From assembly GCA_030390025.1 (NCBI GenBank), contig CM059425.1, positions 155,124,001 to 155,188,000 of the forward strand: a stretch of DNA of 64,000 nt, given 5' to 3'. Position 1 is the first letter of the stretch; the number at the start of each line of letters is the position of its first letter. This stretch comes from Squalus acanthias (lineage: Eukaryota). The translations under genes and the position numbers were made by a program. Positions 1 through 64,000 of this stretch are shown piece by piece. The notes under the pieces are model-generated. The model saw only the letters and a list, made by a program, of their open reading frames with translations. It did no database searches and was not told the origin of the DNA.

Positions 1-3000
1 GGGCCCGCCCGCCATTTTTTTTTGATTCTGACAACTCGCACGCCTCCAATCCCGCCTCCTCGGGCCTGGCAAAATCGAGCCCTATCTGTCAGTGGTGAGA
101 GAGGTTGCTCCAAGGAGGTGACAGTGGATAGAGAGTTTACTCCAAATACTTCCAACCTGAATGAAGCTGAAAAGTGTCTTCCAAATCCTGAAGACTCCAG
201 CTTCTCAGATTGGAAAGTGAACAGCTGTGAAATGGTAGCTTTTATACCACTTTTGCAGTTGTCAACTATTCACAGCAATGGAGAGTCACTGACAGCCCAA
301 CCTATTTACCTGACGTGCTCCCCGAGCGCTGGGAAACTCATGAAAAAGCTGGTAAAATGGTAAGTACATGGTAAAAGGGTGTTTAAGTACCTTTTAACAA
401 GCTCTTAAGTATCTGAATTGGCTCACACTGCTTGGTGTCGGGTCTGTGAAGCGCAGACAGACCCGACATTTGGGAAACTGACATGGAGGCAGGTTGACAG
501 CAGGATCCCTACCCTCTATCAATCTTCTCGATTTTGACAGCAGACCCGCCTCCGAACCTGTCCTCTGAGCGGCGGCGGCAAAATTGCAGCCATTGCCTCT
601 GTTTCTCTCTCCCCACAGATGACCCGCTGAATATTTCCAGCATTGGAATTGAGAATTGTTGTTCAGCACCAGCATCAAATTTCACATTAAGTAAAACAAA
701 AATAATAATAAATATATATGCTTAATTGTATAACTAATTTTTATACAGAGAAAATACTCATTGCGTTACAGGGGGTCCCCAAATTTTTTTATAACATGGG
801 AGGGGGGCCTCGGAAGTAAGAGGCCCGAGGATCGATAGAAATCGGTCCTCAGGCCACATCTGCATCCTCGGGGCGAGCTGCCTACACTGGTCTCCTGTCT
901 CCATGGGAAGGTGTTTTTGATCTTTTTCCCAAAACTTACCTCTGGTTAACAGCTGCAGGGATTGCATTGTGTGGTGGTTGTGTTGGGCACCAGGTGAAGG
1001 GTGGTGATAATGGGCAGGATTTTTAAAAAGTTTTTTGTAAAGCATTTTCAGTTGCAGTAATATAGTTTTTGTGAAGAGCTGTGACCTGTTAGAGATTAAA
1101 TAAAGCCACTGATGAGTATTATAAACGAACTGTCAATCTATATTGGTTTATGTTTGAAAAATATGGTAACTCATGATTTCTTACCAAATCTCATGATTTT
1201 TAAGAGTTTGTCTCATGATTTATGAGACGGTGGGGTTGGCATTACTACGGGAGTCGAAAATGAAAGGGGGGGATGTGAGAGAGACTGCTGCTAGGAACCC
1301 ATGGAAATAACCCCCAACAAGGTAAGTGAGGAAGGGAGGGGGGAAAATCTGTAAATTCCGTTATCAGGGGAGAGGGTGAAGCCCGGGGCAGGGGAGGCCC
1401 AAGGTATTTTTTAGGGCCAGGAGGAGTACTCCTGCTGCTCCTGACCCACAAGGAACCTTTAAAAAGTAAAATAAAAGGAACTTACCTGGGCCTGTGTGCA
1501 GAATATTGCCTGCTGCCAACCTTTTCTGGTGGGTTTGAGCGTGTGCGAGCTGTAGTTTGGCCCGGTTAAAATGGCATGTGTCTCCCAATGATATAATCGT
1601 GACGCGACTTCAGACACCCCACTCCTCTGGTGCGGGTGGCCTTCCCGTGCCTGAATTCAGGCAAGTTCAGGTGGGGGCGCAATAATGTGGCATGAAACCC
1701 ACTGCCATCTAACCCCTCCGCACGCACTGATCCTGCAGGGTTGTGGGGAGGAGTGGAGGTTAACATCAAGCCATAAGTCTCTGTCCTGATCACAAATTCA
1801 ATTAACTGAGTTTCCATTAAAGTGTCATTTTCACTTAAATTCAAGACTGTTGGAAATTATTGCCAGTCGAATTGAGTTTATTTCAGTATATTAGAACACA
1901 TTTATGCCAATGTATAATCTCACAAATCATATAATTGTAAGTTTTAGAATAATTGAGCGAGACTCCCCACCGGCTATGATTCAGCAGGATCCCACTGTGA
2001 GAGAAATAAAAGCTATCAGAATCAAAATATGACAATGCTGCAAAGAAAATGACAAAACAAATTAATAATATTTTCTAAACTGGCAATTTTGGAAAATAAG
2101 CCCCCCGTTAAGATGTGTATGGGTAAATGTAAGATGTTTGGATCGCAGCTTTTTAACAGAGCTATGATTGGAAGTCTTCTTTTAGTAGAAAATGAGTGAA
2201 TGGCTATTTTTCACCATAATTAATAATCAACAAATGAAATCATGTTCTCACAAGTCACAGATTTTTAAAAAACACAGGTTTCTACAATTTCTTAAGAAGG
2301 CCGCTAAATACAGAGAACACCATTTTTTCTATGATTTATCATTAAAAGCAAAATCTCATCCAAGGTGCCATAAGTGCAGTTCAATTAAGGATTTTTTTGA
2401 CTGAATGATTCATTTTCTCATCAAATATATAAATCTTACTTTTAATCTAATTATAGGCTGGTGTGATTTTATTTCTGAGATAACCTAACAATACCTGTCT
2501 AGCCAATGTGAGATACACAACTCAAAAATATGAGATGAAAGTTCAAAGACACTATTTTTGTTTCTCTTTTGACTCTGCCTACCATTTCAAGTATCACCGT
2601 GACCCTCATTTATTACATTTTATGGTAAATGACAACCAGAAGCAAATAATATTATTAAGTATTTCTGAAGGACGGCCAGGCCTCACCTCGGCCCACTTAC
2701 AGCAGTGACACTAATGTCAGCTGCTCCCACCATGTGATTCCAGCTGAGCTGATCCAACAGACCAGCAGAAGTCTGTGCCTCGGCTATTCTCAATCTAAGT
2801 TAACTTGAATTCACATGAGGAGAGCCTAGATACAGTTTTCTATTAGTCTCCAGGATCAACTTATGACAGGGATTTAAAAAAATGTGAGAAACATAGAAAT
2901 CCTCTATGCTCTCATTTCAAAACATTAATGAGAAAAGCTCGCTATGTTGAGGAGAGCATTCCCATTATGGCAAAGGAAACGAACCAGGAAGCCCGTGTGT

Positions 3001-3224
3001 CATTTTTATGATGGTGGAGGCCACAGTATTGTGTATTGTCTGCAGACAAGCAGCCTTGATGAGCTAAATGGCCTTTCCTTGCTTCATGCTTTGCTGTGTT
3101 CTTATTAAACAAAGGCAGAATTTAAATATCTTGGAATCAATATTACAGTAACTGTTCTGTGAACAGGTTATATGAGGTCAACTCACTTCAGCCCTAGATT
3201 TGCATACTATATTCAACATGCAGT

Positions 3225-3636
3225 GTCAGCTTGGCCTAGTTGCACTCCAGGGACTTGAGCACATAAATCTAGGCTAACACTCCAGTGCAGTGCTGAGGGA
3301 GTGCTGCACTGTTGGAGTGTGCCGTCTTTCGGATGAGATGTTCAACCGAGGCCCCATCTGCTCTTTCAGCTGGACGTAAAAGATCCCATGGCACTATTTC
3401 GAAGAGGAGCAGGGGAGTTATCCCCGGTGTCCTGGCCAATATTTATCCCTCAATCAACAGAACAAAAACAGATTATCTGGTCATTGTGGGAGCTTGCTGT
3501 TGTGCGCAAATTGGCTGCCGTGTTTCCCACATTACAACAGTGACTACACTCCAAAAGTACTCATTGGCTGTAAAGCGCTTTGAGACGTCCGGTGGTCGGG
3601 AAAGGCGCTATATAAATGCAAGTCTTTCTTTCTTTC
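3225..3636 (+). mobile_element. Deu-domain SINE (SacSINE1-like) with L2-type tail
   Basis: Core gtctttcggatgagatgtt...gacgtaaaagatcccatggcactatttcgaagaggagcagggg; tail gcgctatataaatgcaagtctttctttcttt; close copies at 24331 and 45716. An older decayed copy follows (about 3637-3890). Confidence 0.85.
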
Positions 3637-3929
3637 ATATTGTTAAAGCTGCTATCCTTTGGATGAGATGTTAACCCAAGGCCTGGTTAGTGGATGTTAA
3701 AGATACTGAGATATAATTAGAGTATGAGGAGGCAATATTCCAAATATAATTATGTGGCTATTTATTGCATTGTTATTCCTGGGACTTTGCCGTGTACAAA
3801 ATAGCTATTATACCGGCTACCTCACAAAATTCATTGTCTGTGACGCACTTTGAAATTGATAGCGTGCTCCATAGATACAAATCTTTCATTTTTTTCTTGA
3901 CGTATAGGGACAAAAAGAAAATTGGGAAA

Positions 3930-4042
3930 TGTTGAAAATTCAAAATAAAACCAGAAAATGCTGGTAATGCACAGCAGTTGTGTTATCATCCACAAAAGGA
4001 GTGGCAGCTTAATGTTCAGATGGGATCTTTCATCAGGACTGA
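3930..4042 (-). mobile_element. Decayed Penelope-like terminal repeat fragment with degenerate hammerhead
   Basis: Similar to 30870-31000; minus strand reads ctgatga-aagat-ccc-atct-gaacatt. Confidence 0.55.
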
Positions 4043-5204
4043 AGTTTTGTGTTTAGGAATCAGTGCTGTTGATGTGGAACAAAGCTCTGAGTAGAATAAA
4101 GAACAATAAACTGCTATCTAAACTTAAACTGGTGCAAGATGGCCAGCAGAAATAGCTCCTACTTCCACTTTGATCTAGAAATATCGCTACAATGTTCTGC
4201 ATGATCTGAGTTAGATTGTAGTCCAGTTAATGAATCTGGTTTGATCAGAATGAATATATCTTGGGAGTAGAGCTTTGACTCTCAAAGGCAGAATCATGGC
4301 TTTGAATCTTAAAATATTAAGTAAGCAGAGGGATTGGGAGCAGGAGGCACAGCTTATCAGGCATTTGCTTATTTTCAAAAATAAATAAATGCATGAAAGA
4401 AAACATCACCACAGGCTGAAGTGTGATTATGTATGCATGCCAGCTTAGAAGCAACATCAATACAAGTTTTGTTTAATAAAACTTGATAGGAAATCCATCT
4501 GTCCCCAGTGGTTTCCCTGTCTGCAATCTTTTTGCAGATGTAGTTGCCTTATTCTAATGAAACTGGGATTGCTAACATTTGTTTCCTGATTTGGCAAATT
4601 GCCACATCACCTTTGGAGTGAGAGGGACCAGCAAAATGTAACTCTTTTTAACAGACAAAACCTAAATAAAGTGTTTTTTCTTATACAGAACAAAGCGTTT
4701 AGAGGGCTAAATGGATGGTGTGCTGTCTTATTATTTCTGGAATTGATATGCAGAAAGGTGGCCTGATTCATAATTTTTGTGTTTTTTAAAAAACAAAATG
4801 GACTACCACCTGGCTTTACATCAAAGGATTGAATTTCCCCCTTGTACTTATGAACTCCCTGAGCTTTGCATCAGTGGTCAGTAATTTGTGCTTCCTTTTG
4901 AAAATAATTTTGCCCTCAAGTTCTGTTTGTTTATGAAGTATTGCTACCCCCACACCCCCGTGCCCTTAGAGGCTTAAGCGATAATCAGACTCTGCAGGGC
5001 TGTTGTGTTACTCTGTTGAAGCAGGATGGGAGAAGGAACAGTGATGGTCATGAAAGAATTATTTCTATTGCAATTACAGGAAGGGCCATTAAAACCTTAC
5101 ACCCCACAACATGAAATCATTATGTGACAACAAATTTGCTGTTGGCTAGATTATCCACTAGTTTTCTTATTTTAATGACTGGTTCAATGGATAACATGAT
5201 CTTC

Positions 5205-6930
5205 TTTTATTCTTGGGATATGTGCATCGTTGGCAAGGCTGGCATTTGATTGCCCGTCCTGAGAAGGCACTGGGTCTTCTTCTTAAACCACTGCAGTCCA
5301 TGTGGTGAAGGTGCTCCCATGGTACTGTTAGGTAGGGGGTTCCAGGATTTTAACGCAGCGATGTTGAAGGAACGGCGATATATGTCCAAGCCAGGGTGGT
5401 GTGTGACTTGGAGGTGATGGTGTTCTCATGCATCTGCTACATTTATCTTTCTAGACGATGGAGGTCACAGGTTTGGGAGGAGCTGTCGAAGGAGCCTCGA
5501 TGACTTGCTGCAGTGCATCCTGTAGATGGTATACACTGCAGCCACAGTACGCCGGTGGTGGGGGGAGTGGATGGTTAAGCTGGTGGATGGGGTGCCGATC
5601 AAGTGGACTGATTTGTCCTAGATTGTGTTGAGCTTCTTGACTGTTGCACCCATCTAGGCAAGTGAAGAGTATTCCATCATATTCCTGACTTGCGCCTTGT
5701 AGGTGGTGGAGAGGCTTTGGGCAGTCAAGAAGTGAGCCACTTGCCGTAGGATACCCAGTTTCTGACCTGTTCCAGTAGCTACGGCGTTTAGGTGGCTGGT
5801 CCAGTTGAGTTTCTGGTTAAGGGTGACACCTAGGATGTTGATGGTGGGGGATTCAGCGATGCTAATGCCATTGAATGACAAGGGAAGGTGGTTAGACTCC
5901 CTCTTGTTGGACATAGTCATTGCCTGGCACTTGTGTAACATCAATGTTACTTGACACTTATCAGCCCAAGCCTGGATGTCCAGGTTTTGCTGCATGTGAG
6001 TATGAACTATTTCATTATCTGAGGAGTTGCGAATGGAACTGAACACTGTGCAGTCATCAGCGAACATTCCCATTCTGACCTTAATGTGGAGTGAAGGTCA
6101 TTGATGAAGCAGCTGAAGGTAGTTGGGCCTAGGATATTGTCCTAAGTAACTCCTGCAACCATGTCCTGGGACCAAGATGATTGGCCTCCAACAACCACAA
6201 TTATCTTCCTTATGTGCCAGACACGATTCCAACCACTGAAGAATTTTCCCCGATCCCCATTGACTTCAGTTTTACTGGGACTTCTTGGTGCCATACTTAG
6301 TCGAATGCTGCCTTAATGTCAAGGGCAGTCACTCTCAGCTCACCTCTGGAAATCAGCTCCTGTGTCCATGTTTGGACCAAGGCTGTAATGAGGTCTGGAG
6401 CTGAGTGGTCCTGGCAGAACCCAAACTGGGCATCAGTGAGCAGGTTATTGGTGAGTAAGTGCTGCTTGATAGCATTGTTGACGACTCCTTCCATCACTTT
6501 CTGATGATTGAGAGTAGGCCGATAGGGCAGTAATTGGCCAGGTTGGATTTGTCCAACTTTTTGTGGACAGGACATACCTGGGCAATTTTCCACAGGTACA
6601 CGCTAGTGTTGTACTGGAACAGCTTGGCTAGAGGCATGGCTAGTTCTGAAGCACAGGTCTTCCGTACTACAGCCAGGATGTTGTCGGGCCCCATAACCTT
6701 TGCTGTATCCAGTGCACTGAGCTAATTTAGAATTGAATTGGCTGAAGACTGGAATCTGTGATGGTGGGGGCCTCAGGAAAAGGTCGAGAAGGAGCATCTA
6801 CTCAGCACTTCAGACTGAGTTGGTTCCGATGCTTCAGCCTTGTCTTTTGCGCTCACATGCTGGGCTCCACCATCATTGAGGATGGGATGTTCCTGGAGCC
6901 TCCTCCTGCCGTTAGTTGCTTAATTGTCTA
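5205..6930 (-). mobile_element. CR1-group LINE (family B), 5'-truncated, fragmented RT
   Basis: ORF pieces NYCPIGLLS, QFGFCQDHS, LDIKAAFD, MFADDCTVF; same family as 13737-16646 and 62650-64000. Confidence 0.9.
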
Positions 6931-7981
6931 AACTGACCAAATTGATCAAAGCAGAAGATAATTTAATTACTACTGAATCATCAAGGTCCAGGAAATTTAT
7001 CAAGATTTGTTGACAAATTCTGAAACTAGTTAATAGACTAATCACTCAGATTTGTCAACTGAAAATAACTGCTTAGGTTTCCATGGTATCATCAAGTCAT
7101 GGAAACCTGTTGTTATCTTAATCAGCATGTTCAGTTTGTGGCAGCCATTAATCATTGAGTTTCACAAATGCAAATTCAAAAACTGGTTGTTATTTCTAGA
7201 TTTGTTGACAACTGTGTAGAAAACCCTGATGCTGCAAAGCAAGTTGGCAAAATATCAACTACACATGAACAAGATGGAATGATTTGAGACATGTTGATTA
7301 ATACATTTAAGCCAGTCAACAAAACAAAACTTCATTAAGCAGTGCAACTGAGATGCCAGTTCTGTGAATATTTGTAATATTCTGCTTTTGTATAGTTTTA
7401 AAAAAAAAATATTTGTAACATTGTATTTATATAAATTTCAAACTAAGATTACACTGACTAAAATAAATCAGTTTATTTCTGAAACCCTCCTGAGGGTTTC
7501 TAGACATGTTGCTGTTAGGTCATTCAATGCGCATTGGAATATGTTGAATCCTCTGAAAGGAGACCTTGTGATAATTTGTATTTGTGCTGAGCCTCACCTC
7601 AGATTTGATGAATATTGAGAAGTTGGTGGCGTTTCCTGCAGACTCATTGAGGTTGATTCATTTTTCTTCTGCATCACTTTACAATAGTTATTTTCTTTAC
7701 TTGATTCCCTTACTCAGCAGAGCTGCCAGAAGCCAAGATATTCTATATTTTGTTTTCAATTAATTAACTGTTTGAGGGTCAAAGGACTTTCTAATTTCTA
7801 TCAAATGCACACCCATCATTTGGCGATCAAAACAGAATATAATGGATCACAACACCAATATAACGTAAGACATATGTGACCTTAGCAGCGGTGCAAATTC
7901 AACCTTTACAAAGTTTACACCCTGCCTCAAATTTCATGTTCAATTCCAACATTTTGTTTCACAGCATCTTATGAATATTTA

Positions 7982-8677
7982 GGGCTGGATTTTCATTGAC
8001 CCGTGGAGGCGGGTTTGGAGGCGTGTGGGGGGTTAAAATTGCGAAAACTGGCTGGCGGGCACAAGCCCGCATCCATCCCGCCTCCACGCAATTTTCATTA
8101 AATCGTGTCTGCTGGTCCCGACTCCGTCCCGCCTCTAAGAGGCGGGATAGGCTGTTAAGGCCCTTAACAAGCACTAAATTGCCTCTATAATGCCATTTTG
8201 AAAGGCCTTTGTGATTTTAACCCTTTTTCTACGTGAAGCACGCCTGTTCTGAACCACGAATGTGAAACCTGGCGGGAGCACATTTGGATAGCTGACTATC
8301 AGTGGCTGGCTGGCTGGGAGTGGTGGTGAATGGGAGACATATCTGGGAGTGTTGGTGCAAGGGAGACATATCTGGAAGTGGTGGTGCAAAAATATCTGGG
8401 AGCAGACTTAGGGCTGCTGCTCATTTTGCATCCAGGTCCTCTCACAGCGAAGGCCAGGCAGTCTTTGCAGACCTTCAATGCAGCAGCAATGATGACATCA
8501 TCAGAGGCGACTTTCAGACTGAAAACACTAATTGGGTCATGGGTTCCCACATGCTGGAACTCAATTGCCCAATTAGGTGAAAATCGCATCAATCTCCCAC
8601 ATCCAATTGCAGTCGGGTGGATAACACGAAAAGTGGATGACACGACCCCAACCCGCCCCAGTATCAAAATCCAGCCC
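7982..8677. mobile_element. PIF/Harbinger-type MITE
   Basis: TIRs gggctggatttt / aaaatccagccc; tta on both flanks (7979-7981, 8678-8680), the TWA-type TSD; no coding capacity. Confidence 0.85.
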
Positions 8678-9312
8678 TTAGAGTCCAGGATCTGACCTCA
8701 GTTTTCCTAGGGCTCTTTGGTGCCATACTCAATCAGATGCTGCCTTGATGTCATGGGCAGCTGTCTTCTGACATTCAGCTTCTTATCTTCATGTCTGGAT
8801 CAAGACTATGATGAGATCTGGAGTGAAATGATTTTAGCAGAACCCAAACTGAGCATTGGTGAGCAGGTTATGGGTGAGTAAGAACTGTTTGATGGCACTA
8901 TTAATAACTCCTTCCATCACTGTGTTGATGAATGCAAGGAGGCCAACAACATGGTACAGGAAACTCTCGTTTAAACGGCACCTAAATATCCGGAATTCTC
9001 TATTAACCAGCAAAAATCTTACACCGAAAACTCCTCTCAAATAACCGGCAATGTTGCCGAGTCCGAGTCTCCCGCGAACGCCGAGTTAGTCAGTGGGGGT
9101 AGTTCTCCAAAGTGCCACTACTCGGCTTCCTGGCGCTGTCGGAAGTCCGAACACTGCAATAACAGGAGTCTGATTCTCCCGCGCTGCCGGGAGTCTCTTC
9201 TGATCGTCCATTTTACTGTGTGCCTCCCACGCTGCTGGTAGTCTCTTCCTAGCCACCATTGTTCTGTGTGTCTCTCCATCTTTATCGGGAATTATCTCCC
9301 CCATCTTGCATT

Positions 9313-11512
9313 ATGGAATTCCCAAAAGCTGGTCCAAGCAAAAGGAAGAGAGTGGTCTTAACTTTGAAACAGAAAATCGAGATATGCCAACGACTAGAAA
9401 GGGGAGAGAAGCGTATCAACATTATGAATGAATTCAAAATCGGTTCGTCAACAATCTACGACATCAAATCGCAGAAGGATAAGCTGCTCAAGTTTTATTC
9501 AAGCTCGGAGACATCTAAGAGTGTAGAGAAACGGCATACACTTCGTAAGCCTAAGCTTGAAGAGCTGGATACCGTGCTTTATGAATGGTTTTCTCTTAAG
9601 CGTTCAGAGGGTGTTCCAATTTCCGGACCCATGCTAATCGAGAAAGCGGAGGATTTCTACGAAAGGATGGAGCTCACTGACAAGTGTGCTTTCTCCGAGG
9701 GATGGCTAACGTGCTTCAAGTTACGGCACGGGATACGACGACTCGATATTTCCGGGGAGAAGAAATCAGCTGATCACGACGCCGCAGAAGAATACTGCGA
9801 TTACTTCAATCGGATTGTGCAGCAACATGATTTGTCGCCAGCACAGATATATAATGCCGATGAAACTGGCTTGTTTTGGAGGTTTTTGCCAGAATCAACG
9901 CTTGCTGGGGCTAGTGAGGCTAATGCTTCAGGTTACAAGAAAAATAAACATCGTGTAACCGTGCTAACATGTGCGAACGCTGCTGGATCACACCGGGTTA
10001 AACTTCTTGTTATTGGGAAGTATAAAAATCCCCGTGCATTTAAAAATGTGAGGCACTTGCCTGTTGAGTACAAAGCTCAAAAAAATGCTTGGATGGATAA
10101 GGAAATAGAAACATAGAAACATAGAATCTAGGAGCAGGAGTAGGCCATTCGGCCCGTCGAGCCTGCTCCACCATTCAATACGATCATGGCTGATCATCCA
10201 AATCCAGTACCCTGTCCCTGCTTTAATCCCCGCAGTACACATATCCCACTACCCCCGTAACCCCACGTATTTAATTCCCCCTAACATATCCCATCCTATC
10301 CCCATAACCCTACATATTTAATCCCCCCTAACACTAAGGGTCAATTTATCATAGCCAAATCAACCTAACCCGCACATTTTTGGACTGTGGGAGGAAACCG
10401 GAGCACCCGGAGGAAACCCACGCAGACACGGGGAGAATGTGCAAACTCCACACAGACAGTCACCCGAGGTCAGATTCGAACCCGGGTCTCTGGCGCTGTG
10501 AGGCACCAGTGCTAACCACTATGCCACCGTGTTGCCCATCTTCTCCGATTGGTTCCATCATATTTTTGTTCCATCTGTGAGGGAACATTTCCGTAAAATA
10601 GGGAAACCTGAAGATAGCAAATGCATTTTATTGCTTGATAATTGTAGAGCCCATCCGCATGAATCCGAGTTGGTTTCGGGAAATATTTTCACCATTTATT
10701 TGCCACCAAATGTAACTTCTCTCATCCAACCCATGGACCAGGGCGTTATCCAAAATCTGAAGTGTCATTACACGAAAGACTTTCTACGTAAACTGATAAG
10801 CCAAGATGACAATATTCACGCATTTCAGAAGGAATACAATATTAAAGATGCCATCTATAATGTTGCATGTTCCTGGAACTTTGTGAAAGGTCACACTCTG
10901 AGGCAAGCCTGGCACAAATTGTGGCCTTCTGTAATGTTTGCTGAAGGTTCTTCTTCAGAGGAGGAATTTCATGGGTTCAATGTTCGTCCCAAGAAGAGTA
11001 CAATAATGGAAATGGCTGGCATGGTGAAAAATGCAGGCTCAGCAAACCCTCTACGTCACCTCAGTGAAAGTGATATCGAGCAGTGGGTTGATGCAGATAG
11101 AGAAGTTGGTGTTGTGCATATGCTAAGTGATGATGAAATAATTGAGAATGTTTTGAATCCAAAGAAAGAAAAGGAAAGTGAGATGGAAAGTGAAGAAGAT
11201 GATATTTCTGAAGAGAACAAGATTTCTTGGGCTAAAGCTGCAGAAGGATTTTCTTCAATCCTCAAATTTGCTGAAAGGCAGACTTGCTACTCTGCCCAAG
11301 AAGTTATGCAACTCCATATTCTGCATTCCACGTTTCTACAGAAAAGGCAAGAGTCCACTAAGCAAACCAACATCCGCAACATGTTTAAGAAAGCTTCCAA
11401 AAGAGTCAAAGCAGCGGAAGTGCCTGAAGAATCTGTGGAATCTGTGGAAATGCATGATCCTGCTGACCCAGCTGGCACGGATATTCCTGATGAACCAGCT
11501 GACTCAGAATAA
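9313..11512 (+). pseudogene. Tigger/pogo transposase (CENP-B-type HTH + DD32D), interrupted by a SINE
   Basis: [65 protein letters not shown]. Joining 9313-10104 to 10538-11512 gives a stop-free 588-aa frame (..WMDKE|IFSDWF..). Confidence 0.93.
10107..10537 (-). mobile_element. tRNA-derived V-SINE (HE1-like) with CR1-type tail
   Basis: Minus strand: tRNA-like head ggtggcatagtggttagc...ggttcgaatc, V-domain gtgtggagtttgcacattctccccgtgtctgcgtgggtttcc, (tttctatg)n tail; near-identical to 56210-56648. Confidence 0.93.
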
Positions 11513-11981
11513 GTGTACAGTCAACTACAGTACTGTATACAGTCGTTTATAAGTTTTGTTTTACTGTTAAGTAATTAAAGAGTTATGGATTACCCTCAAC
11601 TGGCAGTACTGTACTTAATCAAGCATTTTCCACCATCCATTTAACACAACATTCTATAAGTGAGTACCCAAATACTGTATACTGCACATTTCTTGATTTT
11701 TTTTATTTTTGTTTGTTAAAAATAGCCTCGGTAGATATAACTCTCCGTTATCCCGAATTTTTGTTCAACCGGCACCACCCCGGTCCCGTCGGTGCCGGAT
11801 ACCAAAGAGTTTCCTGTAATTGGCCAGGATAGATTCATCCTTTTTTGTGTATAGGACAAGCCACATTATTGGGTAGATGCCAGTGTCATAGCTGCATTGC
11901 AATAGCTGGGGCTAGACTGCTAGTTCTACTGTTCAAGTCTTCAGCACTACAGCCAGGATGCTGTTAGCATCTGTAGCCTTC

Positions 11982-12605
11982 ATAAGAACATAAGAACATA
12001 AGAAATAGGAGCAGGAGTAGGCCATACGGCCCCTCGAGCCTGCTCTGCCATTCAATAAGACCATGGCTGATCATTGACCTCAACTCCACTTTCCCGCCCG
12101 ATCTCCATATCCCTTGATTCCCCTGGAGTCCAAAAATCTCTCTATCTCAGCCTTGAATATACTCAACGACTCAGCATCCACAGCTCTTTGGGGTAGAGAA
12201 TTCCAAAGATTCACAACCCTCTGAGAGAAGAAATTCCTCTTCATCTCAGTCTTAAATGGCTTACCTCTTATCCTGAGACTATGCCCCCTAGTTCTAGACA
12301 CTCCAACCAGGGGAAACAACTTCTCAGAATCTACACTGTCAATCCCCTTCAGAACCTTGCATGTTTCAATGAGATCACCTCTCACTCTTCTAAACTCCAG
12401 AGAGTATAGGCCCATTCTACACAATCTCTCATCATAGAACAGCCTCTCATCCCAGGAATCAATCTAGTGAACCTTTGTTGCACCGCCTCCAACGCAAGTA
12501 TATCCTTCCTTAGATAAGGAGACCAAAACTGTACGCAGTACTCCAGGTGGTCTCAGCAAGGCCCTGTACAATTGTAGCAAGACTTCCTTACTCATATACA
12601 CCAAC
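11982..12605 (-). mobile_element. CR1 LINE 3' end
   Basis: [16 protein letters not shown]...RTRGHS...FFSQRVVNLWNSLP; (cataagaa)n tail at 11981-12003. Confidence 0.92.
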
Positions 12606-13010
12606 TTAATCTTATACACAAAGGTAGAAGAGCTAGCATTATGTGGATGGTAAGGTTATAATAGCGGTTGGGTTTAATTGGATTAAATCACACTCCTGGA
12701 CACAAAGAAATACAAGACCCAGCATTGAGGATTAGGCTCATGTGAGAATGGAATGTTGATTGCTGGATGAGGCGTAACACGTGGGTTACACCAGGGGAGG
12801 GTGAAAGGAGAATAACCTTTCTGTAATTCATATCTAAAGAAGATAAGGAAGTGAACGATAACAGTGGTGGTTTATATGTGTGGTTTGCCTGGAGAACAAT
12901 AAACAGATCAATGAGCATGTGTTGTCTGTGGACCTTTACTGTGTCTAGTCCGAGGACAGCTCTTCCATCACAACTGGCGCTGTGGAATTTATTGGAACAT
13001 AAGCAATGTT

Positions 13011-13550
13011 GTTTCCAGTAGTGAGTCCCCTGGACTGGTGACAATGAACAGTGGGATTACCAGTAGTGAGTCCTCTGGACTGGTGTTAATGAACAGCTGT
13101 GTTACCAGTAGTGAGTCCCCATGGACTTATGTCTATGAACAGTGGTGTTTCCAGTAGTGAGTCCCCAGTCCCGGTGTCTAACAGTAGTGCTTCCAGTAGT
13201 GAGTCCCCAGTCCCGGTGTCTATGAACAGTGGTGTTTCCAGTAGTGAGTCCCCTGTCCCGGTGTCTATGAACAGTGGTGTTTCCAGTAGTGAGTCCCCTG
13301 TCCCGGTGTCTATTAACAGTGGTGTTTCCAGTAGTGAATCCCCTGTCCCGGTGTCTATGAACAGTGGTGCTTCCAGTAGTGAGTCCCCAGTCCCGGTGTC
13401 TATTAACAGTGGTGCTTCCAGTAGTGAGTCCCCAGTCCCGGTATCTATGAACAGTGGTGTTTCCAGTAGTGAGTCCCCTGTCCTGGTGTTTATGAACAGT
13501 GGTGTTTCCAGTAGTGAGTCCCCAGTCCCGGTGTCTGTGAACAGTGGTGC
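13011..13550. repeat. 45-bp minisatellite, about 12 copies
   Basis: Unit atgaacagtggtgtttccagtagtgagtccccagtcccggtgtct; the left three units are more diverged. Confidence 0.95.
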
Positions 13551-13736
13551 ATTCAGCTGCTTCTTCATGTTAAATGGAAGTAACTGAATTGGATAGACAC
13601 TGGCATCCATGATTTTGGGGATCTTAGGAAGAGGTCGAGTAGGAAAATCCACTCAAAACTTTTGACTGGAGATGGTGGCAACACTTCAGCCTTGCCTCTT
13701 GCATCAAGTGCTGGGCACCACCCTGATTAAGAATTT

Positions 13737-16646
13737 TTTTTTTTAATTTGTTTTTACGGGATGTGGGCGTCGCTGGCAAGGCAAGCATTTATGGCCCATC
13801 CCTAATTGCCCTTGAGAAGGTGGTGGTGAGCCGCCTTCTTGAACCGCTGCAGTCCTTCTGGTGAAGGTACTCCCGCAGTGCTGTTAGGTAGGGAGTTCCA
13901 GGATTTTGACCCAGCGACGATGAAGGATCAGCGATATGCTTCTAAGTCAGGATGGTGTGTGACTTGGAGGTGAACATGGAGTTGGTGGTGTTCCCATGCG
14001 CCTGCTGACCTTGTCCTTCTAGGTGGAAGAGGTCGCGGGTTTGGGAGGTGCTGCCGAAGAAGCCTTGGTGAGTTCCTGCAGTGCATCTTGTAGATGGTAC
14101 GCACTGCAGCCACGGTACGCCGGTGGTGGAGGGAGTGAATGGTTAAGGTGGTGGATGGGGTGCCAATCAAGCGGACTGTTTTGTCCTGGATGGTGTCGAG
14201 CTTCTTGAGTGTTGTTAGAGCTGCACTCATCCAGGCAAGTGGAAAGTATTCCATCACACTCCTTACTTGTGCCTTGTAGATGGTGGAAAGGCTTTGGGGA
14301 GTCAGTAGGTGAGACACTCGCCGCAGAATACCCAGCCTTTGACCTGCTCTTGTTGCCACAGTATTTATATGGCTGGTCCAGTTAAGATTCTGGTCAATGG
14401 TGACCCCCAGGATGTTGATAGTGGGGGATTCGGCAATGGTAATGCTGTTGAATGTCAAGGGGCAGTGGTTAGACTCTCGCTTGCTGGAGATAGTCATTGC
14501 CTGGCACTTCTGTGGCGTGAATGTTACTTGCCACTTATCAGCCCAAGCCTGAATGTCGTCCAGGTCTTGTTGCATGTGGGCATGGGCTGATTCATTATTG
14601 GAGGAGTTGTGAATAGCACTGAAACACTATGCAGTTATCAGCAAACATCCCCATTTCTGACCTTATGTTGGAGGGAAGGTCATTGATGAAGCAGCTGAAG
14701 ATGGTTGGGCCTAGGACACTGCCCTGAGGAACTCCTGCAGCAATGTCCTTGGGCTGTGATGATTGACCTTCAACCACCACAACCATCTTCCTTTGTGCTA
14801 GGTATGACTCCAGCCAGTGGAGCATTTTCCCCCTGATTCCCATTGACTTCAGTTTTACGAGGGCTCCTTCATGCCACACTCAGTCAAATGCTGCCTTGAT
14901 GTCAAGGGCAGTCACTCTCACCTCACCTCTGGAATTCAGCGCCTTTGTCTATGTTTGGACCAAGGCTGTAATGAGGTCGGGAGCCGAGTGGTCTTGGCGG
15001 AACCCAAACTGGGCATCAGTGAGCAGGTTATTGGTGAGTAAGTGTCACTTGATAGCACTGTCGATGACACCTTCCATCACTTTGCTGATGATTGAGAGTA
15101 GACTGATGGGGCGGTAATTGGCCGGGTTGGATTTGTCCTGCTTTTTGTGGACAGGACATACCCGGGCAGTTTTCCACATTGTCGGATAGATGCCAGTGTT
15201 GTAGCTGTATTTGAACAGCTTGGCTAGAGGCACAGCTCATTCTGGAGCACAAGTCTTCAGCACAACAGCTGGTATGTTGTCGGGGCCCATAGCCTTTGTT
15301 GTATCCAGTGCGCTCAGCAATTTCTTGATATCACGTGGAGTGAATCGAATTGGCTGAAGACTGGCTTCTGTGATGGTGGGGACCTCAGGAGTAGGCCGAT
15401 ATGGATCATTTCTTCGGCACTTCTGGCTTCAGATGGTTGCAAACGCTTCAGCCTTGTCTTTTGCATTAACGTGCTGGGCTCCACCATCATTGAGGATGGG
15501 GATATTCATGGAGCCTCCTCCTCCCGTTAGTTGTTTAATGGTCCACCACCATTCACGACTGGATGTGGCAGGATTGCAGAGCTTTGATCTGATCCGTTGA
15601 TTGTGGGATCGCTTTGCACTGTCTATAGCATGCTACTTCCGCTTTTTAGCATGCATGTAGTCCTGTGTTGCAGCTTCCTCAGGTTGGCACCTCATTTTTA
15701 GGTACGCCTGGTGCTGCTCCTGGCATGCTCTTCTACACTCCTCATTGAACCAGGGTTGGTCCCCAAGCTTGATGGTAATGGTAGAGTGAGGGATTTTTTT
15801 TTATTCGTTTGTGGGATGTGAGCGTCGCTGGCAAGGCCAGCAATTATTGCCCATCCTTAATTGCCCTTGAGAAGGTGATGGTGAGCCGCCTTCTTGAACC
15901 GCTGCAGTCCATGTGGTGAAGGTACTCCCACAGTGCTGTTAGGTAGGGAGTTCCAGGATTTTGACCCAGTGACGATGAAGGATCGGCGATATACTTCTAA
16001 GTCAGGATGATGTGTGACTTGGAGGGGAACTTGGAGGTGGTGGTATTCCCATGCGCCTGCTGCCCTTGTCCTTCTAGGTGGAAGAGGTCGCGGGTTTGGG
16101 AGGTGCTGCCGAAGAAGCCTTGGCGAGTTGCTGCAGTGCATCTTGTAGATGGTACACACTGTAGCTACAGTACGCCGGTGGTGGAGGGAGTGAATGTTTA
16201 AGCTGGTGGATGGGGTGCCAATCAAGCAGGCTGCTTTGACCTGGACCTGCTGGGCCATGAGGTTACAGATTGTGGTGGAATACAATTCTGCTGCTGCTGA
16301 TGGCCCACAGCACCTCATGGATGCCCAGTTTTGAGCTGCTTGATCTGTTCTGAATCTATCCCATTTAGCACGGTGATAGTGCCACACCACACCATGAAGG
16401 GTGTCCTCAGTGTGAAGACGGGACTTCATCTCCACAATGACTGTGTAGTTGTCACTGCTACCAATGCTGTCATGGACAGATGCATCTGCGGCAGGTAGAT
16501 TGGTGAGGATGAGGTCAAGTAGGTTTTTCCCTCGTGTTGGTTCTCTCAGCACCTGTCGCAGGCCCAGACTGGCAGTTATGTCCTTCAGGACTCGGCCAGC
16601 TCGGTCAGTAGTGGTGCTACCGAGCCACTCTTGGTGATGGACATTG
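13737..16646 (-). mobile_element. CR1-group LINE (family B), endonuclease to 3' end, with a nested 3'-end copy of the same family
   Basis: NVHHQEWLGS, EPTRGKNLLDLILTN, NYRPISLLS, GVPQGSVLGP, MFADN; T-rich tail at 13734-13744. Confidence 0.9.
15794..16246 (-). mobile_element. 3'-end fragment of family-B LINE inserted in the preceding copy
   Basis: Repeats 13737-14190 almost exactly, with its own T-tail at 15794. Confidence 0.85.
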
Positions 16647-16839
16647 ATGGAGATGTTCATGGAGCTTTTGCCTCCCATCAGTTGCCTAATTAACAATGGC
16701 CATTCTCAACTGCATCTGGCAGGGCTCCAGAGATTTTCTCTGATCTGTTGGTTATGGGAGAGCTTAGCTATAGCTATAGCCTGCTGCTTTTGGTGTTTAG
16801 CATGCAGGTAACCGTGTAGTGTGAGTTAATGTCATTCTT

Positions 16840-17250
16840 TTATTTTTCTTCCTCCTATCCTGAAGGCACTGGCTTATGCTGTGATACAATTCCAGCAGCC
16901 CTCCAGCACCACACCCAACTGGCCGTTGTTCACATGTGAGGTTTGACACTGAATATCAGTTGGCTATTCAAGCAGGGAGGCATCACACATAAGCCTGATT
17001 CTCTGCTCACTGGATAGGCACATGTGCATTTTCTGTCATGGGTCAATTGATGTAATTATGCCATTCAGGAGTGGGAACCTTGGATGAATTCCTTTCTCCC
17101 GCCCCCAGTTTAGGGAACTGGAGGCAATTTTAATACCACAATAGAGATCAGTTAACTCCACACAGAGTGGGGATCAAACCTGCTGCCACCTTGATCGGTA
17201 TGGCGCAATACTAAACTAGATGTTGTGTTTTCTCACTAAGCCATGAAACA
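16840..17250 (-). mobile_element. Old SINE-like repeat
   Basis: Patchy similarity to 47165-47355 plus 54491-54720 (cctgaaggcactg, ggcatcaca, caggaatgggaa); tRNA-like head on the minus strand near 17170-17245. Confidence 0.4.
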
Positions 17251-17903
17251 ACCTCTTCAAAGTAAAAATCAAATTTTGTCTCAAAGCAACTAGTATCTAA
17301 AATTGTGAGTTGGTGAAAGAGTTAATCTACTAATTAAGCAGATTTGAAACATGTGAGCCAAATTACTTCTGTAGCACCTTGCTAAATTAATTTAGATTGA
17401 AGCATCACTGTGTCCAGAGCTGCTGCTCATTGACTCATTTAGACGATAATACATACTGGGGAGGGGTGGGTGGGGATTCTTTTCATGAATAAAGTATGAA
17501 AGAACTGAATTTCTTCATTAATGTTGACCCCACTTACAAAAAGGTGGGAATGAATTAGTTCCAGCTGTGTGATTCCATTGAGAAATGTTTCATTAGTTGG
17601 AACCAAGAAATAGCCAATCACACAGGACTTACAATAATGAGAATTTAACGCTTCTTAAGTAACTCATAATCCTGATATACATTTCCCAAACTTCATTAAA
17701 TCAGATGCAGAATGCACTATTTGCCAGGAGTTATGTCTGAGCAGTAGAGTTTTAAAGTTTGTTTTTATGAACTTCAGGAAGTCCTGGTATATACAATGCT
17801 TGACTGCAGGTAGGATATTTTTGGTGGTGGTGGATGCCTCCCAACTCTCAGGGGAGTAAAGCATAGAATCACATTACAGTACTAGTATAGTAAGCTCTGT
17901 ATC

Positions 17904-18537
17904 CAACAACAACTTGTATTTATATAGCACCTTTAACATAGTAAAATGTCCCAAGGCGCTGCAGAGGAGTATTTTAAGACACAAAATTTGACACCGAGCC
18001 ACAGAAGGATCAATTAGGGCAGGTGACCAAAAGCTTGGTCAAAGAGGTAGGTTTTAAGGAGTATCTTAAAGGAGGAAAGCGAGGTGGAGAGGTTTAGGCA
18101 GGGAATTCCAGAGCTTAGGGCCTGGGCAACAGAAGGCACAACCACCAATGGTTGAGCGATTATAATCAGGGATGCTCAAGAGGGCAGAATTAGAGGAGCG
18201 CAGATATCTCGGAGGGTTGTGGGGCTGAAGGAGATTACAGAGATAGAAAGGGGCGAGGTCATGGAGAAATTTGAAAACAAGGATGAGAATTTTGAAATCG
18301 AGGCACTGCTTAACCGGGAGCCAATGTAGGTCGGTGAGCACAGGGGAGATGGGCGAACGAGACTTGGTGCGAGTTAGGACACGGGCAGCCGAGTTTTGGA
18401 TGACTTCAAGCTTACGTAGGGTGGAATGTGGGAGGCCAGCCAGGAGTGCGTTGGAATAGTCAAGTCTAGAGGTAACAAAGACATGGATGAGGGTTTCAGC
18501 AGCGGATGAGCTGAGGCAGGGGCGGAGACGGGCGATC
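17904..18537 (-). mobile_element. L2 LINE 3' end
   Basis: AETLIHVFVTSRLDYSNALLAGLP...LHWLPV...GPKLWNSLP; tail gctatataaatacaagttgttgttg. Confidence 0.92.
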
Positions 18538-19054
18538 ACCAGAAGGACATAGATATGTAGAAGAAGTGGCATGATTTAAAGAAGAGCATCAAGCTAAGAC
18601 ATAAGTATAACTATGCAGTCCATATGTGGACATGATTGTTTCAGATGTAAAAAAAAATGTGCTTGTGTAGTGAAATGTTAATATTGTAGCAAGCGTTGTA
18701 TTGAAAATTAAAATATTGAGGTTATCCAAAATACATTATAGGGATAATTGTACAAGCTTGCAGGCAAGGTTCCATGTCAGGAGTGCAAATATGTAAAATT
18801 ACACGTTGTGCCCTGAACTGACAGGGATTGTAATGCAGGAATGGAATTCTGTAGCTCAAATTACTTGGTCTGCATTTCTACTTTTTTTTATATTTAAAGG
18901 GAAAATTAGCATTCAACAGAAGAGCACAGACTATTCACCCCCAGTATATATTATCCTCTAAATGAGTCGACAGCTGGTGGTCCCTGCATTATGATCATGG
19001 GCATCCCATGAGTATATCATACAATCTTTTTGAGTGGGAACTGTTAAGAAATGT

Positions 19055-19237
19055 GGGTGTAAATTTTCATCTTCACTTCCTACGCAGTAATCTGATGGAT
19101 CTATCGCCTATCCATTGTAGAATCTGCCTAATTTTCATCCTATTGATTTCAATGGAATGAAAATCAGATGGGTTCTACAATGGGTGGGCTGTCCACTTCA
19201 CCAGGTTACAGATCAGATGAGGATAAAAATTTACCAC
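19055..19237. repeat. Old palindromic MITE-like repeat
   Basis: Imperfect palindrome centred on cctattgatttcaatgg; ends gtaaattttcatcttc / gaggataaaaatttac; similar element at 61578-61825. Confidence 0.6.
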
Positions 19238-19302
19238 GTGGTGTCTGTGTACGTTGTGTAAGGTTACTCGGAATTTGTGGTATGCACCATTTTGTTTACA
19301 TT

Positions 19303-20165
19303 AACAACAACTTGTACCTATTTAGTGCATTTAACATAGAAAAACATCCCAAGGTGTTTCACAGAAATGTAATCAGACAAAAATTAACACCAAACCAAAG
19401 ATATTGGAAGGGTGACAAAGCTTGGTTAAAGAGATTGATTTTAAGGAGGTTCTTGAAAGAAAGAGAGGTGTGGAGAGGTTTAAGGAGGGAGTCCCAGGCT
19501 TGGGGCTTAAACAGCTGAACGCAAGGCCACCAATGGTGCGGCGAAGGGAGTGGGGGGGGATTCACGAGTCCAGAGTTGGAAGAACGCAAAGTTCTCAGTG
19601 TAGTAGGGCTGAGGAGGTTACAGAGAGAAGGAGGGGTGAAGCTATGAAAGGAGATGATCACTAGGATGAGAATTTTAAATTGGCAGCGTTGGGGGACCAG
19701 GAGCCAATTTCAGCAAGCACAGGGGTGATGGGTGAGTGGGACTGGGTGCCGGTTAGGATACGAGCAACAGAGTTTGGATGAGCTGTAGCTTATGAAGGAT
19801 GGGATGCCAGCCACCAGACGATTGGAATAGTCAAGTCTGGATGAGGGTTTCGGCAACAGATGGGTGGAGACGGGCGATGTTACAGAGGTGGAAGTGGGTG
19901 GTCTTTGTGATGGAGAGATTATGGGGTCAGAAGCTCAGCTCGGGGCCTGATTGTTTGCTGCCACGGTGTCCTGTCGGTTTCAACCTGAGACAGTGTCTGG
20001 GGCGGGGGATGGAATCGGTGACAAGGGAACGGAGTTTGTGGGGTGGAGGGGCACAAAGACAATGGCTTTAGTCTTCCCAATGTCTGACTGGAGGAAATTC
20101 TAGCTCATTCCAAGATCAGGTGTTGGACAGGCAGACTGACAACACTGAGGTGGTGGTGGTGGAGC
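19303..20165 (-). mobile_element. Decayed L2 LINE 3' region
   Basis: Collinear with 17904-18537 and has the same tail type. Confidence 0.8.
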
Positions 20166-21598
20166 GTGCTTTCAACGTACTTCATTAATTTGCGGTTTGT
20201 TACATGAATGTGTTTGTGCACATTGGGCAGAAGCACATAATATATCTAATTACATTACAGCAACCATATGGATAGATGTATTTCATTATTCATAATGTAC
20301 CATCTGCTCTCTTCACAGCAGAGAACCCCATCACCCTCCAGGGTGAACACAAAGGACACCTGCTGCTCATCACTAATAATTTCTCAGTTGCACTAAAGAC
20401 CAGCTCAGATATACACACGGCAGTAGATATTAATAGTAAGATGATGAATCATGGAATACCGGGTGGTGCAGAAGGGGGCAGCTGGTGCAGGTCAGAGGTT
20501 CCCAATGCTGTTCGCCTCTCTGAAGTCACCTGAGGATGCAGACATTAATAGGCCAGCTTTCAAAAGGAAGCTGCTATAGCAATGGGAGCCTCTTGAGCAA
20601 TTACTTGGCTCTATACAGGGAGATAGTCTAGGGAGGTTGGGTGGCTTCAACTCTCTTAGGACAAGCATCAGGGATAGATTCAGGGACCTCATATACAGGC
20701 TCACTGTTCTACACTCTGATAGATCAGAGAGCTTTGTGAGGAGACTATTTCTAGCAGTGGCATAAAAGAAGCACAGGCCACTGACCCACATGGCAGCAGC
20801 AGTTATAATCTGTCACCCAGCTTTGTACAAGTATCTGCAGTTGCCTGGAGAAGCACTAAGTCAAGCGCAAACCCAGCAAAGGAACCACTTGGAACTAATG
20901 TAGGCCCAGCAGGGTATGCTGCACATACAGGTAGCAGGACTCCTGCGTCCCATTGCAGTTCACCAGATGGCTGATCTGCTGCTGGAATGTTTTCAACCTG
21001 GGAGAGGTTATGCAGTATCAGGATGCCATAAGAAAGCACACACAGGAGGTCACAGAACACAGGGGCAATGTGCACAGGATGTTGTGGGATATTAGCATAC
21101 AAATGTCTAATGTGATCAACTGAAATTCCCCTCTGCTATATTAGTGAGACATCAGCCCGTTTAAAATAAAGGGATTATTGCTTCCACCAAATTAGCGTGA
21201 AGGAGAAATTTGAGATCCATGTATTAAGACTTTGTACAGCAGTATCTCGTGTCATTATTTCAAGGCTCATATTTGCAATCTACAGGATTGCCAACATCCA
21301 TAATTCTCAAGGGAGTCCCGGTGGCGTGTCTAAGTGGATGTCTTGAGATAGCGCCAAAGCAAAACCAAAGGAATCAGGCATGACTCTTTCAGTTCTGCTT
21401 TGATACCACCTTGCGACTCCTGCTTGGATGCTGCGTTTCAACTTCAAGAATCACAAGTTTTGGCAATGCTGAATTTGTCATTCTTTAATTGTGCATAGAC
21501 AAAAGAATCTAATGTGAGCAAGCAAAGGTAAAACATTTGCAGGATGAAAACAAAACTATGTAGGTACAGCAAACTACTTTTGTGACTATCTTGCAGAG

Positions 21599-21833
21599 AA
21601 GGTTGCCAACTCTAGTTGGATATATTCCTGGAGGTTTCATCATATGAGCTCCCACCTCCAACTGCCCCATCCAGTCAAACAGCTTTTTCTCCCCAGTCTT
21701 CAATATTTTTATAACTAATAAATGAAAATGTTCAACAAAAACACACCATTTTTATTAATGCCCCTATAGTATCCAAGAGATTAATCTTTAATTCCTGGAG
21801 ACTCCAGGACAATCCTGGAGGGTTGGCAACCCT
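21599..21833. mobile_element. Non-autonomous DNA transposon (MITE)
   Basis: TIRs ggttgccaac / gttggcaacc; internal tcctggag repeats; a left-end copy recurs near 34607. Confidence 0.7.
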
Positions 21834-24330
21834 ATACTTTGACATCTTGCTGTTCATGGACTTCTAGTGGTAGTTCTGAGCTCCTGTTAATAACTCACTG
21901 TGTCAAATGGTGTGCAATTTTGAATGAGGTTCTCCTTGATTAGCCTTGAATGGCAACTGGCTTCTAAAGGAATCTTTTGTTATGGTTCATAAATAACTCT
22001 TTGCACTGAGAGGAATCTAGAGAAGTGCAGTGTCTCCCACAACTTTTAACACCCAATAATGTTGTTGAGCGGGATTGCGGCCCAACAATGATTAGTAAAA
22101 GGGAAATAAAACTGATCCAGCAATTCATAAACGGAATTAATCTAGTTTAACTGCAAAGAGAAATCAACAGCTAACTGAGCCTTGATTCTAAACAGAAACC
22201 TTGTGGTCTTGAACTTTTTCTTGACAGTTTTGGAAACCATTTCATCAAATGAAGATGAGCATCTATTAGAAAGTGTAAGGAAATTGGTATCTCTAGACAC
22301 TCGAGAGCTTTGCTGTACACAATGTAATTGCACATTTGCTGGGATTATTTTTCCACACAAGTAACCCACTCAGACAAGTTTGCTTTCATTTTGCAAAAAA
22401 ATAGAATGCTGTCATGCCAAAGGCTTTAGAAAAATTAGAATCATTCACATTTTAATAAAATTCTACAATGACAGGGGCCGAAACTGGGAGATCTACTTCA
22501 GTCATAATTGCACGCAGGTCACTATCAACAATTACATAATTATTGCACCTTTATGAAAAAGATTAGCCTGGAAATTACTGTGATGATATCACATAACTGC
22601 TTAATGCATTCATATCAAATTCCTCTCTACACTATTTTCACAACTGGGTTAACACCCTCATTTAAATATTGGCTTGAAATGATGGTAACATCACTTGCAG
22701 TAATTTCCAAGCTCTACAAACCATCCGATTATAATTAAATGCTCAAAGTTGATGATGGCTAATGTAATATTTGAATAATGCCTACAAAAATATACTGTGC
22801 AAGTGCTGCCACCCTGTGCGCATTTTCAACTATGATTTACTGGAGCATAAATAGGCCCTACTGGTATTGGGTTGTTATCGTATCTGTGCCACGATTAATT
22901 TACCTGGTACACATTCACTGCAAGACATTGGTCCCAGTGGTGAGAGCTAGCAGAATAGATTCCACACAAAAATAATGATTTGTTTTACATGAGAAACTAG
23001 AAGTAAGCCAGCTAATGTTGCTTTGCCTCTGCTGGGCATGTTATCAAACAGTCTTCTGGAGCAGTGCTTTATTTTAATATTCACCCATACAAGGCTGCAT
23101 CCATGATGACCCTCCTGATGTTGCCAACCTTATGCAATTTGATTGAAATCAATTTGCACTATGAAATAAATAGAAAGGATCCCTGCTATTATCAATTTGC
23201 GGGCAAATTTCTGTTAATCAAACTATGGCACTATTTCGAAGAAGAGCAGGGGAGTTATCCCCGGTGTCCTAGCCAATATTTATCCCTCAATCGACAGAAG
23301 GATCCGAAAGAATTGGAACTCGACATAAAATGAGGCCACGGTGGGTGAGTTAATGTGTGGGAGGGATGCCTTATTTTCATACCTAACTTTTCTTCTATTG
23401 TGTGAGTTCCCCACTGCATTAAAATGGGAAGTTTGCTGACCTATCAAAGGGAATCCTCTTCTTCCAATCAAGGTTAGTCACCATTATGTTATTTGCTTTT
23501 ATATAATTGATTCAATAAGGATAAATTAAATGGTACTCCCAGCAAGGAACCTCGCCTCCTGGGAGCATATATTGGGAATCTTTGCATGTGCTTTATGCCT
23601 GAATTACTAGTATACGCTCCTGCTGGGAGTAAATAAAATTAACCCAAATTTGTCAAAATAGGGCCAGTCTAATAAAAGTTTGGCTGGTGGTTCCATAAAG
23701 CTTCTCGCCCCACTCTGTTAACAGAGCTCTATAAACAATGTCAAATGCATTGACATTCAAGCAGTCATGACCTTTTGAGTTTAGTTTTTGATCTCCACTT
23801 GTTTGCATTTTACAACATTTCTACTGACCCCCACAGGAAAGAGAATAGTCCATTCCAAGCATTCACCAAGTCTGGAAATTGTATTGATATTGGTCCAGTT
23901 CCTCTGTGAAACCAGATCATGAGCTTTCAACAACTAGATGACAAATTACACCTTAGAGTCCAACCTGTTCCTGTGTCTCCAGAACCTGCAATACTCTGCA
24001 AATTCCAGTGAAATCTGCTTCCACAATTCAAGAACCCCTGCAGATCCACCTGTTCCCTATATTACACACTTGCCACCATGGAGGCAGGAGATTTGAGAAC
24101 AAGACCTAGGCCATCTGATAATGAAGGAGGCTTGGCAGCTGCCAGGGACATTTAAAAATTGCCACGACCAATTTATCAGTGGCCCAAATGACTATGCAAA
24201 TCTGATGCGGGCCTTTGCAATGGTTATCGCTGCGCCCGTTTCATACATGGAATGCTGAATTTAGACGCACGTGTTCTATGTGATCTACAACTTAATCTGT
24301 TCTGCTGCTAGGTGCTTCCCAGTGGCAGGA

Positions 24331-24798
24331 GAAAGAAAGAAAGACTTTAATTTATATAGCGCCTTTCACGACCACCGGATATCCTAAAGCGTTTTACAGC
24401 CAATGAGGTACTTTTGAAGTGTAGTCACTGTTGTAATGTAGGAAACGCGGCAGCCAATTTGCACACAGCAAGCTCCCACAAACAGAAATGTGATGATGAC
24501 CAGATAATCTATTTTAGTGATGTCGATTGAGAGATAAATATTGGCTAGGACACCAGGGATAACTCCCCTGCTCTTCTTCAAAATAGTGCCATAGGATCTT
24601 TTACATCCGCCTGAGAGAGCAGATGGGGCCTCGATTTAACGTCTCATCTGAAAGACGGCACCTCTGACAGTGTAGCACTCCCTCAGTACTGCACTGGAGT
24701 GTCAGCCTAGATTTTTGTGCTCAAGTTTCTGGAGTGGGACTTGAACCCACAACCTTCTGCCTCCGAGGCGAGGGTGCTACCAACTGAGCCACAGCTGA
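24331..24798 (-). mobile_element. Deu-domain SINE (SacSINE1-like), full length
   Basis: Minus strand: tRNA-like head gtggctcagttggtagc...gggttcaagtccc, Deu core, (tttc)n tail. Confidence 0.9.
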
Positions 24799-25696
24799 TG
24801 GGAGTAAATGAGGTTGCTGACAGTTGGGTGTCAGTGGGAGTCTCTCGAGATTGAAGTGGCCCTGTACCACCTTGAAAAATAGCCCTGAACTGGTATTGCC
24901 ATGTTCTATGCTGCAATGGCTGGCTGGTCCTACCCATTCAGGTCAACTCCAGCCAGAGCCATATCCCTGCTGCTTGACCCTTTTTGAGCATATCCACTGA
25001 CCTGCATGCGGGCAGGCCTCTGGGCAGCTATGAAAGCAGTGAAGCCCTGTGTAATTGTTCTTTCCATCCGATTTGTCAGCATGTTTAAATTGTATAAAGG
25101 AGTCTGTTGTAGTAAGCAGTCTCGGCATTCATGAGTGCTTCTACAACTGGGCTTTTAAATGCAGGTGACATGAAGTCCAAATTCCAGGGCTCTGCAGCTG
25201 AGAGAGGATATGAACTGTCCCTGCAGCCGTAATGGTTTTACTCCCCAATCTACAGAGGAGTTATCCTCAGTTTACAGGAATACCATACTGCTGTCTCAAA
25301 GTAACCACGCCATCACTGACTTTCTGATCTGTCACAGTGCTCTGTAAAATTGCTATGTAAAATTGTTGAGTGAAGACAAAGCATTCCACTTCAAGAAGGT
25401 GGGAAAAATCAGGTGTAATATTTCTTGGAGTACATTTCCTTTATAGAGTTACTGTGATAAAGAAATGACACACAATCTATACATTTTGGAGCCTAAATTC
25501 TTTTTACTTTGCGTTTCTATTGTGTGCTTTATTCAAGTGTTACTAACTTGTTCCAACTGGTTATGTACTTAAGCAAAGCAAGTTGATTACCTTCCGAACA
25601 GATAAACAGGCAAGACCTTGATGAAAGCAACAGTAACAATATGCTCGACATTACAACAGAGAGAAACGCAGAGAAACTCTGATCTTCTCACTTCCT

Positions 25697-28600
25697 CCGC
25701 TGTAGCCCTGCAAGTTTATTTCCCTCAAGTACCTATCCAGTCTCCCCTTGAAAACATTGAGTGTCTCCGCTTCCACCACTTCCGTCAGCAGCGAATTCCA
25801 GGTCATCACCACTCGCTGCGTAAAAAAGTTTTTCCTCACATCTCCCCTGTATCTCTTGCCCAAAACCTTAAATCTGTGTCCCCTAGTTCTTGTACCATCA
25901 ACTAGTGGGAACAGCCTTTCCCTGTCTAGCCTATCCAAACCCGTCATAATCTTGTACACCTCTATCAAATCACCCCTCAACCTCCTTTGCTCTAATGAAA
26001 ACAAATCCAGCTTCTCCAACCTGTCCTTGTAGCTAAGATCTCCCATCCCCGGAACCATTCTGGTAAATCTCCTCTGCGCCCTCTCAAGGGCCTTCACATC
26101 CTTCCTAAAGTGTGGTGACCAGAACTGGACGCAATACTCCAGTTGTGGCCTAACCAGCGCTTTATAAAGGTTCAGCATAACTTCTCTGCTTTTGTACTCA
26201 ATACCTCTATTTATGAAGCCTAAGATCCCATATGCTTTGTTAACCACTCTCTCAATATGTCCTGCCACCTTCAGGGACCTATGCACATTAACTCCCAGGT
26301 CCCTCTGTCCCTGCACACTCTTTAAAACTGTGCCATTAAGTGTATATTGCCTCTCCCTGTTCCTTCTGCCAAATGCATCACCTCACACTTCTCTGTATTA
26401 AATTCCATCTGCCCATTCTGCTAGCCTTTCTATGTCCTGTTGCAGTCGATTGATATCATCTTCACTGTTTGCCACACCCCCAAGTTTGGTGTCATTGGCA
26501 AATTTAGAAATTCTACTCTGTTTTCCAGTATCCAGGTCATTTAAAAAAAAATAAAAAAATAAAAATATATATATATAAATATCTATATATCAAAAAAAGC
26601 AATGGCCTCAGCACTGACCCTTGGGGAACAGCACTGTCTACCATCCTCCAGTCTGAAAAACAGCCATTTACCACAACTTGCTGTTTTCTGGCCTTTTCGC
26701 CAATTCCTTATCCAAGCTGCCACTGACCCACCTATTCCATGAGCCTCAATTTTGTTAACCAGCCTTCTTTATGGTACTTTGTCAAACGCCTTCCGAAAAT
26801 CCATGTAGACAACATCCATTGCATCCCTTCATCAATCCTCTCTGTTACTTAATCAAAAAATTCAATTGGATTAGTCAAACACGATCTTCCTTTTACAAGC
26901 TCTCCTTAATTAACTTAAACCTTTCCAAGTGCCCATTAATTTTTTCCTTGATTATTGTTTCTAAAACTTTACCCACCACTGATGTTAAACTGACCGGCCT
27001 GTAGTAACTAGGATTGTCCTTACACCCTTTCTTGAACAATGGTGTCACATTTGCCACTTTCGAATCCTCAGGCATCTCCCCCGCATCTAGGGAAGATTGG
27101 AAAATTATGGCAAGCCCTTCCGCTATCTCCTCCCCCAATTCCCTTAGCAACCTGGGAAGCAAGCCATCTGGACCAGGCGACTTGTCCACTCTAAGCATAC
27201 CCAGCCTTTCTAGTACATCCTGTCTATTAATTTTCACCTCTTCCATTGCTTCTACCTTTTCCACTTCTACCGATATTTTGTCAGCATCCAATTCCTTAGT
27301 AAACACCGATACAAAGTATTCATTGAGTATTCTAGCTCTAGCCTTGCCCTGCACCTCTAAGCATATATCACCTTCTTTGTCTCTAATAGGCCCCACCCCC
27401 GCCTCTTACTACCCGCTTACTGTTTACATGCCGGTAGAAGATTTTGGGGTTCCCTTTTATGTTAACTGCCATTCTACTCTCAAATTCTCTATTTGCCAAT
27501 CTTATTTTCATCTTCACATCCCCTCTCAACTTGATGGGCCAGAAATTCGGCTCTCCGGCTTCCCGCGGGTGCAAGGATCGCGCGCGTACTTACCTAGCGC
27601 GCCTGCCGTTGTGCTTCGGGCCCGCGTGAAATTCGGCTCCTGGGCCTCCTGCAGCTGCCGGCGCGCAGTGCTTGCGTATCCCGAGGCGCAGTTAGTTCGA
27701 AGCGTCCCCTGGGATTACGTGGGCCATGGAGAGCCAATCGGAGCAGGGAATCTCCATTCATAGATTTTGACAGGAAGACCTGTCAAATCTATGAATAGAG
27801 ATCGGCCCCAAAACCTCACTAAAACTTCAAATAAATTTTTTAAAAATCACATTTTTAAAATAACTATAAATTATATAAATTAACTACTTTAAACAAAAAT
27901 TTTAATTTTTGAAAAAATGAATTACACTTTTTAACGGTGCTAAAAATAAACTTTCTTTTAAGTATGTAAAAAAGATAAACCTGTTGAAAAAATGTTTAAA
28001 TAGTACTTAATTCACCACTTACCTTGTTAAAAGCAGGCCTTGCGCCTCCTTTTTTCCTGCGCAGCTTCTCCGTACTTACCCTCACGGAGAAACCTGGAAA
28101 AAAAAACGAAGTTCGCTGCGTGCACGCTGCCTTTCCAGCTCACGCGTTCGACCTCTGAACCCCTTCCTTCAGGGGAACGGAAGTTCCGGTTTCCAGTGCA
28201 TGCGCGAAACCGGCACTTTCGTTGGGTCTACGGGTGAGTACACAGCGCGTACTCACCCGTGGAGACCCGAATTTCTGGCCCATTGTATTTGGTCTGGTTC
28301 TCCCTTGAAGAATTCACCTGACATGCATCACACACCCTCTTTTTTTTTGTTTCTTCATCTTCTCTCTCTCCCTCGGCATCCAAGGAGCCCTTGCTTTGGT
28401 TCCCTTACCCATCCCTCTTGTTGGAATGTACCTAGCCTGTACTTGGAACATCTCCTCCTTAAAGATCACCCATTGTTCCGTTACAGTTTTTCCTGTCAGT
28501 CTTTGGTTCCATTTTACCCTGGCTAGATCCTTTCGCATCCCATTGAAGTTAGCCCTATTCCAGTTTAGAAGTTCCACTCTAGATTGTTCCTTGCTCCTCT

Positions 28601-30175
28601 CCATTGCTAATCTAAATCTTATGATACGATGATCACTCATACCCAAGTGTTCTCCAACAGACACTTGGTCGACCTGACCCACCTCATCCCCCAGCACCAG
28701 ATCCAGCAATACCTCCTTCCTAGTTGGGCCAAGAACATATTGGTCAAGGAAATTCTCCTGAACACATTTCAGAAATTCCTCCCCCTCCTTTCCCTTTACC
28801 CTAGCATTATCCCATTCGATATTTGGGTAATTAAAGTCCCCCAATATCACCACTCTATAGCTCTTGCATATCTCTGTGATTTCCCTGCAGATTTGCTCCT
28901 CTATCTCCCTCTCACTATTTGGAGGCCTATAGAATACCCCCAATAGCATGATCATACCCTTTTTGCTCCTCAACTCTAACCAAATGGATTCTGTCCTTGT
29001 CACCTCCAGAACATCCTCCTTTTCCAACACTACAATGTCTTCCTTAATCAGCACTGCCACCCCACCTCCCTTTTTTCCTTCCCTATCTTTTCTAAACACC
29101 TTGTACCCTTGAATATTAAGTGCCCAGTCCTCACCGTTTTTAAGCCACGTTTCTGTTATTGCCACAACATCATATTGCCACACGGCCTATTGTGCTGGTA
29201 GCTCACCAATCTTATTCACCACACTTTGTGCATTTACGTACTTGCATTCTAAACCCATTTTTGAATTTTTCTTAGTCTGCTCCTATCTAATATGGTACTA
29301 CTACCACCTCTAGTACTATATTCTCTAGTACTATCCAACACACTCACTCTTTTATGCACCTTATTCCTCTTTTCTACTCCTATATGCTGGTGCCCATCCC
29401 ACTGTCAAGTTAGCTTAAACCCTCCCCAACAGCACTAACAAACCTCCCTGCGAGAATATTGGACCCGGCTCTGTTGAGGTGTAACCCGTCCGGCTTGTAC
29501 AGGTCCCACCTTCCCCAGAAATGGTCCCAATGCCTCAGGAATCTAAAGCCTTCCCTCCTGCACCATCTTTCCAGCCACGCATTCATCTGTTCTATCCTCC
29601 TATTCCTGTACTCACTAGCACGTAGCACCGGGAGTAATCCGGAGATTACTACCTTTTGAGGTCCTGCTTTTTAATCCCTCTCCTAGCTCCATAAACTCTG
29701 CCTGCAGGGCCTCATCCCTCTTTCTGCCTATGTCGTGGTACTGATATGGACAACGACCTCTAGCTGTTCACTCTCCCCCCTCAGAGTGTCCTGCAGCCGC
29801 TCAGTGACATACTTGACCCTGGCACCAGGGAGGCAACATACCATCCTGGAGTCATATCTACGGCCGCAGAAACGCCTGTCTGCTCCCCTAATTATCGAAT
29901 CCCCTACAACTAATGCTCTTTCACTCTTTGTCTCTCTCCCCCCCCCCCCCCCCCCCGGTGTAGCTGAGCCACCCGTGGTGCCGTGGACTTGACTCTGGCT
30001 GCACTCCCCAGAGGAACCATCGTCGTCACCAGTACTCAGAACAGAATACTGGTTGGAGAGCACAATGCACTCCGGGGACTCCTGCACGACCTCCCTGGTC
30101 CTCCTCTTCTGTCTGGCGGTCACCCATTCCCTCTCTACCTGCATACTCTTAAGCTGCGGGGTGACCACCTCTAGA
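25697..30175 (-). mobile_element. Long CR1 LINE: ORF1 esterase remnant plus ORF2 endonuclease-RT, frameshifted, 3' tail missing
   Basis: ORF1 ALVVGDSIIRG...DGLHLN; endonuclease VAITETWL, YRPP, GDFNYP, SDH; [21 protein letters not shown]. Confidence 0.93.
27536..28281. mobile_element. PIF/Harbinger-type MITE inserted in CR1
   Basis: 15-bp perfect TIRs gggccagaaattcgg / ccgaatttctggccc; CpG-rich arms, AT-rich core; CR1 resumes on both sides; TSD not clean. Confidence 0.85.
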
Positions 30176-30865
30176 AATGTGTGGGTAAAAATGTGTGAAA
30201 GCTCTAAGACTTATGAACAAAATTACTAACCAGTATCACCCACTTCGTGAAATCTGTTGGCTCCACCACACAGAGAAATTTCACCTCCAAAGCATGTAAA
30301 AATAATGGAATCCCTACTAAAGGAGAAAATAGAAGAACATCTAGAAATGAAAAATATAATAAATAATCAGCATGGATTTCAAAAGGGAAAGTCTTTTTTG
30401 ACCAACCTAATTGAATTTTTGAAGAGGTAACAAAGAAAATAGACAAGGGTAATATAGTAGATGTAATGTATCTAGATATTCAAAAGGCCTTCGATTAGGT
30501 ACCATATAATAGACTAATGAATAAGGTCAGGGGATGCGGAGTTGGGACAAGTAGCAGAATGGATAGCTAGCTGGCTTCAAGACAGAAAGCAGAGAGTAGG
30601 GGTAAAGGGTAGCTATTCAGAGAGGCAGAAGGTGGGAAGTGGTGTTCCACAAGGATCAGTGCTGGGACCACTGTTGTTTACAATTTATATTAATGAGTTA
30701 GACTTTGGAATCAAAAACACAATTTCAAAATTTGCGGACGACACCAAATTGGGAGGGATAGCCAATACTGAGGAGGACTGCAACAAATTACAAGAAGACA
30801 TTAATAAACTTGCAGAATGGGCATATAATTGGCAATTGAAATTCAACACAGATAAATGTGAAGTA

Positions 30866-31436
30866 CAATAGCAAAATACTGCGGATGCTGGAAATCTGAA
30901 ATAACAACAGAAAATGTTGGAAACATTCAGCAGGTCAGGCAGCATCTGTGGAGGGAGAAAAACAGTTAGCGTTTCAGGTCGATGACCCTTCGTCAGAACT
31001 GGAAAAAGTTAGAGATGTAACAGATTTTTAAGCAAGTGTAGGGGCAGGGAAAGGGAGGAGGGGAGAAAAGAACAAAAGGGAAGGTCAGTGATAGGATGGA
31101 AGGCAGGAGAGATTAAGAGACAAAAGGGATGATGGTGCAAGGCAAAAGAAGATGGTAATGGAACAAGTTAAGAAACAAGAGATGACTCTAGATGAGGTGT
31201 AAATGGCAATGGCAGAATTATCAACAGCTGCCATGTGAGAAAAAATAAATAAAAATAAAATGAAAAAAAATAGGGGCAGAGGTTATGGTCTGAAATTGTT
31301 GAACTCGATGTTGAGTCCGGAAGGCTGTAAAGTGCATAATCGAAAGATGAGGTGCTGTTCCTCGAGCTTACGTTGAGCTTTGTTGGAACAGTGTAAGAGG
31401 CCGAGGGTGGAGAGGTAAGAGTGGGTGTGGAGCGGT
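30866..31436 (-). mobile_element. Penelope-like element 3' fragment (GIY-YIG C-terminus + terminal repeat with hammerhead)
   Basis: Manual translation LGLLHCSNKAQRKLEEQHLIFRLCTLQPSGLNIEFNNFRP* (stop 31283-85); TSD atgtga(a/g)gta at 30856-65 and 31437-46. Confidence 0.88.
30963..31001 (-). ncRNA. Minimal type I hammerhead ribozyme motif, cleavage site mutated
   Basis: cagtt-CTGACGA-agggtc atc gacct-GAAA-cgct-aactg: stems I and II present; GCT where NUH is expected. Confidence 0.75.
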
Positions 31437-32744
31437 ATGTGAGGTATTACATTTTGGTAAGAAAAATAGGGAGGTCACATATTACTTGGAAAATAAGAAT
31501 CTAAATGGGGTAGAGGAACAAAGGGATCTAGGAGTACAAATACACAAATCACTAAAAGTATCGACACAGGTTAACAAGGCCAAAAAGAAAGCAAACCAAG
31601 CACTCGGGTTTATTTCTAGAGGGTTAGAATTGAAAAGTAGTGAAGTTATGCTAAACTTGTATCAAATCTTGGTTAGACCACACTTTGCGTACTGCATGCA
31701 ATTCTGGTTGCCATATTATAAAAAGGCTATAGAGGCCCTGGAGAGGGTGCAGAGAAGATTTACAAGGATGATACCAGAAATGCGAGGGTACACCTATCAG
31801 GAAAGGATGAACAGACTGGGTCTCTTTTCTCTTGAAAAGAGAAGGCTGAGGGGTGACCTAATAGGGGTCTTTAAAATCATGAAAGGTTTTGATAGAGTAG
31901 ACACAGAGAGAGTGTTTCCACTTGTGGGGAAGAGCAAAACTAGAGGCCATCAATATAAGATAGTCACCAAAAAATCAAATAGGGAATTCAGAAGAAACTT
32001 CTTTACCAAGAGAGTGGTGAAGATGTGGAACTCACTGCCATAGGGAGTGGTTGAAGCAAATAGTATAGATGCATTTAAGGGGCAGTTAGATAAGCATATG
32101 AGGGAGAAGGGAATAGAGAGTTATGCTGATAGTTAGATGAGGAAAGACGGGAGGAGGCTCGAGTGGAGCATAAACGCCGGCATGGACTGGTTGGGCCAAA
32201 TGACCTGTTTCTGTGCCGTATATCCTATGTATAGACCACTGTTAAGCTACCCGGAAAAGGCATTGAAATGAAAAGTATAAACGTGTTCAAAGCAATTAGA
32301 TGCATTTTTGGAGAGAGAAAAAGTTAATGAGTATGAAGAGAAGTGAAAGTGAGATTGGTAAAATAGAAATGGGCCTGTTGGGCCTAATGGGCTTTTTCTG
32401 TTCCTAAAAATTCTTGGGTTGTTATTCTTAGGATGTGAAGGCAGTCTGTTCTCACTATTGGGAATCAATCTTTTTATAAGTTCATTATTAAATTGGGTTG
32501 TTCATAAATACGATCTATTACGGTTAGTGTATCATGTTGAACATTCTTAACCACGTTAAGATCATTTTAAAATATATTTATTACATATCTACTTACAGTT
32601 TTGTGAAATTGGCACTTTGAAATTAATAGAAATTTGAAATTGACCATGAAAAATATCAAGTTCCCTTTAAAATGTTTGGACTGTAGAAGAAATAATTAAT
32701 TTTTAATGGTTAACATAGGGGATTGAAGGTTACAGTGAATCAGC

Positions 32745-33125
32745 ACACCTCTGGGACCTCCACTCGAATCCAGCTCTGACTAATAGAATGAACGTCTGCT
32801 CTTTCTCTCTCTCTCTCTGCTGGCTGTGAAGATGTTATGTGAAATGAGTTCGGACAGTTTGAACACAGTTCCCAGTAGGCATGAGTCCACAGCGCAAAAC
32901 ACCCTGTTGTTGAGCACAAATTGCTATTTAAATTGGCAATCTCACTCAAATAGGCCGTAAGGATGGCTAGTGTGGGAAATGGAATGTTACATTGGTGCAG
33001 TAGACCCCAGGGAACGTTACTCTGTATCTGATAGTGGTACACCGGACCTAAGCGCGTTTGTTGCTGACCGTGGATGCCTTGGCAGAAAAATATTCCATTC
33101 CCCAGCATGGGATCACTGATCTTTC
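32745..33125 (+). mobile_element. SINE resembling LF-SINE
   Basis: Ordered blocks cacctct, aatccagc, tggctgt, tatgtgaaatgagtt, cagttcccagt, gtccaca..caaaac, ttggcaatctca match my recollection of the LF-SINE consensus. Confidence 0.6.
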
Positions 33126-35269
33126 TGAAAATAATTCAGTTTTTTTTAAGAAATGGATCCGTGGTGCTTAAGTATGCTATTTATTTCAAACTAGGTACAG
33201 ACTCTACTTCAGAGATGGTTTTCATTTTTGAAAGGGAGATAGAACTATACTATTGTGCAGTCTGCTTATAAATTAGACTGAACTCCACTTTGTCACTAAT
33301 TTGTATGATTGAAGAGAACTAGCAGTACAGACTGGAGGCAGCTGTGAACAATATGTGGTTGAGATTTGGTGGTCTTAATAACAAATGAAAAAGTGTCTGC
33401 AGTGGATTGTGCCTAAAATGCAATTCTTCCGAAGAGTATATTTTCATAATACACTTTAAAAATAGAAAGTGCACCTCTGGATCTTGTAGCCTAAAGGATT
33501 TTTGAATGTTTCAATTAATGAGTTTTTATTTTTGTTAAACGTTCATAGCTGCTTTGCCAAATTCTGGCCTGTGTGGACAGAACCTCCGTTCCCTATTCTA
33601 AAATCTATTATCACATCAGTTTCTATTATCACATCAGTTTCATCTCTCCAGACCAAAGAATCATCTTGGTTCAGTGCTTTCTCTTGCCTTTTTAAAGATT
33701 CATTGGAGAGACAGGGAATGTATTCTGTCAGATATGACAGAATTAGCATTAGTAAGTGCTTTCCTAAACCTACTGCAAAACAGGTGATGAGAAATCTTCT
33801 TTAATCTTACCAAGCAACCTGTATTTCCAGAAATTATTTCTGAAAATTAAACTGTACTTTTAAATGCATTTATGATATGACTTTTTTTAATTGTATTGTT
33901 TGCTAATTTTATATGCAATTTGATGGAATTTTCAATTATTATTTTTTGGAAGAGTGAGCAGGGTCCAATAGTAACTATTTCCATAATACATGCGCACACA
34001 CCAGATCACACTTTGGTGCCATACTGAGGGAGCACTGCTTTTAACTATCGGGCAGCTGACTGGCAGATGGCGCCGGTTGACCACCCGATAGTGCCAATGG
34101 GAGGCCTGGTCCATTTTGAGGGCTGGCCCTCGTTAACATGCAGGTAGTGTGCTGCACTCCCTCCCTGACTGGGTGTCCTGACACAGCTCGCCTGCTGCAG
34201 GCCAGTGCATTATTGGGCGGCTGGATGGGAAACAAGTTGGTCGGGTAGGGGTTGTGATTGTGGAAGCCCAGGCCTGCAGCGGCCCACTTTATTCTTGTAG
34301 AACAGGGAGGAGCGCTTCTGCTCCTCCAGGCCACATACAGTAATTTTAGCACTTACCTTTTCAGGTTTCTTCTGTTGTCGGATAAATGTCAGAAAGCCAT
34401 CAACAAAAAGCTGCGAGTAACATGAATGTACCAACAATAGCAAGATGCCATTGATGATGAGGATGGTAAATTTGAAAGGAATGATGAAGAAACTACCAAA
34501 GTAATATGTGTCAGCATTTCACTTCATGTCCCGGAGTTTGCTGGGGCTGGAAACCAAGATTATAACAAAAGAAACAATTATGTATGCTCTTGCCCAACAT
34601 TGACAGAGGGTTGCCAACTCTAGTTTGACGTATTCCTGGAGATTTGATCGTGACATTCTATCACATGGCATTCAATCATGTGACATCACTCGTGCTGCTT
34701 AATCAAATGACATTTGATCATGTGACATTTGCCCACTGTTTGCAAAAGTTATTGCATTTACCTTAGTTGAGTGTCTTCTTATCACCAAGCCCCAAATAAA
34801 ATAGTTGACATTTTGTTTTATAGTGAGGTGAATAACATAAGGTATAAATCAAAGAACACACAAGAATAGAAAGATTTAAGGATAAGTAATGTTTAAATAA
34901 AATCTACTCCTGTGACATTTCTACAGTATTGACCCTAATGAGAAACAAGAAGTAAATACCACTGATTCAACATAAACATCATTTGATATAAGTAATTTCT
35001 AACTAAAGCTTTCGTACAATTATGAATTTTTACAATGCACAGCAAGTTATAAAATTAATAAATAAAACTAAAACCAAACCTAATTCAATTCACTGACTCC
35101 CACGCCCCATCACTGTAGCCCAACTTCAGGGAGGTGAGACTCGGTCCTCAGAGAAGCACCAAAGCTGCCTGACTCCCGGAATTAAACCCATTATACAACA
35201 GTGCACATCACAGGCTTACATAAACTCGCAATCCACGCGCCCGTTTTCGGGCCTTATCGAATTTAGCCC

Positions 35270-36207
35270 TCTGTGAGACCCACGTCTGAGTGCTGCAGTG
35301 GAAGCTCAGACTTCTGTCATGCAAGCTCAGACTGTTGCCATCGTTACTGCATTTACAAGTATGGATAGGGGTTTGCAAGGTCTCGCAACAGTCCAGCAAT
35401 CTGTCCTCCAACAGATTACTAGGATTGCTGAGGCGCCGTCCCAGGGGAGTGGCAGTGGCTCCATGGAGCTCAAACCTGCTATTCTCTCTCAGGATGACAG
35501 CATTCCTGCTCCCACCCCTGCCACTCCGACAGTGCCCTTGCTATTGCCTGTCAGTGAACCAGCCCAGACTTCTGCTGCCCATGCCAAGGTGATGCAGTCT
35601 ACAGCCGAGCCTTCTGGGCACACAGCTGCTTGAGGTCATCCTGCAAGGCCATCTGCAGTCTCCCCCACTGAAAGTCAGCAGCCTTCCAGCAACCATGCTG
35701 CAGCTACTGGGGGAGCACCGTGTAGGAGCACTAGGATACTCAAAGGCACACGACAGACAGGAACTAAGGGAATGCACAAGGATGATTAGTTGACTTTGTA
35801 ATGTACTTTTGGAATTAATAATTTATAAATTATGTTTGAAATGTTTGTATTGTGGTAGCTTTCATTTCAGCTTTGTGCCCAAGAGGATGCTGTGCTGTTC
35901 CATGACCGAGGGATGGTAAGGTGGGGAAGTGTTGAGCAACGTGGACCTGGGGTTTCATTCAGGGGAACCAGAGTCTGATGATGCGCTCACAGACATCCCA
36001 TCCGGAATGGGGATTTGCAGGCTGCCCCCTCGCTTCCTCCTCTTCCTCCTTCTCCTCTTTCTCCTGAGGTGGTCGCAGAAACCATGGTGGCAAGGGCCGT
36101 GCCCTCATAATGGCTAAGTTATGCAGGATGCAGCAGACCACCATGAATTGGAACACCCGCTCCGCTGACTACTGGAGGGCTCCTCCCGAGCAGTCAAGGC
36201 AGCGGAA
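35270..36207. mobile_element. Internal remnant of an autonomous PIF/Harbinger transposon (convergent 3' ends of its two ORFs)
   Basis: Minus strand 36207-35959 reads FRCLDCSGGALQ*SAERVFQFMVVCCILHNLAI (Harbinger DDE nuclease C-terminus); plus strand 35298-35780 is a low-complexity ORF tail, inferred to be the Myb/SANT partner. Confidence 0.75.
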
Positions 36208-37734
36208 ATCAAGCAAACAAAACTCAGATGAAACACAAAAAATACTGATCGTGGAGTCAAACACGAGCAGTTTACTCATCCTTGGTGCACTACGTGTTTA
36301 TAATAAATAAGTTGAAAAAATGATTGGCTGTTTTGTCATGAGGCTTAGACAACTGTGTAAGCAGCATATGCATTTTCTGTCAAACTCTGCAGAGTAAGAA
36401 ATACCTTTGGGGAATAATATTAAGATATTTCCAGTATCATGCTGTGGGATTGCAGCATACTTGTCTAAAGGTCTAGTTACGTAAAATAACTGACGGGAGT
36501 TTTAATTTGTACCAAGTAGCTGATTACTATACACACATTCCAATACACAAAATAAAGAATATTTCAACACCCTGAGATCAAATTATAAAAAAAAGTTGAA
36601 AAAATGGTAGTATATAAAAACCTTCTGATGAGAGCTAAATTTCTTTCTTTTGAATATGGGAGAAGATGACTTCAACTTGGTCTTGCTAATGGGAGAAATT
36701 CTGACTGATTTTGAAATAACGAAATTTAATTTTTCAAAGTCCAAACTGAAGGGAACAGAACCTGAACTAAAAGCAAGTGCAACAATGCAACTAAAATAAG
36801 TGAGCAGTCAAGCTGAAGCTTTGGATGTGTCTGAGATGATGCCTGAAATAACATGAAATACGACAGTAATGAGGCCCAATCAGATGACACAGAAGATTGC
36901 AGCAATCAACATCAAATTAGTGCCAATAAATCTAAATCTGTACCACTGAAAGCACCTAATGTATGCTTTAATATTAACGATTTGAGTGACAGTCCAATGC
37001 TCAGGCATAATAAAACTAATGGAGAAACACACAATGCAAGCCCATCTCGTAATACTAATTAGGAAAGGCCACTGAAGCTGTAAGACTGATTACGCAGTAA
37101 TGAGTTTTTAAGAATGGCTGTAAGGGTGAAAATGAGGTTAGCAGTGCTATTTTGGAAAATAAAGTATCTGGTTATAACATGCAGCAAGACGTATTAAATA
37201 GCCAATCTTTTCACGTATATAACGTTTAAATAAGCTACCAAGAGGTTGGCATAAATATTGGAATAGAGATGTATTCAATTCAAAATGAACATTTCCTGTA
37301 GTACTGAAGATGTGGAACTGATGATAATGTGAAACTAATCAATGGAAGGTAAAATTGGGTGGGGTGCCAAACAGGCGGCTGATCCAATTTGTCAGTTTAG
37401 GGTTAGGTTAAAATGACCCCATTATGTTTTTCTTTTTCTACTCCTGGATCATGGGGGGAAAAAAATTTAGATTGGTACACCACTGAAGACTAAATTTATT
37501 CTACAAATGAGTAGAGCAATTCTGCAGGTAAGCTTCATTATGACTTTAACTCCATTCTGATGGGGCCTGTTGTAAATGAAAATGATGTTTTAAAATTTTC
37601 CAAGACTTTGAGTGAGATGATTCACTTCTTTATAAAGGCATTTGTCCATCATCTTGAAAATATCCTTAAGGGAAGTTATAGTCAGAAAATAATTTTGTAC
37701 TGTGCAAGTTTCTATTTAATTTTTAAATATAAGG

Positions 37735-38168
37735 AAAGAACTTGGGCTTGTATAGCACTCTATCATGTTCTTCAAAAATGTACCAAAGAACTTCACATAT
37801 GTCAATTATTTTTCGCAGTGCAAACACTTGTTTAATAGGCAAAACGTTCAATCCATTTTGCACCCAGCAAGAACCCACAAACACAATGAAATAAATAGTC
37901 AGTTAATCTGGTTTTGGTGCCAATGGTTGAGGGAGGTGTTTGAACAGGACACCAGGAGACCTCCCTATCCTTCTTCCAATAGTATAACGGGATCTTTATC
38001 ATCCACCTAAACCAAAATAAGCAAACTGAAGGACAGAATACTAACAATACAGTGCTCCCTCAGTCCGGCACCAAAGTGTCAACCTAGATTATTTGCTCAA
38101 ATTCTGGATAAAAGTTTGAACCTACAACCTCTGACACAGAAGCAAGAGTGCTAGGAACTAAGCCAAGC
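37735..38168 (-). mobile_element. Decayed Deu-domain SINE
   Basis: Collinear with 24331-24798. Confidence 0.75.
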
Positions 38169-40547
38169 TAACTGCCAAATTGTACTACACATATAGTTCT
38201 GCTATAAACATTCCTCTTCACAAACCCCCATAAAAGACCAACATGTACATGGAATACTCTCCCTCTGACAATCTGGAGGGAAGTCTGCACTCGCTGAAAG
38301 TACCTGTGGGCGTATTGGTCCTCTCCCCGCTGTGGTACAACACTGACCTTTTTGAGGTATCCATGCATGTGGATCATGGCAAGAGAAGGCCATAGGTTGG
38401 ACAAACTACCCCAGCAGGACCAAGTCCTCTTTTTCTAGCAGTTGGCTGACCTATCACCCAACATAATTATTCGAACTACCTCAAATCTACCATTTCATCC
38501 AGGGCCCCATCATGCCCTGTAAATTCCAAATCAAACAAGCCCCATTAAAGCTTACAATTATAATACATATACCTCAATGTAATACTGTGTCCTTCTGAAC
38601 CAGATGACTTGAACAAACCTATGTAGCTACTGGAAGTACAATCTTTATCATCCACTCTTAGGGATAAACTGGAAGGAGGCACTAAGACTGGCCCTCAACC
38701 TTCATCTGCAGTAGAATGAGTGAGGATTAACTCTGAATCTTCCATCACGTATCTCACCCCACACAAATTCCACCCAACTCTGGCAGATGAGTGATGGTGG
38801 AACTGTGGCCACATGGACACAACCCTGCACTCCTGGCCAATCTACCACTATCTAAAGCTCTCACAATCAGACCAGCGGCAGGGCTACTTGCTGAGAAGAC
38901 ATCCCCAGCACCCTGCCCAATGCCAACAAGGATTGGTGGTTGTTGTAGCTTATTGTATTACCTTATTCCCATCCCCACAAGTCCCCAGCATTCCAACCAG
39001 GGATATCCCCGACCCTCGTCACTTAATGACCATCAGGCTTTTTCTATAACAGACAGCCAATCAGCAATGGCAGTTTTACACCCGGGCGGCAAGTTGAAAA
39101 TCTACCCCAGTAATTTTCTCTCAGTCATCATGAAGAGCAAGTAGAGATGGAACTTTTTTTTTAATGAATAACTGAGCAGCTATTGTATTTTAATAGAAAA
39201 TAAAATTTGCATTTGATGGAAATTGTGTTTGGGAATATACCTGTAGCAAATACAGACTGCTGAATAAACAATGACATTTATAAGTAATTGGAAGCAGCTT
39301 TGGAGTTGCTATTCGGCAGTCTTACTCTTTGTAGCCTATTTCTGTTCCTGCACAGTCTAAACAGTCAGTGGAATCCACCCTCTGTTGGCTCTGTGTGACT
39401 GACACAGTAATATTGCTTTACCACATGTTCCACTAACAAAATAAACCTGATGAACCTCTGAGTACATTTCCAAGCTGAAGCCATATAATGCTGAGAACAG
39501 AATCAAAAACAGTAGTTTCTAAAGCAACTGCAGCAAACTAATGATCTTTCACTAACAACTATACATTGCAAGGTTGGTGTGATTTTTACATCACTGGAAT
39601 AATGCTGTATGAATAGGCTCATAGAATTTGTTCAAACTAGTACTTAACATTGCAAAAGTAAGAGATAACTTCTTCAGATGTTACTGCGTAAAAGAACTCT
39701 TATAGTAAGGAATTATGGATCTCTTGGCAACTCAACCTCAACAATCAAAAGGGCTTGGTTTCTCCATGGTTAGGGTGAGAATAAATACAAATCACCTTCA
39801 TGCCAGATTTGTGCTACTTGGCTTATATTTTCCCTTAAATTGGGTTTATTTAAAAAATGCACAAAAATTTCCTTTATCTGTGTGTTCAAATTAGTCCTCA
39901 TCAAAAATTCTTCAATTATTTTCCAACAAACACATTCCTGTACGTGCCTTTATTTTTCTCTTATGGATAGGAGTCCAGTCACAGAATATCAATTATCCAT
40001 TAAAAGAAATCTGAAAATATTACATACATTACCCTTTCCAGTCATTCCTCCTCTGCACAGACAGTAACATAGCACCTGATGGGAAATATTGAATTAATGC
40101 AGACAGAGCCTTCTGTTCTGACTTTGCACTCCCAGATGTGCACCGATTTAAAGGGAATGCACCACTGCTATGCAATATTTTATTGTTGGCTACATCAATG
40201 AAAGTCCTCTTGTTTACAATGTGCACTTATAATTGGCAGTTCCACAGCATGTTCCTCATAACTTTGAGAATATGGTCAGGTTTGCTTCCACTAGGAGTAA
40301 TGGGTGGAAATTATGCAGTGTTTGTACAATTGCTTCCCATTTTTTCCTATCCAAAGTTTTTCCTCTTTTCAGTGATGAGATCTTCCTCAATCAGGAAGAT
40401 GGGATGAGTCTTCAAATGTATCTTTAAATGCCACTGCTTAGCAGGTTCCCTGCTTAAATGGTTATTTTTTAAGCCATTGCTGGTGGGTACAATTATCTGG
40501 AATAATGTGGCCATCTACTTATATCTGCTATTAATTCAGAAGAAATG

Positions 40548-40762
40548 GCCCTAAGCTCTGGAATTCCCTTTCCACCTCTCCACCTCTCTTTCCCCCTTTA
40601 AGATGCTCCTTAAAACCTATCTCTTTGACCATGCTTTGGGTCATCTGTCCTAATATCTCCTTATGTGGCTCGGTGTCAAATTTTGTTTGATAACGCTCCT
40701 GTGAAGTGCTCTGGGACATTTTACTATGTTAAAGGTGCTATATAAATGCAAGTTTTTGTTGT
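40548..40762 (+). mobile_element. L2 LINE 3' tail
   Basis: Reverse complement of about 17904-18120. Confidence 0.85.
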
Positions 40763-41719
40763 TATGGGCAAAAAGCAGGATAAACTGTGGCAGAAAGCTT
40801 CATTTTGATGTTGCTGAAGAAATAGTGACCAAGGTTGAGACATCCTTTTTGTGTGTTTCAGCCTCTTGTGTTGCTTTCTGTCATTTTAAAATAGATAATG
40901 CTTCAGGCAGTTGTACCTTAATAAAGCAAACTCTTAAATATTTATGCTGAGTTCTGGTGCTGCAATCCATGCTCAGTAGTCAAATTATAACTGTGAGTGA
41001 AACTGCCCTGTTTATAGGTTGCTGCATGCCCATAGTTCTTTATTTTGAATTAATTTCTGTACGTGGATAAGCAGTTATTTTATCTAGCAATATCTTCTTG
41101 GACTGTCTCAACTGCTGTGAAATGCTATATTTCAATAATTTGTCCTGGGTTAGTTTAAATGTCTAGCTCACTGCAATTGTAAAGTAAATATTCCATAATT
41201 ATAAATACATTTGGATATCACAGACTTACTGCTGAGTACTGATGCTTCATTTCCAGGAGATATAATAAAGAAGATTCTATGTTCCACTTACCAATACTGC
41301 CAGATGCTAGCATGTTAGTGTACATTTATATTTTATAATATTTGTAGAACAAGCAAGTCTTGGTGCTAGAAATTTTAACTAACTCTATGACAATTTATTA
41401 AATATGTAATTTTTGACAGCCGAGTTGCAGGAGCAAAGGTTGTAGCGATATGTCACATCAATAGAATATTGCATAGGATGTTGAGTTTACCTTGTTTAAT
41501 TCATTCATGGAGGAGACAGTATAATACACGTGACATAGCACTGATGTGTTATGAAGTGTTTTATTCTGAAATAAACCTGGTATCCATAGAATATATCATT
41601 TCCATGTTGTAATTTCTTTCAGCCCAACCAGTCCATGTTGTTTATCCTCCACATGAGCAGTAGTCCCTATCCCATGTGCCCACTCTGTTCTCAAATCCAT
41701 TTATTTCCTGAATTCCAAC

Positions 41720-42925
41720 GGATGCAGCCTTGAGTACATCTGATACACAACTAGTTTAGCAATCCATTACCAGATCTGGCTGGGCCACGTCAAGCACTAT
41801 CGGGCCACACTCTACTCTGCCAAACTGTCTACCATTCCAGGATTATCCCAGAGATCAAAGATAACCTCCAGATTCTTTTCCTCACTACCAATCATCTCTA
41901 GAAACCTCCACCCTCACCTCCAACAACAACTGCGAAGAGCTCATGGACTTCTTCGTCACTAAGGTTGAGACCATCTGTTCAGCTGCTTTGCCCTCTTTCC
42001 CTTGCCCTCCAAGGCTAACCCTGAGCCCACACTTTTCTCCAGTGTTTCCCCTATCTCCCAGCATGCTCGCTCTGAACTAATTTTGTCCATAAGATCCACC
42101 TCCAGATCCCTTAACCCCATTCCCACTAAATTGTTGACCACCCAATTTCCCTTCCGGGCCCTCATGCTAGCTGACATTGTAAATGGTCTCTTTTTCTCGG
42201 ATATTGCGCCCTTCCTTAAAGATGTCATCGCCGCCCTCCCACCCCCCAAAAAACCCTCCTTTCCCTCTCAAGTCCTTGAATGTGTTGTCACCTCTCAAAT
42301 CCACACCCAATCAGGTTTCTGCCCATGCCACAACACCAAAACAACCCTAACCAAAATCATAGTTGACATCCTTTGTGACTATGACAATGGTGCATTATCC
42401 TTCCTTGCGCTCTCTACAACCCTCGATACAGTTGAGCACACCATCTTCTTCCAGTGTGTCTCATCCATTTTTTAGCTCGGTGGGATTGCTGTCACTTGGT
42501 TCCACTCAATTATTCAAAAATAGCCAGAACATCTCTAGCGATGGATTCTCTTCCCATCTCTGCATCACTCCCTCTGGAGTACCCAAGGATTTCTTCTTGG
42601 CCCATCCTCTTCCTTATCTACATGTTGCCCTTTGGTTGCATCATCTGGAGACAAGGGGTCAGTTTCCACATGTACGCTGATAACATCCAGCTCTCTCCAC
42701 CACCTCTCTTAACTTCAGTGTTGTCAGACTACTTGTCCAACATCCAATCCTAGATGACCTGCAATTTCCTCCAATTCAACATTGGGAAATCCAAAGTCAT
42801 CGTCTTCAGCCCCTACCACAAACTCCTACCATTTTACTATGATTCCAACCCCTTCACTGGCCATTGTCTCAGGCTGAACTACACTGTTTGCTACCCTGGC
42901 ATCTTATTCATCCCCAAGCTGAGCA
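41720..42925 (+). mobile_element. Decayed L2 LINE RT region
   Basis: LNPIPTKLL, QSGFCPCHNTKT, LFLIYMLP, FHMYADNIQL, LQFNIGKS. Confidence 0.8.
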
Positions 42926-43454
42926 TCACAGTTAGGCTGCTATCAGGTCCTAAAAACCCTGAATGCCAGGGTCTGGAAGTCCATGATGCTGCCAAACATT
43001 CTATGATGTCTGCAATGAAGAGAAAGCTGCCCTGAAGTTGCTGCAATTGAGGGTTGTAGACGCAGGTCACAACTGTCCGTTGCCACATATCCTCAGAGAC
43101 TGACCTCAGAGCCTTCACAAAGATGTGATGGTCCAGAATATCCTTCTTTTCAGGTACGTACCCATGAGTTCTGGGTCCCACAACTTCAAAGTCATGAGCA
43201 GCTTATTCTTTGGCTTCCACTAGAAAGGTGGCACATCCTCAACCATTCCCCACTACTCTGGCTGCCTCATCCTCTGTGAATCTACCAATGCCACATCCTC
43301 ACTAACATTATCCACTTCGCCCTGGATGAAAGTATCTAAGCTGGTGCAAGGGAATGAAAAATCAAATGACACATCAGATGAGAACAGAAGGTTGTGGGAG
43401 AGGAAGATGAAGCAGGATCTTGTTCCAGGGACACAAGGCTGGACTTGTCCTTCA

Positions 43455-45448
43455 CATAGAAACATAGAAACATAGAAGATAGGAGCAGGAGTAGGCCATT
43501 CGGCCCCTCGAGCCTGCTCCGCCATTCAATGCGATCATGGCTGATCATCCAAATTCAGTACCATGTCCCTGCTTTCTCCCCATATCCCTTGATCCCCTTA
43601 GCCTTAAGAAATATATCTAACTCCTTCTTGAATATATTTAATGAATTGGACTCAACTGTCTTCTGTGGTAGAGAATTCCACAGGTTCATCACTCTCTGGG
43701 TGTAGAAATTCCTCCTCATCTCAATCCTAAATGGCTTACCCCTTATCCTTAGACTGTGACCCCTGGTTCTGGACTCACCCGCCATCGGGAACATCCTTCC
43801 TGCATCTAGTCTGTCTAGTCCTGTTAGAATTTTATAAGTTTCAATGAGATCCCCTCTCATTCTTCTAAACTCTAGCGAATACAAGCCCAATCGACCCAAT
43901 CTCTCTTCATACGTCATTCCTGCCATCCCAGGTATCAGTCTGGTGAATCTTCGCTGCACTCCCTCCATGGCAAGAACATCCTTCCTCAGATAAGGCGACC
44001 AAAACTGCACACAATACTCAAGGTGTGGTCTCACCAAAGCCCTGTACAACTGCAGCAAGACCTCCTTGCTCCTGTACTCGAATCCTCTCACTATGAAGGC
44101 CAACATACCATTTGCCTTCTTAACCGCCTGCTGCACCTGCATGCTTACCTTCAGCGACTGGTGCACAAGGACACCCAGGTCTCGTTGCACTTTCCCTTTT
44201 CCCAATCTATTGCCGTTCAGATAATAATATGCCTTCCTGTTTTTGCCACCCAAGTGGATAACCTCACATTTATCCACATTGGGCAGATGCATGGCAGATG
44301 CAGTATAATCACCCAACCTGTCCAAATCATACTGGAGTTTCTCTGCATCCTCCTCACAACACACACGCCCACCCAGCGTTGTTTCGTCTGCAAACTTGGA
44401 GATATTACATCTAGTTCCCTCGTCTAGATCATTAATATATATTGTGAATAACTGGGGTCCTAGCACCGATCCCTGCGGTACCCCACTAGTCACTGCCTGC
44501 CACTCAGAAAAAGATCTGTTTATTCCAACTCTTTGCTTCCTGTCTGCCAACCAGTTCTCTATCCAAGTCAGTACCTTACCCCCAATCCCATGTGCTTTAA
44601 CTTTGCACGCTAATCTCTTATGCGGGACCTTATCAAAAGCCTTCTGAAAGTCCAAATACACCACATCCACTGGTTCTCCCTTATCTATTCTACCAGTTAC
44701 ATCCTCAAAAAATTCCAGTAGATTAGTCAAGCATGATTTACCTTTTGTAAATCCATGTTGACTTTGTCCGATCCTGTCACTGCTTTCCAAGTGCTCTGCT
44801 ATTACATCTTTCATAATGGACTCTAGCATTTTCCCCACTACCGATGTCAGGCTTACCGGTCTATAATTCCCCGTTTTCTCTCTCCCACCTTTTTTAAATA
44901 GTGGGGTTATATTAGCTACCCTCCAATCCATGGGAACTGTTCCAGAGTCTATAGAATTTTGGAAGATGACCAGCAATGCATCTACTATTTCTAGGGCCAC
45001 TTCCTTAAGTACCCTAGGATGTAGATTATCAGGCCCTGGGGATTTATTGGCCTTCAATCCCGTCAATTTCCCTAACATCATTTCCCTACAAATACTGATT
45101 TCATTCAGTGCCTCCCTCTCATTAAACCCTATGTTCCCCGACATCTCTGGGAGGTTATTTGTGTCCTCCTTTGTGAAGACAGAACCAAAGTATGTATTTA
45201 ATTGGTCTGCCATTTCTTTGTTCCCCATTATAAATTCCCCTGATTCTGACTGCAAGGGACCTGCGCTTGACTTCACTAATCTTTTTCTCTTCACATATCT
45301 ATAGAAGCTTTTACAGTCAGTTCTTATATTCCCTGCAAGCTTACTCTCATACTCTATTTTCCCCCTCTTGATGAATCCCTTTGTCCTCCTTTGCTGAATC
45401 CTAAACTGCTCCCAATCCTCAGGTTTGCTGCTTTTTCTGGCCAATTTA
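43455..45448 (-). mobile_element. CR1 LINE, 5'-truncated, 629-aa open RT frame
   Basis: NYRPVSLTS, QHGF, YLDFQKAFDKV, GVPQGSVLGP, KFADET; (catagaaa)n tail at 43455-43478. Confidence 0.95.
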
Positions 45449-45715
45449 TTCTCTTTTCATATCATCATCTCTTAGCAGTGCCATCCTCATAGACCACGAT
45501 GCAGAAGTTCCATCTATTCTGCTCCTTTTCATCATCATCAATTTTCTCTTACTCATTGTCTGCTCCTCTGCTATTGTGTTGGATCTGCAGGGAAGGAATG
45601 TACAATCTAAAAATGTGTGAGATTAAGGAGACAGAGAAGGGTGTGAAAGGTCTGTCTGTGTGCTGCTTGACCGGGATGCCAAATGATTGTGCAGGTGTGA
45701 ACCCTCTAGTGTCAG

Positions 45716-46159
45716 GCAGTGGCCTCTGAGTCGGAAGGTTGTGGGTTCAAGTCCCACTCCAGAGACATGAGCACAAAAATCTAGGTTGACACTCCAGTGC
45801 AGTACTGAGGGAGTGCTGCACTGTCGGAGGTGCTGTCTTTTAGATGAGACATTAAACCGCGGCCCCGTCTACTTTCTCAGGTGGACGTAAAAGATCCCAT
45901 GGCACTATTTCGAAGAAGAGTACAAGAGTTATCCCTGGTGTCCTGGCCAATATTTATCCTTCAATCAACATCACTAAGCAAATTATCTGGTCATTGTCAC
46001 ATTGCTGTTTGTGGGAGCTTGCTGTGTGCAAATTGCCTGCCGCATTTCCTACATTGCAACAGTAACTAAACTTCAAAAAGTACTTCATTGACTGTAAAAC
46101 GCTTTGGGATGTCTGGTGGTCGTGAAAGATGCTATATAAATGCAAGTCTTACTTTCTTT
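45716..46159 (+). mobile_element. Deu-domain SINE (SacSINE1-like)
   Basis: Same family as 24331-24798. Confidence 0.9.
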
Positions 46160-48206
46160 ATCTAACCTGGCAATGGCACTGTAGAGTGTCACAGTCCCAT
46201 GCTCCTTGTAGGTAATGACATTTTAGAGGTAAGGTGTTTGTTGGTGTCCAGGGTGTCCATGAAAGTGAAGGGAGATCGGCTGTAATGTTACCTTTTCTTC
46301 CCTGGTCTTGCGGTACTGCTCTATAGTTCTAGGCGTTGGTACTCAATGCCAGTGTCACCTCCCTATGGAGACCTAAAAATATCACACTCCTCTGTTCAAT
46401 CTGCTTGGAGGGTTTGGAGGTTGGTCTGATTGAATTTGTGAGCTCTTCTTTGCTCTACTCTTATTGACTCTTTGGTTGCCTGTGTCAGATCCTCTGGTAA
46501 AAGACTTTCTTTAAAAATGGGACAAAAGCACACATTGAGTCATCCAGTGCAATTATCTGTGATCCAAACACTTTCCGACTGAACTGCTGCTCCCTAGCCT
46601 ATTGCTGCTATCTTCAGCTAAACTTGTTTTCTTTCCAAAGACTGTAATCTGATATTTAAGCACGCCCAGCACATTACTCCTGTATTACTTGGGATTTCCA
46701 TTAAAGAACTAGCAACTTAAATGAGCAGTGCCAGAAAATTTTGAAAGGATTCAGCTCTGCAGAGCATCAGTGCGTTTAACTCCAGACTCATTGACGCAAA
46801 TCCAGCCCAACTCATCACGTGAAATTTCGGGGCCCAAGTATTAACAATATCGGGGGAAATAATTTTCTGCAAACATCTGATAATGATTATAATGTTGTGG
46901 GTCATAATTAGGAGGTCTCCAAAAAAAGCAGGACTAAACTGTAGAGCCTTAAAAAGTGTGAGTGGTGGCTCACGAACACTCACTACTACTATTCTACACT
47001 GGCAGCACAAGGCCTCATACGATCTGAGCTATGGGGTTTAAAGCAGAGACTTTCAGTCTTCTAATCTACTTTGGAGGCTCAGGCCTGGAATTGTTTCTCA
47101 GGATGACACAAATTTAAGTACGATTACCTGGAATATAGCAGAGATAAAATAAATCACCATTTTTTTTTCTTTCTAATTCACCCCTTTTCCCCATGTTTTC
47201 CTGAAGGCACTGACTTTTGCTGGATTATGGTTCCATGCATGCTGGCAGTTCAGCAGTACCTCATCTAAGTGACCATACCTCCAATTGATAGTTAGAGTCC
47301 GCAGGCTACTCAACCTTGGGCATCACAGACAAATGTGATCCTGTCCTCTCCGAACTTGGAGGATGTGGAATCAATATGGGTTGAGCTGCAGAACACCAAA
47401 GGGCAGAAAACGTTAGTGGGGGTTGTGTACAGACCTCCAAACAGTAGTAGTGAGGTGGGGGAGGGTATGAAACAGGAAATCAGAGGTGCATGCAAAAAAG
47501 GCGCAGCAGTTATCATGGGTGACTTTAATATGCATATAGATTGGGCTACTCAAACTGGAAGCAATACGGTGGAGGAGGATTTCCTGGAGTGTTTAAGGGA
47601 TGGTTTCCTAAACCAATATGTTGAGGAACCAACTGGAGGGGAGGCCATCCTGGACTGGGTGTTGTGTAATGAGGAAGGACTAATCAGCAATCTTGTGGTG
47701 CGAGGCCCCTTGGGGAAGAGTGACCATAGTATGGTGGAGTTCTACATTAGGATGGAGAAGGAAACAGTTAATTCAGAGACCATGGTCCAGAACTTAAATA
47801 AGGGCAACTTTGAGGGTATGAGGCGTGAATTGGCGAGGTTAGATTGGCAAGCGATATTTAAGGGGTTATCAGTGGAAGGGCAATGGCAGACATTTAGAGA
47901 TCGCATGGATGAACTACAGCAATTGTACATCCCTGTCTGGCGTAAAAATAAAAAAGGGAAGGTGGCTAAACCATGGCTAACAAGGGAAATCAGGGATAGT
48001 ATTAAAAGCAAGGAAGTGGCATACAAATTGGCCAGAAGTAGCAGCAAACCCGGGGACTGGGAGAACTTTAAAACTCAGCAGAGGAGGACGAAGGGTTTGA
48101 TTAGGGCAGGGAAAATAAAATATGAAAGGAAGCTTGCGGAGAACATTAAAACGGACTGCAAAAGCTTCTATAAATATGTAAAAAGAAAGAGGTTAGTAAA
48201 AACAAA

Positions 48207-48400
48207 TGTCGTAAGAATGAGCCTTACGCGTGGTGAACTTAAAGTAAGCTTTAATCAACTAAAAAGGTGCTACATACAAAAGAGGTCTTACTCTATGCCT
48301 CTCCAGGATCCAACTGATCAGCCCAGTATTTATCCTGGACTAATCACAGGAAGTGATGTAATAAAGTTCAAGTCACAGGAAGCTGTATTGTGTTACCACA
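48207..48400 (-). repeat. 3' LTR
   Basis: Direct repeat of 52495-52688 with 2 substitutions; adjacent to PPT ggggggggggagaa on the minus strand. Confidence 0.97.
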
Positions 48401-48465
48401 TTCTCCCCCCCCCCAAAAGATTAGGAGGCCGGGATGAAGTTCGAGTCACAGGAAGCTGTATTGTG

Positions 48466-51400
48466 TTACCACATTCTCCCTCCATTTCGTAGCCGCTGGA
48501 CGAGGGAGAGCCGCACCCGTTTGGGTTCTCGTAGCGGTAGAGGGCCCCTAGCCCGTTTACCCGCCGCAGGCCGTGGACCAGAGTCCGAGTGATCCAGCCC
48601 GCTCTGTGAGGGGTCAGGACGATCCTGACTGTGTACTGGTGCCCGAACGGGTGTCGGGCAGGGCTGTGGCAGATCCGTTTCCGAGCGTATGGTACGGGGT
48701 GGATCGTGGCTGCGCGTGCGAGCCCCGACGGGCTCATAGTCAGTCTGCCCCAGGTCGGCACGCTGGAGTGAGGTACCAGCCGGCGTCAGATCCAGATTGT
48801 GATGAGAGGCACCTGGCGAGCCCAGAGATGTGCCTGGTACAATATCATCCCCTGGTGTCCCTCTATGTTTCGGCGGGCAGGGAGCCAGATCCCGCAATGA
48901 CACGGTAGATTCCCGACCGTCAGGATACCGAATATAGGCGTAGGTAGGGTTGACGTCAGTGAGCTCAACCTCATCTACCAGGGGGTCATTCTTAGACGCC
49001 CGAACATCTCTTCGGAGTAGCACTGGTCCCGGTGCAGTCAGCCACGACGGGAGAGATATCCCATAGGATGAGCGACGCTGAAATCGGAAGAACCGTTCAT
49101 GAGGCGTCGTATTTGTGGCAGTCGAAAGGAGGGACCGTGTGGAGTGTAATGCGTCTGGAAGTACTGCTTCCCATTGCTGGTTGGGTAGGCCCCGAGATCT
49201 CAAAGCCAGACGTACCGCATTCCAGATGATAGCGTTAAAACGCTCGACTTGCCCATTCCCGACCGGATGATAAGGCGTCGTTCTGCTGGCAGCAATACCC
49301 CGTTCCGAGAGATAGGCCTTGAGTTCTCCTGACATAAAAGAAGGGCCCCGATCCGAATGAACATAGGATGCCATGCCACAGAAAGCAAATACCTGCTCAA
49401 GGCAGCTGATAACCGTGGTCGTCAGCATATTGGGGCAGGGAAAGGCAAACGGAAAACGGGAATACTCATCGACCATGGTCAATAGATAAGTGTTGCGAGT
49501 TGAAGAGGGCAACGGCCCCTTAAAATCGATGCTAAGCCGTTGCATTGGCTGGGTCACATGTATGAGTATACCACCCGAGGGGCGGAAAAACTGAGGTTTC
49601 AATTCCGCACAGACTCTGCAGTCCGAGCACATCTTCTTTACATCCCCGGTAGAGAATGGGAGATTTCGGGACCGCACGAAGTGTAGCATGCGAGTAACGC
49701 CCGGATGACACAACCCATCATGGATGTCTACGAGCGTAGAGGGTGCCATGGCGGAGCAGAATGCTCGTGTGAGGGTATCCGGAGCCACATTCTCCTTGCC
49801 AGGTCGATAGTGGATGGTGTAACCAAAAGAGGCCAATTCCAGCCGCCAAAGCTGGATTTTATTATTTTTAATTTTGGTCCGTTTTCGATTATCGAGCATG
49901 AAGGCGACCGATCACTGGTCCGTGATTAAGGTAAAGTGCTGGCGAGCTAGGAGATGACTCCACTTCCGTACTGCCTCTATGATGGCTGTAGCTTCTTTCT
50001 CGACTGGAGGATAATGTAGCTCAGCCCCTTGAAAAGTCCTGGACAAAAATGCCACCGGACGACCTTCCTGATTCAGAGTGGCCGAGATCGCCACCTCCGA
50101 GGCATCACACTCAACAACAAAAGGAAGACTCTCATCGATGGAGTGAAGAGCCGCTTTCTCCAACTGTTTTTTCAGGAGGTTAAAGGCTGCAACAGCCGCT
50201 GTGTCTAGTGGGAATGTGCTGGCCTTCAGTAGAGGTTGGATTCGGTCCGAGAAGTTAAGAATCCATTTAGCATAGTATGCAAACAGGCCGAGGGCCCGGC
50301 GCAAGGAGGCCGGATTCTTAGGTGGCGGGAGTTCTTGGAGTGGGCGAAGCCTTTCAGGGTCAGGTTTAATGATGTCATTGCCCACACAGTAGCCAAGGAT
50401 GTTGATGGTTGGTTGTGACTCAATGGATTTAGCCGCATTTAATGTCAAATTACGGTGCTGGAGTGCATCCCAAAATCGTTGGAGATTGGCGTCATGTTCC
50501 CGCTGATTGCGACCTGCGACAGTAATATTGTCCAGATAAGGAAACGTATCCTTTAAGTCTTCCTGTTTGACCAGGTCATCCATTGCTCGCTGGAAGACAG
50601 CCATTCCATTAGTGACCCCAAAGGGGAGGCGACGAAATTGATACAGCCGTCCATTGGCTTCAAAGGCCGTATACTGCTTGTCTGAGACCTTCAAGGGTAC
50701 CTGATGATAGGCACTTTTCAGATCATATGTTGAGAACACCGTGTACTCAGCCAGTTTATTAACCATATCATCGATGCGCGGCAATGGGTATGCGTCCAAG
50801 TCCGTATATTGATTGATGGTCTGTGAATAGTCAATGCACAGCCGTTTCTTGTGAGGTTGTAGAGGGTTCTTAACAATAACGACCTGGGCGCGCCATGGCG
50901 ACGAACAAGGCTCGATGATATCCTCTGCTAAAAGCCGAGAAATCTCAGCCGCAATAAAAGACTGGTCTTCCTGACTGAAACGTCGTGACTTTGTTATAAT
51001 CGGTTTGCATCGAGGAGGGATACTGGTAAACAGTGAGGGTTCATCCAGTGAAGCTGCTGACAATGCACAGAACGGTAATCGAGGTCGTATATTAGAAATA
51101 GTGAGTTCAGGTTTGGATCCGCCGAACTCAATGGTGAGCTTCTTATGCTGCTTTTGAAAATCTAGCCCTAAGATAAGATCACTACATAAGTCCTTGAGCA
51201 CTGAAAGCCGGGTGGAGGGATACCTGTGACCATTAAGTATTATTTCAACCATACAAAAGCCAGAAATTCTGGTATTAAGTGATGACTGAGCCATCGCAAT
51301 TGCCTGGTCCGATGGGAAAACATGTAGCTTTAACTCTGCAACAATCTGTTCCCTAATGAAACTATCAGTGCTACCTGAGTCAATTAAGGCATCTAAAGTA

Positions 51401-52416
51401 TGTCCATTAATTGATGCTTTTGTAGCTGCATGGAATAGGTTCTGAGGACAAGCAGCTGTAATTGGTGTCGTTGCACAAAGAGTGGCTGAAACTCTAGGTG
51501 TGTTTCTTCGAGAGAAAACCCGAGAGGAAGCATGATAGATTTTAGCCGGAACATCTTGATAGGCCCTTACCGGGGCAGTTCGGTAGGACTTAGCTTGATA
51601 AGCCCTCGTAGAGGCTCTTGATAGGCAAACCTTTGCAAAATGACCCTTTTTGTTGCAATGACTGCAAAACGCATTGCGAGCAGGGCAGAATTTCCGAGGG
51701 TGAAACTCATCACCACAAAAGAAGCATTTCTTAGATTGCCAAGAGGCTGCCACAGTGGGGTCATCATCCTCTTCATCAGTGAAGTCATCAGATTGATCGT
51801 CAGGGATAAAGTCCTCCCTAATAGAGTTCACCTGTGGCCTCTTAAATTGCCTGACTGTAGTTAAGGCAGCAGACCGAGGTCTGGGCACTGTATAAAGGTC
51901 TGCATTTCTTTTTGCCAGATCTAGAGAGCAAGCCATGTCATAAGCTCTCTGAAGCTCAAGTGTCTTACTTTCCAGTAGACGCTGGCGTATAAATGGGGAG
52001 GCAAGCCCGCAGATGAAAGCATCACGGATCATTTCTTCACGGTACAGCTCAGCTGAGGCCGCCTGAAAGTTACAGTCCATACTAAGTCTGCGAAGCTCTT
52101 GGAGGAATTTATCAATGGATTCCTCCGGCCCTTGTTGGGCTGTAGCTAGTAGATGTCTGGCATAGACCTCATTCGGTGTCTTAGTATATAGTCTTTTAAG
52201 CATCCGAATTGCCTCCTCGTAACTGCCCCATTCCTCCACATACTGAAATACATTCGGGGTGACACAGTTGATGAGTATCCGCAATTTTGAGTCATCATCA
52301 GCCTTGCAATATTCGAGAAAATTGTCAAACGTGCGATACCAGTGTTTCCACACCTTACCGGCTGCTGGGGTGTTTGGGTCCAAGTCAAGACGCGATGGTT
52401 TAAGGATGTTTTCCAT
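48466..52416 (-). pseudogene. Gag-Pol polyprotein, single frame with one internal TGA at 49912-49914
   Basis: Two CCHC knuckles (CFFCGDEFHPRKFC, CSHCNKKGHFAKVC), protease LIDSGS, RT LPFG and YLDN, RNase H CDASE/EKEA/ITDQ*SVAFM, integrase HHCC and IDF-SDRG-VERFN. Confidence 0.95.
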
Positions 52417-52482
52417 GATGGGTGATTCCCTGGATCCTTAGTTCCGAGTTCGTCCAAAAAGTTTGAGTGCGAAGTTTTTCAA

Positions 52483-52493
52483 AGTTGATTAAA
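52483..52493 (-). promoter_or_regulatory. Putative self-priming primer-binding site
   Basis: tttaatcaact, 1 nt after the 5' LTR; exact complement of LTR positions 52538-52548; no TGG-initiated tRNA PBS. Confidence 0.8.
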
Positions 52494-52494
52494 T

Positions 52495-52688
52495 TGTCGT
52501 AAGAATGAGCCTTACGCGTGGTGAACTTAAAGTAAGCTTTAATCAACTAAAAAGGTGCTACATACAAAAGAGGTCTTACTCTATGCCTCTCCAGGATCCA
52601 ACTGATCAGCCCAGTATTTATCCTAGACTAATCACAGGAAGTTATGTAATAAAGTTCAAGTCACAGGAAGCTGTATTGTGTTACCACA
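52495..52688 (-). repeat. 5' LTR
   Basis: Upstream of the gag ATG (52416) on the minus strand; TG...CA ends. Confidence 0.97.
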
Positions 52689-55149
52689 ACAAACGTAGGT
52701 CCCCTGCAGTCAGAAACAGGGGAAGTCATAATGGGGAACAAAGAAATGGCAGATCAATTGAACAAGTACTTTGGTTCGGTGTTTACTGTGGAGGACACAA
52801 ACAACCTTCCGGAAATAAAAGAGATCAAAGGATCTGGTAAGAGGGAGGAGCTGAGGGAAATCCTTATCAGTCGGGAAAAGGTGTTGGGGAAATTGATGGG
52901 ACTGAAGGCTGATAAATCCCCAGGGCCTGATGGTCTGCATCCCAGAGTACTTAAGGAGGTGGCCTTGGAAATAGTGGATGCATTGACGATCATTTTCCAA
53001 CATTCCTTAGACTCTGGATCAGTTCCGAAGGAGTGGAGGGTGGCTAATGTAACCCCTCTTTTTAAAAAAAGGGAGGGAGAAAGCAGGGAAGCAGCCTGAC
53101 ATCGGTGGTGGGTAAAATGATGGAATCAATTATTAAAGATGTCATAACAGACCATTTGGAAAGTGGCGACATGATAGGTCCAAGTCAGCATGGATTTGTG
53201 ATAGGGAAATCATGCTTGACAAATCTTCTGGAATTTTTTGAGGATGTTTCCAATAGGGTGGACGGGGGGGGGAACCAGTAGATGTGGTGTATTTGGACTT
53301 TCAGAAGGCCTTCGACAAGGTCCCACACAAGAGATTGGTGTGCAAAGTTAAAGCACATGGGATTGGGGGTAATGTGTTGACGTGGATTGAGAACTGGTTG
53401 GCACACAGGAAACAAAGAGTAGGAGTAAATGGGTACTTTTCAGAATGGCAGGCAGTGACCAGCGGGGTACCGCAGGGTTCGGTGCTGGGGCCCCAGCTGT
53501 TTACATTATATATTAATGATTTGGACGAAGGGATTAATTGTAATATCTCCAAATTTGCGGATGACACTAAATTGGGAGGCAGTGTGAACAATGAGGAGGA
53601 TGCTAGGAGGCTACAGAGTGACTTGGACAGGTTGGGTGAATGGGCAAATGTATGGCAGATGAAGTACAATGTGGATAAATGTGAGGTTATCCACTTTGGT
53701 GGTAAAAATAGGGAGGCAGACTATTACCTGAATGGTGGCAGATTAGGGAAAGGGGAGGTGCAACAAGACCTGGGCGTCATGGTACATCAGTCATTGAAGG
53801 TGGAAAGGCAAGTGCAGCAGGCAGTCAAGAAAGCAAATGGCATGATGGCCTTCATAGCAAGGGGATTTGAGTACAGGAGTAGGGAGGTGATGCTACAGTT
53901 GTACAGGGCCTTGGTGAGGCCACACCTGGAGTATTGTGTGCAGTTTTGGTCTCCTAACTTGAGGAAGGACATTCTTGCTATTGAGGGAGTGCAACGAAGG
54001 TTCATAGATTGATTCCTGGGATGGCCAGACTGACATATCAAGAAAGACTGGATCAACTGAACTTGTATCCTCTGGAGTTCAGAAGAATGAGGGGGGATCT
54101 TATAGAGACGTTTAAAATCCTGACTGGTTTAGACAAATTAGATGCGGGCAGAATGTTTCCAATGTTAGGGAAAACTAAAACCAGGGGTCACAGTCTAAGG
54201 ATAAAGGGGAAGCCATTTAAGACTGAGATGAGGAGGAACTTCTTCACCCAGAGAGTGGTGAATCTGTGGGATTCTCTACCACAGAAGGTTGTTGAGGCCA
54301 GTTCGCTAAATATATTCAAAAGGGAGTTAGATATAATACTCACAACTATGGGGATCAAGGGGTATGGCGAGAAAGCAGGAATGGGGTACTGAGGTAGCAT
54401 GTTCAGCCATGAACGCATTGAATGGCGGTGCAGGCTCGAAGGACCGAATGGTCTACTCCTGCACCTATTTTCTATGTTTCTATGTTTCTAACATCCATGC
54501 ATGCACACTTTCCACCAGTGTGATCACTCGATAGTAATCAGGAATGGGAATTCTGGTTGATTTTGGTCCTTCCTGGCCTCTGGATACTGTGGCGATTTGT
54601 AGCACCAAGACCACTGATCTGGCTGCTGATCCAACGCGATACAGTCCTGATCTGTTTGGCTCAGTACCAAGAACCCAGAACAGTTATACAGTCCACAGTC
54701 CAGTGGCTCTGGCAAGTTATCCAGATGTTTCTCTCAAGAGTGACATGGAAGACAAAATCAACTGCCAAACCAGGGAGAGTCCTGCTTTCTATATAGATTT
54801 CTGAATTATTGTATCGCTATAACTGTGAATGGAATAAATAAGCGCTGATGTTATAGTGATGGGTTCTGTGACATTATAATGGTAGTGGCATCTCCATTTT
54901 GATGAAAGTATCATTACTTCAATCTCGAGTTCAGCAGCTCACCACTGTTGTCAAAGCCTTCCTGGCAAACTGTTCGCATCCATCATTCATTAATGAGTAA
55001 CATTTTCCCTGTTGTTTCCCCTGTTGCTTGGTGATAGCTTTGGCAGTTTTCTGTGTTTTACAAATCTTCCACATGCCTAACCTATTGTTGCTTGCAAGGA
55101 ACACCAACAAAACTGTGACTTGGATATAAAAAATGTATGTTGAAAAATA

Positions 55150-55890
55150 AAACAATTGCTACAGTTAGATCAGTTAGATGGTGTGGAGTTCAGAGGCTGG
55201 AGTGGGGTGAAGGAGATTGGAGGCCGGTGTGGTTGGGGTGGGGGTGGGGTGGGGAGAGATCGGAAGCCGGAGGAGGGGCGAGGAGAGATCAGAGGCTGGG
55301 GATGAGAATGGGGGTTGGCGTTCAGAGGCCGGGGTCAGGGGGGAGATCGGAGGCTGGCGTCGGGGAACATCGGAGGTTGGGGGGATCAGGGGGAGAATGG
55401 AAGGGGCGGAGGGACAGCCGGGGAGTGCAGATGAGAGAGGGAGGGATTGGAAAGACTGGGGGGTGGCCGGGGGAGATCGGATCACGGGGGGAGGGGAGTC
55501 CGAACGTGGTGGGGGAAGCAGGTTAGCTTGGGGGGCCAGGGGGGCCAGGGGGCCAGGGGGGCAGGGGGGTGGAAAGCAGTCCTGTTCCTCCTGACCCCCA
55601 AGCAATGCTGGAAAGGCACTTGCTTCTTTCATGCAGCAGTCCTCGCCTCTCTTTAGCTACCATATTCCCCGAGGTCCAGGAAACCCGGCTGGCAAGCTTT
55701 AAACCTAAAATGGAGCAAAAATCTGAGGCACGCAGCCACATTAAAATATTTAAATAAGCAACGCCTCCTGGGAGTGGGTTGGTTGCCCGCCCCTTCATCC
55801 CACATCCATTGGAACTGTAAGTGGGCGGGTTGTGTTCAGGTTTGAGATTTTAACATCCCACCTATTTTTGGGGGTTATAATTCCCCCCAT
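55150..55890. repeat. G-rich Harbinger-MITE-like repeat, partial
   Basis: Right end tttttgggggttataattcccc and internal blocks shared with 58920-59424. Confidence 0.55.
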
Positions 55891-56108
55891 TGTGGCCTGG
55901 AATTTCCTGGAATGGAGCGTTTGGCCCTGATCACCATAATTTTGAGCCTTGTGCTCCCTGATCCTCCAGTAACAAATTTACGGCAAGAGAACCAATTCCA
56001 ATATGTGAATTATTAATTAGATTAGCGAGTCAGAAGTGACGCAGCTAATGTCCGATACACATTCAAGGGGCTGGGGCTGGGGCCAGGGCCGGACATAGAA
56101 TGGAACAG

Positions 56109-56672
56109 CTGGAAAAACTCAGCAGGCCAGGCAACATCCGTGGAGAGAGAAACGGATGTTGCCTGGCCTGCTGAGTTTTTCCAGCGTTTTCTGTTGTTAT
56201 TTCGGATTTGGCAACACGGTGGCATAGTGGTTAGCACTGGTGCCTCACAGCGCCAGGGACCCGGGTTCGAATCTGACCTCGGGTGACTGTCTGTGTGGAG
56301 TTTGCACATTCTCCCCGTGTCTGCGTGGGTTTCCTCCGGGTGCTCCGGTTTCCTCCCACAGTCCAAAAATGTGCGGGTTAGGTTGATTTGGCTATGATAA
56401 ATTGACCCTTAGTGTTAGGGGGGGATTAAATATGTGGGGTTATGAGGATAGGATGGGATATGTTAGGGGGAATTAAATACGTGGGGTTACGGGGGTAGGG
56501 TGGGATATGTGTACTGTGGGGATTAAAGCAGGGACAGGGTACTGGATTTGGATGATCAGCCATGATCGTATTGAATGGTGGAGCAGGCTCGACGGGCCGA
56601 ATTGCCTACTCCTGCTCCTAGATTCTATGTTTCTATGTTTCTATGTTTCCAGCATCCGCAGTATTTTGCTAT
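56109..56672 (+). mobile_element. Short fold-back Penelope-like insertion, itself interrupted by a SINE
   Basis: 15-bp TSD catagaatggaacag (56094-108, 56673-87); 33-bp perfect inverted repeat 56109-141 / 56152-184; 3' end matches the family at 30866. Confidence 0.85.
56210..56648 (+). mobile_element. tRNA-derived V-SINE (HE1-like)
   Basis: Near-identical to 10107-10537. Confidence 0.93.
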
Positions 56673-58919
56673 CATAGAATGGAACAGGTTATGTAGACTT
56701 TCCGCTTTGGGCGCAATCGGGAAATTGCACCCAAACTGCGCTGGTTAGGCTATGATTCAAATTTCCGCTAAAATTCATTTGCATAGTAACAAACGTAAAA
56801 TCTTTTATGAACCAGCACAATCTGGCAGCGTAATAGAACGTGATCATTTTTTTTCTTTCCATTATAAAGTAATCCGTGATATATTTAAGAGCGGTAACCT
56901 GGTGCAGCTTTATTAATACAGCTGAAAATGGGATTATCACCCAAAATAAGCATTTTTCATAAGTGTGTCCTGTCCTCCACCTGTGAGATATCTGATTTAA
57001 AATCACTCAACCATTTAATAGTTTAATTGGGGTACTCTAATCAGCTTCTTAATAAATTAAATATTTTTTGATAGGAAAAATCATTTGAAACGTGGCTACT
57101 AGTGCATGTGCAACTAAGAAAATGAGCGCAATTTTAATAGACTTTCTGAACCAGCGGAATCTCGCAATTTTGACCTGGGGGCGTGGCCAGGTTTGTGGGC
57201 GGGGCTTGATTCGGGCCAATTGAATCTTGAAACCAGCGTAAAAGACGAGCGTAAGTGGTTTTGGCCGAAACTCACTTACGTTTAAAATTCCCCGATCTTT
57301 TGCTTTGGTCTGGCTGAATCTGCTCGGATTGCGCTGATATTACTAGCAGAAACCCAACCCCGGGTTATTTAGCGCTTCCCTAAAAGTAAGAGCTCAACAA
57401 TTTGTGTGGTTTTCCCATTTTCATATTTTACTTGAGTTGATTATAGAGTTAGTTTTTTCATATTTTGTAATTATTTCTCGTTGCTTATAATCGGGCAGTA
57501 CGAGCGGGCGCCAGTCTGCTAAAATAAGAGCCGCTCATTATTGTTGCAAATCCCGGTGTCTGTTTAATTTCTCTTCTGACCGTCTGTCTTGTCAGTAAGA
57601 AAACCCAGTGAGATCACATTTATGTTCCACGTTCAGAACCTGTTCTGTGCAATTCCAATTCCAGTGAATTAGTTCATTGAAAGTGACAATCAGTCTTCCT
57701 TTTCCATGGCCCGTTTTTGATTTAATTTACCTTCAGTTTTCATTTAAGAGCTATTATCGGCCTGTAGGTTGTCAGTGAGTGGAATGGGTTGAATGCCTTG
57801 CAGCCGATGCACAATTTGATTTAATTATTATCACAATCAAATGCTGGGGACACTTGACTGACCCTGCATTTTGTGAAAGTGACACAAAATGTTAGTTTCA
57901 AAAGTGATGCCGCCTAGTAAAAAGCTTCTTCAGTAGTGAAACACATCAAACTGAACAACCGAGTCACTCAGGATTAGCCGTTGTACTGATTACACAGCTC
58001 CCTTGGTGTAGAGCTGAGGAAATAGACTCTACCCAACTTAATCGATACTTTTGATAGAGGAAATGGTGGAAACCATCGAGGTAGAAATTCATCTGAGCCC
58101 ATTTTTGGGCCCAGAATTGCTGGTGCTGGGGCTGCTGGAAGGCCCGAGGCTGGCCACAAATGGAGCTTTGGGCCTCATTTCCATCATTTAGGTGAGCTGT
58201 CAGTGCCTGCCATGCCTCCACAGGTAACTCACTCCTTTCAGCAGATGAATTTCACATCAGCCACCTCGCTGGCAGTGGCCCTCGGGTAAGTCCTGGAGAG
58301 TGGGGAGGAGAAGACAACAGGAGGGGGCCGCTCGCGGGTCAGCAGCGGCCCTCAGGAATGCTGTGCAGCTGGAAGGAGCACTCTTCCTCTGTCTGGCTAC
58401 ACGTCAACCAATAAAGAACAAAAATTGCCGGCCCTTTCGGTGGCGGCCGCTGGCTCGGCCACATTCACACCTGGAAAACCTAAGTGGAGCAGGCCCAATA
58501 TGAAACATTTTCATTTGTCAGCAGGTCATAACCAACCCCTCCTCACTGCTGCTTCCCAGTGTCATCCTTTCTCTTGTCGACAGAAGGATGAAAATGTCAT
58601 GGGGTATAGGCTTCTCCATGGTAAGCCAGCAAGAGATCATTTATGTGGAGCAAGAAAAACCTAGTCCTATTAACTTTTCCTCCCTCTTGAGATGGAGCTA
58701 GAGCAATCTACTGCCACACAATAACTCCGACTGTCAACCCAGTAGAGAACTGGTGTGCTTCATCCAACTAAACAAGCAAGCTTAAATTCCAGTAAAAGTT
58801 GGAATCCAAAGACTCCGATATTTACTGGGGTGCGTCGCATAGGCGAGAGGGAGGAGTTTTAATTGATCCGGGTTTTCCCGCAACTGTGGAGATTTAACTC
58901 CACAGTGTGCGTCTTTTTT

Positions 58920-59424
58920 TTAAACAGGATCCCTGCCTGGAAGCCAGCCTGATTGACAGGCTTGACTCCCTGTCAGACAGGGAATACTCTGGAGGACGTC
59001 GCAGGAACAGGGAGGGAGCCTGCTACTGCGATAGTGGGAGCTTGGCGGGGGTCCCGATATTAGGGTGGTCTTTGGATGGGGGGTCCGATGGCAGGGAAGC
59101 AGGTACGCTTGGTGGGCTGGGAGGAAGCACTGGTCATCCTGGCCCACAAGTAGTGCTGTAAGGGCAATTAGCTTTTCCCCAAACCCATCCTCGCCTCCCT
59201 TGGGCCAGGGTTAAACCTGTAAGGCAGGTTAAATCAGAGGCTGCCAGCCTCACTATAATAATTAAATGTCCAACCCGCCTCCTGGGAGCGGGTTGGCTGC
59301 CCGCTCCCATCCCGCCTTCGTTAAACTCAGAAGTGGGCAGGTTGGGGTCGGGTTTGAGATTTAAATTTTTTTTACATCTCACCCGACCCCACCTCACCCG
59401 TTTTTGGGGGTTAAAATTATACCC
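58920..59424. repeat. Harbinger-MITE-like repeat, partial
   Basis: Shares blocks and right end with 55600-55890. Confidence 0.55.
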
Positions 59425-60282
59425 AAAATATCTACTGCTAAAGACTCTTAAGTGTTAGCAGAACAGAAAATGACTGGTTTTCCCACATCACCTGAAGAGA
59501 TATCTAAACACTGAAGTATTATACACGGAAATAGAACTGAACTTTGTGCGTGCAGCATGAATGATAATGTCTGGAGGACAACTGTCTCTCTCAGAACTAG
59601 GCCGTCTTTCCAGACATCTACGTTGACTTAGACAAGGTTTCTTAGGCTAGAAATAGGGATATTGAACCTAATCCACAGAAATGCATAGCAATCGTTAATT
59701 TCAGTGACGGTTTTAACTTTAGGTAGTAACAGTAAGCAGTAAGTAATATTTTAACAGACCCAAAATATTTAATGCATGGCGAATTGTTAGTTCAAGAGGA
59801 AGTATTGCCATCAGTACCCCTTTTAAAATTCAGTTGTGAAAAACCATTAATATCATGGTTTATCTGTATCATTTGTAATTTTTTTTTAATAGTTGCTTCT
59901 AACTGTATTATCAGAGGAACTATCTTGGGATAGTTACTGAAGCCAATAGTGTCAGGAAGCCCAGTTAACAACAATAGAAATATTGTGGCCAACAATTTTT
60001 TTTTTTAAAAAGGAAAAGCATGTTTTTCACCAATGTGAACAAACCATTAGCAAAACGAAAATGTGTGACTTTAAAATGCATTCAATATATAAATCTAAAC
60101 AAGAAGAATAGTTCCTTGGGCATGGTGCCACTGCATTACGATTGTCCGTGAAACTCTATCCCCGCATGAATTACCTCTTTAAGATAAGAGGAGGAAAGGG
60201 AACAATGAAAAAAGGTGTTTTATCAGTTAAGAGGTAACTGTGTGTAATTACTGACTGTCTATTTACTGCCTTAATGATCCCA

Positions 60283-60465
60283 AAAATGAGAAGTCGCACA
60301 ACACCAGGTTATAGTCCAACAGATTTATTTAATTTTACAAGCTTTCGAAGCAGTTCGCTCCTTCGTCAGGTAAGTTAGCAAATTAAATAAATCTGTTGGA
60401 CTATAACCTGGTGTTGTGCGACTTCTCATTTTTGTCCACCCCAGTCCAACGCCGGCATCTCCACA
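60283..60465 (+). mobile_element. Short fold-back Penelope-like insertion with hammerhead in the loop
   Basis: TSD ttaatgatccca (60271-82, 60466-77); 54-bp perfect inverted repeat 60282-335 / 60380-433. Confidence 0.88.
60335..60373 (-). ncRNA. Minimal type I hammerhead ribozyme motif, core intact
   Basis: ttac-CTGACGA-a-ggagc gaact gcttc-GAAA-gctt-gtaa: stem I, stem II, palindromic aagctt stem III, CUU site. Confidence 0.8.
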
Positions 60466-60576
60466 TTAATGATCCCAGACAGACTAATCCATGGTTGATT
60501 ATTAAACCTGTGGTGCTTCAGTTTCAACTCCGCATGTTAATCCAGCTCAATTAGTTAATGACAATTCTTCATAATA

Positions 60577-61574
60577 CCATTTTGGTAAGAAGAACGAGGA
60601 GAAGCAATGTAAACTAAAGGGTACAATTCTAAAGGGGGTGCATGATCAGAGAGACCTGGGGGTATATGTGCACAAATCGTTGAAGGTGGCAGGGCAGGTT
60701 GAGAAAGCAGTTAAAAAAGCATACAGGATCCTGGGCTTCATAAATAGAATTGAGAGGTCGCACAACACCAGGTTATAGTCCAACAGTTTTATTTGAAATC
60801 ACAAGCTTTCGGAGCTATCGATTGCCCCTTCCTCAGGAAGGGGCAATCGATAGCTCCGAAAGCTTGTGATTTCAAATAAAACTGTTGGACTATAACCTGG
60901 TGTTGTGCGACCTCTCAATTTTGTCCACCCCAGTCCAACACCGGCATCTCCGCATCACATTCATAAATAGAGGCATAGAGTACAAAAGCAAGGAAGTTAT
61001 GATGAACCTTTATAAAACACTGGTTCAGCCTCAACTGAAGTATTGTGTCCAATTCTGGGCACCGCACTTTAGGAAGGATGTGAAGGCCTTAGAGAGGGTG
61101 CAGAAAAGATTTACAAGAATGGTTCCAGAGATGAGTGACTTCAGTTACGTGGATAGACTGGAGAAGCTGGGGTTGTTCTCCATGGAGCAGAGAAGGTTGA
61201 GAGGAGATTTGATCGAGGTGTTCAAAATCATGATGGGTTTAGACAGAATAGATAGAGAGAAACTGTTCCCATTGGTGGAAGGGTCGAGAACCAGAGGACA
61301 CAGATTTAAGGTGATTGGCAAAAGAACCAAAGGCAACATTCGGGAAAACTTTTCTACGCAGTGAGTGGTTAGGATCTGGAATGCACTGCCTGAAAGGGTG
61401 GTGGAGGCAGATTCAATCATGGCTTTCAAAAGGGAATTGGATAAGTATCTGAAGGAGAAAATTTGCAGGGCTACGGGGAAAGGGCGGGGGAGTGGGACTA
61501 GCTGAAGTGCTCTTGCAGAGAGCCGACACAGGCTGAATGGCCTACGTCTGTGCTGTAACCATTCTATGATTCTA
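60577..61574 (+). mobile_element. CR1 LINE 3' part interrupted by a palindromic insertion
   Basis: FINRGIEYKS, RRLRGDLIE, RTRGH; attctatgattcta tail. Confidence 0.92.
60749..60959 (+). mobile_element. Short fold-back Penelope-like insertion (173-bp palindrome + 3' end)
   Basis: TSD ttcataaataga (60737-48, 60960-71); perfect palindrome 60748-60920 centred on 60834; same family as 60283. Confidence 0.9.
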
Positions 61575-61577
61575 AAA

Positions 61578-61825
61578 GTAGACATCAAGGAGTAGATTGT
61601 GATCCTTACCGCCTGGGGGTTGAGCATCGCCCGAGAGGAATATTCGGTGAGGAGGATTGCATATCCCTGACGGAACCCACTCAATATTTCTTCCATTGAA
61701 ATTAATAGAAGGAAGTTGGGGCGAGTTCTGTAACAGGTTTGCTATCCTCCGCATCCAATTTTCCTTGCTGTGCTCTGCTCTGCCGATGCTTAAAGCCCAG
61801 GTGATAAAGATGAAAATTTGCCCCA
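61578..61825. repeat. Old palindromic MITE-like repeat
   Basis: Imperfect palindrome around ttccattgaaattaatagaa; right end gatgaaaatttgccc. Confidence 0.55.
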
Positions 61826-62649
61826 ATACTCTTCAATATATATTTTTCAACATATGAAGTTTCATTGCTGAACTAACTGCCATAAAAAGAACTGTAATTA
61901 TATCTCAATCATTAAGCTGAGCTAAAAATGCTGGATGATTTATTCGCTAAGGAGATGAATTATGACATGTGAAACAGTGACTAGATAATGTGGCCACATT
62001 TGGTAAAGGCACTTCATGCATTCTATAATGCACTTTATCTGCTTTTTTTGTTTCATTCCTGAATCCAAGTATAAGTCAGCAAATTAATTTGCATTTTTCT
62101 GTGAGCATCTGACAGGAGAAATGACCTTCAGCAATGTTAGGATCAGCATTCATTTATTTGCTAATTTTACCAAAAGGTCGATGCAAGTAAAATGTCAGTG
62201 GAAAGCACTAATGGATTATTCCTTTGCGATTTGCACCATTTTGAGAATTCTTACCCATTCAAAAGAAGATTAGCAAAAAATCTGCTTTTGCTTGTTACAG
62301 TTTTGTTGACTGCCTCTAATTTATCACGCTGCTTGTCCGACATCCAGTATTGGATGAGCAGAAACTTCCTCCAATTAAATATTGGGAAGACTAAACCCAA
62401 TGACACGGATTTTTCGGGGCCGCCGTAAGTGCCTAACAAGTTCCAGGTTTCTGCATGCGACACGCATGCGCGAAAACCTGGAACTTGCGTTCTGTCAAGA
62501 ATCTTCTTGACAGATCATCCGCAACCCTGGGAAATGGACATTCGCTGGCGGAGAGATGGGCGATTTGCCCAACTACTGCACAGCAAATGCCCATGAAACT
62601 CTTATGCCAGTTGTAACAAACCGCTATTAAAAGCAATAAGAAGATTAAA

Positions 62650-64000
62650 ACTGGACGGACCACCCGGCATCAACATAGGCACCGGCTTCAGACATGACAG
62701 CAGCACACCCAGCCCAGTCGACTCTGCAAAGTCCTCCTCACTAACATCTGGGGACTTGTGCCAAAATTGGGAGAGCTGTCCCACAGACTAGTCAAGCAAC
62801 AGCCTGACATAGTCATACACACAGAATCATACCTTTCAGCCAATGTCCCAGACTCCCCCATCACCATCCCTGGGTATGTCCTGTCCCACCGGCAGGACAG
62901 ACCCACTAGAGGTGGTGGCACACTTTTATACAGTCGGGAAGGAGTGGCCCTGGGAGTCCTCAACATTGAATCCGGACTCCATGAAGTCTCCTGCTGATTA
63001 CCACCTACCGCCCTCCATCAGCTGATGAATCAGTACTCCTCCATGTTGAACACAACTTGGAAGAAGCACTGAGGGTAGCAAGGGCACAGAATGTACTCTT
63101 CTTCAATGTCCATCACCAAGAGTGGCTCGGTAGAACCACTACTGACCGAGCTGGCCGAGTCCTGTAGTACAAAGCTGCCAGGCTGGGCCTGCGGCAGGTG
63201 GTGAGAGAACCAACATGAGGGAAAAACATACTTGACCTCGTCCTCACCAACCTACCTGTCGCAGATACATCTGTCCATGACGGTATTGGTAGCAGTGACC
63301 GCCGCACAGTCCTTGTGGAGACGAAGTCCCATCTTCACACTGAGGACACCCTCCATCGTGTTGTGTGGCACTACTACCGTGCTAAATGGGATAGATTCAG
63401 AACAGATCTAACAGCCCAAAACTGGGCATCCATCAGGAGCTGTGGGCCATCAGCAGCAGCAGAATTGTATTCCACCACAATTTGTAACCTCATGGCCCGG
63501 CATATCCCTCACTCTACCATTACCAACCCTAGTTCAATGAGAAGTGTAGAAGAACATGCCAGGAGCAGCACCAGGCGTACCTAAAAATGAGGTGCCAACC
63601 CGGGGAAGCTGCAACACAGGACTACATGCATGCTTAACAGGGGAATCAGCATGCTATAGAAGAGCTAAGCGATCCCACAATCAACGGATCTGATCAAAGC
63701 TCTGCAGTCCTGCCACATCCAGTCGTGAATGGTGGTGGACAATTAAACAACTAACTGGAGGAGGAGGCTCCATGAATATCCCCATCCTCAATGATGGTGG
63801 AGCCCAGCACGTGAGTGCAAAAGATAAGGCTGAAGCATTTGCAACCATCTTCAGCCAGAAGTGCCGGGTATATGATCCATATCGGCCTCCTCCTGAGGTC
63901 CCCACCATCACAGAAGCCAGTCTTCAGCCAATTCGATTCACTCCACATGATATCAAGAAACGGCTGAGTGCACTGGATACAGCAAAGACTTTGGGCCCTG
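62650..64000 (+). mobile_element. CR1-group LINE (family B), endonuclease region, runs off the window
   Basis: QQPDIVIHTESYL, HRQDRPTRGGG; reverse-complement match to 15300-16640. Confidence 0.9.

Follow-up and report, generated by a model that had tools for sequence, protein, structure and literature searches.

How does a Gypsy retrotransposon start reverse transcription when its primer-binding site (PBS) matches its own long terminal repeat (LTR) instead of a tRNA? The question is raised by an element in the window, as we call the whole 64,000-nt stretch of Squalus acanthias DNA that was analysed. A mature tRNA 3' end requires TGG in the PBS, and the site in this element starts with TTT, in agreement with the original prediction, made from the letters of the sequence, that a TGG-type PBS does not follow the 5' LTR. 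Fission yeast Tf1 primes from the first 11 nt of its own mRNA, released by RNase H, and the same prediction held that the present element also primes itself. Tf1 self-priming serves as the precedent in the accessible parts of two papers (PMC7175516, PMC11042837).

From covariation among relatives and from aberrant genomic copies, self-priming of this element appears well supported. We consider it likely, with a probability of about 0.8, that an RNA piece comprising LTR nt 141-151 is used as the primer in place of a tRNA, and that the element works like Tf1 self-priming in some form is very probable indeed.

Sequence sets and analyses

Scans of metagenome and genome contigs yielded 92 loci, of which 51 were dropped (short upstream DNA or another lineage) and 5 were without a Gag start; the remaining 36 relatives, in which the Gag start and the DNA upstream of it were both present, could be assessed. 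For the chance test, the LTR was shuffled 200,000 times and an exact 11-nt complement of the site was sought at offsets 0-3. Trees of the reverse transcriptase and RNase H (RT-RH) segment were built from 64 rows (mixture model, quick tree) and 37 rows (LG+G4), and the integrase (IN) tree from 40 rows; none of the rows was a named reference such as Tf1 or sushi, and the chromovirus outgroups included algal and plant elements. Comparators that we take to be Mag-like were labelled by known motifs and a TGG-type PBS, without a named reference sequence, and those presumed to be Gmr1-like by domain order and known motifs.

Architecture of the element

The element is 4,482 bp long, lies on the minus strand at 52688-48207 of the window and has the features of a Ty3/Gypsy LTR retrotransposon: TG...CA LTRs, a target site duplication (TSD), a polypurine tract (PPT) and the gag-PR-RT-RH-IN order (Table 1). 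Ty3 is its best solved RT relative. The two CCHC knuckles and the lack of a chromodomain that had been read from the sequence at the outset were both borne out in this copy. An in-frame stop at 49914-49912 breaks gag-pol, and the long frame terminates inside the internal duplicate at 48483-48437. This duplicate is shared with L233 and L234 and was the landing site in L228 (see below); about 40 nt are apparently missing at the same place in L200 (a sister-subfamily copy), in L238 and in the L244 tandem copies. The insertion target was a plus-strand LINE, now split with its endonuclease to the left and its RT to the right of the element.

Table 1. Coordinates of the features of the element, numbered from the first letter of the window
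Feature	Position	Strand	Remarks
5-bp TSD, left copy	52689-52693	(-)	
5' LTR	52688-52495	(-)	194 nt, TG...CA; 2 differences vs 3' LTR
LTR arm (LTR nt 141-151, agttgattaaa)	52538-52548	(-)	Sequence, covariation, reverse-complement copies in L226, L228, L231
Predicted RNA cut site (LTR nt 151/152)	52537-52538	(-)	Fixed duplex end in 21 families; short-LTR deletion junction (four elements) spans the site
Small hairpin directly 3' of the arm	52525-52537	(-)	5 bp in this copy
Second hairpin in U5 (cgtaag/cttacg)	52498-52516	(-)	Family-specific; present in the minimum-energy fold
One-base spacer (A), LTR end to PBS	52494	(-)	CA + one base before the site in 20/21 families
PBS (tttaatcaact)	52483-52493	(-)	Pairs with the LTR arm; not of the tRNA 3'-end type
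Single gag-pol frame	48466-52416	(-)	Gag, protease, RT, RNase H, integrase in Gypsy order
Two CCHC knuckles (CX2CX4HX4C) of Gag	51726-51625	(-)	
Protease	51420-51157	(-)	
RT	50850-50389	(-)	YLDN motif at 50538-50527
Integrase	49737-49264	(-)	
Internal duplicate of purine tract + LTR nt 1-37	48437-48483	(-)	73 nt upstream of the true PPT
Polypurine tract	48401-48414	(-)	
3' LTR	48207-48400	(-)	194 nt
5-bp TSD, right copy	48202-48206	(-)	

The RT catalytic motif is YLDN and not YxDD. Among 120 homologues the last residue is N in 87 and D in 28, with 5 unmatched, and a literature search on YxDN-type RT motifs found nothing relevant. Because the family is young (see below), the YLDN motif appears compatible with activity.

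Elsewhere in the window, a Pogo/Tigger-like DDE transposase (CENP-B_N, HTH_Tnp_Tc5, DDE_1) occupies two frames at 9253-11512. Perfect inverted repeats lie among short repeated units at 60281-60955 and 56108-56185, with 86-nt arms 1 nt apart, 55-nt arms 44 nt apart and 34-nt arms 10 nt apart.

Pairing between LTR and PBS in this copy

The 11 nt of the PBS are the exact complement of LTR nt 141-151 (52548-52538), one nucleotide past the LTR, and the flanking pairs mismatch at both ends; the position and the extent given in the original prediction were right. The arm ends at its 3' side in ATTAAA, a poly(A)-signal-like hexamer, and a 44-nt loop separates the arm of the 5' LTR from the PBS. An exact 11-nt complement arose in 120 of the 200,000 shuffled LTRs. 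The 66-nt piece 52548-52483 folds with z = -3.64, one of 200 shuffles being equally good, and longer folding windows were unremarkable (z = -1.0 and -0.3). With 5' starts between LTR nt 1 and nt 136, pairing probabilities were 0.84-1.0 at 10 of the 11 pairs of the helix; the distal pair stood at 0.70 when the RNA start was set at LTR nt 141, and the LTR-proximal A-U pair at 0.43 for every start tried. The predicted second stem in the loop is present as well. An Rfam search gave no match.

Two further candidates were rejected. A 5-bp U/A extension past a 3-nt bulge had a pairing probability below 0.1, and a 3' splice site at the AG of the arm would, from the sole donor-like site, give a 33-nt intron with a junction that mismatches the PBS.

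Conservation and covariation among relatives

Homologues at 43-62% identity carried names from crustaceans, a sea anemone, a tunicate, a sea cucumber, a fluke and a snail. No named reference element was found among the 240 homologues listed, the Atlas returned no informative clade name, and no relative was found in viral contigs. Five clade members (L111, L112, L116, L119 and L122) come from contigs deposited as bacterial MAGs, where animal DNA most likely entered the bins.

The duplex is kept in 32 of the 36 assessable relatives (30 intact or with 1-2 mismatches, and two, L059 and L061, decayed) and absent in L087, L089, L102 and L106, two of which retain a PBS-like site beside a damaged LTR. 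A TGG site was seen in none of the 36. A blind scan of 528 random windows of the same loci, used as a control, found exact stems of at least 11 bp in 11. In L119, the most basal member, the duplex is 15 bp long and made of different letters, and the near-identical L040 and L048 differ by matched changes in arm and site.

Covariation between PBS and LTR, which had been proposed as a check on self-priming, was scored on one copy per family in 21 families chosen as having the stem and anchored at the LTR end. In this set, pairs 1-13 were Watson-Crick in 20-21 families and pairs 14-16 in 16, 12 and 10, with later pairs at chance. Over pairs 4-14, 220 of 231 were Watson-Crick, against 134 +/- 7 when partners were swapped (maximum 173 in 20,000). 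A MAFFT alignment of 16 of the 21 sequences contained double-sided changes at 13 of 16 pairs, and none of 500 shuffles matched it on any measure of covariation. Sliding the register lowered the paired fraction from 92% to 28-47%, and RNAalifold recovered the helix unaided. Judged by these comparisons, the pairing is a selected feature of the whole clade.

Across families the duplex keeps its LTR-side end in place and differs in extent at the far end, which gives it a primer-like polarity. Its length in relatives is usually 13-16 bp, with the 11 bp found here at the short end of the range, so the fixed 11-nt geometry of Tf1 is not the rule of the clade; the normal primer of relatives would be 13-16 nt long. 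The arm ends in ATTAAA or AATAAA in exact register in 11 of the 21 families. An RCCT...AGGY-like hairpin follows the arm in many relatives, with a weak excess over shuffles (mean stem 4.3 vs 3.7) that is suggestive of a conserved feature. The sequence of the U5 hairpin is not conserved across families.

Copies of the family in the genome

The 30-nt junction between LTR end and PBS occurs in 1,230 exact copies in the 3.7-Gb genome, and the scored copies, 40 of 1,315 candidates, were 99-100% identical; the family is young and abundant. LTR pairs were 4,219-4,238 nt apart in 47 of 48 among those listed, ordinary copies being full length. Arm and PBS were identical in all 30 retrieved copies, which were the best-scoring ones and hence say little about variation. 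Three point variants at PBS nt 7 had no compensating change in the LTR (0 of 3), as is expected for decay, and lend no support to the pairing.

A sister subfamily (804 LTR hits) has an extra A at the far end of the arm and an extra base after the site, resulting in a 12-bp duplex. Substitution variants at PBS nt 12-13 had a second change within 3 nt in three of five cases (p about 0.001 under an assumed background of 4.5%), a clustering that resembles changes as at an error-prone strand-transfer junction. The 12-bp version and the clustered changes directly after PBS nt 11 indirectly favour a transcription start at 52548. On this sequence evidence we lean, by a little, towards a normal primer of 11 nt that starts at 52548 in this family; a start farther away is compatible with self-priming. 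No TATA-like motif was found at a fixed distance from the arm, and the single raw-read RNA run compared gave 0 mapped reads.

Several arrangements were recorded alongside these counts. L244 (G000:C1:566000-575800) consists of at least three tandem copies with single LTRs between them; integrase-independent tandems have been described for Tf1. The sister-subfamily copy L200 (G000:C1:64217208-64220229) runs straight into an apparent LTR end and PBS of another clade family, which looks like a nested insertion. Runs labelled with five different organisms contained 49-80% of the sampled words of the element (window 48200-52700), which may reflect close relatives or horizontal transfer.

Aberrant copies as a possible record of priming

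The 3' end of Tf1 cDNA often retains a DNA copy of the primer, according to the available part of PMC11042837. If an LTR RNA primer is likewise kept and copied, rare products should carry LTR sequence in reverse complement beyond the PBS. Six genomic junctions had a base other than T after PBS nt 11, and they comprised three inverted-LTR junctions, two substitutions and one deletion. The inverted continuation runs from LTR nt 151 back to nt 96 in L226, nt 32 in L228 and nt 1 in L231, a penetration of 56, 121 and 151 nt.

L226 and L228 also have LTRs of 60 nt, in which nt 1-17 are fused to nt 152-194. A search for this junction gave seven hits that represent four elements, all with a perfect 5-bp TSD, the same deletion in both LTRs and a junction that spans the predicted cut site. 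Since the deletion is in both LTRs and the TSDs are perfect, these elements passed through reverse transcription. All four are shorter than full length, with distinct internal deletions that start at the PBS or no more than about 50 nt from it, and two of them carry an inverted LTR copy. The short-LTR junction sits in a 5-nt repeat (LTR 17-21 and 151-155), and the LTR has other repeats of 5-10 nt. No other junction exactly at LTR nt 152 was found, and the sister subfamily had no such aberrant copy in 3 hits. One of the four, L228/L236 (G000:C4:24610940-24611231), is a TRIM-like mini-element of 292 bp with two 60-nt LTRs and a perfect TSD, and looks like the product of one aberrant cycle.

The inverted and short-LTR copies fit an LTR-derived RNA primer that is cut at nt 151/152, kept and copied, as in Tf1. 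The cut in the RNA would set the end of the strong-stop DNA at nt 152. Where the arm of the 3' LTR had acted as the primer, the cut would take away the landing repeat, the strong-stop DNA would then land on the 4-5-nt match at nt 17-21, and plus-strand synthesis would afterwards copy the long attached primer.

A different account, which concerns the aberrant copies only, is that they are accidents of DNA, plus-strand or replicating DNA folding back at the 11-bp inverted repeat and the short LTR resulting from a slip between the 5-nt repeats. It has some force: the inverted arm of L231 ends exactly at LTR nt 1, as plus-strand strong-stop fold-back would, the nt 151/152 deletion has 5-nt microhomology, and the deletions counted were those at this one of the LTR repeats. 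However, the inverted sequence of L226/L232 (nt 96-151) and of L228/L236 (nt 32-151) is missing from the LTRs of those same elements, so that one-step DNA fold-back cannot explain these copies, although it can explain L231, and a second rearrangement lies near the PBS in all four short-LTR elements. We regard accidents as an unlikely origin, to be taken seriously nonetheless. With a kept and copied RNA primer as the preferred reading, the aberrant copies offer a way to read from genomes alone where the RNA was cut and what became of the primer, and such genomic evidence is new here. They also supply exact coordinates for RNA-end mapping.

Placement of the lineage

Neither a chromodomain nor a Tf2-type SH3 domain was found in any of 40 clade members or in this copy. 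The lineage forms one branch (support 99-100) in the RT-RH and IN trees, and the chromodomain-bearing clade (96-100) excludes it in both, in trees without Tf1 or sushi rows. Its sister in the RT-RH trees is the Mag-like group (97 with LG+G4, 58 with the mixture model), and in the IN tree a group that includes microsporidian elements (94). The Mag-like and Gmr1-like comparators show TGG sites. Chromoviruses in the same genome were sought through PF16297 or PF24626 and none were found.

By the features tested, the lineage would thus lie outside the chromovirus group, and domains as well as the topology of these trees support the initial view that the element is not a chromovirus of the Tf1/sushi kind. 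The further suggestion, that self-priming arose here independently of Tf1/sushi, is likely on the same sequence data but falls short of a strict result, as the AU test did not reject the lineage as sister to chromoviruses (p = 0.265 and 0.433).

Larger LTR elements of about 9-10 kb (L206-L212, L215 and L225) have a YVDD RT and a very long branch, and about 900 nt separate their matched RT-RNase H and integrase segments.

Proposed mechanism and alternatives

In the mechanism that we propose, folding of the transcript brings the LTR arm onto the PBS over the 44-nt loop, and the RNA would be cut just after ...AUUAAA (52538/52537), probably by the RNase H of the element, by analogy with Tf1. Synthesis from the new 3'-OH would cross the one-base spacer and run through U5 as far as nt 152, and the strong-stop DNA would transfer to a short repeat that lies 3' of the poly(A) signal within the 3' LTR. 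The primer would stay on, and plus-strand synthesis would copy it and rewrite the PBS in each cycle, so that arm and PBS would stay matched while families diverge. We infer the enzyme, the cleavage at LTR nt 151/152, the start site and the poly(A) site.

Self-priming might instead proceed normally from the arm of the 3' LTR, the RNA being circularised and the arm cut there, which would leave a long primer. The inverted copies do reach 56, 121 and 151 nt into U3, farther than an 11-nt 5' primer extends, and two of them co-occur with failed strand transfer, as expected if a cut in the 3' arm removes the landing repeat. Yet copies of this type are rare (3 vs 1,230 normal junctions in this subfamily alone), a long uncut primer gives plus-strand copying no stop signal whereas the normal match stops sharply at 11 or 12 nt, and the 5' arm is just 44 nt from the PBS with a pairing probability near 1. 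As the normal route the 3' arm is improbable; given the rarity, the sharp end of the match and the nearby 5' arm, it is better read as an occasional one.

It is more doubtful still that the duplex merely hides the poly(A) signal of the 5' LTR, with some host RNA or another site providing the primer. A hexamer ends the arm in the 11 families noted above, and the partner strand lies beside the 5' copy only, both of which suit occlusion. The duplex is kept, however, in the 10 of 21 families without a canonical hexamer in that register; occlusion needs no fixed one-base spacer, no other primer site is present, and inverted copies that start exactly at the PBS would be left unexplained. As a second role of a priming duplex, hiding the 5' poly(A) signal may well occur.

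Finally, priming by a tRNA fragment or other host small RNA, with an incidental LTR match, has a precedent in the half-tRNA priming of some Copia lineages (PMC6317226, in its accessible part), and the comparison of the site with host tRNAs covered few sequences (31 calls with 7 distinct sequences, all Lys or Cys; longest PBS complement 5 nt) and is a weak test. From one family to the next, however, the letters of the PBS shift in step with the LTR of that family, and a conserved host RNA could not keep up with such changes; we dismiss this explanation as highly improbable.

A broader picture can be drawn, which we put forward tentatively and hold to be rather less probable than not. It is of a pan-animal Gypsy lineage with a YxDN RT that invented tRNA-free priming independently of Tf1/sushi, in which one duplex primes, masks the poly(A) signal of the 5' LTR and renews the PBS in each cycle, and in which either LTR copy may be cut, use of the 3' copy circularising the RNA and spawning short-LTR mini-elements.

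Self-priming itself is known from Tf1, and its occurrence in this clade is a variant of a known mechanism. So far it has been shown experimentally only in fission-yeast Tf1, and a literature search, thin on subscription journals, turned up no account of self-priming for any non-chromoviral Gypsy clade of animals. The present clade is non-chromoviral and large, extending over crustaceans, molluscs, flatworms, cnidarians, echinoderms, tunicates and this genome. If the reading is true, retrotransposons have repeatedly evolved an escape from tRNA priming and from silencing by tRNA fragments, and annotation tools that demand a tRNA PBS would mis-score the whole clade.

Comparison with known systems

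Mag elements have two CCHC knuckles and short LTRs, and the present lineage resembles them in both respects, in contrast to the TGG tRNA-type sites of the Mag-like comparators L218 and L220. With Saci-2/lennie of flatworms it shares a single gag-pol ORF, a similar length (about 4.7-5.2 kb in those elements) and a non-chromoviral character (PMC12471100, available text), whereas those elements, by description only, have a 4-bp TSD and a tRNA-type PBS in the accessible portions of PMC12471100 and PMC4558846; here the TSD is 5 bp long and the site self-complementary. Cigr-1/MolGy are likewise non-chromoviral animal Gypsy elements, and the present lineage occurs in a tunicate and a snail; the clade may already bear the name Cigr-1 or that of a MolGy clade (PMC6238403, as far as its accessible part goes).

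Self-priming is tied to Tf1/sushi, Tcn1 and the Copia TAR lineage in the available section of PMC6317226. As with the TAR (Houba/Osr-1) Copia elements and Tcn1, self-priming is here predicted from sequence, and TAR is, by the same partial source, a precedent outside Tf1/sushi (PMC6317226); the present lineage differs from TAR, which belongs to the Copia superfamily, and from Tcn1, which is chromoviral, both in plant hosts.

The closest likeness is to Tf1/Tf2 of Schizosaccharomyces pombe, Tj1 of S. japonicus and Tf1/sushi, in which the PBS also complements the LTR RNA of the element, and this family has an 11-bp duplex. The primer would probably be retained and copied into the cDNA end, as it is for Tf1 in the accessible parts of PMC7175516, PMC4600332 and PMC11042837, and single-LTR tandem arrays are a further likeness to Tf1. 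Unlike Tf1/sushi, the clade is without a chromodomain or Tf2-type SH3 and has two CCHC knuckles and mostly a YxDN RT, and its duplex is usually 13-16 bp long and ends in a poly(A)-signal-like hexamer.

Follow-up and report, generated by a model that had tools for sequence, protein, structure and literature searches.

A hairpin with a hammerhead motif in its loop lies at 60271-60477 of the window, the 64-kb stretch of DNA analysed here, and raises the question of which kind of element left it behind. The original prediction described it both as a retro-insertion of the end of a Penelope-like element (PLE), with a target site duplication (TSD) and a minimal hammerhead of the dimer type, and as a copy of a ribozyme-processed short RNA, that is, a retrozyme-like unit. 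The locus, called copy 1 below, consists of the following parts, with element coordinates that count the first base past the predicted cut as +1.

60271..60282, plus strand: left TSD, 12 bp, AT-rich; its last 2 nt also match the element (junction micro-match), and it is single at the empty site of organisms B and C
60283..60379, minus strand: inverted piece of the element end, reading from +56 to -41 across the predicted cut, with the whole hammerhead within it
60380..60432, plus strand: direct piece forming the second hairpin arm, element +4 to +56
60433..60465, plus strand: one-sided tail of 33 nt, 31 nt of it beyond the 55-bp stem; its end is a fixed terminus of the family
60466..60477, plus strand: right TSD, 12 bp

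The insert proper (60283-60465) is 183 bp long and is bounded by an exact 12-mer with no extension on either side, in agreement with the TSD and insert length given before. Including the tail, the direct side spans +4 to +89, and the inverted arm runs from +56 to -41. The hairpin arms (60281-60335 and 60380-60434) are 100% complementary over 55 nt, within one of the 54-bp perfect stem originally counted, with 44 nt between them; the insert contains 53 nt of the arm, and the other 2 nt fall in the left TSD. The sense arm was said to start about 3 nt past the cleavage site, and it starts at +4 with 3 nt omitted. This description of the element was right, but the one-sided tail (60433-60465) and a second copy at 60737-60971 had been missed. 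The minus-strand fold of the hairpin was calculated at -107.7 kcal/mol (z -15.5), and 0 of 200 shuffles were as stable. A read-through transcript of either strand would be predicted to fold into a 55-bp duplex, as the claim of double-stranded RNA had it.

Public contigs from four runs (X2, X8, X9 and X17) were aligned to 59950-60620. One contig each from organism B (X8) and organism C (X9) joins 60270 directly to 60466 and skips 195 bp, the length of the 183-bp insert plus one 12-bp copy of the TSD; the flanks of these contigs are ~3% diverged from this locus. Among random placements, an exact 12-mer pair at this spacing (+-10 slack) was found in 638 of 200000, and it is the presence of the empty site in two relatives that settles the insertion. 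Because this empty site is exact in both, copy 1 is a young insertion. From organism A (X2), a 945-nt contig covers the left flank, the TSD and 24 nt of the arm with 0 differences. X17, which we guess to be an RNA run, yielded contigs on the element and none on the unique flanks, and is uninformative on the locus's own transcription.

The contigs also give a picture of the family. Over the four runs, 10684, 6898, 1653 and 1664 contig records were aligned, some of them on the LINE edge at the right. The summed contig depth in X2 rises to 4.2 million on the element versus 14.9 on the flank (~10^5-fold, which is not a copy number), and the family of copy 1 is large and high-copy. Loose ends whose onward letters are unlike each other are stacked behind 60465/60466 in all four runs (121, 349, 48 and 23 records); in X8 such ends are found also at 60426 (156 records) and 60289 (117 records), about +50. 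These pile-ups, taken from the 24 listed of 466 rows, imply that the family has two fixed ends ~35-40 nt apart. Directly beyond the tail end the consensus letters are ATG in all four runs, which, by its letters, may be the start of an ORF. One X17 contig contains a joint from 60466 to 60280, passing from the tail end through 27 other letters to the start of the inverted arm; it represents either two neighbouring stubs or a tail-to-tail layout at another place.

The hammerhead in the loop is composed as follows, all on the minus strand.

60335..60373, minus strand: predicted minimal type I hammerhead, with features as in PMC4209133
60373-60370 with 60338-60335, minus strand: stem I, 4 bp
60369-60363, minus strand: core CUGACGA, with a bulged A at 60362
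60361-60357 with 60351-60347, minus strand: stem II, 5 bp
60346-60343, minus strand: GAAA of the hammerhead core
60343-60340, minus strand: palindromic AGCU, then U17 at 60339
60339^60338, minus strand: predicted cut, after U17

The full CUGANGA/GAAA core that had been reported for the minus strand of the loop was recovered as CUGACGA and GAAA together with stems I and II. A strict minimal-hammerhead descriptor had 0 hits in 150 random windows (dinucleotide-type, same local make-up) and on the real window detected copy 1 and copy 2 only. In copy 2 and in the loose-end consensuses, stem II is preserved with differing loops. An Rfam search of the copy 1 hairpin yielded 0 matches at the gathering score; at E<=10 there were 21 matches, with no hammerhead family among them. 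The miRNA-precursor matches at this threshold were discarded, since their scores fell well short of the gathering cut-offs and they mirror nothing but the long hairpin.

Of the ribozyme described as intact, the letters are indeed complete, but it has a U at the cut, no stem III in the monomer and a predicted misfold. A U17 makes a poor cleaver in hammerheads. The copy 1 monomer has neither a helix III nor a loop 3. ViennaRNA models, which leave out tertiary contacts and protein help, gave stem II of copy 1 a probability of 0.11 alone and of 0.03-0.04 within the hairpin or dimer, and a competing off-register helix, which occupies G8, A9 and G12, a probability of 0.88-0.96. For the dimer, intermolecular AGCU pairing was modelled at 0.5 and its extension to A14-U17 at 0.44. 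The ribozyme of the anole PLE needs protein help according to PMC11167929. The copy 1 hammerhead is probably a passenger, and cleavage in this setting is unlikely. The off-register helix, a 5-bp helix at 60346-60365 (minus strand), is predicted to beat stem II in copy 1, and for the base responsible no alternative letter is listed in organism A, so that the helix may hold across the subfamily; it could serve as an off state. On the opposite strand, the antisense of the ribozyme start (60367-60375, plus strand) reads CAG/GTAAGT, the consensus 5' splice donor; judged by this motif, such insertions could supply cryptic splice donors to plus-strand transcripts.

The window contains further elements of this kind.

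60737..60971, plus strand: copy 2, same family but other subfamily, a 211-bp insert with a 12-bp TSD at 60737-60748 and 60960-60971
56094-56686: stub of fold-back type from a second PLE-like family; its arms (56108-56185) are 34 bp long and its TSD 14-15 bp
30866-31436, minus strand: non-inverted, 5'-truncated stub of the second family, inside a CR1-type remnant

Copy 2 lies 260 bp from copy 1, has 86-bp arms and a ~39-nt tail, and has inserted into a CR1-type LINE remnant; with copy 2 taken out, the remnant's reading frame continues through the site. It turns at a CCT-N-AGG micro-palindrome (a three-base inverted match) within the ribozyme core. Its arms both cross the predicted cut, with ends at -35 and -31, and its ribozyme is placed wholly inside the hairpin stem by the predicted fold. 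The 12-bp TSDs of both copies (60271-60282 and 60737-60748) are AT-rich and start with TT, and micro-matches of 1-2 nt to the element are present at the junctions. In the second-family hairpin (56094-56686), the tail is split by a tRNA-SINE-like insert of ~440 bp and the arms end near +9 and +19 of their own predicted cut. The non-inverted stub of that family carries a decayed minimal hammerhead at 30996-30967, and a short peptide upstream gave a weak GIY-YIG lead in the protein atlas (score below 0.9) with neither a Pfam match nor a homologue in the homolog search. The fold-back layout is common to three elements of the 64-kb window: copy 1, copy 2 and the second-family hairpin. The 88 stop-free frames (>=55 aa) examined around the locus and around 31 kb contained only LINE domains and one sub-threshold HAMP match, and no host exon was recognized. 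Elsewhere in the window, a pogo/Tigger-like transposase split by a 385-bp gap (9253-11512, plus strand) and long Gypsy-like gag-pol frames (48466-52437, minus strand) were named from their translations.

What was observed at copy 1 is a young insertion with a TSD from a high-copy family with two fixed ends and varied turns. Several published systems describe such a structure. A rotifer Penelope is described with an inverted pLTR next to it, a tail of 31 bp and a TSD of 9 bp, within a TSD range of 8-10 bp (PMC3846280), and an inverted, 5'-truncated copy with a one-sided tail of 30-40 bp is given as a general mark of PLEs (PMC8557442, PMC8969392). In work with the purified PLE protein of the anole, both strands of AT-rich DNA were cut and extended, and reverse transcription began at two internal positions, one at each edge of the tail; in vitro, ribozyme cleavage was unnecessary and the main template was unprocessed RNA (PMC11167929). 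For the minimal hammerheads of PLEs, PMC4209133 lists four marks and mentions dispersed truncated copies as well as pairs that lie 100-700 bp apart on opposite strands; a monomer showed no cleavage and dimers low cleavage (PMC4209133).

All four marks of PMC4209133 are present in copy 1. It further has an inverted, 5'-truncated piece next to a direct one from the element end, a TSD at a pre-existing site, a minimal hammerhead in the terminal repeat, and a one-sided tail (31-33 nt in copy 1, ~39 nt in copy 2) in a family with two fixed termini, as in endonuclease-positive (EN+) PLEs. The earlier assignment to an inserted PLE end with a minimal dimer-type hammerhead agrees with this anatomy and with the hammerhead marks. 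From the anatomy we infer PLE identity, and copy 1 is very probably a recent, abortive insertion of an EN+ PLE with a two-primer origin. Exact-pattern scans of viral, metagenome and prokaryote genome contigs gave 0 loci each, with no longer copy of the family and no Penelope RT/endonuclease ORF linked to it, which weighs against the PLE reading. The literature covered, with most subscription papers outside its scope, included no study dedicated to miniature PLE fold-back stubs of cartilaginous fish, nor one dedicated to arm ends relative to a hammerhead cut. The insertion pattern itself is already published; copy 1 is real, young and ordinary.

The inverted structure would form as follows. The element protein would cut an AT-rich target with a 12-nt stagger, and both target 3' ends would prime cDNA on the element RNA at two internal start sites. 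The bottom-strand cDNA would start at the tail end (+89) and stop early at +4, and the top-strand cDNA would begin at the inner site (+56), just past the left TSD, and stop early at -41. Joined head to head and then filled in, the two cDNAs would yield the inverted piece, the direct piece and the one-sided tail between the TSDs. The hammerhead would lie in the loop only because the longer cDNA crossed it on RNA that was uncut there, and the hairpin would be made anew at each insertion and not be a propagating unit. Two-site priming fits the family because its two fixed ends match the two reverse transcription start sites of PLEs, and since three of the four family arms in the window run through the cut, their template was uncut at the hammerhead or re-joined. 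A simple fold-back of a single cDNA was rejected, as each strand contains sequence absent from its first half: the second half of the top strand reaches +89, past its own start, and that of the bottom strand starts at -41, past where its first half stopped. In L1 twin priming, two target nicks prime two cDNAs that are joined head to head inside the TSD. Copy 1 resembles the resulting L1 5' inversions in the two nicks and the head-to-head join; the L1 pieces, however, barely overlap, whereas those of copy 1 overlap by 53 nt, which produces the hairpin and requires two passes over the same stretch of RNA.

Other origins of the hairpin have to be weighed against this two-primer insertion. Self-priming or a template switch, on either an antisense transcript or a fold-back intermediate, might have produced the inversion instead of two target primers. 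Palindromes at inverted junctions were read as self-priming on an antisense template in PMC3846280, and copy 2 does turn at a micro-palindrome; but copy 1 has a 44-nt loop, with sequence on each strand that is uncopiable from its own first half, and the two start sites from which the anole protein extends both target strands account for the tail with no antisense RNA involved (PMC11167929), so we consider this origin decidedly unlikely. A fold-back chimera created by the assembly is hardly conceivable. The arms are perfect and no listed X2 contig crosses the turn or the right junction, yet the TSD is exact with a matching empty site in two relatives, the 945-nt X2 contig continues without differences from the flank into the arm, and three elements of the window have the same layout. 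A retrozyme-like or MITE-like non-autonomous unit, in which a PLE in trans would copy a short ribozyme-processed RNA as an entire hairpin, is very improbable. Animal retrozymes consist of head-to-tail units with type I hammerheads and are processed to circles (PMC7229834; bioRxiv 10.64898/2026.07.22.740005); they derive from pLTRs (bioRxiv 10.64898/2026.07.22.740005), and the complete hammerhead letters, the TSD and the lack of coding capacity of copy 1 would suit such a unit. Some joints between arms recur as well (X2 depth 169 vs 15 on the flank). Copy 1 is, however, a single inserted inversion and not a head-to-tail array with at least two consecutive complete hammerheads; the next hammerhead, 467 bp away, belongs to a separate insertion with its own TSD, and with no head-to-tail unit there is no second ribozyme to free a monomer. 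Its hammerhead is minimal and not a canonical type I ribozyme with helix III and loop-loop contacts, two classes that are kept apart in PMC7229834, and the predicted fold buries the hammerhead core. Each copy has its own turn, with no dominant turn among the listed joints, the deepest of which (169 in X2, 409-612 in X8) compare with a family depth in the millions, although copy 1, being the reference, could not display its own turn as a joint. Copy 1 shares ancestry with retrozymes but lacks both features assessed. The retrozyme-like unit of the original prediction finds no support, given the missing tandem unit, the minimal hammerhead and turns that vary over 61 joints, and neither does the copying of a ribozyme-processed short RNA, given an inverted arm that reaches 41 nt upstream of the cut and the copy 2 arms at -35 and -31.

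A further alternative keeps the two-primer mechanism and links the arm ends to the cut: the short arm would stop at +4 because the RNA was cut by the hammerhead (5' end at +1) and ~3 nt were lost at joining, and the longer arm would derive from uncut or re-ligated RNA. We regard this as unlikely. Compared with the cleavage site, the inversion breakpoints give evidence on both sides. The turns differ, with -41/+4 in copy 1, -35/-31 in copy 2 and +3 to +29 with +7 to +30 in the 15 joints listed of 61 across the runs, a biased sample. The sense start of copy 1 at +4 lies close to the cut, both arm ends are downstream of it in 15 of 15 listed joints (all 7 of those from organism A), among the 12 joints listed for organism B, out of 46, five are compatible with a sense start at about +5 but differ in the other arm, and the second-family hairpin ends near +9 and +19. 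Against this, the long arm of copy 1 and both arms of copy 2 cross the cut, and several of the +5 joints share 1-3 nt with the other arm, which a micro-match hot spot explains too. The reference is also unable to show sense starts far upstream, the other subfamily is clipped at +9, and short stubs would be expected to be commonest anyway. In organism A the contig depth of X2, a coarse measure, declines gradually across the cut, without a cliff or step: 1.48 million is reached at +3, against 0.94 million at -12, 1.15-1.34 million between -13 and -18, and 0.53 million by -34. Between +3 and -12 the depth falls from 31337 to 362 in X8, from 8553 to 490 in X9 and from 14680 to 1297 in X17 (11- to 87-fold); the variants in these runs differ from copy 1 between +1 and +8 as well as in the loop of stem II, and since they diverge there the alignments are clipped, which may or may not fully explain the fall. 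For the anole element, PMC11167929 found no reads that end at the cut. Going one step further, the short-arm start at +4/+5 could be a genomic footprint of hammerhead cleavage in vivo, in which two RNAs paired through the palindromic stem III of a dimeric ribozyme and bound by a protein dimer would template both cDNAs, with run-off at the new 5' end of a cut RNA. This idea is quite improbable; if true, the stubs, in their tens of thousands, would be a record of the frequency and timing of cutting by a PLE ribozyme during transposition, something that none of the studies covered has demonstrated.

The single locus, read as a two-primer PLE insertion, carries little weight, being transposition debris of a known kind. 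Its family, by contrast with the single copy, is a large natural sample of PLE insertion products. The arm ends of this family can test template cutting in vivo by the minimal hammerhead, a question left open in PMC4209133 and PMC11167929, and also whether two target primers build the inverted structure. Perfect hairpins of 50-90 bp, present in large numbers in a vertebrate genome, could also give rise to double-stranded RNA.

Among known systems, copy 1 is like the non-LTR retrozymes described in PMC7229834 and bioRxiv 10.64898/2026.07.22.740005 in that it is non-coding, pLTR-derived and ~200 bp long, with a type I hammerhead and a long TSD. Unlike them it is not head-to-tail and has a single complete minimal ribozyme in an inverted layout with a tail. 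With the metazoan minimal hammerheads of PMC4209133 it shares the bulged nucleotide between 9 and 10.1, the G10.1-C11.1 pair, the palindromic 15.2-16.2, the short helix I and the lack of helix III, as well as the occurrence as dispersed single copies and in nearby opposite-strand pairs. Copy 1 differs from those described there in its U17, a G-U pair in stem II and the competing off-register helix, and its helix II has 5 bp compared with 7-8 bp in the minimal hammerheads of Schistosoma (PMC4209133). Relative to published EN+ PLE examples, copy 1 is far shorter (183 bp, no ORF), and its TSD of 12 bp compares with 8-10 bp in rotifer Penelope (PMC3846280). Its head-to-head inverted and direct end pieces, one-sided 30-40-nt tail, TSD, AT-rich target, heavy 5' truncation and two fixed family ends are those of the EN+ PLE insertions described in PMC3846280, PMC8557442 and PMC11167929.
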